A stretch of 59,098 nt of DNA, filler included, from 4 parts of 4 records of this genome joined end to end with filler, not necessarily neighbours in it; one strand, 5' to 3'. Numbered from the whole stretch's first letter, positions 1-59,098 are shown. Made by a program: numbers and translations. Notes: generated by a model from the letters alone, not told the origin.

Positions 1-541
1 ATTGATTGTTGTTACTGCCGACCACGAAACAGGTGGATTAGCTTTGGGGCATGCTACCTCAAAGTATGATACCGACTATGCTTACCTTACTGCTCAGGAA
101 GTTTCATCGCAAACATTTACTGTAATTGCCGATTCCCTTTTCGCATATGAGAGAAATCAAAACCTTGGATTTGCCATGCAGCTGGTTGAAGATTATTTTG
201 GGCTGGGAGGAAAGCACGGCCCTGCACTATCTGATTATGAGCAAAATTTGCTGGAGGAAGCTTATTGGGTTTCTGCCGGGAGCAAAGAGATCGACAATGA
301 GGAAGCCTATGTAAAATATGGCGGTTATTATCCGCTGGCGGTAACGGCCACCAGAATTCTCAACAATAAAGCCGGGCTGTCCTTTTCAACCTGGTCGCAT
401 ACCGGAATTCCCGTACCTGTGTATGCCATTGGCAAAGGTGCAGAAGAATTTGACGGATGTTACGACAACACGGACATCCCCAAAAAGATTGCAAAAGTCA
501 TGGGGATATCACTTGAAAACAATCATTCAAAACTGAATTAA
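1..541 (+). CDS. Alkaline phosphatase, C-terminal part (5' truncated by window edge)
   Basis: [11 protein letters not shown] metal-binding motif and [25 protein letters not shown]-terminal motif of PhoA-type alkaline phosphatases. Confidence 0.9.
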
Positions 542-552
542 TCAATCGAGAT

Positions 553-1947
553 ATGAAAACAAGAATTGAACATGACACAATGGGAACCATAGAAGTTCCT
601 GCCGACAAGTACTGGGGGGCTCAAACCCAACGGTCGAAAGAAAACTTTAAAATTGGTGTTCCCGGCTCCATGCCGAAAGAAATTATCCAGGCTTTTGGTG
701 TACTGAAGAAATCAGCAGCTCTGGCCAACAAAGAACTGGGAGTTCTCCCGGATGAAAAATGTAAACTGATCGTGCAGGCCTGCGGTGAGGTGATTGATGG
801 AAAACTGGACGATAACTTCCCGCTGGTGATCTGGCAAACAGGCTCCGGCACGCAGTCGAACATGAATATGAATGAGGTGGTGGCCAACCGCGCTCACGTT
901 ATCAACGGAGGCTCTTTGGATGATGCTACAAAAGCCATCCACCCGAATGATGATGTGAATAAATCACAATCTTCAAACGACACCTTTCCCACGGCGATGA
1001 GTATCGCCAGTTATAAAATGATTGTGGAAACCACCATTCCGGGAGTAGAATTGTTACGAAATACATTGGCAAAAAAAGCTGACGATTTCAGGAAGGTTGT
1101 GAAAACAGGGCGCACCCACCTGATGGATGCCACACCACTTACGCTGGGTGATGAGTTTTCGGGGTATGTGGCCCAACTCGACCATGGACTGAAAGCCCTG
1201 AAAGCCACACTGCCACATCTCGCTGAGTTGGCCCTCGGCGGAACGGCTGTTGGAACCGGACTGAATACACCCAAAGGATATGCAAAACTGGTAGCTGAAA
1301 AAATTGCCAAAATCAGCGGACACCCATTTGTAACGGCACCCAATAAGTTTGAATCACTCTCGGCGCACGACGCCATGGTTGAAACATCAGGGGCATTAAA
1401 AACATTGGCTGTAAGCCTGATGCACATTGCCAACAACACCAGATTGCTGGCTTCCGGCCCAAGATGCGGATATTCGGAGATTGTACTTCCGGCAAACGAA
1501 CCGGGATCTTCAATCATGCCGGGAAAAGTTAACCCAACACAAAACGAGGCGCTTACCATGGTTTGTGCGCAAGTGATCGGTAACGACATGGCCATCGCCG
1601 TTTCAGGAACACACGGCCAGTTTCAGCTGAATGTTTTTAAACCTGTAATGGTAGCGAACCTGTTGCAATCAGCCAGGTTGTTGGGTGATGCCTGTGTTTC
1701 GTTTAACGACAAATGTGCAGTTGGCATCGAGCCACAGCAGGAAAACATCACGAAAAACCTCGAAAACTCGCTGATGCTGGTTACGGCGCTCAACACGCAC
1801 ATCGGATATGAAAATGCTGCAAAGATTGCCAAGAAAGCGCATGCAGAAGGCTTGACATTGAAGGAGTCGGCGCTGGAGCTTGGCCTGGTTACAGAGGAAC
1901 AATTTAACGAATGGGTTGATCCTTCAAAAATGCTTGGACATATGTAG
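553..1947 (+). CDS. fumC: Class II fumarate hydratase
   Basis: [11 protein letters not shown] signature, [32 protein letters not shown]. Confidence 0.98.
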
Positions 1948-1970
1948 AGCAATTGAAAGGTCCAAATAAT

Positions 1971-2006
1971 AAAAGCCATCACGTTCTAAACATGATGGCT
2001 TTTTTT
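1971..2006 (+). terminator. Intrinsic terminator after fumC, possibly bidirectional
   Basis: AAAAGCCATCA..TGATGGCTTTT inverted repeat followed by a T run, between convergent genes. Confidence 0.85.
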
Positions 2007-2084
2007 GTATTTATTTCGATGCAGTTGAAAGGGTATGCTTAAGCATCAATAACCCAATACCGGATAACAGATAGCTTTTCTTCC

Positions 2085-3026
2085 CTAATACCTCACAACT
2101 TTCAAACTTGAAATGGCTGCATCCACCTTAATGTGGATGGTGTTTTCTGCACTCCCGAAGTTTTCGGTTTCATACAGGCCACTTTCAATCTTATCAAAAC
2201 CATCCAGTGTTTTTCCACTTAGAATGGTATTGGTGACAACTTCACATCCTGATGTTTCCGGCACTTCTATGATAACTTCGGCAGCGCCTGAGTTGATGAA
2301 TACATCTGTTTCGCTGTAATTGTCACCCAGAACAAACCTCACGGATGATGCCCCGCTGTTTACATCAATGCGATCGATCCTGAACAGGCTCAGATCGAAA
2401 TTCAATTTAGCGGCACCTGCATCAATTTTCATATCCCAAAGCGGGTCCGGGTGAAGGGATATATCAGCGCTGTTTTTCAATTTGGGACCCGATTCAACAT
2501 AGGTATCCATATCAATTTTTAACACCACAACACTGCCTTCATTGTCGGCATGGAGGTAATAGTTTCCAAAGTTTCCCTCACGCTTAAACTCCAGAAGGTG
2601 GCTGGTGCTTTCTTCGATGTAAAACTCGCCGGCAATAGCATCCAGTTCCAACACAGCATTTTCCATCTCCTCGTTATAGTTTTCAAACAGAAACTGATCG
2701 CGCCATTCATAATCTTCATTATCGTAATCATAACTGTAACTATCATCATTATCCCACCAAAACCACTGGTGTGGCGCAAAATGGTTGTACCTGAAGTAGG
2801 ACGTGTTGGAAATAAAAAACAGTGATAGCACAATGATCAGAAATGCCAGAAAAACCCGTACTACACCATTGATAGGAAGAAGTGAAATGCCGAGTACGAT
2901 AAGGAATACAGGCCACATATTCAGTACCGTCCACCAGTTAAAATAAAGTACTCCAACATTTCGCAGTACAAAGAGCACCCCGATCGTGACCAGGATTACA
3001 CCCCAAAAAACATTCTTTGATTTCAT
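2085..3026 (-). CDS. LiaF/LiaI-like membrane protein with C-terminal beta-solenoid (DUF5668/toast-rack type) domain
   Basis: N-terminal FWGVILVTIGVLFVL..N....W....WP hydrophobic motif; repetitive beta-strand C-terminus (IDAGAAKLNFDLS, VNSGASSV, INSGAAEV); follows a PspC gene. Confidence 0.7.
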   Translation of the reverse strand: MKSKNVFWGVILVTIGVLFVLRNVGVLYFNWWTVLNMWPVFLIVLGISLLPINGVVRVFLAFLIIVLSLFFISNTSYFRYNHFAPHQWFWWDNDDSYSYDYDNEDYEWRDQFLFENYNEEMENAVLELDAIAGEFYIEESTSHLLEFKREGNFGNYYLHADNEGSVVVLKIDMDTYVESGPKLKNSADISLHPDPLWDMKIDAGAAKLNFDLSLFRIDRIDVNSGASSVRFVLGDNYSETDVFINSGAAEVIIEVPETSGCEVVTNTILSGKTLDGFDKIESGLYETENFGSAENTIHIKVDAAISSLKVVRY

Positions 3027-3077
3027 TTTATTAAGTTTTTATGGTCAGTAAAATTTTTCTTAGATACGATGTCAGCC

Positions 3078-3533
3078 TTAGCGCTTGTTTTTAGGCCTCA
3101 CCTGTGAGACAATAATGAGGATGCCCACTACAATAAGCATTACGGGCCAAAGGTCTCCAAAATTGATGCGTGGTAACAGGCGATCGAGCAGGAATAATCC
3201 GCCAAGTGCAATTAATATTACACCCACAACAAGTCCGCCATCGTTCCGGGGTCTGTTGTAATAGGGCCGGTTTTTGTAATCTGTGTTTTCGTTTTCCATT
3301 GTTTCTGTTTCTTTGAAATTTGTGTTTGTGTGGTAAAAATCATAAGGCTCTTCTGGCATAACTATCCACAGGATGATATATGCAACCAATCCTCCGGCAG
3401 CCAAAAATGTAAGCACGACAAACAGAATCCTGAAAATAACAGGATCGGTATTGAAATATTTGCCCAGGCCACCGGATACTCCGGCAATAACCGTATCGGT
3501 ACGGCTTCTGTAAAGTGTTCGTCTTTGTTCCAT
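3078..3533 (-). CDS. PspC domain protein with LiaI/LiaF-like TM tail
   Basis: LYRSRTDTVIAGVSGGLGKYF..DPVIFRILFV...AYIILWIVMP PspC motif. Start moved to ATG 3533 because a -7 promoter element lies at 3554-3561. Confidence 0.88.
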   Translation of the reverse strand: MEQRRTLYRSRTDTVIAGVSGGLGKYFNTDPVIFRILFVVLTFLAAGGLVAYIILWIVMPEEPYDFYHTNTNFKETETMENENTDYKNRPYYNRPRNDGGLVVGVILIALGGLFLLDRLLPRINFGDLWPVMLIVVGILIIVSQVRPKNKR

Positions 3534-3553
3534 GGTTAATCGTGTTAGGTTTT

Positions 3554-3561
3554 CAAAAATA
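3554..3561 (-). promoter_or_regulatory. Bacteroidota sigma70 -7 element (TATTTTTG) for the pspC operon
   Basis: Matches TAnnTTTG consensus, about 20 nt upstream of ATG 3533. Confidence 0.55.
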
Positions 3562-3752
3562 GCACATATTTTATCTATATGCCCCAAGAATTGACGAATA
3601 TAGTGGATTGAAATTACCTGGTTGGTAATATCAGTGTTTACGATTTTTTACATAAGCTGATCTCCGGAAGGAAAATTTCACACGTACAACCCCATTTTTT
3701 GATTCTTAAACGTTTGGTTTGGCAAAGCTTTCAGCGTATCTTTTTTAATTAT

Positions 3753-3760
3753 TACTTTTG
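3753..3760 (+). promoter_or_regulatory. Bacteroidota -7 element (TACTTTTG)
   Basis: TAnnTTTG consensus upstream of the 3798 start. Confidence 0.55.
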
Positions 3761-3797
3761 CCATGATTAAATTTCTCATATTTAGCAAATAACATCA

Positions 3798-5042
3798 ATG
3801 ATCATAAAAACCATACGATTTTTGTTCAAGGCACTCGGCATACTCATTTTACTATTGCTTGTTGTTTTTTTTGTGATTTATGCCATTGCCCCGGTTTACA
3901 AGTTCCCTGAATATAAGCCTTTTGCTGGCGATAAAATCCATAATCCCTACCGCAACGCCGATAGTTCGGCGTGGAAAAAAGGAAACTTTCAGGTACAATC
4001 TCGGGTGTGGGGCGGTATTACCGATGGCCGAACCAATTCCAACGAGGCCATTCAAACCATTTACGGCTTGCTTGGCTACGACATTATCGTTACTTCGGAT
4101 TACATGAAAATTAATCGTTTTGGAGAGGACAAGCCAGGCTATATTCCTACCTACGAACATGGTTACGGCATCCAGAAAACCCACCAGGTTTGTATTGGCT
4201 CAAAAAAAGTAAACTGGATTGATTATCCGTTTTATGCCAATAAGAACCACAAACAGCATATCCTGAATATTCTTCGGAAAAATAACCAGATTGTAGCCAT
4301 TGCACATCCAAGTTTGCGGGGCGGCCATACCCTGGAGGATATGCGCATACTCACCAACTATGATTTGATTGAGGTATTGAATGAACTGAAGTCATCCATA
4401 GAACACTGGGATGCGGCGCTTTCGAGTGGGCACAGGGCATTTATACTCTCAAACGATGATGCCCATGATATTTTCGATCCCTCTGAAGTTGGCAGAAAAT
4501 GTACATTTATAAACGCCCCATCCGGAAGAGGGCCTGAGGTAGTGCAGGCTTTAAAAAGTGGCCGTGCTTATGGTGTGGATATTGGTTATACGCCGGGTTC
4601 GGATTTTGTTGAACGGGCAGAAATTCACAAACATATTCCCCAACTCGATTGGGTGAGAATTGATAATGATACATTACAGGTTAAAGTGAGTAAAAAAGCC
4701 AAACTCATTTCATTCATCGGACAAAACGGAATCATCAAAGCAACAGTTGCCGATACAAGCCGGGCTGTATATAAAATCGCGTCTTCTGACACCTACATCC
4801 GGACTGAGATTGCCTACAACGACGGAACGATCCTATACCTGAATCCTGTGTTCAGGTATTCGGGTGCAGCACCTGCCGATCCTGAAATGCCTACCACCGA
4901 CCAATCCAAAACCTGGGTTCAGCGCGGTGTAGCATTGATTATCACCATTATTGTCCTGCTCATCATTTCACGATTATTGCGGGGAGGACCCAAAAAGAAA
5001 GGCCGGATTTCGAGGCGGACCTATTACTCATACACCCGGTAG
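3798..5042 (+). CDS. Membrane-anchored PHP-like metallophosphoesterase domain protein
   Basis: N- and C-terminal TM helices; YEHG..H, AHP, EVLN, NDDAH motifs resembling PHP-fold metal ligands. Confidence 0.6.
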   Translation: MIIKTIRFLFKALGILILLLLVVFFVIYAIAPVYKFPEYKPFAGDKIHNPYRNADSSAWKKGNFQVQSRVWGGITDGRTNSNEAIQTIYGLLGYDIIVTSDYMKINRFGEDKPGYIPTYEHGYGIQKTHQVCIGSKKVNWIDYPFYANKNHKQHILNILRKNNQIVAIAHPSLRGGHTLEDMRILTNYDLIEVLNELKSSIEHWDAALSSGHRAFILSNDDAHDIFDPSEVGRKCTFINAPSGRGPEVVQALKSGRAYGVDIGYTPGSDFVERAEIHKHIPQLDWVRIDNDTLQVKVSKKAKLISFIGQNGIIKATVADTSRAVYKIASSDTYIRTEIAYNDGTILYLNPVFRYSGAAPADPEMPTTDQSKTWVQRGVALIITIIVLLIISRLLRGGPKKKGRISRRTYYSYTR

Positions 5043-5045
5043 CAT

Positions 5046-6701
5046 ATGCTCGCCAGATTCACTTTTGATGATGATAAACTTCCCGCAAAGCGGATTACCA
5101 ATGGCATCCTGATTACGATCATTAGCCTTTCGGTGTTGGTGAGGGGTTTTTTAGCCTGGTTTCTCGAACTGGGAAATGATGAAGTTTATTACTGGACCTA
5201 TTCACTCTATCCTGATTTGAGCCACTTTGATCATCCACCCATGGTGGGGTATGTTATTCAGTTGTTTTCCTTAAACCTGAAGTTTGACAGTGAGCTGTTT
5301 ATCAGGATGAGCCCGGTAATTTTTGGAGGTATAAACACCTGGTTGATTTATCTCATCGGGAAACATATTAAAGGAGTACTGGCTGGTTTGTATGCAGCAC
5401 TACTTTACAATACCTCGGTTTATTGTTTTGTGATTGCCGGTATTTTTATCCTTCCCGATACTCCACAATTGTTGTTTTGGCTCATCAGTTTGTATTTCCT
5501 AATTAAAATTTTACCTGGCAAGCCCATAACCAAATCCAGGGCAATGGCTTTGTTTTTTGTCTCTATTCCGCTGGGAATGGCGATGCTTTCAAAATATACT
5601 TCGGTATTTCTTTGGTTTGGTGCCGGATTATATATACTGTTTTATAACCGGGCCTGGTTGCGCAAAAGTGAATTGTACCTTTCAATATTAATGACCGCAC
5701 TGATCTTTAGTCCGGTGATATTCTGGAATATCGAAAACCAGTGGATCAGTTTTACTTTCCAGGGCGAAAGGGTAAGTTTTTTCGGATCAGGATTACGTAT
5801 CGATCATTTCTTCCAGGAATTATTCGGGCAGATTTTATATAACAACCCGGTGAATTATGTAATTATCATTATTGCTTTGCTTGCATTGTTTAAAGGAAAA
5901 ATCAACATCGACCCGGATTATAAGCATATGCTTTTATTTACCGGTCTTCCGCTGATTTTGTTGTTCCTGTTTTTTGCCCTGTTCCGCCGCACCTTGCCGC
6001 ACTGGACTGCTCCCGGATATATCAGTTTGATTGTGATTGCAGCAATTTATCTTGCTGATAAATCCTTGAAACGGGAACGTGCAGTACTGTTTCCGAGGTT
6101 TATCATCATTTCCATTTCGGTATTGATGGTAGTGCTTTTTGCCGGAGTGCTACAAATCAAAACAGGGTTTATTCCGCAGCAATCTTCCGATGACCCAAAA
6201 GAGCTGGGCAAAAATGATGTAACGCTTGATATGTATGGCTGGCGACAGTTTGGTGACAAATTTTCGCAGGTTGTGGATCATGATTTCTTTACCAAAAACA
6301 TGAATGCCGATGCACCGATTATTTCGAGTAAATGGTTCCCGGCGGCACATTTGGATTACTATGTTGCCCAAAAATTCGGATATAAACTGATCGCCATTGG
6401 TGATTTAAACGCCATCCACAAATATGCCTGGATTAACCGCGAAAGGCCTCCGTTGCGGCTTGAATCAGATGCTTACTTCATAACCCACAGCCGCAATTAT
6501 AAAAGCCCGAAATACCTGCTTGAGTATTTTTCATGGATTGAGGAGCCAGAGATCATCCGCATTTTCAAGGGTAGGAAACATGTTGAAAATTTCTTTGTGT
6601 ATCGCTTGCGGAAATGTAAAAAACTTCCCCCTGATGTTTTGGAGGAATATGGTATTCCGGAAGCCAAGGATGTAAATCTGATACTTACACCGGGATTCTG
6701 A
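5046..6701 (+). CDS. ArnT/PMT-like GT-C glycosyltransferase (GT39/GT83-like)
   Basis: NDEVYYW..S......FDHPPMV, PDTPQL, LSKYT motifs, many TM helices. Confidence 0.88.
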   Translation: MLARFTFDDDKLPAKRITNGILITIISLSVLVRGFLAWFLELGNDEVYYWTYSLYPDLSHFDHPPMVGYVIQLFSLNLKFDSELFIRMSPVIFGGINTWLIYLIGKHIKGVLAGLYAALLYNTSVYCFVIAGIFILPDTPQLLFWLISLYFLIKILPGKPITKSRAMALFFVSIPLGMAMLSKYTSVFLWFGAGLYILFYNRAWLRKSELYLSILMTALIFSPVIFWNIENQWISFTFQGERVSFFGSGLRIDHFFQELFGQILYNNPVNYVIIIIALLALFKGKINIDPDYKHMLLFTGLPLILLFLFFALFRRTLPHWTAPGYISLIVIAAIYLADKSLKRERAVLFPRFIIISISVLMVVLFAGVLQIKTGFIPQQSSDDPKELGKNDVTLDMYGWRQFGDKFSQVVDHDFFTKNMNADAPIISSKWFPAAHLDYYVAQKFGYKLIAIGDLNAIHKYAWINRERPPLRLESDAYFITHSRNYKSPKYLLEYFSWIEEPEIIRIFKGRKHVENFFVYRLRKCKKLPPDVLEEYGIPEAKDVNLILTPGF

Positions 6702-6716
6702 TCTAATCAGGTTGCC

Positions 6717-7178
6717 CTAGGAATTGTTGTTTTCTTTTCTCTTCTTTTTGAAAAAATCCGTTAGCATAGCACTGCATTCATTTTCCATAATTCCACCTAC
6801 AATTTGAGTTTTTGGATGTAAAATATGTTGGCTGGTCTTCGAAAAACCACGCTTTTCGTCATACGCACCAAAAACGATTTTTGAAACCTGCGTCCAGTAT
6901 GCAGCTCCGGCACACATCACGCAGGGTTCAAGTGTAACATAGAGTGTGCAATTTTCAAGGAACTTATTGTCCAGGTAATTGGATGCTGCTGTAAAAGCTT
7001 GCATTTCGGCATGTGCCGTAACGTCGGTGAGTTGTTCGGTAAGATTGTGTGCCCGGGCAACAATCTTGTCGTTACAGGCGACTACAGCGCCTACAGGAAC
7101 CTCACCCATTTCGAAAGCATGAGCTGCCTCCTTCAGGGCTTCTCGCATAAAATATTCATCTGTGTAGAGATCAAGCAT
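6717..7178 (-). CDS. tadA: tRNA adenosine(34) deaminase / nucleoside deaminase
   Basis: EVPVGAVV, TAHAEM, TLEPCVMC zinc motifs; ATG at 7178 preferred over the TTG start of the ORF track. Confidence 0.9.
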   Translation of the reverse strand: MLDLYTDEYFMREALKEAAHAFEMGEVPVGAVVACNDKIVARAHNLTEQLTDVTAHAEMQAFTAASNYLDNKFLENCTLYVTLEPCVMCAGAAYWTQVSKIVFGAYDEKRGFSKTSQHILHPKTQIVGGIMENECSAMLTDFFKKKRKENNNS

Positions 7179-7351
7179 TATAAAATTTGTTTCAGGCAAA
7201 GGTGGGATTTTTATTCTGAAATCATGCAGGCGAAAAGTCAGGATCCTTTATTTGAGTAATTTCGATCCTCAGGAATTTTAAGTTACCACATAGGCACGAA
7301 GATCACTAAGGATCACTAAGTACGGAAATAAATCAACTACACTGAAAAGCC

Positions 7352-7507
7352 TTAGTCCCCCAGCTCTCCCTGTCCAAACTGGGGTAGTAGATGGCTTCGG
7401 CCAGGTTTTCGGTTTTGATATCCTGGCGCCATCAATGTTGACGATGGTACGTGAAACCTGCTTAATGCAGAAGTGAACCTTGACAGACAGGAGAGTATTT
7501 CCATAGC
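7352..7507 (-). pseudogene. Decayed duplicate of the comM/yifB 3' end
   Basis: Aligns to 9385-~9545 (CCCCAGCTCTCCCTGTCCAAACTG.GGTAGT.GATGGCTTCGGCCAG). In the comM frame it reads VSRTIVNIDG/DIKTENLAEAIYYPSLDRESWGT with frameshifts, versus VSRTIADLAG.PDIKTEHLAEAIHYRSLDRESWGT. Confidence 0.9.
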
Positions 7508-7693
7508 AAATTGTTGTTTAGCTAAACAAACATGATGTTTATCGGTGACGAAGTTATGCAATGTGAAAAGTGAATCTAAGTGCTTGACGTAAGGTAAGTT
7601 GTCAGATACGTGCACCATGCTGAATGTTTACGCAATAAGGATTAAAATTTAATAAAGTCGCTTTTTTACAATTTTACTAGTAAGTCCGGATGT

Positions 7694-7701
7694 TAGATTT
7701 G
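7694..7701 (+). promoter_or_regulatory. Bacteroidota -7 element (TAGATTTG)
   Basis: TAnnTTTG consensus about 30 nt upstream of ATG 7731. Confidence 0.6.
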
Positions 7702-7730
7702 TCCCATTATTAATCAACACATTTTAAATT

Positions 7731-8465
7731 ATGAAGATTTCAGAAATAGCTCCGGATATATATCGCATATCCATTTTTGTTCAGGAGATGAATCTCCAGT
7801 TCAATCACTTCCTGATCAAAGATGATGAGCCGATGCTATACCATGCAGGGATGAAGCAAATGTTCCCCGTATTGCTGGAAGCAGTTAAAAACATCATAAA
7901 CCCCGCTGAATTGCGATGGATCGGGTTCAGTCATTTTGAGGTGGATGAATGCGGCGGATTGAATGAATGGCTAAAAGTGGCACCCAATGCCTTACCCGTT
8001 TGCAGTGAAGCGGGTGCCCTGGTAAACATGAGTGATTTTTCTGAAAAACCTGCCCGTGCCATGGCTGAAGGAAATATACTCTCCACCGGGAAATACAAAT
8101 TTCGTTTTATCAGAACGCCCCATCTGCCTCATGGTTGGGATGCGGGTGTGCTTTTCGAGGAAAAAAACAAAACCCTGCTCTGTTCAGATTTATTGCATCA
8201 AAATGGCGATCTACCAGAATTAACAGATAAAGACATACTGGAGGTACACAGGAAATCTCTAATCGAGTTTGAGCAGGGGCCGTTGATGGGCTATACGCCT
8301 TATACTTTGCGGACTGGCCGGTTGCTGAAAACCCTGGCAAATCTTAATCCAAAAACACTCGCAACTATGCATGGGTCTTCATTTAACGGTGACTGTAAAA
8401 AAGTGCTGACAGATCTCGATATGATCCTGAGGGAAGTCTGGGAAAATGAACAATTGCAACTGTAA
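7731..8465 (+). CDS. Stand-alone MBL-fold protein of flavodiiron N-terminal/ODP-like type
   Basis: SHFEVDE (HxExD), TPHLPHGWD, LLCSDL, TMHG motifs; no flavodoxin domain. Confidence 0.75.
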   Translation: MKISEIAPDIYRISIFVQEMNLQFNHFLIKDDEPMLYHAGMKQMFPVLLEAVKNIINPAELRWIGFSHFEVDECGGLNEWLKVAPNALPVCSEAGALVNMSDFSEKPARAMAEGNILSTGKYKFRFIRTPHLPHGWDAGVLFEEKNKTLLCSDLLHQNGDLPELTDKDILEVHRKSLIEFEQGPLMGYTPYTLRTGRLLKTLANLNPKTLATMHGSSFNGDCKKVLTDLDMILREVWENEQLQL

Positions 8466-8526
8466 CAAGTTGTATTAAAAATATTTAAACCGCACAGAAT
8501 CAATTCAACCGTTTGACATTAAGGGT

Positions 8527-9357
8527 ATGAATTTTAAAGTCAGAGAATTTAAACCGAACGGCGCTTTGGCGCCGTTTGTTGATTGTTACTGGGAAGGCGT
8601 ATTCAATTTAAAAGCTAACCAGGAAGCTTCATTTCAGATGGTTCCGAATGCCTGCCTGGAATTGATTATTCATCTGGGTGATTTGAAGTGCCATCTGCCA
8701 AATGCCAATGGATGGGCTCAAACACCCGATTATATGATGATCGGTTTGCTAACAAACGCGCAACAGGTTCGGTTTGTCGATAAAGTTCCGGTATTCACCA
8801 TCCGGTTTAAACCAGAAGCCCTCTATCATCTTTTTCGCATGGAAGGTGTGGCACTTCGGGATAGCTATACGGATACAGAAACTATACTGGATAAGAAGTT
8901 TCGTAACTTTTGCCATAAGATTCGTGAGGCATACGGAACAGCAGATCGTATCCAATTAGCTGAAAATTTTTTATATAAAATCATGAGCAGTCGAAAAGTA
9001 GAACCGGAATATGTCACCAAAGCTGCTGACATGATGCGAAACACCAACACTGTAAATATCAGCGAAATAGCCAGAGAAGTTTGCATCAGCCAACGACAAC
9101 TCGAGAGAAAGTTCAGGAAAATCATGGGAATCAGTCCCAAACAGTATTTACACCTTACCCGGATTAATAAAGTGGTAAAACTGCTCGAAAAAAAGTATCA
9201 ACTTGACCTAACCAGTGTTGCATATCATTGTGGTTATTTCGACCAGGCGCATTTTATCAAAGATTTCAAGCGAATCACCGGATACATTCCATCCATCTAT
9301 TACAAAGATAAAGCCCGGTTTGTTGCTTTGCCCGGACAGGTGAATATCAATGTTTGA
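8527..9357 (+). CDS. AraC-family transcriptional regulator (DUF6597-type N-terminus)
   Basis: LAPFVDCYW N-terminus; ISQRQLERKF..IMGISPKQY and CGYFDQAHFIKDFK HTH motifs. Confidence 0.92.
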   Translation: MNFKVREFKPNGALAPFVDCYWEGVFNLKANQEASFQMVPNACLELIIHLGDLKCHLPNANGWAQTPDYMMIGLLTNAQQVRFVDKVPVFTIRFKPEALYHLFRMEGVALRDSYTDTETILDKKFRNFCHKIREAYGTADRIQLAENFLYKIMSSRKVEPEYVTKAADMMRNTNTVNISEIAREVCISQRQLERKFRKIMGISPKQYLHLTRINKVVKLLEKKYQLDLTSVAYHCGYFDQAHFIKDFKRITGYIPSIYYKDKARFVALPGQVNINV

Positions 9358-9384
9358 TTATTGAAAACATTGCTGCACAGTTGA

Positions 9385-10923
9385 TCAGGTTCCCCAGCTC
9401 TCCCTGTCCAAACTGCGGTAGTGGATGGCTTCGGCCAGATGTTCGGTTTTGATGTCGGGGCTGCCGGCCAGGTCGGCGATGGTACGTGATACTTTTAAAA
9501 TACGGTCGTAGGCGCGAGCCGACAGACTGAGTTTTTCCATGGCATTTTTCAGCAGCGAGTGCCCGGTTTCGTCCACCTTGCATATGTTGCGCAATTGTTT
9601 GCTCGTCATTTGCGCATTACAGTGGGTGCCTTTGTTTTCGGCATAGCGGTCTTCCTGCATTTTTCGGGCAACGACAACGCGCTCGCGGATACTTTCACTT
9701 TTTTCGGTTGCCCGGGATTCCGTTAGTTCCCGGAAAGGAACCGGTACTACTTCTACATGAATATCAATGCGATCGAGTAATGGACCTGATATTTTGTTGA
9801 GGTATTTCTGTACGATCCCAGGGCCGCATACACAATCCATTTCGGGATGATTGTAATAACCGCAGGGGCACGGGTTCATGGCGGCAACCATCATAAAGCT
9901 GGCCGGATATTCCACCGAAAAGCGCGCACGGGAAATCGTAACCACCCTATCTTCGATGGGTTGGCGCATCACTTCTAACACTGTTCGTTTGAATTCCGGC
10001 AACTCATCCAAAAACAAAACGCCATTGTGAGCCAATGATATTTCACCGGGTTGCGGGTTTTGTCCGCCGCCCACCAGGGCAACATCAGAGATCGTATGGT
10101 GTGGTGACCGGAATGGCCGGATGGAGATCAGGGAAGCTTCGGTGTGCATCTTACCGGCAACACTGTGGATTTTGGTTGTTTCGAGTGCCTCGTGCAGGTT
10201 GAGTGGAGGCAGTATGGACGGCAGGCGCTTGGCCAGCATGGTTTTGCCGGATCCCGGAGGCCCGATCAGGATGGCATTGTGACCACCGGCAGCTGCAATT
10301 TCGAGTGCCCGCTTGATGTTTTCCTGTCCCTTGACATCCGAAAAGTCAAATTCATATTCGTTGAGGCTGGCATAAAATTCATCACGTGTGTCGATGATGG
10401 TGGGTTCCAGTTCAGCATCACCATTGAAGAAACCGATAACCTCGGTGATATTTTCAACACCATAAACGTCAAGGTCGTTCACAATTGCAGCCTCGCGGGC
10501 ATTTTGTGCCGGAAGGATAAACCCTTTAAACCCTTTGTTGCGTGCCTCAATGGCGATGGGCAAAGCCCCTTTGATGGGTTGTAATCCGCCATCCAGCGAA
10601 AGCTCACCCATGATGATGTATTCATTGAGGCCGTCAGCTTTAATCTGCTCCGAAGCAGCCAAAACACCCAGCGCAATTGTTAGGTCATAAGCCGACCCTT
10701 CTTTGCGAATATCGGCAGGAGCCATATTGATTACGATCTTTTTGCCGGGCAATCGGAATCCGTTAAAAGTAAGCGCTGATTCGATGCGTTGCTGGCTTTC
10801 TTTAACTGCGCTGTCGGGGAGGCCCACCAGGAAAAAGTTTACGCCCTTGCCAATGTTTACTTCAACTGTTATGGTGATGGCATCTACGCCCTGGATCGCA
10901 CTTCCGTAGGTTTTTACTAACAT
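9385..10923 (-). CDS. comM: YifB/ComM family Mg-chelatase-like AAA+ ATPase
   Basis: VGLPDSAVKES, GPPGSGKTML, PFRSPHHTIS, LAHNGVLFLDE, MNPCPCG, SGPLLDRIDI. Confidence 0.95.
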   Translation of the reverse strand: MLVKTYGSAIQGVDAITITVEVNIGKGVNFFLVGLPDSAVKESQQRIESALTFNGFRLPGKKIVINMAPADIRKEGSAYDLTIALGVLAASEQIKADGLNEYIIMGELSLDGGLQPIKGALPIAIEARNKGFKGFILPAQNAREAAIVNDLDVYGVENITEVIGFFNGDAELEPTIIDTRDEFYASLNEYEFDFSDVKGQENIKRALEIAAAGGHNAILIGPPGSGKTMLAKRLPSILPPLNLHEALETTKIHSVAGKMHTEASLISIRPFRSPHHTISDVALVGGGQNPQPGEISLAHNGVLFLDELPEFKRTVLEVMRQPIEDRVVTISRARFSVEYPASFMMVAAMNPCPCGYYNHPEMDCVCGPGIVQKYLNKISGPLLDRIDIHVEVVPVPFRELTESRATEKSESIRERVVVARKMQEDRYAENKGTHCNAQMTSKQLRNICKVDETGHSLLKNAMEKLSLSARAYDRILKVSRTIADLAGSPDIKTEHLAEAIHYRSLDRESWGT

Positions 10924-11061
10924 GGGTATTTCAGGTAAATAATGATACAGCCTGCAAGTTAGTAAATATCAGACAAAGGCTGTGACATACCGGAAATTTT
11001 TTTGATTTGTCATGTAATCGTTTAGTGATTGATACTAAAAGGGCTTGACTATCCGATTGTG

Positions 11062-13006
11062 TTATTCGGTTCCTTTTTTTGAGTTTTCCGAATCGTTTTT
11101 AAAGGGATTTATCACTTTTCCACGCGCTTCTTTTATAACACCCACAAATGCATCATGATCTGTAGCCAATATCCTGTTCATACATTCCAGCGCTGATTCA
11201 CGCGTTTTGAAATAGCCAAATCGGATCTTATATTTATCATCTATCTGGACAATGCCGGCAGGGTATTCAACCAGGTTCTCAACAGCATCAAATTCCTGAT
11301 TTGCAATTTCCAGTGTTGGACATGATGCAGACTGGACAAAGTAATTACCCGCATAGATGTCCAGTGTCGGGATACCCGGTTCTTCCGTTGGTTGAGAATT
11401 TAAAGTATCCGGATTTATAGTCTGTTGTGGAGGTATGGAATGAGTTACCGATTCCTCATGGGGAACATCAGGTTCATTTTGCTGCAATGCTTCAGCGCGT
11501 TCTTCCACCGGCCTGGTGATGGTAAAATCAATGCCGTCCACAATGTCGCCCCATTCAGAGGGCAAAATGGTGAATTTTCTGAATTTTGGTTCATGGCTCC
11601 ATCCCAGCTTTTCCATCTGTACCGGGTCAAGCATAGCAAAATATTCACCCGGAGCCAACCCCAGGAAAGTATAATAGCCATCCCGCTCACTCATTATTTG
11701 TTTTACACGGGTGCTATCTGTGTCATAGATGTTGATGAGAATTCGGCCCTGTCCAACACGGCTATTGCCCTTGTGGATATAAATTACGCCATTTACCTCA
11801 CCCATTGGATAAACCGGGATTTCGATGCGTTTAAACTGGTTTGGATCCACATGTACCCGGATGGCCTTGTTGCGTAATTGCCAGGCAATGTTTTCGAACC
11901 CGTCGTTTTTAAGTTCTATTAAATAGCTGGTATAGGGTTCGAGGTCCATAATCCTTGTCAGCGAGTCCTTTTCCCGATCCAGGAAACGGCCTCCATTGAT
12001 CAGTAAATCAATTTCCGGAACGATGGGTTCGTCATCATCTTTTTCGTTGTTAAAATTGACATCGAGGAAAGGTACAATAGTTAACCCACCTCTGGTGGTG
12101 GCTGAACGATTATCAGGGTGGATGTAGCCGTTTCCACTGCCAAAAGCAAGGCTTCCGGCCAGGCCCTGGGTTGTTTGCACACCTGAATTGCTAAACCGTG
12201 CAGTCGCACTGGATTGAGCAAAAGGCAGGTCGTACCTGAATGACAGGTTAACACTGCGGGTATTTGAAACGAGGTTATTCTCAAAGTTAACTGAAGCATA
12301 CCCCTGGCGGGCAATCCGCTTTTCGAGTTCAACTCTGTACGACATCACATCCATAGCCTCGATGCTGAATTGCATTTGTGATCGAAGTGAAAACCCACGG
12401 GGTAAACGCAGGCTTCCGGAAAGGTTTGTGTTAAAGAATGGTTTTGAACTTCCTGTCCAATTGGCATTGGTGGTTAGGTTGGTACTCACCGGGCCAATAT
12501 TCGTTGTTAAAAGAAACTCAGCCGTGTTGTAGGTAAAATTTTCATACACATTCTGCTTGAATCCCAACCGGGTGTACCCTTTAAAAAACAACAGGTTAAT
12601 AGGTATGGATACATTGATACGTCTTTCTTCAAGATAATTAAACCGGATGGCTTCCTGTCCGGGCTCATACCGCGCATATTCCACCTCGAAAGAGGCATTG
12701 CTTTTTGTGCGGTAGCTCATCAATGCCTGCGCACGTACTTTATCTGCATATTCACCCGTAATCAGAAAGTTACTTCCAGGTGAAAATGACCCGCGTAAAA
12801 ATGGAATCCTGTCATTGTTGGGCAAAAAAGAATAATACTCATAACCACCACCCAGAGTCAGGAACCTGTTCAAGCCATAATTTACTTCTGCTCTGGCAAA
12901 ATTTGAACGCAGGGTATCGTCAACCATTCCACCACGAATTGTGTACTCGAGTTCTCCTTTTGGGAGGAAATTATAGGGGATTGATATGGGCTGTTCACGG
13001 ATCCGT
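11062..13006 (-). CDS. Usher-like outer-membrane beta-barrel protein with Ig/carboxypeptidase-regulatory-like domains and C-terminal SPOR domain (5' truncated at contig end)
   Basis: Frame is open from 12927 to the contig edge (RIREQPISIPYNFLPKGELEYT); alternating beta strands; PFLDVNFNNEKD and SERDGYYTFLGLAPGEY motifs; C-terminal YFVQSAS...YKIRFGYFKTRESA. Confidence 0.55.
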
Positions 13007-13106
13007 NNNNNNNNNNNNNNNNNNNNNNNNNNNNNNNNNNNNNNNNNNNNTTAATTAATTAANNNNNNNNNNNNNNNNNNNNNNNNNNNNNNNNNNNNNN
13101 NNNNNN
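13007..13106. other. Artificial contig linker
   Basis: N run with central TTAATTAATTAA (stops in all frames). Confidence 0.98.
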
Positions 13107-13235
13107 GGTATCGAGATAGGTGTCGCCGAGTGGGTTCCTTTCTTTTAATGATAGTTTTCGAACCTGTTCCTCGATGGAGGAAATTTTCTCGTTAATGGAG
13201 AGAAACATTTTTAGGGTTGCGTTGTCTTTTTCCAT
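13107..13235 (-). CDS. Excisionase-like HTH (HTH_17 type) protein, N-terminal part, truncated; not in ORF track
   Basis: MEKDNATLKMFLSINEKISSIEEQVRKLSLKERNPLGDTYLDT: coiled-coil then (W/Y)LD, which typically precedes the HTH in Bacteroidota xis-like proteins; lies downstream of RteC. Confidence 0.55.
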
Positions 13236-13325
13236 GTCTTTAACAATTAATGATCAGTGATCAGTTTGGTTATTATTAATCGAATCCGAGATTTAAAATT
13301 CCTTTTCTCCTCAAGCCGGAAGGCT

Positions 13326-13493
13326 CTTCCTTTCTGCATTGATCAGAAAGGAAGCAAAGAATCTAGGGTGTGTAAGCCCAAACTTCTTCTACTTGCAAAC
13401 TTTAAGTGCGGCGGAGTGATCTTCTCATTCTTCGAAGCTTCTCCGTCTTTCTAAAAGTTTTCTGCAGATAAGTAGCTTGTCCTTCCAATACCC
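13326..13493. other. Structured non-coding element (two hairpins)
   Basis: CTTCCTTTCTG/CAGAAAGGAAG stem (13326-13354) plus a long imperfect stem CTACTT..AAACTTT..GGCGGAG / CTCCGTC..AAAGTTT..AAGTAG (13389-13475). Confidence 0.55.
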
Positions 13494-13851
13494 ATCAAAC
13501 CAGATGTAACTTTAGATTTAAATATTGTATTTTCTCAAAACATTACTTTCTAAAAAACATCGTCATAATTCTCAAAAAAACAATTTCAACTCTTGATTGA
13601 CATTACTGATGCAAGTTTAAGGCAGGTGATTGGAAAAAACATCCAGCTTGGATGATGTTTTTTTGTGGTGGAATTGTACACAAAGAGTCTGTATTGCTTT
13701 GTTTGTGCAACATTCAGACTCTTTTATTTTTTCTATTTATTTTGCTATTTGCTTTGCTTTTGTTCTGTTTGCTTCGATGAGGATTCAAGGTGGATACAGG
13801 TTGAATGTAAATTGAAGAAAAAGAATCTTCTCTATTGATCCTAACCGATTG

Positions 13852-14850
13852 CTATTTATCGCTTATCGAGTATTCCAATTCTTCTTTCAGTTTGTCCAAA
13901 AATGAAGTCGGACTGTTTCGCCCAGTCAGTTTTGCTATTCTACTGTCAGCATCCTGAATGGGTTCCATATTTAAAAACTCCTCAAATTTCTGGACGAGTT
14001 CTTTTCTACTTAATGGATCTCCAGAATTCATTTTAACCGCTTTGCATCTATGAAGTGCTGCAATCAATTCCAAAAAATCTGTTTTAGACTTATTCCAAGT
14101 CAAACCCGAAGAACTTCTTTTTTTCGAATCGTTTCCATGTAGTAGCATTTCCTTATATGTTTCTAGTTTGGATTCTAAAAACAGATTGACCGGTGAATCG
14201 TATAAATCGATGCCCTTCATCTTCAGGTCTCTTGCCAAGTTTCGTTTTTCTTCCTTCAGATATTCTATCTTATCGAAAGCGGATGTAATTTCACGCAATT
14301 CATCCTTCATTTTCATTAGTACAGGGAAGCATTCCTTAAAATCATCTTTCCAGGATTTGTTCTCCCGTTTGTTTTTCTTTCCTGATTTTTTCCTGGACGA
14401 ACTATTGTTCTCTCGCTGGCAAGTTTTAATCACATCAATTGAATCGATCACAACTTCATATTGAGCATGCAAGTATTTCTCCAAATGGATGAACTCTTCA
14501 GGACCTGTATTGATACAACTAATCTCATTATTGGATTTGGATACCATTTTGATATTAGGTCCGGAATAATTTGATTGGGTATTGGATTGCAACTGAGACT
14601 TTATCAGTTCAAATATTCGGATTGTAGTCGCCAAATACATTTGAACTTCTCCCTGAGTTTTTAAAATTCTCAGATTCGTTCTCAATTCATTTACAAAGTC
14701 GATCTGAAGTTTATTTAAGTGATACTTGTAGCCATTTAAACAAATATGCTCGTTAAAGTATACTTTGTAATCTTTTTCTTCTTTTTCAAATTGCACTATA
14801 GCTTTTGAAAGTTCGGTTGTTAGTAGTAGAAAACTATTTTCGGTTATCAT
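13852..14850 (-). CDS. RteC-domain protein
   Basis: C-terminal LTWNKSKTDFLELIAALH...SRKELVQKFEEFLNM......KLTGRNSPTSFLDKL matches the RteC domain pattern. Confidence 0.75.
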   Translation of the reverse strand: MITENSFLLLTTELSKAIVQFEKEEKDYKVYFNEHICLNGYKYHLNKLQIDFVNELRTNLRILKTQGEVQMYLATTIRIFELIKSQLQSNTQSNYSGPNIKMVSKSNNEISCINTGPEEFIHLEKYLHAQYEVVIDSIDVIKTCQRENNSSSRKKSGKKNKRENKSWKDDFKECFPVLMKMKDELREITSAFDKIEYLKEEKRNLARDLKMKGIDLYDSPVNLFLESKLETYKEMLLHGNDSKKRSSSGLTWNKSKTDFLELIAALHRCKAVKMNSGDPLSRKELVQKFEEFLNMEPIQDADSRIAKLTGRNSPTSFLDKLKEELEYSISDK

Positions 14851-14896
14851 ACGAAAAGTTATTTCCTTACTAATTTAGAAAAGATTAAACAGTATG

Positions 14897-14904
14897 CAAA
14901 TTTA
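14897..14904 (-). promoter_or_regulatory. Bacteroidota -7 element (TAAATTTG) for the RteC-domain gene
   Basis: TAnnTTTG consensus about 47 nt upstream of ATG 14850. Confidence 0.6.
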
Positions 14905-14927
14905 ATTTGTTAAAATAAACAATTGAT

Positions 14928-14987
14928 TTAAAGTGAAATAATTTTATTTAACTCATCTAAAACAGATTTTTCAAATGATTCTAGATT
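14928..14987 (-). pseudogene. Orphan, diverged integrase 3'-end remnant (copy 3)
   Basis: Translates NLESFEKSVLDELNKIISL* versus YLDSFENEVLDAANRLITL* of the integrase at 24348-24444; same length to the stop. Confidence 0.75.
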
Positions 14988-15022
14988 AAAAATTTAGGAA
15001 GCTTAAATAAGCTTCCTAAATT
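14988..15022 (-). terminator. Intrinsic terminator of the 597-aa gene
   Basis: AATTTAGGAAGCTTA/TAAGCTTCCTAAATT inverted repeat followed by Ts on the minus strand. Confidence 0.8.
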
Positions 15023-15033
15023 AAATGTTTAAT

Positions 15034-16827
15034 TTATTTCGTGAATATTCTTTTGGCTTCACTTTCATTATTACCGGTAAGGTTATAGGTTACACCGACA
15101 AAAAAGCCTATTTTAAAAGGGTCATTCTTACGGTACAAAATTTCATTAGGTAATTCTCCAATTGGTTTAGCTATACCTTCTTTGTCACTATATTCAGGAT
15201 CGATTCTATTCACCTGTCCACCAACTATTCCAGAACTTAGAATTATTCTTTCACTTTTACCAAATATCAAGGATCCGCCTAAGTAATAATTAATTTTTTC
15301 TGAATTCGTTGCGGCACCAAAGTTTCCTGCAAGTTTGACATTTGCAGTAGATCTCTTGTAAACATTAAACAGAACACCAACATAGGGCATAAACTTATCG
15401 GAAGTCCTTACTTTCTTAATTGCAGTACTGTCGGGTGTAACCGCCTCGAACCTATACTCATCGTCCTTTAATCCTATATTGAATAACATCCCTGCACTAA
15501 TATCAATCTTAATTCCTCCTTCAATTGGTAAAGAATAATTTTTTGAAATTGGCTGAGTAACTGTATTGAATTGATTATCACGAGGAGTCGCTTCCATACT
15601 ATAAAATATATTATCAGCCTTAGGATTTATGTCTGTTGTCTGAAAACATACAGTCCAATTTTTAATGTTAATTTGCTCATATAGCTTTTGAATTTCATTA
15701 ACAAAATCATACTGTTTATTAAAATTTAAGTTTATATGGAATTGTTTCAATTTGGCATATGTTGCACTAACCTCTTTGTCTGAATCTATTTTTTCATAGG
15801 CTTTATCTACTGCCATAAATTTATCCTTAACATCCTGTATTCTTTCATTACAACCATTTACAACTTCACCAATTGCGCATTCTTTACCAAAAAATAGTTT
15901 GGTCAAATTATCTCTTTCCTTCAGAATTGTATTAAACTTTTTACTGGAGTACAATAAAAATTGAAGCTGAGAATAGTAAGATTTTAAATCTGATAATTTA
16001 TCAACAGCACTTCTATATTCATTAACTGATTCAATAAAAAATGTTTTAAACAAATAGGTATCATCCTCTTGTGAAGCTAAAATTTCCTTCTCCAAATTTA
16101 AAATTTCAATAGAATCAGAAAGATTCTCAATTTGATCTTTAAGTAACGCATGATCAGATTTAAGAGCTTTAAATGTTTCTCCAAAATCTTCCGAAGGATA
16201 TTTTAATGATAATCTAATTTTAAGTTCTGAAAGTGTATCAGCTTTTATAGATTTCGCATCTAGATAATTATTCAGTTCTAATACTTGTAACTCTAACGAT
16301 TTCAGCTTCCTCTGCTTAAATTTTAGTTTAATTTCTTTTGTTTTTATTTCATTAACCTTTGCTTCAGTAACTTGCTTTATTTGTGTTTTATCTATGGCGA
16401 TATCATTGATATTTTTAAGCAACACTTCATTGAGATTAAAATCACTTACTGGATAAAACATGTTGTGCTTTTTCTCTGTACTTTCTTTACTAATCCAATC
16501 TTTCTGTACTTCGTTTAATGAAACATCATACAAAAAGGTATTGATGTTCTCAAATTTTAAAAGAATCTCATCGTTGTAGTGTGCTACAGAAGGGAGCTGT
16601 TTCATTTTTTCATTAACTGTTATCACAAGCGTATCTCTTAAGCCTTGATACTTTCGAGATCTACGATCCAGTTTCCGCAGTTTCTTTTGCTCTTTAATCA
16701 ATTTTCTTTTATCCCTCCATTCTTTTTTAGTCATTAGGGAAGAGTTCTGAGAACTGACAACTAGTGTACTAATAAATGTACACATCAATACAGTTAATAC
16801 CAATTTTTGGATTGTTGTAAATTTCAT
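15034..16827 (-). CDS. Hypothetical secreted/outer-membrane protein (signal peptide, basic segment, coiled coil, C-terminal beta-rich domain)
   Basis: 597-aa ORF with hydrophobic N-terminus, heptad-rich middle and alternating beta strands ending GFFVGVTYNL. Confidence 0.75.
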   Translation of the reverse strand: MKFTTIQKLVLTVLMCTFISTLVVSSQNSSLMTKKEWRDKRKLIKEQKKLRKLDRRSRKYQGLRDTLVITVNEKMKQLPSVAHYNDEILLKFENINTFLYDVSLNEVQKDWISKESTEKKHNMFYPVSDFNLNEVLLKNINDIAIDKTQIKQVTEAKVNEIKTKEIKLKFKQRKLKSLELQVLELNNYLDAKSIKADTLSELKIRLSLKYPSEDFGETFKALKSDHALLKDQIENLSDSIEILNLEKEILASQEDDTYLFKTFFIESVNEYRSAVDKLSDLKSYYSQLQFLLYSSKKFNTILKERDNLTKLFFGKECAIGEVVNGCNERIQDVKDKFMAVDKAYEKIDSDKEVSATYAKLKQFHINLNFNKQYDFVNEIQKLYEQINIKNWTVCFQTTDINPKADNIFYSMEATPRDNQFNTVTQPISKNYSLPIEGGIKIDISAGMLFNIGLKDDEYRFEAVTPDSTAIKKVRTSDKFMPYVGVLFNVYKRSTANVKLAGNFGAATNSEKINYYLGGSLIFGKSERIILSSGIVGGQVNRIDPEYSDKEGIAKPIGELPNEILYRKNDPFKIGFFVGVTYNLTGNNESEAKRIFTK

Positions 16828-16929
16828 AAAATAAACTTTTGTAAGTAGTTAATAATATTATTTTAATTAATAAACATACAATTTACGTCAATCTACTCGA
16901 TCTAAAAAAAATATTTTTAATGTTAATAA

Positions 16930-17004
16930 CTATAGGGTAATCAACCTGTTTGCAGCATCTAAAACCTCATTTTCGAAACTGTCGAGGTAGATTTGAGTTG
17001 TTTT
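16930..17004 (-). pseudogene. Orphan integrase 3'-end copy (copy 2)
   Basis: Encodes KTTQIYLDSFENEVLDAANRLITL*, identical in protein to 24348-24422, with 9 synonymous changes and a different stop codon. Confidence 0.93.
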
Positions 17005-17166
17005 GTGTTTTAACTTCCTGGAAAATGCGCTTCACATTCCCCATGCATCATTGCATCTCAGACTTCTTGCATAGCAATTTCCATCATATCAATCAGAATA
17101 AAACTTATCTGCGTTAGTACTCCTACCATACCAAGGTTTACATCGTTTAAAAGTGAATGCAAATCA

Positions 17167-19854
17167 TTACAAATAACTCTCCGATATGTAGCCAATTATC
17201 CCATCAACCCAAACTCTATAGTAAATTCCTTCGGACTTGTTTAATATATATACGACCTCACCTTTTTTCTTATTTTTTAAAACTTTAGAATTGACATTGG
17301 CTTCCTCTCGTATGGTAGCCTCCATTTTTAATGTTGCTTTGTTCAAATATGAATTGGGAATCTTTTTTACTTTATTTGAATTAATTTTTGGAGCTATCTT
17401 AGTTGTATTGCTGTTTTTAGCAATTCTAAAACCTCTATACCAGGATCTGCTTGTACTACTGGATACTGAAGCTCTTTTTATCACCTCACATCCATTTTTT
17501 GAAAAATAGAAACTTCCACCTCTAATCACTCTATATTTGCCATCCAAAGGACCTTTCGGATCAAATACAGGACTATTGGCATAGTAATCACTATCGTACC
17601 AATCTGAACAAAACTCACTCACATTACCACTCATATCATAAATTCCAAGAGTATTTGATTTTTTTCGTCCAACTACATGAATCTCTTTCTCATAACTTCC
17701 AGCGTACCATGCCACATCTACAACAACATCACTACCTGCATATTTATAAGGATCTTTATGAATTCCTCCTTTAGCGGCATATTCCCATTCTGCTTCTGTT
17801 GGAAGTCTGCCACCAGCCCATTGGCAAAATTCCTTTGCATCATTCCAACTCACATGTACAACAGGTTTATTTCCGAATATCTTATATCGTTTTCCATTCT
17901 CATCAAACCTCCAATTCATTCCATTTATTTTCTTTCCATACTTCCCTTTATTTCTAAAATATGAAAAACCGGATTTTTCGGCTTCTGTTACATAAGAGGT
18001 AGATTTTATAAACTCTGAGAATTGTTTTACTGTAACTTCATATTTTCCAATAAAAAAATCCGATACTTTAACTTTATGAGCCGGCTTCCGATTCAAATCA
18101 TACTTCCCTCCCTCATCGGCTCCCATAATAAACTCCCCTCCTTTAACAGCGATCATATCAATTTTTAATCCTGGTTTTTGTAAAGTATAGTCACAAAACT
18201 CGCTGACATCAAAAGAAAAGCTATTATTACCTGTTTGTGTTATTTGGATTTGCTCAGCCTCTCTTCTTTTGCCATTTATCAATTGAATTTCATGACTCCC
18301 AAAAGAAAGAGTTGAAGTATAAGGTGTTTTTCCTACAATAGCTCCATCAATTCTCAGCTCTGCTCCCTTAGGATTACTGTTAATGGTTACTTTACGACCA
18401 TCTGGTAATTTTTCATTAATCTCAGTTGTTTCATCTTCCTGAATATTAATATTCTTCACAACAGTACCGAATCCGTCCTTGCTTAATTCCACCTGATATT
18501 CACCAACCAGTAGATCACGAATTACATTCGGACTGGTACCTTTTTTTATTCCATTTAGCTTAATGGTAGCATTAAATGGATCTGTTCTAAGGTTTAAAGA
18601 ACCATATTTAGGGCGAAGGTCTAATTGAATATGTTGTACTTCACCTGCTATTAGATTGACTTCTCGCGCTTGCGAATGATGTTTATCAAGACGTGCTTCA
18701 ATGGTGTAGTATCCCTCAACTTGACGTCCCTGGTAAGAGCCATTTCCTACTTTTCCCTTATTGATGTATAGATCAGCCTTGGGATTGGTTATAATCTTAA
18801 GCTCGCCAAAAATGGGCATCAATTCCTGCATCAGTTCTGTTGTTTCATTATTCATTACATTTACTTGAACTGATTTGGGCTGGTACCACTTTCTCTTCAA
18901 TTTAAGAGTGTGCATACCCTTAGCTACTTTTGGGAGCGTACAAGGTGTTTTTTGTTGTAAACGTTTTCCGTCCAAAATAACTTCTGCTCCAGCTGGATTA
19001 CTATTCACTTTCAGACTTCCAAAATCAGCAGACATATCTATATTCAGATTTGTTGTCTGTCCATCATTAACCTGAATTCTCTCACTAACTGACTCATACA
19101 ATTCTTTACGCAAAGTGATTGTATAATCGCCAGATTTCAATCGTTCTGTTTTTGCTGGTGTAATCAAACCTGTTGGTTGCCCATTAATTAAGATTTCTGC
19201 TCCTTTTTCTGGGGTAGAAGAGATGAACGCAAACCCAAAATTGGGTTGCAAGTTCTGTTCAATTATCTGTTTTTCATCTTCAGTAAGACTGAAAACTCCA
19301 GCACTATTGTGATACATTGATTTTTCTATTCGATAATTATAATTCCCCAGCGGCATTAGCTTATCAAAAGGTGTTTGCCCTGCGTATTTATTGTTAATAT
19401 ATACATCAGATCCCGAGGGTGTGGAAGAAATTACCACATATTGCTTAATGGTCTCAATAGCTTCCACTGTGGTAGTTATTCTTCCTGTGATCAATTCCAT
19501 CACATAAACGGTGGCTTCCTTTATTGGTTCTGTATAGATGTAGTTATCTAAAATGCCCAATTTTTGGTGCTTTAAGGTAATCTTTCTTGCTTTGGGAGGT
19601 ACATATACCCAATACTCACCAACTTCATGACTTATCTTAGTAATTCCCAGCATATCACCATCAAATACAAAACCTTTTTCGGTAGTTCGTATCTTAATCA
19701 AAGCACATTTATCTCCATTTTGATCGGTTACAGGAGCTGTGACACGTGCTGTCATGTCATCGGGAACTGAATAAAAAGATTTCACATTGATGTTTTGGGC
19801 TTGCAGCCAAGTAATACTTAAGCATAAAAAGGAAAAGAAAATTATTTTTTTCAT
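17167..19854 (-). CDS. Secreted PEGA-repeat protein with FGE-sulfatase (SUMF1/C-type-lectin fold) domain and C-terminal SH3-like domain
   Basis: Repeated ISSTPSGSDVYIN...GQTP PEGA units; RLPTEAEWEYAA, GIYDMSGNVSEFC, RVIRGGS, GFRI; terminal TIREEANVNSKVL...GYISESYL. Confidence 0.88.
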   Translation of the reverse strand: MKKIIFFSFLCLSITWLQAQNINVKSFYSVPDDMTARVTAPVTDQNGDKCALIKIRTTEKGFVFDGDMLGITKISHEVGEYWVYVPPKARKITLKHQKLGILDNYIYTEPIKEATVYVMELITGRITTTVEAIETIKQYVVISSTPSGSDVYINNKYAGQTPFDKLMPLGNYNYRIEKSMYHNSAGVFSLTEDEKQIIEQNLQPNFGFAFISSTPEKGAEILINGQPTGLITPAKTERLKSGDYTITLRKELYESVSERIQVNDGQTTNLNIDMSADFGSLKVNSNPAGAEVILDGKRLQQKTPCTLPKVAKGMHTLKLKRKWYQPKSVQVNVMNNETTELMQELMPIFGELKIITNPKADLYINKGKVGNGSYQGRQVEGYYTIEARLDKHHSQAREVNLIAGEVQHIQLDLRPKYGSLNLRTDPFNATIKLNGIKKGTSPNVIRDLLVGEYQVELSKDGFGTVVKNINIQEDETTEINEKLPDGRKVTINSNPKGAELRIDGAIVGKTPYTSTLSFGSHEIQLINGKRREAEQIQITQTGNNSFSFDVSEFCDYTLQKPGLKIDMIAVKGGEFIMGADEGGKYDLNRKPAHKVKVSDFFIGKYEVTVKQFSEFIKSTSYVTEAEKSGFSYFRNKGKYGKKINGMNWRFDENGKRYKIFGNKPVVHVSWNDAKEFCQWAGGRLPTEAEWEYAAKGGIHKDPYKYAGSDVVVDVAWYAGSYEKEIHVVGRKKSNTLGIYDMSGNVSEFCSDWYDSDYYANSPVFDPKGPLDGKYRVIRGGSFYFSKNGCEVIKRASVSSSTSRSWYRGFRIAKNSNTTKIAPKINSNKVKKIPNSYLNKATLKMEATIREEANVNSKVLKNKKKGEVVYILNKSEGIYYRVWVDGIIGYISESYL

Positions 19855-20152
19855 AGATGTTGTTAATTATTCATATCGATTAACAAGTCATTAGTATATC
19901 TACTCTGACAAGGCAGCTAATTTAAAACAAAGAAAACGCTCTCAATTGACACTGATTTCATGTTGTCAATTATCTTTAGATAGATTTCTTTCTAAAGGAG
20001 TTTTGAATTCATCAATCGTCAACTGAGAATGAAATTTAATCATCAGTACAAGGCTTTAAATACTTAAATTAACAAAAGCCATGCAGTTAAATATAAACGA
20101 GTTTACGTCAATTCACCTTAACATAAATTAGGGCTTATTATTAAAGGTATTA

Positions 20153-22177
20153 TTATTTAACCATAACAACACGAAAACCACACCAAGGACTACATGCATG
20201 CGTTGGTGATGCACCATTACTTATTGATGGTTCACAATACCAAGAACCATTTACGAATTCCCCTCCTCTTATGCATTTATGTTCCCCATTTTTAGGTCCT
20301 TTAGGATTTTCATATGGACTTTTTTTATAATAATTGTCAAAAACACCAATTGACCAATCACTACAAAACTCCTGAACATTACCACTCATATCGTAAATTC
20401 CAAGTTCATTTGGAAGTTTTAGACCAACTTCGTGAATCTTCCCATTTGAGTTATATCCATACCAACAAACTTCATTTATATCATTTGAACCTGAATATTT
20501 GAAATTCTTCGACTTATTGCCTCCTCTAGCTGCAAATTCCCATTCTGCTTCAGTTGGAAGTCTATATTTTTTATTTGTTTTATCTCCCAACCAATTTGAA
20601 AATGCATTTGCACCGCTCCAAGAAACATTAACTACTGGATAATTTTTAATATTTGTCTCACTAATATTCTTTAAATAAAACTTATTACCATCCCATACAA
20701 AAGGACTTTTTTCATCCAATTCAATAATTACGGTTTCGTTTATTTTTCCATAGCGATTCACATGAGCATCATTTAAAAACAACAAGAATTCTTCATTTGT
20801 TGTTTCATATTTTGACATATAAAAATCACTTACAAATACGTTATGGGGTGGAAATAAATTAGCTGTTTCATAGCTTCCCATTTTAAAACTACCGCCTTTG
20901 ACAAATACCATTTCTTTGCCACTTGGCAGTGTTTCGTTTACCTCTGCGGTTTGTTTTTCACTAATGCTGATCGTTTTTATTACTGTACCATAACCCGCTT
21001 TGCTTAATTTCATAAAATGATCACCTATCAACAAATTGTCAATCGTATTGGGAGTAGTGCCATAACTTTTACCATCTATATTTATGCCAGCACCAAAAGG
21101 TGTTGATATCACATCAACACTTCCAGTTTTAGGGCTAGGTATTAGGCTTATTGTTTGCTTTTGCCCTGCTACAAATTCCAATTGTTTTTTCGCCGATGTA
21201 TGTTTGGCTTTTCTAGCCTCAAAGGAATGCAATCCTGGTAATAATCGCCCGGAATAAGCAGATGTGCCTTTCTTCTCATCGTCGATGTAAATATCGGCAG
21301 AGGGAGAGCTTTCGATAGTCACCTCTGCAAAATTGGGTAACAGTTCTACATCTAAGTGAGTGGTTTCACCATCTTTAATTTCAAAATTCACCGTTTTAGG
21401 CTGAAACATGACTTTTTTAAGTACCACACGGTGCTCTCCACTCAATAAGCTTTCTGATTTGAATGGCGTCTTTTCTGATACTGGTCTGCCATCAATTTCA
21501 AGGCATGCACCACTCTCGGGTGTACTTTTAATGTTTACAAAGCCAAAACTGGGCTTAAGGACTAAATTCACCTCCTCTTTTCCAGATTCTTTAAGCGATA
21601 ACACCCCAGCACTGTTATGATACATCGCTTTTTCCAAACGGTAGTTATAAGTACCCACCTGCATTTTTTTCTGATAAGGAGTGCTGCCCACTAGTTGTTC
21701 GTCGATATACACATCTGCACCATCAGGTGTACTCGAAATAGTAAACCACTGCATAGGAATCTCAACATCCTCAACAATGGTAGTCACCTTCCCAGTGGTA
21801 AGTTCCATTATATAGACAGAAGCTTCTTTTATATTTTCCGTATAGATATAATTATCCAAGCGTCCTAATTTCCCATGTGCGATGCTAATCTTTTTGGCTC
21901 CAAAAGGTACATACACCCATACTTCCGCAACTTTTTGAACTGTTTTTTCTATTCCCATCATGTCTCCTTCAAATGTTAGCCCCATTTGCGTGGTTTTTAT
22001 TTTAATCAACGCACACTTATCACCATTTTGATCGATAATCGGAGCTGTAACACGGGCGGACATGTCATCCGGGGCTGAATGAAAGGATTTTACGGAGATA
22101 TTTTGGGCATTTAATTTCAGGACAACAATGAATAAAAAGAGAAGGATAGAAACAGTATTTTTAATTGACATAGGCAA
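20153..22177 (-). CDS. Secreted PEGA-repeat protein with FGE-sulfatase domain (paralog)
   Basis: Same N-terminus (AQNI.VKSF.S.PDDM.ARVTAP..DQNGDKCALIKI), PEGA units, RLPTEAEWEFAA, GIYDMSGNVQEFC, GFRVV. Confidence 0.88.
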   Translation of the reverse strand: MPMSIKNTVSILLFLFIVVLKLNAQNISVKSFHSAPDDMSARVTAPIIDQNGDKCALIKIKTTQMGLTFEGDMMGIEKTVQKVAEVWVYVPFGAKKISIAHGKLGRLDNYIYTENIKEASVYIMELTTGKVTTIVEDVEIPMQWFTISSTPDGADVYIDEQLVGSTPYQKKMQVGTYNYRLEKAMYHNSAGVLSLKESGKEEVNLVLKPSFGFVNIKSTPESGACLEIDGRPVSEKTPFKSESLLSGEHRVVLKKVMFQPKTVNFEIKDGETTHLDVELLPNFAEVTIESSPSADIYIDDEKKGTSAYSGRLLPGLHSFEARKAKHTSAKKQLEFVAGQKQTISLIPSPKTGSVDVISTPFGAGINIDGKSYGTTPNTIDNLLIGDHFMKLSKAGYGTVIKTISISEKQTAEVNETLPSGKEMVFVKGGSFKMGSYETANLFPPHNVFVSDFYMSKYETTNEEFLLFLNDAHVNRYGKINETVIIELDEKSPFVWDGNKFYLKNISETNIKNYPVVNVSWSGANAFSNWLGDKTNKKYRLPTEAEWEFAARGGNKSKNFKYSGSNDINEVCWYGYNSNGKIHEVGLKLPNELGIYDMSGNVQEFCSDWSIGVFDNYYKKSPYENPKGPKNGEHKCIRGGEFVNGSWYCEPSISNGASPTHACSPWCGFRVVMVK

Positions 22178-22203
22178 CTGAAATTATTTGATTTGAATAG
22201 GTT

Positions 22204-24006
22204 TTAATTGAAATTACTTAAATCGTACAGGTTGTTGTTAGAAGTAATTTTTGGTTGCCAGGTACGAACATGAATAATGGGTTCGTCGGAGTTGTTTAAA
22301 TCAACAATAAGGAACAAATAACCAACATCTCCATAGTTAGATGAAAAGTAATTTTGTTTGATTTGTACTCCAAAAATATCTCCTCCTTTACCCGCTTTTC
22401 TGATATTACTATCTTCAAATTTGATGTTGATATACTCTTTACTACTAAAGGATGATTTCAGATTCCTCAGGTACTGGTATTTGGTTTGACGATTGTATTT
22501 TATGATGCGATTGTTTTTGAAATGATTCAGTTCATTTGGCTTTGTTTTAACCAAGGTACCGGTTATGATGAGAGCATCATCGGAAAATATATTTTCGATG
22601 TAATCCAGTCGTTTTAATGCATAAGCAGTTTTATAGTGCTCCAAAAAGTTAATCAGGATCATTCGATCTCGTTCTTTCCATACTTTTTTAAGTAGAATAT
22701 TGTCCAATGCTGTTTTTGATAATCCAAAGGATAAGACTTCAATCTTTTTATCTTTATTAAAATGAAAAATAATTTCCTCGATAAACTGCTTGTTGTTTGT
22801 TTCAAAATTGAAACACATTGGCACCGATCGACAGATTACTTTGTCTTGATCTTTAATAAATTTTAATTGATAATCACCTATCAATTTTGCATTTCCATAT
22901 CGAATAATCCTGTTGAAAATATCAAATCCCTCAGTTGTAAATTCATTTTTAGCAGTATCATATTGCTTCTCCCGAATGGAATTCAAAACCGACTCAATTA
23001 TTTCTTTGTAAGGATCTGGATTGGCAACTAAAGTATAAGGAGGTATCGATTGAGAATTTAATGTTACTGCCTTTCTTACGTCAGGTATATCTAAAGAAAG
23101 AGTGTAGTAACTATTGCGAAATGGAATTGGGTCGATCTTTGATAGTACATCTTCCAATTCTCTATCAATACGTGCCTCGCCCTCAAAAATATATTCTGCT
23201 TTCACTTTTAGCTTTTTTGCAGTAGAGGCCATGCCGTAAAGTTCAATTAATCCAATACCGTTTCTGGCACTTATTACATTGCTATAATCCATGCCATCCC
23301 AATAGCAATAATCAAAGTTTTCAACGTTTTTATTTTTGTATTTGATATTGAGGGTGTAGGTGCATTCATCATCCTGCTTATCTATATTGGAAATTTGAAT
23401 ATCAAGATCAACAAAAATGTTATTGATCTGTAAAGGTATCCAAGTGGCTAATAATTGACTTTTTTGATTTTGATCCAAAAATTTCATTTCACCACCATTT
23501 GGATGGCTTTTTAAGAGGCTTAATGCCCAATAATAATATCGTAATGCATCCGCTATTTGAGTTTTTTTCAATGCATTTTCTGCATTTAGAATAAAGCCAT
23601 ATATTTTTTCTTCTCTTTCCAAAAAGATTTTTTGAACATCTGCTTTTTTGATGTAGCGAAATATCCTAGCTTCCGGCTCATCTCTCATTACGATTCTTTC
23701 CGTATTTTTAAGAGTCGCACTTGAGTAGGAATTAATTACAGAATTACAAACAATTTTAAAGTCATCACCTTTTCCATTGGTTTGCAATTCCTGCTGAAGT
23801 AGAGAAAATTCGCTTTCTACATGAGTTGAAATCTGAGATATTAGCATGGAAAGAGCTTGCTGGTCTGCATTTTTTAAAGTAATACCATTTCCTTCTCCCC
23901 AAATATAATTGCACCTATCTGCCTTTATTTCATTTATTGATTGTGCTAAAATATTAGCACTACAAATTTTCAAACAAAACAATGCAAGAATCAATATTCT
24001 AATCAT
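22204..24006 (-). CDS. Secreted protein with LPP20-like N-terminus and NTF2-like C-terminal domain
   Basis: Signal peptide; YIWGEG.G.TLK.ADQQALSMLISQIST.VES; C-terminal FLEHYKTAYALKRLDYIENIFSDDALII..HVRTWQ. Family assignment is from recall. Confidence 0.6.
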   Translation of the reverse strand: MIRILILALFCLKICSANILAQSINEIKADRCNYIWGEGNGITLKNADQQALSMLISQISTHVESEFSLLQQELQTNGKGDDFKIVCNSVINSYSSATLKNTERIVMRDEPEARIFRYIKKADVQKIFLEREEKIYGFILNAENALKKTQIADALRYYYWALSLLKSHPNGGEMKFLDQNQKSQLLATWIPLQINNIFVDLDIQISNIDKQDDECTYTLNIKYKNKNVENFDYCYWDGMDYSNVISARNGIGLIELYGMASTAKKLKVKAEYIFEGEARIDRELEDVLSKIDPIPFRNSYYTLSLDIPDVRKAVTLNSQSIPPYTLVANPDPYKEIIESVLNSIREKQYDTAKNEFTTEGFDIFNRIIRYGNAKLIGDYQLKFIKDQDKVICRSVPMCFNFETNNKQFIEEIIFHFNKDKKIEVLSFGLSKTALDNILLKKVWKERDRMILINFLEHYKTAYALKRLDYIENIFSDDALIITGTLVKTKPNELNHFKNNRIIKYNRQTKYQYLRNLKSSFSSKEYINIKFEDSNIRKAGKGGDIFGVQIKQNYFSSNYGDVGYLFLIVDLNNSDEPIIHVRTWQPKITSNNNLYDLSNFN

Positions 24007-24347
24007 TCCTATTTTTTATTTATTAACATAATCGGAAATCTAACCTATTACTATGGATTTAAATCAATATTCCTTGTAAATTCTTATTAATATGCTTTTA
24101 ACATATGCAGCAATTCCGAAACTAACAAAATCTTAAATAGTTTACTATGCAAGTAAAACTTACTTATTAAAATAAACAGTTTATTGTTCAAACAACACAA
24201 TGAGATTATTAAATGAATACCATAAAACTCAATTATACTAACAAAGTTCAATGCCACATTATGCCTATAGAACCTAATAGATACAAACAAGCAATTTGAT
24301 TTTTATATGATGAACTAATATTCAATTTTACTAATCTAAAATTTATC

Positions 24348-24444
24348 TCAAAGCGTAATCAGTCTGTTTGCAGCATCTAAAACCTCATTCTCAAAACTAT
24401 CGAGATAGATTTGGGTTGTTTTTTCAGTAGTGTGCCCAAGACCT
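24348..24444 (-). CDS. Tyrosine recombinase/integrase, C-terminal end (truncated by contig break; not in ORF track)
   Basis: GLGHTTEKTTQIYLDSFENEVLDAANRLITL*: box II LGH...TxxY catalytic motif. Confidence 0.88.
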
Positions 24445-24544
24445 NNNNNNNNNNNNNNNNNNNNNNNNNNNNNNNNNNNNNNNNNNNNTTAATTAATTAA
24501 NNNNNNNNNNNNNNNNNNNNNNNNNNNNNNNNNNNNNNNNNNNN
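24445..24544. other. Artificial contig linker
   Basis: N run with TTAATTAATTAA. Confidence 0.98.
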
Positions 24545-24818
24545 AACTCTAAATCTAATTCAATCCCCATATGATACTGTTCCATTTGTTCGGAGAGCCA
24601 AAATAGTGACCTGAAGATTGATCATGACCCTACAGCGGATCGACACTCGGATTATACCGTGAAGATTTTCTGTATAAAGGTAAAGGATAAATCCCACCGG
24701 GTATCACGCAATGCAGATACGGTCCTGACACATTGTTTGCAGCGCAAATAGCAGCGTGTGGTCATTTCAATGTCCAGAGATGTTATCTGTTTCTGGTTCG
24801 CGTTCATCGTTCCACCCT

Positions 24819-25691
24819 TTACTTATGAAAAATGCAGTACCGCCCTTCTTTCTCATATCGCTTCCACGGTGAATTGAGCACCCCGTTGGAATAAACCAAT
24901 CCGTCCCATTCCTCGTTGAGAAGCTTATTAAAAACAACCATATCGTTGAGAACGGAAAATACTTTGAGCCGGTCCATTTCGTTACAAACCTGACAGAGAA
25001 GTTGGTGCACATCCTCACGGCTTCCACCGATGATTCCGCAATTGAGAACCGGCTTGTCCAGAAGATGGGGAAAGCGCTCTTTGTATACCCGATCATAGTG
25101 TTTGAGAATCCATGGGTTGGTACCTATGTAATTATCCTGACCCCCGAGGAAAAGCCGATACTTATTGCGTTGGGCTAACGCAGTTTTCTGAAAAGTAAAC
25201 CATTCTGCCAACGTCTGTGGACGTGTGTACGCGTCTTTACGAAGCCTGAGTTTTTTTAGTACAATATGCTTTAGCCCGGAATAATCAAGGTAATTGCCAA
25301 CCGTTCTCTCAGTCAAAAGACGAAATGGATCACGATGAAACCATGCATCAGAGACATCTACTATGAACACATTTTCCGCATCACTTGCGGACAGATAATC
25401 ACGGAAATGAAAAAATCGTTCGTCACCAGCTGTGAAGTTTCCCAACTCAACTTTGAGAAATTGAAAGGAGCCCCCCTTTTTTTTACCGCCCAGTTCATCA
25501 AACCACCAACTGAACTTTGCTACAAATTCATCCGGTAGATGATCGTGCAGTAAAATCGCATTCAGTCCCAGACGGCGAATGGAGTGATACCAATCTGCAA
25601 AATAGTCAAAAGATTTCGGTAAGACTGCCCAATCATGCTGAGGATGTGGTTTCCCGGCAAAATATGCGCCCAATACAAGGTTTCCTGTCAT
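24819..25691 (-). CDS. Hypothetical protein, possibly GT-A-like glycosyltransferase
   Basis: Likely start MTGNLVLG at 25691 (removes overlap with the porin gene); RFFHFRDYL, IVDVSDAWFHRDPF and LNCGIIGG motifs. Confidence 0.55.
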   Translation of the reverse strand: MTGNLVLGAYFAGKPHPQHDWAVLPKSFDYFADWYHSIRRLGLNAILLHDHLPDEFVAKFSWWFDELGGKKKGGSFQFLKVELGNFTAGDERFFHFRDYLSASDAENVFIVDVSDAWFHRDPFRLLTERTVGNYLDYSGLKHIVLKKLRLRKDAYTRPQTLAEWFTFQKTALAQRNKYRLFLGGQDNYIGTNPWILKHYDRVYKERFPHLLDKPVLNCGIIGGSREDVHQLLCQVCNEMDRLKVFSVLNDMVVFNKLLNEEWDGLVYSNGVLNSPWKRYEKEGRYCIFHK

Positions 25692-25707
25692 AGAAAAAAT
25701 GCCTCCC

Positions 25708-26715
25708 CTAAAAATCCACCGTCCACTTGATTCCGTAATACAGGGTTCGGGATTCCGGGAGTCCCTGCAGACCCGGTTCATAGTCCTGCATGCCGATTTC
25801 CGGTTTGATCCACAGTCCCTGGAACGGGGCGTAGTGGAGCAGAAAATAAAGAGAAGCTGCCCTGTCCCTGCCCGATGCCGTGTGAACACGATTTTGCACC
25901 TCGCCCCAGCCGGTTTCCACCATGAAATTGTCCCTGATTCGATACAGGGCCATGAAGGCATAACCGAAACTTTCATTGTTGTGGACATAGGAATCATTGA
26001 TTATAGGGTTGCCGTTGGTGACTGAATAGAGGCCGTAAGGCCCTGGATTCCGGCTGGTGTGGATGCTGCCGCCCAAGTAGAGGGGGCCCCATGTCAAGTC
26101 CATTCCCAGACCCAGCACCCATGAATTGATATCATAATTGCCACTGGAGGCACTGAGCCTATAGCGGTTAAACCCTGCCGCTGTTTCAAGTCCCAGGGGC
26201 CCCTTCCGGTAATTGTAACTGATTTCCATTTTTGGCAGGTTGACCTCTTTTGATGCCCCACTGACGCCCAGTTTTTTGAGCCTGGGCTCAATGGCGGCAA
26301 TTTTAAAGCCTTTGTGCCGCAGTTGAAGCATGGCCCGCCGTCCCGCGGAAAGTCCGCCGTAATCATCCAGGCAATAATCCATGTACACCGGGGTATACTC
26401 TTTGCCTACCAGGAACCGGGTCTTGCCGAATTTATACTCCCCCCACAACCGCCTCAGTTTGCCATCCTGTCCGAGTTCAAATCTGGCTTTTCGACGGCCG
26501 TCCCTGTATTTGGCGCCGAGTTTGACCTTTTCAGTACCGTAGTCCAGGGTACGGAGGCCATCTCCTTCATCCGAATCCTGAATAAAGGAATCGAACTCAA
26601 GGTGCCCGTAAAAATTCCACGACTGACCGGCATCTGCGGTCTGCCCCCATGCCGTCAGCAACAGGATCAGGATAAAGCCACGTGTAATGGTCTGAAGGGT
26701 TCCATTAATTGCCAT
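25708..26715 (-). CDS. Porin-like outer-membrane beta-barrel protein
   Basis: Signal peptide ending ADA; FYGHL.FD start; alternating beta strands; terminal YYGIKWTVDF with C-terminal Phe. Confidence 0.75.
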   Translation of the reverse strand: MAINGTLQTITRGFILILLLTAWGQTADAGQSWNFYGHLEFDSFIQDSDEGDGLRTLDYGTEKVKLGAKYRDGRRKARFELGQDGKLRRLWGEYKFGKTRFLVGKEYTPVYMDYCLDDYGGLSAGRRAMLQLRHKGFKIAAIEPRLKKLGVSGASKEVNLPKMEISYNYRKGPLGLETAAGFNRYRLSASSGNYDINSWVLGLGMDLTWGPLYLGGSIHTSRNPGPYGLYSVTNGNPIINDSYVHNNESFGYAFMALYRIRDNFMVETGWGEVQNRVHTASGRDRAASLYFLLHYAPFQGLWIKPEIGMQDYEPGLQGLPESRTLYYGIKWTVDF

Positions 26716-27490
26716 GGGTGGAAAGCGCCCTGAATGTGAGAAAAGAAAGATTCCTGGCCTGCCGGAACCGGTCCAGGAGCCGGTCCAGGCATTCAAACGC
26801 CGTCGGATTCATTCGCCTGTGATGGATCATGATGCCGCAGACACCTGTGCCCAAAGTCTTTTCCAGCTCCAGGGATAGCTGAACCCTGCCCTGCCGGGCA
26901 TCGTCGTCTTTGCGGGTGTGCAGGTCCACATGGACGGGGAATTCAGGCAGTTCCGCCTGTGAAGAGGCGCCGATATCCCTGGAAACGGCGACAAAATCTA
27001 ATCGTTTAAGATGATCAAGGGTGCGGCTGTCGCACCGGTTCCACGGTGGCGTGAATGCCCGGAAAAAATGCGCTCCCAGAAGCCTTTCCATTTTCCGGGC
27101 ACCTGATTCCAGATCGAACAGGATGTCATGATCCTGTCGCCCGGGTCCGAATTCCTGGCTTTTTCCCTGGATTTCATGGTTGACATGCCGCCATCCATGC
27201 TGGTGCCAGCAGAACAATGAGCCTGCCTTTCCCGCTTCCGTCGCCAAGGCCTGCCAGCGGTCAGGACTGAGCCAGGCAGGTACAACTGCGATATTCAACG
27301 GCATTTCGTGGGCCTGGAAAAGCCGGACCAGTCGGTTCCAATTCCGCCCCGGCACGCCGGCATCATCTGCCCGAAAATATACCACACAACCAGGATTTTT
27401 TTCCAGTGACGCATCAAGGCGCCGGCTGAATTTGTTCAGATGTTGGGGGGTCATGTCCCTATAAATCCGGGAGGGTTGTGGATGATTCAT
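26705..27490 (-). CDS. Polysaccharide deacetylase-like (CE4/NodB-fold) protein
   Basis: FRADDAG, HQHGWRHVNH, FTPPWNR, GIMIHH motifs. Confidence 0.8.
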   Translation of the reverse strand: MNHPQPSRIYRDMTPQHLNKFSRRLDASLEKNPGCVVYFRADDAGVPGRNWNRLVRLFQAHEMPLNIAVVPAWLSPDRWQALATEAGKAGSLFCWHQHGWRHVNHEIQGKSQEFGPGRQDHDILFDLESGARKMERLLGAHFFRAFTPPWNRCDSRTLDHLKRLDFVAVSRDIGASSQAELPEFPVHVDLHTRKDDDARQGRVQLSLELEKTLGTGVCGIMIHHRRMNPTAFECLDRLLDRFRQARNLSFLTFRALSTHGN

Positions 27491-28629
27491 GACGGGTCTC
27501 CCATGATCAGCCGGGCAGCCGCGGCAGCCCCGTCCAGGTCAGGCCGGCTCCACCTTGCATGGGTGTCTGCCAGCATGTTTTTCATGCACCGGGCCAGCCG
27601 GTCCGGAGAAAGATCCCGGGCATCAAGGGCCTGGATGCCCGAGGCCGATCCAAGGGTACGGATTCTCAATCCCTGTTCCCTATTCTGCTTAAACGGCAGG
27701 GCCAGGCAGGGAGTTCGGGCGGCCAGACAGTTCATGAGAGTGTTGTACCCGCCCATGCTGACGACCAGATCAGCGGCAGCCAGAAGAGTCACAAACTCAT
27801 GAAAAAAACGAAACACGCTGAGGCCGGCCCCGGACTGAGTCGCAAGTTCCCGGCGGACCTGTTTTTCCATATAAGGGCCGGTCACCAGGACGGTTTTACT
27901 CTCAGGGCCCAGGCGGGGTGAGGCCGCAGCAACGGCCCTGAGCAGCGTCTCACCCACGCTGCCGCTGCCTGCGCCTGCCACGATCAGGGGACCTGCACAA
28001 CCGTTTAATAGTTTCTTCCGGATAGCACGAGCCCGAATCCTGTCAGGGAAAGGGGTGACAAAGCCGGTATAGGCAATGGTAATCCGGATGGCGCCCACGG
28101 CTAAAAAGGTTTGGTCAAGGCGAATCAGATCCGGATCAGAATGGATCAGGACCAGGTTGAAGTATCGGTTGAGACGCTTTACCACCCAGTTTTCATAAGC
28201 TGCCGTGTCCTGCTTTTCCACAAGAATATCCCTGACACTGCAGACCACCCGGCAGTCCGGGGATTTAGAGAGCTTTTCCAGCACAGGTTCCAGTTCAAAG
28301 GAAAAGGCTTTCCTGCCAAAGGGATACAGCTCCGCGACAAAAACATCGGGCTGTTCCGCTTCCACTATGCCCATGAGCGCATCCCTGCGCAGTATCTTGA
28401 CCTGGTTTACGTCTTTTCCCGGCACCAGGCTGTACAACCCTGAAAACGCCTTGTCCATCATCAGGCCGGGTAGACGGACCTGGCGGATGTTCATAGGAAT
28501 CGCAGCCGGAAGGTCTCCGCCGCCGGTGACCAGGACAATGTCATGGCCTTCCAATGCCCTGGCAATCTCCAGGGTACGAAAAAAATGGCCCATGCCCAAA
28601 ACATGCTGACAGTAAATGAGTATTTTCAT
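27487..28629 (-). CDS. GT-B glycosyltransferase (GT28 C-terminal-like)
   Basis: MKILIYCQHVLGMGHFFR, ELYPFGR, ADLVVSMGGYNT, EQ..R; ATGA-coupled start at 28629. Confidence 0.85.
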   Translation of the reverse strand: MKILIYCQHVLGMGHFFRTLEIARALEGHDIVLVTGGGDLPAAIPMNIRQVRLPGLMMDKAFSGLYSLVPGKDVNQVKILRRDALMGIVEAEQPDVFVAELYPFGRKAFSFELEPVLEKLSKSPDCRVVCSVRDILVEKQDTAAYENWVVKRLNRYFNLVLIHSDPDLIRLDQTFLAVGAIRITIAYTGFVTPFPDRIRARAIRKKLLNGCAGPLIVAGAGSGSVGETLLRAVAAASPRLGPESKTVLVTGPYMEKQVRRELATQSGAGLSVFRFFHEFVTLLAAADLVVSMGGYNTLMNCLAARTPCLALPFKQNREQGLRIRTLGSASGIQALDARDLSPDRLARCMKNMLADTHARWSRPDLDGAAAAARLIMGDPS

Positions 28630-29237
28630 TTTTCCCCCGCCTTTCCGGTTGCAGAATCCAGAGCCAGGGCATTGGGTACGATCTCGGCCAGGTCCCGGGT
28701 AACCCAATGGAGCCGGCCGGGCAGAATTTTCGGTGTACTGCCGGGCATAAAGTCCAGTCCCAGTCCGTGGTATACCAGGGCCTTGATAACTGAGTTATGT
28801 GTGATGACCAAAAGCTTTTGGGATGGCAGTGCATCCATGGCTGCCAGGACCCTTGGCAAAACTTGAGACCGGGATTCGCCGCCGGCTGGTGTAAACGACC
28901 ACCCCCTTTGTTCCTGGCAATGGGGTTCAGCGGGATCGGCTATCCGGATTTCCGCCAGGGTTTTCCCCTCCCATTTCCCAAAATCCTGTTCCTGCAGGCC
29001 GGGTTGTGGGGTCACACCAAGGCCCAAGGCACGGCCGATGATCTCTCCTGTTTCCCGGGCCCGTTTCATAGTGCTTGTGACAATCCCCTCAAATCCCAAG
29101 CTGGACAACTGACCGGCCCAGTCCAGTGCCAGATCCTTGCCGCTGGGGCTTAAGGGTATATCTTGCCGACCCTGGAAACGTTTATCCAGGTTCCACTGCG
29201 TGGGGGCGTGGCGCATAATCCCAAACCTTTGTGTCAT
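28626..29237 (-). CDS. Histidine phosphatase (phosphoglycerate mutase family)
   Basis: RHAPTQWN..RFQG..DIPLS, LQEQDFGKWEG, GGES, VITH. Confidence 0.9.
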   Translation of the reverse strand: MTQRFGIMRHAPTQWNLDKRFQGRQDIPLSPSGKDLALDWAGQLSSLGFEGIVTSTMKRARETGEIIGRALGLGVTPQPGLQEQDFGKWEGKTLAEIRIADPAEPHCQEQRGWSFTPAGGESRSQVLPRVLAAMDALPSQKLLVITHNSVIKALVYHGLGLDFMPGSTPKILPGRLHWVTRDLAEIVPNALALDSATGKAGEK

Positions 29238-30316
29238 AACATCACTTCCGACAGGGTCTTGGCCAGAACGCTGCGGGTTGAATTGATATCGTGGTGCATC
29301 CGGGTATTTTCCACTGCCCTGCGACCCATTAGTTCTGAAAGTATCGGATCGTCTATCAATTTACCCAGAGCCCGGGAAAAGGCCTGGGTATCAAAGCACG
29401 GGACCAGGAATCCGGTTTTGCCGGAGACTACGATATCAGCGATGCCGCCGGTATCAAAGGCCACCACCGGCAGCCCGCATGCCTGTGCTTCCAGGAACAC
29501 CATACCCAGAGACTCCCGGATACCGGGAAAGGCAAAAATGTGGCCGGACCTGTAAAACTCCGGCATGGCCCGGCTGGAAACCAAGCCTGCGAATTTATGG
29601 CGGCCGGGTAAATATTTCCGGGCACAGGCCCGGATTTGAGGTGCCATGGGACCGTGTCCGGCGATTTTCAAAATAAATTCTCCCCCCTGGGCGACCAGAT
29701 CTGCGCAGCATTTAATCAGCCAGACGAGCCCCAGGGTTTTCACATCAGGCCTGAACATGGCCGCTGTGAGAATCACCGTCTCTTCCTCCCCTTTATGCCG
29801 GGCCGGGGAAAACCGGGCAAGCTCCAGGCCGGGACGCACATACCGCAGCCGGGCCGGGGGTATGATCCGCTTCAGGTTTTTATAATCCCGGCGACTGTTG
29901 GCAAGCACAGCATTGGCCCGTGAAAGGGCAAACCGGTTAAGTGCATACCCCGGCAAGGTGTTAAACCGTCTTTTCCGCTTGGATGCATAGCTGGCGGAAA
30001 AGACCAGGTAAGGAATGTTGAGAAGGCAGCACACCAGGGGCCCCAGGATGTCAGGTGACTTGTAATAGCAATGGTAAGTGACCCAGGCATCCGGGCGGTT
30101 CCGGTAATACCTGGACAGACATCGGACAAAATCCCGGGTAAGAGCCGGCCATTTCAGGGGCGACCAAAAGATCCAGCGCATCCGCAGCCGACTGGGAATA
30201 TCTATGTCATGGTTTAAACGTTGAAGACAGGCAATTAGTCCCCTGGCAATGGCCCTGTCCCCAGAGGCATTGGGATGGTCATGGGGTTTGAAAGGGGCGT
30301 AAAATACAAGTTTCAT
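29234..30316 (-). CDS. Glycosyltransferase family 4
   Basis: FYAPFKPHDHPNASGDR N-terminus; ESLGMVFLEAQACGLPVV. Confidence 0.9.
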   Translation of the reverse strand: MKLVFYAPFKPHDHPNASGDRAIARGLIACLQRLNHDIDIPSRLRMRWIFWSPLKWPALTRDFVRCLSRYYRNRPDAWVTYHCYYKSPDILGPLVCCLLNIPYLVFSASYASKRKRRFNTLPGYALNRFALSRANAVLANSRRDYKNLKRIIPPARLRYVRPGLELARFSPARHKGEEETVILTAAMFRPDVKTLGLVWLIKCCADLVAQGGEFILKIAGHGPMAPQIRACARKYLPGRHKFAGLVSSRAMPEFYRSGHIFAFPGIRESLGMVFLEAQACGLPVVAFDTGGIADIVVSGKTGFLVPCFDTQAFSRALGKLIDDPILSELMGRRAVENTRMHHDINSTRSVLAKTLSEVML

Positions 30317-31542
30317 TTAATGCCCATCCCGGTTTTATATACTGCTGCCAGATCCTTGATCAGTTTTTTTCGATCGAAGCATTCCCTCACTCTTTTCCGG
30401 GCTCCCTGAATAAGCCGTTCCCGAAGGTCCGGATCTTCGATGAGTTTTTCTGCCGCAAGGGCCAGGGCCGAAGGATCCTCCGGCGGCACCAGGATACCGC
30501 TTTTTCCATGGGCCACCAGCTCAGGTATCCCTGACACTCCCGGAAGGACCACGGGCACCCCCATGGCCATGGCCTCGGCCAGAACATTGGGAATCCCGTC
30601 TCTGTCTTTATTTGGCGCAATCCTGCATCCCAGCATGAAAAGGTCAGCCCCGGCATAATGGGAAATAACCCGTTCATGAGCCAGGGTACCCAGGAGCCGG
30701 ACATGGTCCGCAAGTCCCAGGGAGTCTATTAGTACTTCAAGTTCCCGGGTCAGCTCCCCTTCTCCAATCATGGTCAGACGAAAGGCAATCCCCTTGTCCC
30801 GAAGTTGAGCCATTGCGCGGATCACCAGGTCCAACCCTTTTTTGGGCACATGCCTGGCCACGGTAAGAATCTGGAATGGCGGGGCCGGGATTCGTCTTTC
30901 CCGGGATTTGAAAAAATCCTGGTCAATACCGTGGTACACACATTGGATCCGGGCCAGAGGACACAGGGATTTGAGCCGGGCCAGGTTGTATCGGGTGCAG
31001 GTAACGGCAAATGCGGCTATATCCAGTTTTTCCCCAAGCTGAGCCGGGTTCTGGGTATAAATATCCTTGGCATGGGCAAAGAATGAGAACGGCATGCCCG
31101 AAAGAATTCCGGAAAACAGAGCCACGGATGTAGGGGAATGGGCAAAGTGGGCATGAAAATGCAGGCGCCCTTCCCCTGGTACAAGGCTGTTCACCAGGAG
31201 CCCGGCCTGGAGCAAATGCTTAAACGTGGCAATTTTCCGGGAGCGGGTCCACCGCTTCAGGGCTAGGCCCAAAGCTTTGGCATAAAACTGCGGACGTCTC
31301 ATTGCCAACCGTAAATTATGGCGCAACAGCTTGGCCAAATTACCGGACAGGGAGGACGGCAGATAATCAACCCGTGCCCGGATCTGTTTCACATGGTCAT
31401 GGACAAAAGGTTCTCTGGGATGACGCATGGAGATGATGCGAATTTCAAACCCCATCTGTTCCAGCCCAAGGATTTCGGTGGAGATAAAGGTTTCCGATAT
31501 CCGGGGATATCCCTTGAGGATAAAAATAATTTCAGGCTTCAT
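30313..31542 (-). CDS. Glycosyltransferase family 4 (WcaL-like)
   Basis: KGYPRISETFI, HFHAHFAH, AHAKDIY, DRDGIPNVLAEAMAMG. Confidence 0.9.
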   Translation of the reverse strand: MKPEIIFILKGYPRISETFISTEILGLEQMGFEIRIISMRHPREPFVHDHVKQIRARVDYLPSSLSGNLAKLLRHNLRLAMRRPQFYAKALGLALKRWTRSRKIATFKHLLQAGLLVNSLVPGEGRLHFHAHFAHSPTSVALFSGILSGMPFSFFAHAKDIYTQNPAQLGEKLDIAAFAVTCTRYNLARLKSLCPLARIQCVYHGIDQDFFKSRERRIPAPPFQILTVARHVPKKGLDLVIRAMAQLRDKGIAFRLTMIGEGELTRELEVLIDSLGLADHVRLLGTLAHERVISHYAGADLFMLGCRIAPNKDRDGIPNVLAEAMAMGVPVVLPGVSGIPELVAHGKSGILVPPEDPSALALAAEKLIEDPDLRERLIQGARKRVRECFDRKKLIKDLAAVYKTGMGIK

Positions 31543-32705
31543 GGATGAAAAGCCTTTCTAAATTGTTCTACCTGCTCCTGGATCACCCGGATTCCGGTCA
31601 TATCAAACCCGGCCATGACCTGTTGCCTTTCCCGGGTCCGGTCCAGCAGATTGATCAACGCATCCCCAAAGCGCTGTGGCGTAAGATCCCGGGGCGGGAT
31701 ATAATCAACCAAACCATGGGCTGACAGGCATTCTGCCCGGATTAACTGCTCTTTACGGGGTCGATCCCGGGGCACCACCAGAGCCGGGGTGCTGCAGGAC
31801 AACGCCTCGCACAGAGTATTATAACCGCCCATACATACCAGGAGATCGGCAGATCTGATACGGGTTTCCATATCCGTACAAAACCCTTGTGTGGGGATGT
31901 TCAGAGCCTGAGCCCGTTTCTTCAGGGCGTCCTGCTCCTTTTCCCCAAGGAAGGGGCCGAGTACCATGCGGGCGCAGATTTCAGTCGGTCGCCGGGATTC
32001 ATACCAGGCCAGGAAGGAGTCAAACAGGGCAAATCCGTCTTTGCCGCCGCCGGCCGTGACCAGGACCTGTTTCTTACCCTTTGGACTGTCACCCCCTTGG
32101 CTGATATGGCGCGCCAGATAGCCGGTGAAGCGAATTTTTGGGATCAGCCCGGTGGGAATTCCATACTCAGTCACGGGATCGTAAATCTCCTGGTTTCCAT
32201 ATACCCAGATGTGGGCGTAATATGCCTCCAGGGCGGAAAACAGGTTCTGCCGTTTCCAACTGGCCCGGACGGTTTGTGCCTCATCCATTACATCCCGCAG
32301 ACCCAGAACGGTCCGCGTCCAGGGCAGGTTCTCCCTGATCCAGCCAAGGGCCGGTACAATCTCTTTTTTAAGGCCCAGAGGGGCCTTGTCTACGATGAAA
32401 AGATCCGGGCTGAAAGTTTTGACCACAGACAGGATGATCTCCTTGCGTATGGCCAGAACCTGATCCGGAGCCAGGCGGACGGCCATGGGCTCATAACGGT
32501 CCCGGTCGGTCTTGATCATCCCGGGAATACGGACATAATCAATGCCCCGCGGGAAACGAAACTGCCCGGTGAGGGGGGAGCCCGTAATTATGAGGATGTC
32601 AACATCCTGCCGATTCAGAGCCCGGGCTATGGTGAGGGTCCGCCGGATATGCCCCAGACCATAGGTGTCGTGGGAGTACATCAGGATCTTGTAATCAGCC
32701 GCCAT
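31539..32705 (-). CDS. GT-B glycosyltransferase (GT28 C-terminal-like)
   Basis: MYSHDTYGLGHIRR, VTAGGGKDG, CMGGYNT, PR...RKEQLIRA. Confidence 0.85.
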   Translation of the reverse strand: MAADYKILMYSHDTYGLGHIRRTLTIARALNRQDVDILIITGSPLTGQFRFPRGIDYVRIPGMIKTDRDRYEPMAVRLAPDQVLAIRKEIILSVVKTFSPDLFIVDKAPLGLKKEIVPALGWIRENLPWTRTVLGLRDVMDEAQTVRASWKRQNLFSALEAYYAHIWVYGNQEIYDPVTEYGIPTGLIPKIRFTGYLARHISQGGDSPKGKKQVLVTAGGGKDGFALFDSFLAWYESRRPTEICARMVLGPFLGEKEQDALKKRAQALNIPTQGFCTDMETRIRSADLLVCMGGYNTLCEALSCSTPALVVPRDRPRKEQLIRAECLSAHGLVDYIPPRDLTPQRFGDALINLLDRTRERQQVMAGFDMTGIRVIQEQVEQFRKAFHP

Positions 32706-32713
32706 TATGCCCT

Positions 32714-33436
32714 TTATTGGGGGGTACCCACGAGGTTAGACCCGCTGCTACAACCGCTGGACCCCATTCTAGTTTTCTCAGGTTTAGCCAGAGCCGTAAA
32801 CACCAGGGTAACCTTAGCATGTGAGGGTTTTTCCGCCTCTTCCGGCGCCAGGGGACTAACCTTCCAGGCACCTGAAAGATATTGGATAATGTGATCCATG
32901 ACCTGAAAACTGTGCCCACAGGGTTCAGGGCAGTTATACAGTTCGGCCAGTCGGGAGGCTGTGGTCTTGAGATCTTTGTTGAGGTAGTAGGACCGCCGCA
33001 CAGTAATCACCAGCATGGTATGCGACCAGGCGGCCATCCCGTCCAGCAGACGGTTTAGCTTTCCTGATGCCACGGTTTTTTTACCGATGGTGTCGATAAG
33101 CATGGCAATATCGTAAGGTCGGTCCGGCCGATCCAGAATGTTACGGCAGAAAAATTTAGCCTTTGAATTCCGGACCTGGCTGATGGCATTGGCCGCCCGG
33201 ATCACTGCCGGGTTCGCGTCAACTCCGTAAACCTCGGCAGCTCCCTCGTCCAAAGCCTGGAAAGAGAAATAGCCCAGGTTGCATCCCAGGTCGGCAACAC
33301 GCTTTCCCTTGAAATCAATTCCGGACGGGCTGGCCAGCCCGTCTTCCTCATACCCCATCCCGGCCAGGGCCACCTGTCCGGATTCATCTTTCACCGGACG
33401 CCACACCTGGTTCGGAGCAAGGTCTTTGGGAATCAT
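32714..33436 (-). CDS. Class I SAM-dependent methyltransferase
   Basis: DFKGKRVADLGCNLGYFS...VYGVD motifs I/II. Confidence 0.85.
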   Translation of the reverse strand: MIPKDLAPNQVWRPVKDESGQVALAGMGYEEDGLASPSGIDFKGKRVADLGCNLGYFSFQALDEGAAEVYGVDANPAVIRAANAISQVRNSKAKFFCRNILDRPDRPYDIAMLIDTIGKKTVASGKLNRLLDGMAAWSHTMLVITVRRSYYLNKDLKTTASRLAELYNCPEPCGHSFQVMDHIIQYLSGAWKVSPLAPEEAEKPSHAKVTLVFTALAKPEKTRMGSSGCSSGSNLVGTPQ

Positions 33437-35499
33437 GAATTCCTCCCGGGTTCGGCATTCTGAAAATCCGACATCATGGAATAAAACCTGCCCTCCCGGG
33501 CCATCAGTCCGTCATAGTTGCCCCACTCCACCAATCTGCCCTGGTGCAAGACACCGATGCAATCGTATTGGCGGATATGAGAGAAGTTGTGCTCCACCGC
33601 CACCACAGTGCAACTACCCCGCAAATGGGTGAGGTTGTAAAAAATCCGCTGCCTCAGTCCCGTGTCCAGGCCGGACCCCATCTCGTCCAGAAGCAGAACC
33701 TCAGGCTGTTTCAGGAAAGCAGCAGCCAGGGCCAGACGCTGGCGTTGTCCCCCGGAGAGCCTCTCTCCACGGTAGCCCACCTGGAAGTCCAGACCTGCTT
33801 GAATAATGATTTCCAGCAGATCATGGCTCATGAGCAGGGGCACCAGCTTAGGCAGCCAGTTCATAACAGCGGTTGCATCCATGACGGTAGGCTTACCCCC
33901 CAAAATCTGTTCAAGCAAAGTGAATTTCCTCAGATCCGTATTTTTTGGAAAAAACCGAATCTGTTCCCAGAGTTCTTGTGGCAGGTTTTCCCGGACCATT
34001 GCCCGCATTTGGTCCAGTCCGTGTTCGCCTGTTTCGTAAAATTCCGGTTGGGGTACCCGGGTCAGGCCAAACAGCAGCAAATCCGGATAAAGCCCGGCCT
34101 GCTGGAGAGCTATAATCATATCATCCTGATTCGGAGAATTCGCCTCCCGACCGGTGCCTGAGGCCTCTAAAGGATACAGCATATTCTCCCTGAGGCTGCC
34201 GTCAAATATATAGGGAAACTGTGAAACCACTCCCATGGAAGGAGCCAGGTCAGGGCTGTTCAGTTCGTTGATGTTTTTGCCGTCTGCCAGGATTGCCCCC
34301 TCATATTGACGAATTTTCCCCGCCAGGCAATTCAGAAGACTGGATTTCCCGCAGCCTGACCGCCCGACCAAGGCCACCATCTCTCCCGCCTTGATACTCA
34401 GGCTGATATTGTTCAGAACCCGGGTGTTGTCCGAATATACCAGGCCCAGATTTTTGATCTCGATGTTGCCTTTTACCGGCTCAAATTGCTCCCGGGCCGG
34501 AATATCGCTCTGGGCCGGGGGCTCATCAAAAAAAGACTGAACCTTACTGTACTGGACCCTGGCGTCTTGCTGGACCTGGATATAGGCCATAAGTTCGGTC
34601 CATGGGGTGAACATCAGGGCCTGGGCAGACAGGAAGGCCACCAGCTCCCCCATGTCCAGACTGCCTTTCACCGTAAAATATCCCCCGGTCAGAAAGATGA
34701 AAAAGGGACTCAGGTTGATGAAAAAATTGGTCACTGCCTTATATCCCAGTTTTGACAGCCGCCACCTGATCCGAACCCGTCTCAAACGGGACGTCCTGTC
34801 TGAAAAAGCAGCTTTTTCAATGCCGTATCCGCTGTGGGCCTGGATATCGTCGATCCCGGAAAATGTCTCCGTGATCTTCCCGTTCAGCTCCTGGCCCAGG
34901 GTCAACCGCTCCCGGTTGGCCCGGTTCGTCAGGGACTGAATCCGGGGCAGCAGCACCAGGGCCAAAGGATAGACACACAGGGAAAACAGGGCCAGCAACG
35001 GGTTGATAAATGCCAGGTAGCCTCCCAGTATCAACAGGGTGAGAATATTTGTCAGGGGCACGGCCCAGGCGTTTCCCAGGTAGTCCCCCACCGGCCCCAG
35101 CTGGTTAATCAGGGGTGCGGGTATGGCCCCCGGGCTGTGCTTGATATAAAACGACCAGGGCAGAGTCAGGGCATGCCGGAAAAATGCGTTTCGCATCCGA
35201 CTCAGTATCTTCTCTCCCACAAGGCTCTGAAGAAAGAGCACGCCGTATTTCAACCCCAGCCCAGCAAGTGCGGAAGCAAGGAACCCTGCACAGTAGAGAT
35301 ACAGCAGGTCGAGATCTTTGTCCTGGATGGCCTCATTCACAATGCGCTTTTGGAAGTCAATGGGGAGAATCCGGATGCCCGCCGACAGGATGGAGGCCAG
35401 GAAAAGCCCGGCCTGGAGTTTGAGATCCCCCTCCAGGGACCAGGATAAAAGCGTCCGCCGTACAGGTGTTTTTTCAGAAGGAGATATCACTGCACACAT
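33433..35499 (-). CDS. ABC exporter, fused TMD + NBD, with an insertion in the NBD
   Basis: TM segments; Walker A GRSGCGKS, LSGGQRQR, LLLDE. Start likely at 35499 or GTG 35490, after the FkbM stop. Confidence 0.9.
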   Translation of the reverse strand: MCAVISPSEKTPVRRTLLSWSLEGDLKLQAGLFLASILSAGIRILPIDFQKRIVNEAIQDKDLDLLYLYCAGFLASALAGLGLKYGVLFLQSLVGEKILSRMRNAFFRHALTLPWSFYIKHSPGAIPAPLINQLGPVGDYLGNAWAVPLTNILTLLILGGYLAFINPLLALFSLCVYPLALVLLPRIQSLTNRANRERLTLGQELNGKITETFSGIDDIQAHSGYGIEKAAFSDRTSRLRRVRIRWRLSKLGYKAVTNFFINLSPFFIFLTGGYFTVKGSLDMGELVAFLSAQALMFTPWTELMAYIQVQQDARVQYSKVQSFFDEPPAQSDIPAREQFEPVKGNIEIKNLGLVYSDNTRVLNNISLSIKAGEMVALVGRSGCGKSSLLNCLAGKIRQYEGAILADGKNINELNSPDLAPSMGVVSQFPYIFDGSLRENMLYPLEASGTGREANSPNQDDMIIALQQAGLYPDLLLFGLTRVPQPEFYETGEHGLDQMRAMVRENLPQELWEQIRFFPKNTDLRKFTLLEQILGGKPTVMDATAVMNWLPKLVPLLMSHDLLEIIIQAGLDFQVGYRGERLSGGQRQRLALAAAFLKQPEVLLLDEMGSGLDTGLRQRIFYNLTHLRGSCTVVAVEHNFSHIRQYDCIGVLHQGRLVEWGNYDGLMAREGRFYSMMSDFQNAEPGRNS

Positions 35500-35501
35500 T
35501 C

Positions 35502-36152
35502 CTAAGTAAATCGTTTGTTTAAAAAAAGGACATCCCATACATCACCGCAGGCTGGCCTTTCCACGTGGCATTCCCTGTCTACACAGAGAAAACCCTGGTC
35601 CCTGAGCCTATATTCAAGATGACTTGCCGATGCCTGGCCTTTATATCGCAGAGTATGTGATAATTCAAGGATAAGGCCGTGAATTCGCCGTATGAACCCG
35701 CCGCTCCCCATGAGTGCGGCTTCCTCACTGCCCTGGACATCCAGTTTCAAAAGACCGGGTGGCCCATCCAACATCCCGTCCAGGCGCACCTGTTGTACCT
35801 CAATACGCTCCGCTTCAGCCCCCCGGTCCCCCAAGGCACGGCTCAGCTCCGGCAACGGCGGCAACAAAGAAGAATACGGATTGCCTTTTAAAATGCGTAA
35901 TGTCCGGACCTTGTCACACTCCCCCAGTGCCTTTTCATGAATGTGTACCCGGATGTCTTTGAATGCCTTCCTAAGCTTTCGCGCCCGTTTGGGAATCGGC
36001 TCAAACCCGTAAATCTCCCGGTCAGGGAAAAGGCGCTTGCAGATGCGGATAAACTCACCTTTGTAACAGCCGCCGTCCACCCAGGGACCGGGCATGGACG
36101 CAAGAATTTCCCTATTCCGGCCAATGAGAACTGACAAAGGGGAATCAGGCAT
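35502..36152 (-). CDS. FkbM-family methyltransferase
   Basis: VDGGCYKGEF, IYGFEP, ALG, RLD, LLKLDVQGSE. Confidence 0.88.
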   Translation of the reverse strand: MPDSPLSVLIGRNREILASMPGPWVDGGCYKGEFIRICKRLFPDREIYGFEPIPKRARKLRKAFKDIRVHIHEKALGECDKVRTLRILKGNPYSSLLPPLPELSRALGDRGAEAERIEVQQVRLDGMLDGPPGLLKLDVQGSEEAALMGSGGFIRRIHGLILELSHTLRYKGQASASHLEYRLRDQGFLCVDRECHVERPACGDVWDVLFLNKRFT

Positions 36153-36375
36153 GATGAGTCTTCAACACTTGTAAGATCATACCGGTATTGGAATTTTTTT
36201 TCTTTTTGCAAAGCGCCAATTTCCGGTTGGTCATATCGTCACTGTGTCGCTCACGACCCTCCGTCTTTAACCTGGCGCCGATCTCCATGGGCGCCGTGAC
36301 TCCGGCAGGACTGACATTTTCGGACACCATTGAAATGATGGAACCGAAAACCTTGATATCTCTCTGTTTTCCCAT
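36145..36375 (-). CDS. Possible small hypothetical protein
   Basis: 76-aa ORF whose stop overlaps the FkbM start; no recognisable motif. Confidence 0.25.
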   Translation of the reverse strand: MGKQRDIKVFGSIISMVSENVSPAGVTAPMEIGARLKTEGRERHSDDMTNRKLALCKKKKNSNTGMILQVLKTHHA

Positions 36376-36468
36376 ATAAATTAAAGCTCTATACCGGTTT
36401 CAACACGCAAATATAAAAAGGCTCTCCGAGCTTTTCCATGGTTGACACTCACCCTAATTTGTAATAAT

Positions 36469-36568
36469 NNNNNNNNNNNNNNNNNNNNNNNNNNNNNNNN
36501 NNNNNNNNNNNNTTAATTAATTAANNNNNNNNNNNNNNNNNNNNNNNNNNNNNNNNNNNNNNNNNNNN
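36469..36568. other. Artificial contig linker
   Basis: N run with TTAATTAATTAA. Confidence 0.98.
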
Positions 36569-38336
36569 ACCTCAATCTGAAACTGTTTGGAGACAAGCTG
36601 ATAAATATCACGTTCCACGTATTGCATTTGTAAATAAAATGGACCGTACAGGAGCTGACTTTTTCAGCGTAGTGAACCAAATGAGGGAAAAACTTCACGC
36701 TAATCCTGTGCCAATTGTAATTCCTATTGGTTCAGAGGAAAAGTTCAGAGGTATTGTTGACCTTATTGAAAATAAAGCAATTGTTTGGGTAGACGATCAG
36801 GAGATGGGTACAAACTATGAATATATAGATGTACCTGAAGATATGTCAGACGAAGTTGAAGAATGGAGAACAAATCTAATTGAGGCAATTGCTGAAACTG
36901 ATGATTCAATTCTAGAAAGATATTTTGAAGATCCTGATTCACTAACAATTGAAGAATTAAAAAATACCATTAGAAAAGCCACAATTGATCAGGTTATTAC
37001 ACCTGTGATGTGTGGTTCAGCATTTAAGAATAAAGGTGTTCAAAGATTATTGGATGCTGTCGCAGCATATTTACCAAGCCCTCTTGATATACCTCAGGTT
37101 TCAGGTACTGATCCTGATGATGCAGAAAAAGAACTTATCAGAAAAACTAGCGATGATGAGCCATTGGCAGCATTAGCATTTAAAATTGCTACTGATCCAT
37201 ACGTTGGTCGTTTATGTTTTATGCGTATCTATTCTGGAGTTTTAAAAGCTGGCGATCAGGTTCTTAATGTTAGAACAGGTAAAAAAGAACGTATCTCACG
37301 TCTTTTCCAAATGCACGCTAACAAACAAAACCCAATCGAACAGGTTGGTGCTGGCGAAATTGTTGCAGGTGTTGGATTTAAAGCAATACGTACAGGAGAT
37401 ACATTAAGTGCTACAAATAGCCCTATTGCATTGGAGCAAATGGATTTCCCGGATCCTGTTATCTCCGTAGCTATTGAGCCTAAGACTCAAGCTGATGTGG
37501 ATAAATTGGATGTGGCTCTTGCAAAATTAGCTGAAGAGGATCCAACATTCCAGGTTAGAACTGATCACGATTCAGGCCAAACTATTATTAGTGGAATGGG
37601 TGAACTTCACCTTGAGATTATTATTGATCGTTTGAAACGTGAATTTAAGGTTGAAGCTAACCAGGGTGAACCTCAAGTTAAATACAAAGAGGCAATTACT
37701 CAAGCAGTAGAACATCGTGAGGTGTTTAAAAAACAAACTGGTGGACGTGGAAAATTTGCGGATATTCAAGTTAGAATTGAACCAGGTGACTCAGAAAAGC
37801 CAGGACTAGAATTCATTGATGAAATTAAAGGGGGTAATATTCCACGTGAATATATTCCATCTGTTGAAAAAGGTTTCAAAGAAGCTATGCTTAATGGACC
37901 ATTAGCAGGATTCTCAATGGATAGTTTAAAAGTAACATTACTTGATGGATCATACCATGCTGTCGATTCAGATCAGCTTTCATTTGAGGTTTGTGCAAAA
38001 CAAGCATTCAAAGCAGCTGCATCTAAAGCAAAACCAATTCTTATGGAACCTGTAATGGCTGCTGAAGTTGTTACTCCAGAAGAATATATGGGAGATATTA
38101 TCAGTGACTTTAACAAACGTAGAGGTAATGTTGAAGCAATGGACGAAAAAGCAGGTGCAAGAGTTGTAAAAGCGAAAGTACCATTAGCTGAGAAATTTGG
38201 TTACGTAACAGTTTTACGTACTATTTCTTCAGGACGTGCAACTTCAACAATGGAATTTTCTCATTACGAGCAAGTACCTAATAATATTGCATTAGACGTA
38301 CTTGATAAAGTAAAAGGAAGAACAGATCTATTATAA
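36569..38336 (+). CDS. fusA: Elongation factor G (5' truncated)
   Basis: Frame is open from the contig edge ([18 protein letters not shown]); [15 protein letters not shown]. Confidence 0.98.
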
Positions 38337-38349
38337 ATAACAGGAGAAT

Positions 38350-38655
38350 ATGAGCCAAAAAATTCGTATCAAACTCAAGTCGTATGACCATAATTTGGTT
38401 GATAAATCGGCTGAGAAGATCGTGAAGACGGTAAAAACTACCGGTGCGGTGGTAAGTGGCCCTATTCCGCTTCCAACACGTAAGCGTATTTTTACCGTAT
38501 TGCGTTCAACATTTGTGAACAAAAAATCTCGCGAGCAATTTGAATTGTCTTCGTACAAGCGTTTGCTCGACATTTACAGTTCAACAGCAAAAACCATTGA
38601 TGCTTTAATGAAGCTTGAACTTCCTAGTGGAGTTGAAGTAGAAATTAAAGTGTGA
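38350..38655 (+). CDS. rpsJ: 30S ribosomal protein S10
   Basis: [17 protein letters not shown]. Confidence 0.98.
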
Positions 38656-38670
38656 TAATTAAAACAGATT

Positions 38671-39288
38671 ATGGCTGGATTAATTGGAAAAAAAATCGGA
38701 ATGACATCGGTTTTCAGTGCCGAGGGAAAAAATCTTCCATGCACTGTGATCGAAGCTGGACCCTGTGTAGTAACACAGGTGAAAACCGTTGATAACGACG
38801 GTTATGAAGCACTACAACTCGGGTTTGAGGACAAGAAAGAAAAAAGTTCTAACAAACCGGAGCTTGGACACTTTAAGAAAGCTAACGCTACACCTAAAAG
38901 ACGTCTTGTTGAATTTACAACTTTCAATGGCGATTATAAATTAGGCGATGTAGTTAATGTTGAGCTTTTCAAAGATGATACTTGGGTTGATGTAACCGGT
39001 ATTTCTAAAGGTAAAGGATTTCAGGGTGTTGTAAAACGCCATGGATTTCGTGGAGTAAACGATGCTACTCACGGACAGCATAACCGTATGAGAGCACCCG
39101 GTTCAATTGGAGCATCATCGGATCCTTCAAAAGTTTTCAAAGGTATGAGGATGGCCGGTCGTACCGGTGGCCAAAAAGTTAAGGTTTTGAGCCTTAGAGT
39201 TATTAAAATTATTCCTGAAAGCAACCTTCTTATTGTTAAAGGTTCTGTGCCAGGAGCAAAAGGATCATACTTAATAATCGAGAACTAA
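38671..39288 (+). CDS. rplC: 50S ribosomal protein L3
   Basis: [15 protein letters not shown]. Confidence 0.98.
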
Positions 39289-39917
39289 TGGAAGTAGTAG
39301 TAAAAAATATTTCAGGAAAAGACACTGGTCGTAAAGTGGAATTGAAAGATTCTATTTTTGGCATTGAGCCAAACGATCATGCAATCTACCTGGACGTTAA
39401 AGGCCATATGGCCAACAAACGCCAAGGTACGCACAAAGCAAAAGAGCGTGCAGAAATCGTTGGTAGCACTAAAAAACTGAAAAGACAAAAAGGAACAGGA
39501 ACTGCCCGTGCTGGTAGCATAAAGTCTCCACTTTTCAGAGGTGGTGGTCGTGTATTCGGACCAAGACCAAGAAACTACAGCGAAAAAGTCAATAAAAAAG
39601 TGAAATTATTGGCTCGTAAATCAGCCCTTAGCTATAAAGCAAAAGAGAACCAGATTATTGTTATTGAGGACTTTAGTATGGAACAACCTAAAACTAAAGA
39701 ATTCACAAATATTCTTAATAATCTGAAAATTAGTGATAAAAAGTCACTATTTGTACTTGCCGAATCAAATAAAAATATATATTTGTCGGCGCGAAATTTG
39801 CCTCAGTCTCAAGTAGTTGAGGAAAATGGGTTGATGACATACAATATCCTCAATACCAATACTTTAGTGTTGACAGAGGGTATGGTAAAACGTATTGAAG
39901 AAGTTTTTGAAAAATAG
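39288..39917 (+). CDS. rplD: 50S ribosomal protein L4
   Basis: [15 protein letters not shown]. Confidence 0.98.
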
Positions 39918-39925
39918 TAGAAGCA

Positions 39926-40216
39926 ATGGAAATTTTGAAAAAGCCTATCATTACAGAGAAGATGACTGCCAAAACGGAAAGTCTGAATCAATATGGCTTT
40001 GTAGTTGATGTAAGAGCTACTAAAGGTCAGATTCGTCAGGCAGTTGAGCAAATGTATGAAGTAAAGGTCGACTCTGTAAACACTATGCGCTATGGTGGTC
40101 GTCTTCAAATGAGGTACACCAAAGCTGGTGTTGTTACTGGTCGTAAACCAGCCTTCAAAAAGGCGATCGTTACATTGCAAGAAGGACAAACAATCGATTT
40201 TTACAGCAATATCTAA
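39926..40216 (+). CDS. rplW: 50S ribosomal protein L23
   Basis: PIITEK, KKAIVTL. Confidence 0.97.
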   Translation: MEILKKPIITEKMTAKTESLNQYGFVVDVRATKGQIRQAVEQMYEVKVDSVNTMRYGGRLQMRYTKAGVVTGRKPAFKKAIVTLQEGQTIDFYSNI

Positions 40217-40225
40217 AATTGAAAG

Positions 40226-41050
40226 ATGGGATTAAGAAAACTTAAACCTGTTACACCAGGACAAAGACACAAGATTGTGAGTAACTTTGATATGGTTACC
40301 ACATCCACACCTGAAAAGTCATTGTTAAGGCCCAAGAAAAAGTCCGGAGGTCGTAATAACCAAGGACGCATGACAATGAGATATATAGGTGGAGGCCATA
40401 AACAGAAATATCGTGTAATTGACTTCCTTCGTGATAAAGAAGGCGTAGAAGGCACGGTAAAGACTGTTGAATATGATCCAAATCGTACAGCGCGTATCGC
40501 TTTAGTAGAGTATACTGATGGCGAGAAACGCTACATTATTGCACCTAACGGTATTCAAGTAGATCAAAAAATCAGTTCAGGAAAAGGAATTGCTCCTGAA
40601 GTTGGTAATTCACTCTACTTATCAGATATACCTTTAGGAACCATTATTCATGCCATCGAACTTAAACCAGGTGGCGGTGCAATACTAGCCAGGAGTGCAG
40701 GAACTTATGCACAGTTGGTGTCGAGAGAAGGAAAATATGCCTCTATTAAATTACCTTCAGGTGAAGTTAGATTAGTATTGACCACTTGCAAGGCTACTAT
40801 CGGTTCAGTTTCGAACCCGGATCATAGCCTTGAAAGATCAGGAAAAGCGGGAAGAAGCCGCTGGAAAGGAAGACGCCCTCGAGTACGTGGAGTAGTAATG
40901 AACCCTGTAGATCACCCAATGGGTGGTGGAGAAGGTCGTTCAAGTGGAGGACACCCACGTTCACGTAACGGACTTATGGCTAAAGGTTATAAAACCCGTA
41001 AGCCTAAAAAGTATTCAAACAAGTTTATTGTTGAGCGTCGTAAAAAATAA
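40226..41050 (+). CDS. rplB: 50S ribosomal protein L2
   Basis: [21 protein letters not shown]. Confidence 0.98.
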
Positions 41051-41067
41051 TGAATAACTGAGAAGAT

Positions 41068-41334
41068 ATGAGTAGATCATTAAAAAAAGGCCCTTTTATC
41101 GATTATAAGCTAGAGCGTAAAGTTCTTAAAATGAACGAAGGAACTAAAAAGACGGTTATTAAAACCTGGGCTCGTGCTTCAATGATATCGCCGGATTTTG
41201 TAGGGCACACCATTGCCGTTCACAATGGTAATAAATTTATTCCTGTATACATCACTGAAAACATGGTGGGACACAAATTAGGTGAATTTGCACCAACTCG
41301 TCAGTTCCGCGGACACGGTGGTAAACAGCGATAA
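41068..41334 (+). CDS. rpsS: 30S ribosomal protein S19
   Basis: [19 protein letters not shown]. Confidence 0.98.
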
Positions 41335-41353
41335 TTAAAAAACGATAGAAACA

Positions 41354-41764
41354 ATGGGTGCAAAAAAGAGAATACGAGCAGAAAAACTAAAAGAAGAACG
41401 GAAAAACCGTTACTATGCCGTTCTACGCAATTGTCCAACCTCACCTCGTAAAATGAGATTGGTTGTAGATTTGATTCGTGGAGTTGAAGTAAATGAAGCA
41501 CTTGATATCCTAAGATATACACCAAAAGAAGCTGCCAGAAGAGTTGAAAAATTGCTTAAAAGTGCAATTGCTAACTGGGAGAATAAAAACGAAGGTGTAC
41601 GTCTTGAAGAAGCTAATCTTTTTGTAAAAGAAGCTTATGTGGATTCAGCAAGAATTTTAAAACGCTTACGCCCTGCGCCACAAGGTCGTGCGCACAGAAT
41701 CAGAAAGCGTTCAAACCACGTGACAATTGTATTGGATAGTTATAATCAAACTGAAAAAGAGTAA
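41354..41764 (+). CDS. rplV: 50S ribosomal protein L22
   Basis: [15 protein letters not shown]. Confidence 0.97.
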
Positions 41765-41769
41765 ATTCA

Positions 41770-42465
41770 ATGGGACAAAAAACTAATCCAATAGGAAATA
41801 GATTAGGATACATCAGAGGATGGGAATCTAACTGGTTTGGCGGAGCACGTCAAGAAGAAAAACTAGTTGAAGATAACAAAATCAGAACGTATCTTAAAGC
41901 ACGTTTAGCTAAAGCAAGTATTTCAAGAATAGTTCTTGAAAGAACCCTTAAGTTAATCACAATTACAATACATACTGCCCGTCCGGGTATTATTATTGGT
42001 AAAGGTGGTCAGGAAGTTGACAAATTGAAAGAGGAGTTGAAAAAACTGACCAAAAAAGAAGTACAAATCAACATTTTTGAAATTAAACGCCCTGAGCTTG
42101 ATGCTACGTTAGTTGCTAACAATATTGCACGTCAATTAGAAGGACGCGTATCATACCGTCGTGCTATTAAAATGGCAATTGCATCATCTCTTAGAATGGG
42201 GGCCCTTGGTATAAAAGTACAAATTAGCGGACGTTTAGGTGGTGCAGAAATGGCACGTACCGAAACATACAAAGAAGGTCGTATTCCTTTGCATACACTT
42301 CGCGCTGATATCGATTATGCTTTGGGTGAAGCACTTACTAAAGTTGGGTTGCTAGGTGTGAAAGTGTGGATTTTTAAAGGTGAAGTTTTCGGTAAAAGAG
42401 ACCTTTCTCCTAATGTAGGACAGGCAAATAACCGTAAAACTGGTGGTAAAAGAAGAAAGAAGTAA
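41770..42465 (+). CDS. rpsC: 30S ribosomal protein S3
   Basis: [17 protein letters not shown]. Confidence 0.98.
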
Positions 42466-42484
42466 CTTTTAAATTGTAGTAGAA

Positions 42485-42904
42485 ATGTTACAACCAAAAA
42501 AGACGAAACACCGTAGAGTCCAGAAAGGAAGAATGAAAGGTAATGCCCAAAGAGGTAACCAACTTGCGTTTGGTTCATTTGGAATTAAAACCTTAGAAAG
42601 TCACTGGATTACCGGTCGCCAAATAGAAGCTGCCAGGGTTGCAGTGACAAGATATATGCAACGCCAAGGTCAAACTTGGATCCGTATTTTTCCTGATAAA
42701 CCAATATCTAAAAAACCTGCAGAGGTTCGTATGGGTAAAGGTAAAGGAGCGCCGGAAGGCTTTGTAGCACCTGTAACACCAGGTCGTATAATTATTGAAG
42801 CAGAAGGTGTACCATTGCACATTGCTAAAGAAGCGTTACGTTTAGCGGCACAAAAATTGCCGGTACGTACCAAATTTGTAGTACGTAGAGATTACGTAGA
42901 ATAA
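42485..42904 (+). CDS. rplP: 50S ribosomal protein L16
   Basis: RIFPDKP, RMGKGKG. Confidence 0.98.
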
Positions 42905-42921
42905 AATTAAGATTTTGTGCT

Positions 42922-43125
42922 ATGAAAATGTCAGAAGTTAAAGAATTGACGGATAAGGAGCTATTAGAACGTATCGAGGATACACAAAATATGCTCACAA
43001 GATTGAAACTGAACCATGCAGTATCACCTCTGGAGAATCCAAACCAGATTAAGAATGTACGTAAAGATGTTGCTCGTTTACTTACTGAAAAAAGTCAACG
43101 AGAAATTAATAAAACAAACGAATAA
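42922..43125 (+). CDS. rpmC: 50S ribosomal protein L29
   Basis: LENPNQIK.VRKDVAR; synteny. Confidence 0.95.
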   Translation: MKMSEVKELTDKELLERIEDTQNMLTRLKLNHAVSPLENPNQIKNVRKDVARLLTEKSQREINKTNE

Positions 43126-43132
43126 TTTCTAG

Positions 43133-43393
43133 ATGATGGAAAAGAGAAATTTGCGTAAAGAACGTGTTGGTATTGTCGTTAGCGACAAAATGGAAAAATC
43201 CATCGTCGTGGCAGTACGTCGAAAAATGAGACATCCCATCTATGGTAAGTTTATTAACAAAACTTCAAAGTTTAAAGCCCATGATGAGGAGAATACATGT
43301 AATACAGGTGATGTTGTACGCATAATGGAGACACGTCCATTAAGCAAAACAAAAAACTGGAGATTAGTAGAAATAATTGAAAGAGCTAAGTAA
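43133..43393 (+). CDS. rpsQ: 30S ribosomal protein S17
   Basis: [17 protein letters not shown]. Confidence 0.97.
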
Positions 43394-43395
43394 CC

Positions 43396-43761
43396 ATGAT
43401 ACAAACCGAATCAAGATTAGCAGTTGCCGATAATAGTGGTGCTAAAGAAGTGCTTTGCATCGGTGTGCTTGGTGGCTCAAAAAAGAAGTACGCAAGCATT
43501 GGTGACCAAATTATGGTTACTGTAAAAAATGCATTGCCTTCTGGCGAAATGAAAAAAGGTACTATTAGTCGTGCTATTGTGGTGCGTACTAAAAAAGAAG
43601 TTCGTCGTCCTGATGGTTCATATATCAGATTCGATGATAATGCATGTGTCCTTTTAAATGCTGCCGGAGAAATTAGAGGAACTCGTATTTTCGGGCCAAT
43701 TCCTCGTGAGCTGCGTGAGAGAAATATGAAAATTGTTTCATTGGCACCAGAAGTTTTATAA
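43396..43761 (+). CDS. rplN: 50S ribosomal protein L14
   Basis: ADNSGAK, SLAPEVL. Confidence 0.98.
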
Positions 43762-43772
43762 AAATTAAAGCC

Positions 43773-44096
43773 ATGCGTAAGAAACTACATATTAAAAAAG
43801 GAGACACAGTCTTTGTAAACTCTGGCGAGTCCAAAGGTCAAAAAGGACGTGTCCTTGAAGTGGATGTTAAAAAAGAGCGTGCGATTGTGGAAGGCGTTAA
43901 TATGATGTCGAAACACACAAAACCAAATGCTGACAATCCTAATGGCGGAATCGTTAAAAAAGAAGCTTCAATTCACATTTCGAATTTGATGCTTTTAGAT
44001 CCAAAATCAGGAGAGCCAACAAGAATTGGTCGCAAGCTTGATGATAAAAACAAATTGGTACGTTATTCCAAAAAATCAGGAGAGGAGATCAAATAA
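43773..44096 (+). CDS. rplX: 50S ribosomal protein L24
   Basis: IKKGDTV KOW motif, EASIHISN. Confidence 0.97.
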
Positions 44097-44653
44097 TGGC
44101 TTACGTTCCGAATTTAGAAAAGAAATACAAAGACGAAATCGTACCTGCTCTAATGAAAGAGTTTAGTTACACTAGCATTATGCAGGTACCGAGATTGGAA
44201 AAAATCGTTATCAACCAGGGTGTTGGTCAAGCGGTAGGAGATAAGAAAATTGTTGAAAATGCACAGAATGAATTATCTGCAATAGCTGGTCAAAAAGCAA
44301 TTCAGACAATTTCAAAAGTGGATATTTCCAATTTTAAGTTAAGAAAAGGTATGCCAATTGGTGTTACTGTTACTCTTCGTCGTGATAAAATGTATGAGTT
44401 TTTAGATAGACTTATTTCTATCTCTTTACCTCGTATTAGAGACTTTAAGGGAGTTAACTCAAAGTTAGATGGACGTGGTAATTACTCATTAGGTATTACT
44501 GAACAAATTATTTTTCCGGAAATTGATATTGATAAAATCAATCATATTCTTGGAATGGATATTACTTTTGTGACAAGTGCTCCAACTGATGAAGAGGGAT
44601 ATGCACTATTGAAGCATTTTGGTATTCCATTTAAAAACGCTAAAAAGAATTAG
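44096..44653 (+). CDS. rplE: 50S ribosomal protein L5
   Basis: [14 protein letters not shown]. Confidence 0.98.
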
Positions 44654-44656
44654 GTT

Positions 44657-44926
44657 ATGGCTAAAGAATCAATGAAAGCGAGAGAGAGAAAACGCGCTAA
44701 ACTCGTAGCTAAGTATGCCGAAAAACGTGCGCGCTTGAAAGCTGAAGGTGATTACGAAGGGTTGCAGAAATTACCTAAAAACGCATCACCGGTTCGTTTG
44801 CATAACCGTTGCCAATTAACCGGAAGACCAAAAGGATATATGCGTCAGTTTGGAATTAGTAGAATTAATTTCCGCGAAATGGCCAATAACGGTCTTATCC
44901 CTGGAATTAAAAAAGCAAGTTGGTAA
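44657..44926 (+). CDS. rpsN: 30S ribosomal protein S14 (89-aa, non-zinc type)
   Basis: [20 protein letters not shown]. Confidence 0.97.
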
Positions 44927-44945
44927 TATTTAAATTTGAAGAGAA

Positions 44946-45344
44946 ATGATTACTGATCCAATAGGTGATTTTTTAACACGAGTACGCAACGCGTCAATGG
45001 CTAAACACAAAGTAGTAGAAGTTCCCGCTTCTAATATGCGAAAAGCAATTACTAAAATTCTTTTCGATCAAGGCTATATCTTGAATTATAAATTCGAAGA
45101 TAAAGGGCCTCGCGGAACTATCAAAATTGCTTTAAAGTATAATAAAGATACTAAAGAGCCTGTAATTAAAGATTTACAACGCGTTAGTCGCCCTGGTTTG
45201 CGTAAGTACGCAGGAACACAGGAAATACCTCGTATTTTGAACGGTCTTGGAATCGCTATCCTTTCAACATCGAAAGGCGTAATGATTGACAAAGAAGCCC
45301 GCAGAAACAATACGGGAGGTGAAGTTTTATGTTACGTATATTAA
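44946..45344 (+). CDS. rpsH: 30S ribosomal protein S8
   Basis: DPIGDFLTRVRN, SRPGLRKY. Confidence 0.98.
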   Translation: MITDPIGDFLTRVRNASMAKHKVVEVPASNMRKAITKILFDQGYILNYKFEDKGPRGTIKIALKYNKDTKEPVIKDLQRVSRPGLRKYAGTQEIPRILNGLGIAILSTSKGVMIDKEARRNNTGGEVLCYVY

Positions 45345-45356
45345 AAAAGTAAAGAA

Positions 45357-45914
45357 ATGTCACGAATAGGTAAATTGCCAATTACTATACCTGAGGGAGT
45401 AACAGTTCAAATTGATAAAAACAATATTGTAACTGTGAAAGGGCCGAAAGGCGAATTGTATCAGGAGGTTAAAGGCGGAATTGAAGTAAAAGTTGAAGAT
45501 AACACTATTACTTTAATTCGTCCTAGCGAATCAAAAGAACAGCGTTCTATGCATGGGCTTTACCGTTCCCTTTTAAATAATATGGTCGAAGGTGTATCCA
45601 AAGGCTACAAAATCGAATTAGAGCTTGTAGGTGTTGGTTACCGTGCTGAAAATAATGGCCAAATGTTAGAACTTAGTATCGGGTATTCTCATAATGTTTA
45701 TTTTGAGCTACCTGAAGAAGTAAAGGTAACGGCGAAAACAGAAAAAAGATCTAACCCATTTGTAACGCTTGAAAGTTGCGATAAGCAATTAATCGGACAA
45801 GTGGCTGCTAAAATCCGCTCATTGCGTAAACCAGAACCTTACAAAGGAAAAGGTATTAAGTTTGTAGGTGAAGTGATTCGCAGAAAAGCAGGTAAATCTG
45901 CAGCAAGTGTGTAA
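45357..45914 (+). CDS. rplF: 50S ribosomal protein L6
   Basis: MSRIGKLP, PEPYKGKG. Confidence 0.98.
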   Translation: MSRIGKLPITIPEGVTVQIDKNNIVTVKGPKGELYQEVKGGIEVKVEDNTITLIRPSESKEQRSMHGLYRSLLNNMVEGVSKGYKIELELVGVGYRAENNGQMLELSIGYSHNVYFELPEEVKVTAKTEKRSNPFVTLESCDKQLIGQVAAKIRSLRKPEPYKGKGIKFVGEVIRRKAGKSAASV

Positions 45915-45932
45915 TGATTTAAAATAGGAATT

Positions 45933-46289
45933 ATGGCTTTCGATAAGCAGAAGAGAAGATTAAAAATCAAGAAAAGCATCCGGAAGAAAATTTTTGGAAC
46001 TCCGGAAATGCCACGTATGTCTGTATACCGCAGTAATAAACATATTAGCGTACAAGTTATAGACGATGTTAATAGCCAGACTTTAGTAGCTGCCAGCTCA
46101 AGAGATAAAGAACTTGCAGAAGCTAAAGGTAATAAAAGCGAAATTGCTACAGCAGTTGGAGAGCGTATCGCTAAGATAGCTGTTGAGAAAGGCATTGAAA
46201 AAATAGTTTTCGATCGAAATGGTTTCTTATATCATGGTAGAGTGAAAGCTTTAGCTGAAGGTGCCAGAAAAGGAGGATTAAAATTTTAA
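45933..46289 (+). CDS. rplR: 50S ribosomal protein L18
   Basis: [20 protein letters not shown]. Confidence 0.97.
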
Positions 46290-46293
46290 GCTT

Positions 46294-46806
46294 ATGTCAG
46301 GAATAAGAAGAATCAAAACGAGCGATTTAGAATTAAAGGACCGTCTTGTTGCCATTAATCGTGTAACTAAAGTAACCAAGGGTGGACGCACATTTAGTTT
46401 TGCGGCTATCGTGGTTGTTGGTAACGAAAATGGTATTGTTGGTCATGGGCTTGGAAAAGCAGGCGAGGTAACTACCGCTATTTCAAAAGCTATCGAAGAC
46501 GCTAAAAAGAACCTGGTTAAAGTTCCAATCATTAATGATACTATTCCTCACGAGCAAATTGCGCGTTATGGTGGAGCTCATGTATTAATGAGACCTGCTT
46601 CAAGTGGTACCGGAGTTAAAGCCGGTGGTGCGATGCGTGCAGTGCTTGAGAGCGTTGGAGTAAAAGATGTATTGGCCAAATCAAAAGGTTCTTCAAACCC
46701 TCACAATGTTGTAAAAGCAACGTTAAAAGGTTTAATGGAAATGCGTGATGCATATACCGTAGCCAATGAAAGAGGTGTTTCGCTTGAAAAAGTTTTTAAC
46801 GGATAG
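46294..46806 (+). CDS. rpsE: 30S ribosomal protein S5
   Basis: [18 protein letters not shown]. Confidence 0.98.
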
Positions 46807-46818
46807 AAATCTAGAATC

Positions 46819-47001
46819 ATGGCTAAAATCAGAATAACACAAACACGAAGTAAAATTGGCTCTACACAACGTCAGAAAAAAACGATTGATGCTTTGGGTT
46901 TGAAACGAATTCGTCATACTGTTGAACACGAAGATAATCAAGTGATTCGCGGTATGATTAAGAAGGTAGAGCATTTGGTAACAATTGAAGAAATCAATTA
47001 A
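46819..47001 (+). CDS. rpmD: 50S ribosomal protein L30
   Basis: RSKIG..QK.T..ALGL; synteny. Confidence 0.96.
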   Translation: MAKIRITQTRSKIGSTQRQKKTIDALGLKRIRHTVEHEDNQVIRGMIKKVEHLVTIEEIN

Positions 47002-47012
47002 ATTTTGATGAT

Positions 47013-47456
47013 ATGGATTTAAGTAACCTGAAACCGGCACAGAAAAGTAAGGATTCAAAACGTCTTGGAAGAGGCGAGGGTTCTGGGTACGGTGACACAG
47101 CCGCTAGAGGGCATAAAGGAGCAAAATCTCGTTCAGGATACTCCAAAAAGATCGGGTTCGAAGGAGGTCAAATGCCGATTCAACGTCGTGTACCAAAATT
47201 CGGTTTTCATAACCGTGGTCGCGTTGAGTACAAAGCTATTAACCTTAGTACACTCGAGACTTTAGCAGAAAAGTACAGCCTTGATACTATCGATAAAGCA
47301 GTATTGGTAGAAAAAGGTCTGGCTTCAACTAATGAACTTATTAAAATTCTTGGAAACGGAAGTTTAACAAAAAAATTAACCGTTAAAGCTGATGCATTTT
47401 CAAAATCAGCTAAGGAAGCAATTGAAGCACAAGAAGGAACCGCAGAAAAAATTTGA
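47013..47456 (+). CDS. rplO: 50S ribosomal protein L15
   Basis: RLGRGEGSG, GFEGGQMP. Confidence 0.97.
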   Translation: MDLSNLKPAQKSKDSKRLGRGEGSGYGDTAARGHKGAKSRSGYSKKIGFEGGQMPIQRRVPKFGFHNRGRVEYKAINLSTLETLAEKYSLDTIDKAVLVEKGLASTNELIKILGNGSLTKKLTVKADAFSKSAKEAIEAQEGTAEKI

Positions 47457-47459
47457 TGA

Positions 47460-48791
47460 ATGAAACGTTTTATTGAAACAATCAAAAACATTTGGAGAAT
47501 TGAGGATTTGCGTAATCGAATCCTAACAACATTAGGTCTTTTGCTTGTTTATCGTTTAGGGGCACATGTTGTATTACCTGGAGTAAATCCAAACATGCTT
47601 GATAATTTGCAACAGCAAACTTCAAGCGGAGTAATGGGGTTGCTGGATATGTTCTCCGGTGGTGCATTTTCTAATGCCTCTATTTTCGCTTTGGGTATTA
47701 TGCCCTATATCTCAGCATCGATTGTAGTACAGTTATTGGGTATGGCTATTCCATATTTCCAAAGACTACAGCGCGAAGGTGAGAGCGGACGTAGAAAAAT
47801 TAATCAAATTACTCGTTACCTTACTGTTATCATTCTTTTATTACAAGCACCAGGATATATTGCAAACTTGCATGCGCAGTTACCTCCTGAAGCATTTATG
47901 CTTAAGGGAACATATTTTACCATATCATCAGTAATTATACTGACTGCCGGTACTATGTTTGTAATGTGGCTTGGAGAAAGAATTACTGACAGAGGTATCG
48001 GAAATGGTATATCTCTAATCATTATGATCGGAATTATTGCACGGTTACCGTTCTCGCTTGTAGCTGAGTTCGGATCACGTGTTGAAGATCAAGGTGGTGG
48101 TTTAGTACTGTTTCTTGTAGAAATGATTATGCTTGGTGTTATTATCCTATTAACTATTTTGTTAGTACAAGGTACTCGTAAGATTCCTGTACAATATGCA
48201 AAAAGAATTGTAGGAAATAAGCAATACGGAGGTGTACGTCAATACATTCCTTTAAAAGTTAACGCATCTGGTGTAATGCCTATCATCTTTGCGCAGGCCC
48301 TTATGTTTGTGCCTGTTGTATTGGTAGGATTTGCTGATAGTGAAAGCTTAGGAGGACTTGGCGCTGCATTTGCTGATTATACAAGCTTAGTTTATAACAT
48401 TACATTCGCCTTACTAATTATTGGATTTACGTATTTCTATACAGCAATTACTGTGAATCCAAAACAAATGGCTGAGGATATGAAAAAGAATGGTGGTTTT
48501 ATACCAGGTGTTAAACCAGGTAAGAAAACAGTCGAATTTATCGATACCATTATGTCAAGAATTACGTTACCAGGTTCAATATTCCTGGCTATAGTAGCAG
48601 TTTTACCAGCTATAGCGGTTCTGGCTGGCGTAAACAATCAATTTGCCAACTTTTATGGAGGTACGTCCTTACTAATTATGGTTGGTGTAGTTCTTGATAC
48701 TTTACAGCAAATAGAAAGTCATTTATTAATGCGTCACTATGATGGTTTGTTGAAATCTGGACGTATTAAAGGCAAAAGATCTGTGATTTAA
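47460..48791 (+). CDS. secY: Preprotein translocase subunit SecY
   Basis: [32 protein letters not shown]. Confidence 0.98.
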
Positions 48792-48801
48792 AAAAGGTAT
48801 T

Positions 48802-49023
48802 ATGGCAAAGCAACCATCAATTGAACAAGACGGAACTATAATTGAAGCTCTATCAAATGCAATGTTTAGAGTAGAGTTAGAAAATGGTCACGTTATTACA
48901 GCACACATCTCAGGAAAAATGAGAATGCATTATATTAAGATTCTTCCTGGAGATAGAGTGAAGGTGGAGATGTCGCCTTATGATTTAACCAAAGGTCGAA
49001 TTACTTTTCGATACAAAAATTAA
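48802..49023 (+). CDS. infA: Translation initiation factor IF-1
   Basis: [18 protein letters not shown]. Confidence 0.98.
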
Positions 49024-49028
49024 GAAAA

Positions 49029-49145
49029 ATGAAAGTAAGAGCATCAGTAAAAAAGCGTAGTTCAACCAGCAAAATAGTGCGTCGAAAAGGACGACTTTAT
49101 GTGATAGATAAAAAGAATCCCAAATTCAAACAACGTCAGGGATAA
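49029..49145 (+). CDS. rpmJ: 50S ribosomal protein L36 (not in ORF track)
   Basis: [38 protein letters not shown], between infA and rpsM. Confidence 0.96.
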
Positions 49146-49175
49146 TTTAAATTAATAAAATTAAAGTAATAATAT

Positions 49176-49553
49176 ATGGCACGTATTGTTGGGGTTGATT
49201 TACCTAAAAACAAAAGAGGTGTTGTCGGTTTAACTTACATTTACGGTATTGGAGACAGTACTGCAAAGACTATTTTAAAGAAGGCCGATATACCTGAAGA
49301 TACGAAGGTGAAAGACTGGACCGATGATCAAATTGCTTCTTTGCGTTCAATTATTAATGAACAGTATACATTAGAGGGAGAATTACGCTCAATGGTTCAG
49401 ATGAACATCAAACGCTTGATGGATATCGCTAGTTATAGAGGTATACGTCATCGTGTTGGTATGCCTGTGCGCGGTCAAAATACACAAAATAACGCCCGCA
49501 CAAGGAAAGGAAAGAAAAAAACAGTTGCTAATAAAAAGAAAGCTACCAAATAG
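49176..49553 (+). CDS. rpsM: 30S ribosomal protein S13
   Basis: [16 protein letters not shown]...PVRGQ. Confidence 0.98.
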
Positions 49554-49565
49554 GAGAGTTAGGAT

Positions 49566-49955
49566 ATGGCACAGAAGTCTAAGACAAGTAGAAAGCGTGT
49601 TGTTAAGGTGGAAGCCGCAGGTATGGCTTTTATACACTCATCCTTTAACAACATCATTATAACACTTACTAATTCAGATGGTCAAGTAGTTAGCTGGTCA
49701 TCTGCCGGTAAGATGGGATTTAGAGGTTCTAAAAAGAACACTCCGTATGCTGCTCAGGTAGCTGCAGCGGATTGTGCAAAAGTTGCCAAAGATGCAGGTA
49801 TGCGCAAAGTTAAAGTTTACGTTAAAGGCCCTGGTGCTGGACGTGAATCAGCTATTCGTACCTTGCACAATGAAGGTATCATTGTAACAGAAATTATTGA
49901 CAAAACTCCTCTGCCACATAATGGTTGTAGACCACCAAAACGTAGAAGAGTATAA
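49566..49955 (+). CDS. rpsK: 30S ribosomal protein S11
   Basis: [17 protein letters not shown]. Confidence 0.98.
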
Positions 49956-49980
49956 TTTTAGTTAATAAAAGAAATTAATC

Positions 49981-50589
49981 ATGGCAAAATATACAGGACC
50001 TAAAACAAAAATTGCTCGCAAATTTGGTGAGCCAATTTTTGGACCAGATAAATACCTGGAAAGAAAAAATTATCCACCTGGAGAGCATGGTGCTGCCAGG
50101 AAAAGAAAAAAACAGTCTGAATATGGTATTCAGTTAGCTGAAAAACAAAAAGCTAAATACACTTACGGTGTTTTGGAACGTCAGTTTAGAAACATGTTCA
50201 AAAGAGCACAACGTAGTAAAGGTGTAACTGGAGTTGAATTATTACAACTGCTAGAATCAAGATTAGACAACGTAGTATATCGTTTAGGAATTGGTTCAAC
50301 TAGAGCTGGAGCTCGTCAATTAGTGAACCATAGACACATTACTGTGAACGGTGAAGTTGTTAATATTCCTTCTTACCAGGTGAAAAAAGGTGACATTGTT
50401 GGGGTACGTGAAAAATCAAAATCACTTGAAGTGATTGCTGATTCACTATCAACAAACAGTGCTAATAAATACGCTTGGTTAGAATGGGATCAGGAAACTC
50501 TTACTGGAAAATTTATAAATGTTCCTGAAAGAGAAGAAATTCCTGAGAACATCCAAGAGCAGTTAATCGTTGAATTGTATTCTAAGTAA
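49981..50589 (+). CDS. rpsD: 30S ribosomal protein S4
   Basis: [20 protein letters not shown]. Confidence 0.98.
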
Positions 50590-50601
50590 AAAGATTTATT
50601 T

Positions 50602-51597
50602 ATGGCCATTTTAGCTTTTCAAAAGCCAGATAAAGTCATTATGCTCGAAGCTGATGACGCTTTCGGTAAATTCGAATTCCGTCCGCTTGAACCGGGTTAT
50701 GGTATGACTATTGGAAATGCACTTCGCCGCATATTATTATCTTCATTAGAAGGTTTTGCCATTACATCGGTAAAAATTGAAGGCGTAGATCATGAATTTT
50801 CATCAATTCCTGGAGTCATTCAGGATGTAACTGAGATAATTTTGAATCTCAAACAAGTTCGACTCAAAAGAGTAATTGAAGAACAAGAAAATGAGAAATT
50901 CACAGTTACAATAAGCGGCCAGAATAAATTTGTCGCCGGTGATATGAATAAATACCTTACCAATTTTGAAGTACTTAACCAGGATCTAGTGATATGTGAA
51001 ATGGAGTCTGATGTTAAACTTCAAATGGATGTTACTATTGAAAAAGGTAGAGGTTATGTTCCGGCGGAAGAGAATTTTAAAGAGGATAATGAGATTGGCG
51101 TTATTGCCACTGATTCCATCTTTACACCTATTAAAAATGTAAAATTTGACATTGAAAATTATAGGGTAGAGCAAAAAACTGACTACGAAAAGTTAGTTTT
51201 TGAAATCACAACAGATGGATCAATTCATCCAAAAGACGCACTTAAAGAAGCTGCAAAAATTCTAATCTATCATTTCATGTTATTCTCAGATGAGAAAATT
51301 ACATTAGATAATGATGAAGATTATGGAAATGAAGAATTCGATGAAGAAGTATTGCATACAAGACAACTTCTTAAAACTAAATTGATAGACTTAGATCTTT
51401 CAGTTCGTGCATTGAATTGCCTTAAAGCAGCAGATGTTGAAACATTGGGTGATCTTGTGGTATATAACAAAAATGACTTATTGAAATTCCGTAACTTCGG
51501 TAAAAAATCATTGACTGAGTTAGAAGAGTTACTAGGTAATATGAACCTTAACTTCGGGATGGATATAGGCAAGTATAAACTAGACAAGGACAGTTAA
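50602..51597 (+). CDS. rpoA: RNA polymerase alpha subunit
   Basis: [32 protein letters not shown]. Confidence 0.98.
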
Positions 51598-51599
51598 AG

Positions 51600-52451
51600 A
51601 TGAGACACAATAAAAAAATTAACCATTTAGGACGTAAGCATGGTCATAGAAGTGCTATGCTATCTAATATGGCTTCTTCATTGATTATGCATAAGCGCAT
51701 AAAAACAACTGTGCCAAAAGCTAAAGCATTACGTTCGTTTGTAGAACCTTTAATTACAAAATCTAAAGTAGATTCTACTCATTCACGTCGAGTTGTATTT
51801 AGCTATTTACAAAACAAGCATAGTGTATCTGAATTATTCAGAGATGTAGCAGTAAAAGTTGGTGATCGTCCGGGAGGATATACACGTATTCTTAAAATCG
51901 GTACGCGTATGGGAGATAATGCTGAAATGTGTATTATTGAGCTTGTAGATTATAACGAAAACATGCTTAAAGATTCAAAATCAAGCAAATCATCTTCTTC
52001 ACGCAGACGTCGTAAGAAAAAGCCAACAACTGATGCACAAGCACAAACAACTCAAGTTGAAAACGTAACAGAAGCTCAAGTTGAGGAACCAAAAGCTGAA
52101 GAAGCACAAGTTGAAGAAACAAAACAGGAACCTAAAGCAGAGGCTAAACCAAAGGCTCAGCCTAAAGCGCAAGCTGAAGCAACTGAGAAAGAAGAAAAGC
52201 CTAAAGCTGAAGCTCAGAAAAAAGCAGCTCCTAAGAAAGAAGCAGCTAAACCTGCAGCCAAAGTTGAAGCTAAGTCTGAAGAAAAAGCAGAAGCAAAACC
52301 AAATGCTCAGCCTAAAGCAAAAGCTGAAAAAGCAGAGAAAGAGGAAAAGCCTAAAGCTGAAGCTAAAAAGACGGCTCCTAAAAAAACAGAAGCAAAACCT
52401 GAAGCAAAAGATGATAAAAAAGATGCTGAAGGTTCTGAAGAGAACAAATAA
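51600..52451 (+). CDS. rplQ: 50S ribosomal protein L17 with long K/E/A/P-rich C-terminal extension
   Basis: MRH...[12 protein letters not shown] core; about 160 aa low-complexity tail. Confidence 0.96.
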
Positions 52452-52474
52452 AATTAATTATAAGTTCATGTTTA

Positions 52475-52510
52475 AAAGGGATAAAGAATTAACTTTATCC
52501 CTTTATTTTT
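52475..52510 (+). terminator. Intrinsic terminator after rplQ
   Basis: AAAGGGATAAAG/CTTTATCCCTTT stem plus T run. Confidence 0.85.
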
Positions 52511-52582
52511 GAATAATAATTTTATCCTGATTAATTTCAGGGAAAATATGTATAGAGTGAGAAATTTCATTTGAAGTAGTAA

Positions 52583-53884
<1,302 letters not shown>

Positions 53885-53902
53885 TTAGTTTAACTTAAAT
53901 AT

Positions 53903-53934
53903 AGGCATGGTACGTTGGTATCATGCCTTTTTTT
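53903..53934 (+). terminator. Intrinsic terminator after eno
   Basis: AGGCATGGTAC/GTATCATGCCT stem plus T run. Confidence 0.8.
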
Positions 53935-53938
53935 GCTT

Positions 53939-55741
53939 ATGAGTTACAATGGTTTAAATGATTTTATTCAGAGATTAAGAGAAGAGAATCAATTAATTGA
54001 AATTGATGAGTTTGTTGATCCGAATTTAGAAATTACTGAGATTACTGACCGCTTTAGTAAACAATCTGATGGTGGAAAAGCACTTTTATTTAAAAATAAT
54101 GGGACTAAATTTCCACTATTAATTAATGCTTTTGGGAATAATCTCCGAATGAATATGGCTTTGAAGATAGATTCTGCTGATGAATTTGTCACAAGAATAG
54201 AAGCATTATTTAGTATGTTGAACCAACAACCAGATAACTTATATCAAAAAATTAAAATGGTTCCAAAGCTTGCCGGGTTGGCAAAAATGCTTCCGAAAAA
54301 AGTTAAGGGTAAAGGTATTTGTCAGCAGGTAATTGATGAAAATCCAGATTTAAACAAATTGCCCATTTTAACGTGTTGGCCATTTGATGGAGGACCATTT
54401 ATTACTTATCCAATTGTAAACACGGAAGACCCAGATAGTGGAATGCGTAATATTGGCATGTATCGAATGCAACAAATGTCTGAGAAGTCTACAGGAATGC
54501 ATTGGCACCGGCATAAAGTTGGCGCAAGGCATTACAAAGCTTATAAAGAAAAAGGTGAGAAGATGCCTATAAGTGTTGTTCTTGGCGGGGATCCAGTGTA
54601 TACTTATGCGGCTACAGCACCTGCTCCAGATCATTTCGATGAATATATTATTGCAGGATTTATTCGAAATAAACAAGTTGAATTAGTTAAATGTATTACA
54701 AATGATCTTTATGTGCCTTCTGATGCTGATATTGTAATCGAAGGTTATGTGGATCCTCAGGAGGAATTAGTGTGGGAGGGGCCTTTTGGAGATCATACAG
54801 GATTTTACTCATTGGCTGATTATTATCCTAAATTTCATATCACATGTATTACACATCGAAAGGATGCTGTTTATCCTGCTACAATTGTTGGGGTACCGCC
54901 AATGGAAGACGCTTTTTTAGGAGAGATATCAGAAAAACTATTCCTTAAACCATTACAAATAGGAATTGCCCCTGAAGTAAAAGATATGCATATGCCCGTA
55001 GCAGGTGTTGTCCACAATCTTGTTATAGTAGCTGCTGATATATCCTACCCTGGACAAGCATTTAAAATTGCAAGCTCATTGTGGGGTGCAGGTCAAATGA
55101 TGTTTACAAAATACATTATTGTTGTCGATAAAGACATCGATATTAGGGATTATAGCGCTGTCTTAAAACAAGTAACTGAAAATGTTGATTGGAATAAAGA
55201 TACCTTATTTTCTAAAGGGCCATTGGATATTCTTGATCACGCTTCAGATGTGCAATCCGTAGGAGGCAAATTATGTATTGATGCAACAACTTTGGGCAAA
55301 GAAATAGATGTAAATATATTACCGGATAAAATTAATGGATTTGATATCCGGATTGTATCACCAGCAATGTGTTTTGTGTTTACCGATGATAATACCATTA
55401 TATCTAAAATTCAAACTCTTGTTGATGGATTCTCGGGTGTATTTATATTAGTTGAAAAAGAATTATCTAAACTTAATAATTATACTCTTGCCTGGTATGT
55501 ATTAGGAAATACCGATCCGGTTAGGGATATTCAAGTAATTGAAAACTGCGTTATAATTAATGCTCAAAAGAAACATAGTTCAAAGAGTTTTAAGCGTCCA
55601 TGGCCTGATCTGGTTGTAATGAATGATGCTACAATCAAAGAAATTGATGAAAAATGGATTACATTGAAACTTGGACCTTTTATTGAATCGCCATCAAAAG
55701 CACTTAAAGTAATTGCCAAAGAAAAAGGGGCTGAACTATAG
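53939..55741 (+). CDS. UbiD-family decarboxylase (menaquinone-biosynthesis MqnL-like)
   Basis: CWPFDGGPFIT, RNIGMYRMQ, EGPFGDHTGFY, GPLDILDH; ATG at 53939 preferred. Confidence 0.85.
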   Translation: MSYNGLNDFIQRLREENQLIEIDEFVDPNLEITEITDRFSKQSDGGKALLFKNNGTKFPLLINAFGNNLRMNMALKIDSADEFVTRIEALFSMLNQQPDNLYQKIKMVPKLAGLAKMLPKKVKGKGICQQVIDENPDLNKLPILTCWPFDGGPFITYPIVNTEDPDSGMRNIGMYRMQQMSEKSTGMHWHRHKVGARHYKAYKEKGEKMPISVVLGGDPVYTYAATAPAPDHFDEYIIAGFIRNKQVELVKCITNDLYVPSDADIVIEGYVDPQEELVWEGPFGDHTGFYSLADYYPKFHITCITHRKDAVYPATIVGVPPMEDAFLGEISEKLFLKPLQIGIAPEVKDMHMPVAGVVHNLVIVAADISYPGQAFKIASSLWGAGQMMFTKYIIVVDKDIDIRDYSAVLKQVTENVDWNKDTLFSKGPLDILDHASDVQSVGGKLCIDATTLGKEIDVNILPDKINGFDIRIVSPAMCFVFTDDNTIISKIQTLVDGFSGVFILVEKELSKLNNYTLAWYVLGNTDPVRDIQVIENCVIINAQKKHSSKSFKRPWPDLVVMNDATIKEIDEKWITLKLGPFIESPSKALKVIAKEKGAEL

Positions 55742-55798
55742 TTTTTCAAGCTAGTCAACCATACATAGATTAATTGAATTTTTTCTATCTTTATCAAC

Positions 55799-58700
55799 AT
55801 GAGATTTTTGACCTTAATAATTTTTCTTTTTGCATTGAATGCTATTGGTCAGAACAATGCAGATTTAAAGAATATAAATATCCAGGAAGGTCTTTCTCAA
55901 AGTGTTGTAAACGATATATTAATTGACACAAAAGGATTTTGCTGGATTGGTACACAAAATGGTTTAAACCGCTTTGATGGTTATTCTTTTAAATCATTTT
56001 ATAATAGTCCTGATGATAAATACTCCATTTCTTCTGATTATATCACAGCAATTGCAGAAGATGCAAATGATAATTTATGGATTGGTACTCGCACCGGACT
56101 AAACAAATATGAAAGTCGCAAAGAGCGTTTTATACATTTTGGATTACCTACTAACAATATTGTATTTCCAGAAATTAATGTACGATCTCTTCTAGTCGAT
56201 AATAAAAACTTCATTTGGGTTTTGCTTCCCAATTATCTCGTTCGTATCAATCCAGTTGATCTTGAGTTTAAGATTTTCTCTTTTGGAAATAATAATGCTA
56301 ATTATCAATATTGTGTAGCAAGTAGTTTATATGAAAGCAAGAATGGTAATATTTGGTTTGTGAATGGAAATCGGCTGGTATTATTTGATAAGGTCTTTGA
56401 GAAATTTGAATTCATAGAATTAAAATTACCGGATAGCAAATCATGCATCAATAATGTGTTTGAATATCAATCGAAAATGTTTATTGCTACAGATTTTCGG
56501 ATTTATGAATTGCTGCCAAATCAAGAATTGTCGCTTGCATATAAATTCAATAGTAAGTTTATTGTATTCCAAAATAGAAATAAAGTTTATGCTTCGTTGG
56601 CTAATGGATTGTATGAATTTGTAGACTTTAAGTTTAAACATAAAGTTATATATAAGGATAATCCTGGTGGTGTTAATCGATTTTTGGTTACATCAACAAC
56701 CATCGATAATAGTAATAATATATGGATTGGGACAAGTGGGAAAGGAGTTTTTAAGACTAGTATATCAACGCCGAAATTTGTTAAACTTGAACGTCAGATC
56801 TCCCCAAATCATTATTTATCTGACGATCAGATATCCTCTATTACTGCAGATGAAAATTATTATTGGATTGGAACATATGAATATGGTTTAAATAGGGTTG
56901 ATAAAAGATCAGGAAAAGTAAAAATATTTAATGCTGAAAATACAAAAGGAATTATTCCGGTTGATAATATTTATAGCTTAAAATTGATTGGAAGTCGTTT
57001 GTTTTTGGCAACTGAAAGGGGAATTTATGTCTTGCGTGTAAATAAATATGGAAATATTAACCGTGAGTATCATCCTGATCTTGAAAAATTAGATTTTCAT
57101 ATTTATGACTTGCAACCAGGTGAAGCAAATTCTATTTATTTTGCATATGGAGGAGTGCTTTACCATTATAAATTTTTAACTAAAAGCCTGGAATCACTTG
57201 TATTTGATATTGATAAGGATATTGGTGTAGCAAATACCTATTCTATTGAGGTAGTTAAAGACGATCTTGTTTTTATTGGAACAAGTCATGGTTTGTTTCG
57301 ATTTGACCTAAGAAATAAATATTGGGATCGATTTATATTTAATAAAAGCAATATTCAAACTATCTCATCAAATGTGATTTATGCCCTTGATTACGATAAT
57401 AATGGTAGATTGTGGGTTGGAACATCTAATGGTTTGGATGTAATTGATGATCCCTTTAGTCGAAATCCAATTTTCAAACATTTATTAACTGACCAAAAGC
57501 TGACTGTTTATAGTATTTTGAATACCGGAAAATATACATGGGTTGGAACTGGTAGTGGATTAGTCAGATATAATACTGAAGACAAATCAAAAAGTAAATT
57601 TCATCAATCAGACGGGTTGCCATGTGAAGAGTTTAATATAGGAGCTGTTTTCGAATTTAGTAATGGCAATGTTGCTTTTGGAGGTCAGGGCGGAATTGCA
57701 TTTTTTGATCCGGATTCTGTGCATTTGAGTGATTATAATCCTGAAGTTGAAATATCAAATGCGATTATATACAACTATAAAGGTAAACGAGAGATTCCGG
57801 TTTATTCAGGAGCGAAGATATCTTTGAAAGTATCAGATTTTTTGACTAATATTTATTTTACTTCTCTTGATCATACTGCACCTAAGAAAAATCAGTATCG
57901 TTATAAAGTAAATAATTCTGATTGGCTCCATTTAGGAAATCAAAATTATGCATCATTTTCAAACTTGCAACCTGGCCAATATAAGATTGAAATTAATGGG
58001 AGTAATGCAGATAGGAAATGGAGTTCTAACATTGCCTATTTAACTATCCATGTTCCAAGACCCTGGTATGCAACATGGTGGGCATACTTAATATATACAA
58101 TTGTTGTATTAGCCTTAATTTTATTTAGCATCGAAACCAGGACTAAACGGTTAAGACTAACAAATCAGGTTTTGAAAGAAAAAGAAGCATCTGCTAAACA
58201 GGTTTCAAAGCAAAAAGATCGATTAGTAATGTTGCATAAAAATGTAACTGAGAGTATGAAATATGCTAGTCGCATTCAGCATGCATTATTTCCCACTACA
58301 AATGCATTTAAGCGTATATTACCATGCTCTTTTATAATGCATAGACCAAAGGATATTATTAGCGGTGATTTTTATTGGGCTGTTGAAATTGGACCAAAGA
58401 TTTGTGTTACAGCAGTAGATTGTACCGGTCATGGTGTTCCTGGTGCATTAATGTCAGTAATTGCTATTGAGCTTCTGAAAAAGACTATAATGCAGGAGAG
58501 CTATCGCAAACCTGCTGAGATTTTAAAACAATTGGATACAAATTTGAGTGAATTGTTTGCGACTGATGAAGATGATGTTGAAGAAACTATTGCTGATGGA
58601 ATGGATATGGGCATATGTATGATAGATAGAGAAACAATGACTATTGAATATGCCGGAGCTATAAATTCACTTTATATACTTGACGATGGGGAGCTAACAG

Positions 58701-59011
58701 AAATAAAAGGGAATAGAGTGCCAGTTGGAATGGCCAAGAGTTTTGAAAATTTTGAGTACGATAATCATTATGTTGAGTTCAATGAAGATATGATGTTTTA
58801 TATGACAAGTGATGGATACCCTGATCAATTTGGTGGAAATAATAATAAGAAATATAAATATAATCGTTTTAGAAACTTTTTACTAACTATTGCTGAGCAT
58901 GATATGGATATGCAACAATTGCTTTTGGAAAATAATTTTGATAAATGGCGTGGTAGTAATGAGCAAGTTGACGACGTGCTGGTTGTCGGGTTTAAGGGGA
59001 AGTTTGTTTGA
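55799..59011 (+). CDS. Sensor phosphatase: beta-propeller (Reg_prop) + Y_Y_Y + TM + SpoIIE/PP2C domain
   Basis: GLSQSVV, WIGT.NGLNRFDG repeats, YRYK/FSNLQPGQY, PWY.TWWAY TM, SGDFYW, DCTGHGVPGA, DGMD, SDGYPDQFGG, QVDD. Confidence 0.92.
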   Translation: MRFLTLIIFLFALNAIGQNNADLKNINIQEGLSQSVVNDILIDTKGFCWIGTQNGLNRFDGYSFKSFYNSPDDKYSISSDYITAIAEDANDNLWIGTRTGLNKYESRKERFIHFGLPTNNIVFPEINVRSLLVDNKNFIWVLLPNYLVRINPVDLEFKIFSFGNNNANYQYCVASSLYESKNGNIWFVNGNRLVLFDKVFEKFEFIELKLPDSKSCINNVFEYQSKMFIATDFRIYELLPNQELSLAYKFNSKFIVFQNRNKVYASLANGLYEFVDFKFKHKVIYKDNPGGVNRFLVTSTTIDNSNNIWIGTSGKGVFKTSISTPKFVKLERQISPNHYLSDDQISSITADENYYWIGTYEYGLNRVDKRSGKVKIFNAENTKGIIPVDNIYSLKLIGSRLFLATERGIYVLRVNKYGNINREYHPDLEKLDFHIYDLQPGEANSIYFAYGGVLYHYKFLTKSLESLVFDIDKDIGVANTYSIEVVKDDLVFIGTSHGLFRFDLRNKYWDRFIFNKSNIQTISSNVIYALDYDNNGRLWVGTSNGLDVIDDPFSRNPIFKHLLTDQKLTVYSILNTGKYTWVGTGSGLVRYNTEDKSKSKFHQSDGLPCEEFNIGAVFEFSNGNVAFGGQGGIAFFDPDSVHLSDYNPEVEISNAIIYNYKGKREIPVYSGAKISLKVSDFLTNIYFTSLDHTAPKKNQYRYKVNNSDWLHLGNQNYASFSNLQPGQYKIEINGSNADRKWSSNIAYLTIHVPRPWYATWWAYLIYTIVVLALILFSIETRTKRLRLTNQVLKEKEASAKQVSKQKDRLVMLHKNVTESMKYASRIQHALFPTTNAFKRILPCSFIMHRPKDIISGDFYWAVEIGPKICVTAVDCTGHGVPGALMSVIAIELLKKTIMQESYRKPAEILKQLDTNLSELFATDEDDVEETIADGMDMGICMIDRETMTIEYAGAINSLYILDDGELTEIKGNRVPVGMAKSFENFEYDNHYVEFNEDMMFYMTSDGYPDQFGGNNNKKYKYNRFRNFLLTIAEHDMDMQQLLLENNFDKWRGSNEQVDDVLVVGFKGKFV

Positions 59012-59044
59012 AACAGTTAATTATTTATTAGAAATAAGATAAAA

Positions 59045-59067
59045 AAAAGCGGCCATTAGCCGCTTTT
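59045..59067. terminator. Probable bidirectional terminator
   Basis: AAAAGCGGC/GCCGCTTTT hairpin flanked by A and T runs. Confidence 0.7.
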
Positions 59068-59098
59068 CTCCTGTTTTCCGCTATGCAACACCCTAAAA

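What the first reader, a model, noticed from the sequence alone, without database searches (positions are those of the whole stretch)
14928..24444. Cargo array punctuated by repeated integrase 3' ends: candidate gene-accretion system at the integrase's own C-terminus
Seen in sequence, reading the minus strand: integrase end (LGHTTEKTTQIYLDSFENEVLDAANRLITL*, 24348-24444); cargo block A (three secreted-protein genes); orphan copy KTTQIYLDSFENEVLDAANRLITL* (16930-17004); cargo block B (597-aa gene plus terminator); older orphan copy NLESFEKSVLDELNKIISL* (14928-14987); RteC gene; excisionase-like gene. Both orphans are co-oriented, start at or just before the catalytic Tyr codon and end at the stop. 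Divergence increases with distance from the intact integrase. Known: some tyrosine integrases have att sites inside their own gene, and integrons add cassettes next to the integrase in age order. Inference: each incoming unit supplied a fresh integrase 3' end plus cargo and displaced the old end downstream, building an age-ordered, integron-like array without attC hairpins. Candidate mechanisms are site-specific recombination near the Tyr codon or homology-anchored illegitimate recombination.
Basis: partly seen in the sequence, partly recalled or inferred. Interest (0 to 1): 0.9.

Follow-up and report, generated by a model that had tools for sequence, protein, structure and literature searches.

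The report
Integrase-tail relics flanking captured cargo
Short leftover copies of an integrase gene's last codons mark a spot, between the integrase and its neighbouring regulator gene, where a family of marine Bacteroidota mobile elements has repeatedly taken up foreign genes; they look like recombination scars rather than a working integron-like machine.

Summary
Contig 13107-24444 holds an integrase 3' end (cut by a scaffold linker, not a natural end) and two co-oriented orphan copies, followed by an RteC-like gene and the start of an excisionase-like gene.

It recurs. In related Marinifilaceae elements the integrase is normally followed directly by the RteC-like gene. Several loci instead carry unrelated cargo there (two-component genes, a 52-kb PUL-like block, an AbiE pair, the same PEGA/FGE-sulfatase operon), followed by an integrase-tail relic.

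The integron-like reading is only partly supported:
- Relic 5' ends do not cluster at KTTQIY. They lie 16 to about 195 nt before the stop, within or just upstream of the integrase's most conserved stretch.
- There are no hairpins and no shared end motifs.
- Relics decay.
- In two informative loci the upstream integrase is a different lineage from the relic.
- Relatives of the first cargo gene sit mostly at chromosomal sites away from any tail.

All 10 differing codons between tail and first orphan are synonymous, so the two tails come from different functional integrases.

Best reading (about 0.5): scars of inter-element recombination anchored in that conserved patch. Integrase-catalysed cassette capture is not excluded (about 0.13).

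The parts
24348..24444 (-). T1: the last 31 codons plus stop of an IntDOT-like tyrosine integrase. It is cut on its 5' side by the contig end.
   Evidence: It is 100% identical over 31 aa to 400-aa integrases (PF17293+PF13102+PF00589) of Marinifilum and Ancylomarina.
24445..24544 (.). Scaffold linker (N44, TTAATTAATTAA, N44). It is an artificial join to an unrelated contig with GC 0.54.
22204..24006 (-). Cargo A gene 1, 600 aa, with a weak LPP20-like match.
   Evidence: It is 87% aa identical to the gene in the same position in G064.
20153..22177 (-). Cargo A gene 2, 674 aa, with PEGA repeats and an FGE-sulfatase domain.
17167..19854 (-). Cargo A gene 3, 895 aa, with five PEGA repeats, an FGE-sulfatase domain and a weak SH3 match.
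   Evidence: It is 87% aa identical to its G064 counterpart.
16930..17004 (-). T2: orphan integrase tail, 24 codons plus stop. It is aa-identical to T1 but differs at 11 nt.
15034..16827 (-). Cargo B, a 597-aa protein with no Pfam or PADLOC family. It has almost no relatives in 97 Marinifilaceae genomes.
14991..15022 (-). Terminator-like hairpin after cargo B. It abuts T3.
   Evidence: (z -3.9)
14928..14987 (-). T3: decayed orphan tail of another tail type, 19 codons plus stop.
13852..14850 (-). RteC-like gene, 332 aa.
   Evidence: PF09357, 43.4 bits against a cut-off of 25.3. Relatives stand next to the integrase in related loci.
13107..13235 (-). First 43 codons of the HTH_17 (excisionase-like) backbone gene, cut by the contig end.
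   Evidence: full-length relatives carry PF12728

Best explanation
The contig is the left part of an integrative element of a family found in Marinifilaceae.

**Element layout.** The order is host flank, integrase, RteC-like regulator, HTH_17 excisionase-like gene, two conserved genes, then variable cargo. The short junction between the integrase stop codon and the RteC-like gene is a recurrent slot for extra cargo.

**What the orphan tails are.** They are relics of earlier integrase genes. Each was left when DNA carrying another integrase 3' end (in some cases a whole other integrase) plus adjacent, chromosome-type genes was joined upstream. One junction of that event fell inside the last 150-175 nt of the resident integrase.

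**Why there.** That stretch is the integrase's longest run of high conservation. DNA just upstream and downstream of it is much less alike between elements. The junction is therefore most likely set by homology, that is, recombination anchored in this patch with an illegitimate second joint. It is less likely to be a dedicated cassette site.

**Afterwards.** Relics are not maintained and decay.

**Shown:** the anatomy, the recurrence, variable breakpoints confined to or just upstream of the conserved block, purely synonymous divergence between T1 and T2, decay of relics, and linkage of the relic to the RteC lineage.

**Inferred:** the kind of recombination and the order of events.
For: **Canonical layout**
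- The integrase is followed within about 50-450 nt by the RteC-like gene in G003C83, G004C75, G008C9, G011C5, G068C1, G050C1 and G011C2, and in L007, L008 and L017.
- Host genes fabF and rnc lie directly upstream of the integrase in three species.

**Cargo in the slot**
- WIN: cargo A, T2, cargo B, T3.
- G002C1 (L004): a 3.7-kb two-component block plus a 144-nt relic, 90% identical in nt to the integrase's own tail.
- G002C2: 52 kb, then a decayed relic and a broken RteC-like gene.
- G064C1: the same cargo A (87% aa) followed by only about 20 nt of tail.
- G001C1: an AbiEi/AbiEii pair followed by about 16 nt of tail.
- L148: an FGE-sulfatase gene, then a relic, then the RteC-like gene.

**Breakpoints**
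- 12 of 13 isolated 3' fragments start at integrase position 332 or later, out of 400.
- Mean pairwise nt identity of 12 integrase genes is 72-83% over the last 150 nt. It is 46-64% just upstream and about 40% after the stop.

**Origin and fate of the relics**
- T1 and T2 differ at 10 codons, all synonymous. In L004, 10 differing codons are synonymous and 3 are not, 2 of the 3 at the 5' edge.
- The G002C2, G058C1 and T3 relics are decayed.
- The relic follows the RteC lineage in WIN T3, G001C1 and G002C2 (79% nt over 750 nt with G004C75).

**Supporting context**
- The RteC-like gene is only 26-60% identical between elements whose integrase and backbone genes are 80-99% identical. Recombination at these borders is therefore frequent.
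- Cargo A gene 1 has full-length homologues at nine places in eight genomes, and only one is next to a tail.
- The G050 junction shows a 7-of-11 microhomology.
Against: - No direct evidence for the recombination mechanism exists. Homology-anchored illegitimate recombination is inferred from where the breakpoints lie.
- Three relics with different upstream neighbours (G002C1, G002C2, G058C1) start within about 10 nt of each other, 140-150 nt before the stop. That could instead mean a preferred site.
- Other conserved patches in the integrase (about -480 to -420 and -390 to -360) have produced no relics.
- The AbiE module is collinear with a tail on its left in three genomes that carry different RteC-like genes. 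This resembles a 'tail plus cargo' cassette.
- The intact reading frame of T2 could also be explained by selection on reuse.
- The sample of independent events is small (about 10-13), and some may share ancestry.
Confidence: 0.5

Rival explanations
1. The integrase itself recombines integrase-less circles ('tail plus cargo') into a site within its own last codons. This builds an integron-like, age-ordered array whose orphan tails act as cassette recombination sites.
For: - Direct, co-oriented repeats bracket each cargo block.
- Cargo blocks carry no mobility genes.
- A T1-like tail is joined directly to the RteC leader in run X2: one contig, depth 5, 74 nt on the shorter side.
- The AbiE module keeps a tail on its left in three genomes.
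- Three relics share a boundary within about 10 nt despite different neighbours.
- T2 keeps a perfect reading frame.
Against: - Breakpoints are spread over 16 to about 195 nt.
- No invariant core is seen at synonymous sites in ten aligned tail sequences (seven integrase tails and three orphans).
- There are no hairpins at tails or spacers, z -1.1 to +0.7.
- No motif is shared between tails and the region upstream of the integrase, where the element's own att site should lie.
- The upstream integrase is a different lineage from the relic in G002C2 and G001C1.
- Relics decay.
- 0 of 74 more distant family loci carry an orphan.
- No T1-T2 joint appears in the source run, but only contigs were read, and they drop rare forms.
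Confidence: 0.13
2. Independent elements integrated in tandem or nearby. Ordinary deletions then removed backbones and integrase bodies, and the tails are what happened to be left. The conserved patch plays no part.
For: - G050 shows nested or tandem, partly decayed element copies. There is a 199-nt tail repeat at 96.5% identity, 0.9-kb repeats, and a partial second backbone.
- The source organism carries several related elements: depth at the HTH_17 end is about 8 times that of the contig, and a second contig begins with a tail-like end.
- Frameshifted or 5'-truncated integrase pseudogenes also occur (G019, G026, G011C2, L154, L180).
- Tandem accretion followed by decay is documented for other integrative elements (PMC5704250, passages read).
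Against: - Random deletion ends should fall anywhere in the 1.2-kb gene, yet 12 of 13 isolated fragments keep only the last 68 codons or fewer. By my arithmetic the chance is about 1e-8 if ends are uniform and events independent.
- No backbone genes lie between the tails in WIN, L004 or L148.
- No 5' integrase fragments lie upstream of the intact integrases.
Confidence: 0.2
3. The orphan tails are kept because they work, for example as part of the promoter or operator of the RteC-like gene, or as a small C-terminal peptide that modulates the integrase.
For: - The relic is always directly upstream of the leader of the RteC-like gene.
- The L004 relic starts with an in-frame ATG.
- The leader after the stop is conserved between several elements.
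Against: - T2 is followed by cargo B, not by the RteC-like gene, and has no in-frame start codon.
- Relics vary from 16 to about 195 nt and decay.
- No sigma-70-like promoter lies in or next to T3. That scan does not cover Bacteroidota promoter types.
Confidence: 0.05
4. Assembly artefact or chance similarity.
For: T1 lies at a contig end inside a repeated sequence. Several metagenome contigs also break inside the tail.
Against: - T1 and T2 differ at 11 of 75 nt, so they are not a k-mer overlap.
- A second assembly of the source run gives the same 11.3-kb contig.
- The same architecture occurs in other genomes.
- HMM E-values are 2e-17 and 1e-4.
Confidence: 0.02

Closest known systems
Tandem accretion of integrative elements and CIMEs (ICESt1/ICESt3 type), as reviewed in PMC5704250 (passages read)
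   Same: Repeated copies of the 3' end of one gene separate units that lack their own integrase and transfer genes. Units of different origin accumulate side by side.
   Different: There the repeated piece is the 3' end of a host target gene and is a defined att site. Here it is the 3' end of the element's own integrase, its boundaries vary, and site-specific recombination at it has not been shown.
Integrons
   Same: Cargo accumulates next to a tyrosine recombinase gene in one orientation.
   Different: No attC-like folded sites. The integrase is of the IntDOT-like type (PF17293+PF13102+PF00589). Blocks hold one to many genes with their own upstream regions. No shared cassette ends were found.
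SSV-type ('suicidal') integrases of archaea (PMC7253208 abstract and PMC8371274 listing)
   Same: A recombination junction lies inside the integrase's own reading frame.
   Different: SSV-type genes are split into two halves at the two ends of the integrated element. Here the full-length integrases sit next to host genes, and no N-terminal fragments were found.
CTnDOT-type Bacteroidota integrative elements (regulation described in PMC3809561; search listing only)
   Same: An IntDOT-like integrase, an RteC-family gene and HTH_17 excisionase-like genes are present.
   Different: Here the RteC-like gene stands directly after the integrase and is hypervariable (26-60% aa). Conjugation genes were not looked for. 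That CTnDOT lacks integrase-tail relics is my recollection, not a test.
Homology-facilitated illegitimate recombination (term seen in the search listing; its properties are recalled, not read)
   Same: A single short homologous anchor lets adjacent foreign DNA be joined, with the second joint at a microhomology.
   Different: It is described for natural transformation in the laboratory. Here it is only inferred from breakpoint positions and from one junction.

Membership tests
Integron | Cassettes end in attC sites that fold as imperfect hairpins in single-stranded DNA. | tested here: not met
   Tails and spacers fold no better than shuffles, z -1.1 to +0.7. Only the cargo B terminator stands out, z -3.9.
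Integron | IntI-type integrase next to attI. | tested here: not met
   Full-length relatives with the identical tail carry PF17293+PF13102+PF00589, the IntDOT-like architecture. The IntI-specific insertion was not examined.
Tandem accretion / CIME | Units are bounded by direct repeats of the 3' end of the target gene. | tested here: met
   T1, T2 and T3 are co-oriented and bound cargo A and B. The same holds in L004 and G002C2.
Tandem accretion / CIME | The repeats are att sites with a common core at which the integrase excises and integrates. | tested here: inconclusive
   Boundaries vary from 16 to about 195 nt and no invariant core was seen. One contig in X2 lacks the array. No activity test was possible.
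SSV-type integrase | Integration splits the integrase gene into N- and C-terminal parts at the two ends of the element. | tested here: not met
   Intact 400-aa genes lie directly after host fabF-rnc. No N-terminal fragments were found in the loci examined.
CTnDOT-like Bacteroidota integrative element | IntDOT-family integrase, RteC-family regulator and excisionase-type HTH genes. | tested here: met
   In the window itself only the integrase tail and the first 43 codons of the HTH_17 gene are present.
CTnDOT-like Bacteroidota integrative element | Conjugation or mobilisation genes and defined element ends. | not tested
   The backbone beyond the fifth gene was not annotated.
Homology-facilitated illegitimate recombination | One-sided homologous anchor next to non-homologous DNA. 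| tested here: met
   The last 150 nt show 72-83% mean identity, against 46-64% upstream and about 40% downstream.
Homology-facilitated illegitimate recombination | Short microhomology at the illegitimate joint. | tested here: inconclusive
   Only the G050 junction could be compared with both parental sequences. It shows 7 of 11 matching bases.

The most novel reading that the evidence does not exclude
The conserved last 50-60 codons of this integrase family double as a recombination platform. The integrase, which may have relaxed site preference, captures and releases integrase-less DNA circles that carry a copy of its own tail. Each captured block restores the reading frame and pushes the old tail downstream. 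That would be a Bacteroidota counterpart of the integron, working without attC sites.
Probability: 0.13. Interest if true: 0.85.

Novelty: new variant of a known kind. Interest (0 to 1): 0.45.

Why it matters
If the relics are scars of patch-anchored recombination, they give a readable record of how chromosome-type operons (secreted PEGA/FGE-sulfatase proteins, two-component systems, PUL-like blocks, an AbiE pair) are loaded onto mobile elements of marine Bacteroidota. They also mark one junction, integrase stop to RteC-like gene, as a hotspot that can be searched for in other genomes.

If the integrase itself makes these joints, this would be a new cassette-capture system. Either way, the hypervariable RteC-like gene between conserved flanks is a target for work on how co-resident elements keep their regulation apart.

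Tried and rejected
**Searches that failed or gave nothing**
- Searching the window's own genome: none is held.
- The RteC-like protein as a single query in genome contigs: 168 pattern matches, none confirmed.
- PADLOC: 0 hits for the four cargo proteins and the RteC-like protein.
- tRNA genes as integration targets: 0 in seven loci.
- Shared words between the region upstream of the integrase and the tail: nothing consistent.
- A second tail copy in 50 metagenome loci: none. Most of those contigs are short.

**SSV-like model**
I considered an element that starts at the tail and ends with the integrase body. I rejected it because the integrase sits directly after host fabF-rnc, and because no integrase follows the solo relics.

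**G050**
Reading G050 as one element flanked by tail repeats did not hold. The region is better described as nested or tandem decayed copies.

**Sequencing runs**
- No contig of the source run joins T1 to T2 or T3. Contigs cannot show rare forms.
- Runs X3 and X4 gave only joints with 21-nt sides, which I disregard.
- Parts of the contig without cover in X2-X4 are not evidence of absence.


Full report
**1. The observation**

The window is not one piece of DNA. It is four contigs joined by N44-TTAATTAATTAA-N44 linkers, with GC 0.44, 0.33, 0.54 and 0.36. The finding lies wholly in the second contig, 13107-24444.

On the minus strand the contig reads as follows:
- It starts with the last 31 codons and stop of an integrase (T1, stop at 24348-24350).
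- Three genes follow: a 600-aa protein with a weak LPP20-like match, and two proteins with PEGA repeats and an FGE-sulfatase domain.
- Then an orphan tail, T2, at 16930-17004.
- Then a 597-aa gene of no known family, with a terminator-like hairpin.
- Then a second orphan, T3, at 14928-14987.
- Then an RteC-like gene (PF09357, E 4e-11).
- Finally the first 43 codons of an HTH_17-type gene.

A tail HMM built from related integrases scores the three copies at E 2e-24, 2e-17 and 1e-4. The only other hit in the window is at E 30.

So the description is correct, with two caveats. The 'integrase end' is an assembly break.

**2. Family and canonical layout**

The T1 tail is 100% identical to the C-terminus of 400-aa integrases with the IntDOT-like domain set PF17293+PF13102+PF00589. 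They come from Marinifilum, Ancylomarina and related MAGs.

These proteins are only 40-80% identical overall, but their last 50 or so residues are nearly invariant.

In related genomes the canonical order is integrase, RteC-like gene, HTH_17 gene, then two conserved genes of unknown family, then variable genes. In three species the genes directly upstream of the integrase are fabF and rnc. The integrase therefore sits at the left border of an ordinary integrated element and reads inward.

The integrase is followed within about 50-450 nt by the RteC-like gene in seven close-clade loci: G003C83, G004C75, G008C9, G011C5, G068C1, G050C1 and G011C2. The same holds in three more distant loci, L007, L008 and L017.

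**3. Recurrence of cargo plus relic**

| Locus | Cargo between integrase and RteC-like gene | Tail relic |
|---|---|---|
| L004 (= G002C1) | 3.7 kb: two response regulators and a TPR histidine kinase | 144 nt, 90% nt identity to its own tail |
| G002C2 | 52 kb: three ~2,510-aa paralogues, SusC/SusD-like pairs | decayed, then a frameshifted RteC-like gene |
| G064C1 | same cargo A as the window (87% aa) | about 20 nt |
| G001C1 | AbiEi/AbiEii pair | about 16 nt |
| G008C12 | AbiEi/AbiEii pair | none detected |
| G051C1 | same AbiE module | relic is on its left; no integrase body |
| L148 (metagenome) | FGE-sulfatase/T9SS-type gene and terminator | about 170 nt, then RteC-like and HTH_17 genes |

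Solo relics occur in G058C1, G050C1, G026, G027, L173-175 and L184.

In the survey of 97 Marinifilaceae genomes, 20 tail matches had E of 1e-19 or better. Four of them lie in open frames under 100 aa.

Outside this clade I found none. No orphan turned up in 74 more distant loci with the tail HMM. When each of 80 loci was searched with its own tail, only L004 had one.

**4. What the relics tell**

(a) *Origin.* T1 and T2 differ at 11 of 75 nt in 10 codons, and all 10 changes are synonymous. In L004, 10 differing codons are synonymous and 3 are not, 2 of the 3 at the 5' edge. The two copies therefore diverged as parts of working integrases and came together recently. This is not an in-place duplication that drifted.

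(b) *Decay.* The G002C2 relic has a frameshift. The G058C1 relic has many replacements. T3 has 5 of 19 changes against its nearest tail type.

(c) *Breakpoints.* They differ between relics:
- about 16-22 nt before the stop: G001C1, G064C1
- about 60 nt: T3
- 75 nt: T2
- about 87 nt: G051
- 102 nt: G050
- about 105 nt: L173-175
- 140-150 nt: G002C1, G002C2, G058C1
- about 170 nt: L148
- about 186-195 nt in more distant clades: G026, G027, L184

Of 13 isolated 3' fragments, 12 start at position 332 or later of 400. The exception is the G011C2 pseudogene, which starts at position 165.

(d) *The conserved patch.* The last 150 nt is the integrase's longest run of high conservation, with 72-83% mean pairwise nt identity. 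Identity is 46-64% just upstream and about 40% after the stop.

(e) *Lineage.* The relic goes with the RteC lineage in three of four informative loci.
- T3 is of the tail type carried by the integrase of G068C1, whose RteC-like protein is the closest to the window's, at 54%.
- The G001C1 trace matches the tail of G011C2, whose RteC-like protein is 79% identical, and not G001C1's own tail.
- The G002C2 relic, leader and RteC remnant are collinear with G004C75, at 79% nt over 750 nt.
- In L004 the evidence is weak and points the other way. The integrase's own tail is as close to the orthologue G011C2 as the integrase body is (87.5% against 87.6% nt), while the relic is at 82.6%.

(f) *The upstream integrase.* In G002C2 and G001C1 it is a different lineage from the one the relic belongs to, at 50% and 63% aa. 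Either whole integrase genes were exchanged, or later swaps occurred.

(g) *Frequent swaps.* Swaps at these borders are frequent in any case. The RteC-like gene is 26-60% identical between elements whose integrase (84-96%) and backbone genes (80-99%) are conserved.

(h) *Nature of the cargo.* It looks chromosomal. Cargo A gene 1 has full-length homologues at nine places in eight genomes, and only the G064 copy lies next to a tail. Cargo B has one weak relative in 97 genomes. PADLOC finds nothing.

(i) *No cassette signals.* No hairpins occur at tails or spacers. Cargo ends share no similarity. Nothing links the tail to the region upstream of the integrase.

**5. Sequencing runs**

Only contigs were available.

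The source run X1 gives one contig over 13188-24444 with no differences, at depth about 1,257. A second X1 contig starts with a tail 90% like T1 and reaches an HTH_17-like end. Depth at the HTH_17 end of the window's contig is about eight times higher. The organism therefore carries several related elements, and the contig ends at repeats.

No X1 contig joins T1 to T2 or T3, but contigs drop rare forms.

Run X2 comes from another study. One contig there (depth 5, 74 nt on the shorter side) joins 24348 directly to 14919. That is a T1-like tail on the RteC leader, without the 9,428-nt array. X2 also holds pieces of cargo A at 98-100% identity and of the RteC-like gene at 98%. It holds nothing of cargo B.

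This is a hint of presence/absence variation in a close relative. It does not show which state came first.

**6. Explanation**

I read the locus as a cargo slot at the integrase/RteC border of a Marinifilaceae element family, and the orphan tails as scars.

The confinement of breakpoints to the one conserved patch, their spread within it, the absence of any core or folded site, the decay of relics and the chromosomal nature of the cargo all point the same way. They favour recombination guided by that patch with an illegitimate second joint. One junction that could be compared with both parents shows a 7-of-11 microhomology.

The shared boundary of three relics, the tail-plus-AbiE module and the X2 joint fit it.

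Plain tandem accretion with random deletions explains G050. It does not explain why relics are never longer than the conserved block.

**7. Comparison with what is known, and novelty**

The closest known pattern is tandem accretion with CIMEs, where repeated 3' ends of a host target gene separate decayed units (PMC5704250, passages). Here the repeated piece is the integrase's own end, and no fixed att core is seen.

It is not an integron: there is no attC-like fold, and the integrase is of another type.

It is not SSV-like: the integrase gene is not split (abstracts and listing).

My four literature searches (and the passages) turned up no description of integrase-tail relics at an integrase/RteC junction. 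Those searches were narrow and cover only the held library. Supplementary files were not consulted.

I rate it a new variant of a known kind, of moderate interest.

Noticed in passing
window 13007-13106, 24445-24544, 36469-36568: The window is four contigs joined by N44-TTAATTAATTAA-N44 linkers. Their GC is 0.44, 0.33, 0.54 and 0.36, so neighbouring parts probably come from different organisms or replicons.
   Followed up: partly
window 13852-14850; L004 15130-16113; related loci: The RteC-like gene is hypervariable (26-60% aa) between elements whose integrase (84-96%) and downstream HTH_17 and backbone genes (80-99%) are conserved. It looks like a swapped or diversifying specificity module.
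   Followed up: partly
L001 11263-12993; G008:C12; G051:C1: An AbiEi (DUF6088) / AbiEii toxin-antitoxin pair sits in the same integrase/RteC slot in three genomes. In each it is collinear with an integrase tail on its left.
   Followed up: partly
G002:C2 713040-764932 (L090-L093): The 52-kb block between the integrase and its relic holds three paralogous ~2,510-aa proteins, each followed by a 150-aa gene. It also holds two sigma/anti-sigma/SusC/SusD-like sets. Part of it is syntenic with G009:C17.
   Followed up: no
G050:C1 about 22-122 kb (L119, L120, L135, L139, L140): Nested or tandem element copies: a 199-nt tail repeat (96.5%), 0.9-kb repeats (98%) before the integrase and after the element, and a 365-nt repeat (90%) that abuts the solo relic.
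   Followed up: partly
L148 3-1190: The gene in front of this relic is again an FGE-sulfatase-domain protein, here with a T9SS-type C-terminal sorting region. It is the same kind of cargo as in the window.
   Followed up: no
L001 2588-2725: A degenerate tail-like stretch (nhmmer E 9e-7) lies 8.4 kb upstream of the integrase, on the same strand.
   Followed up: no
window 13107-13484: In the source run the depth here is about 8 times that of the rest of the contig. The organism or sample therefore holds many related HTH_17 ends, meaning several related elements.
   Followed up: no
L146, L153, L155 (contig starts): Several metagenome contigs begin inside the integrase tail, as the window's contig does. 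The conserved patch acts as an assembly-breaking repeat.
   Followed up: no
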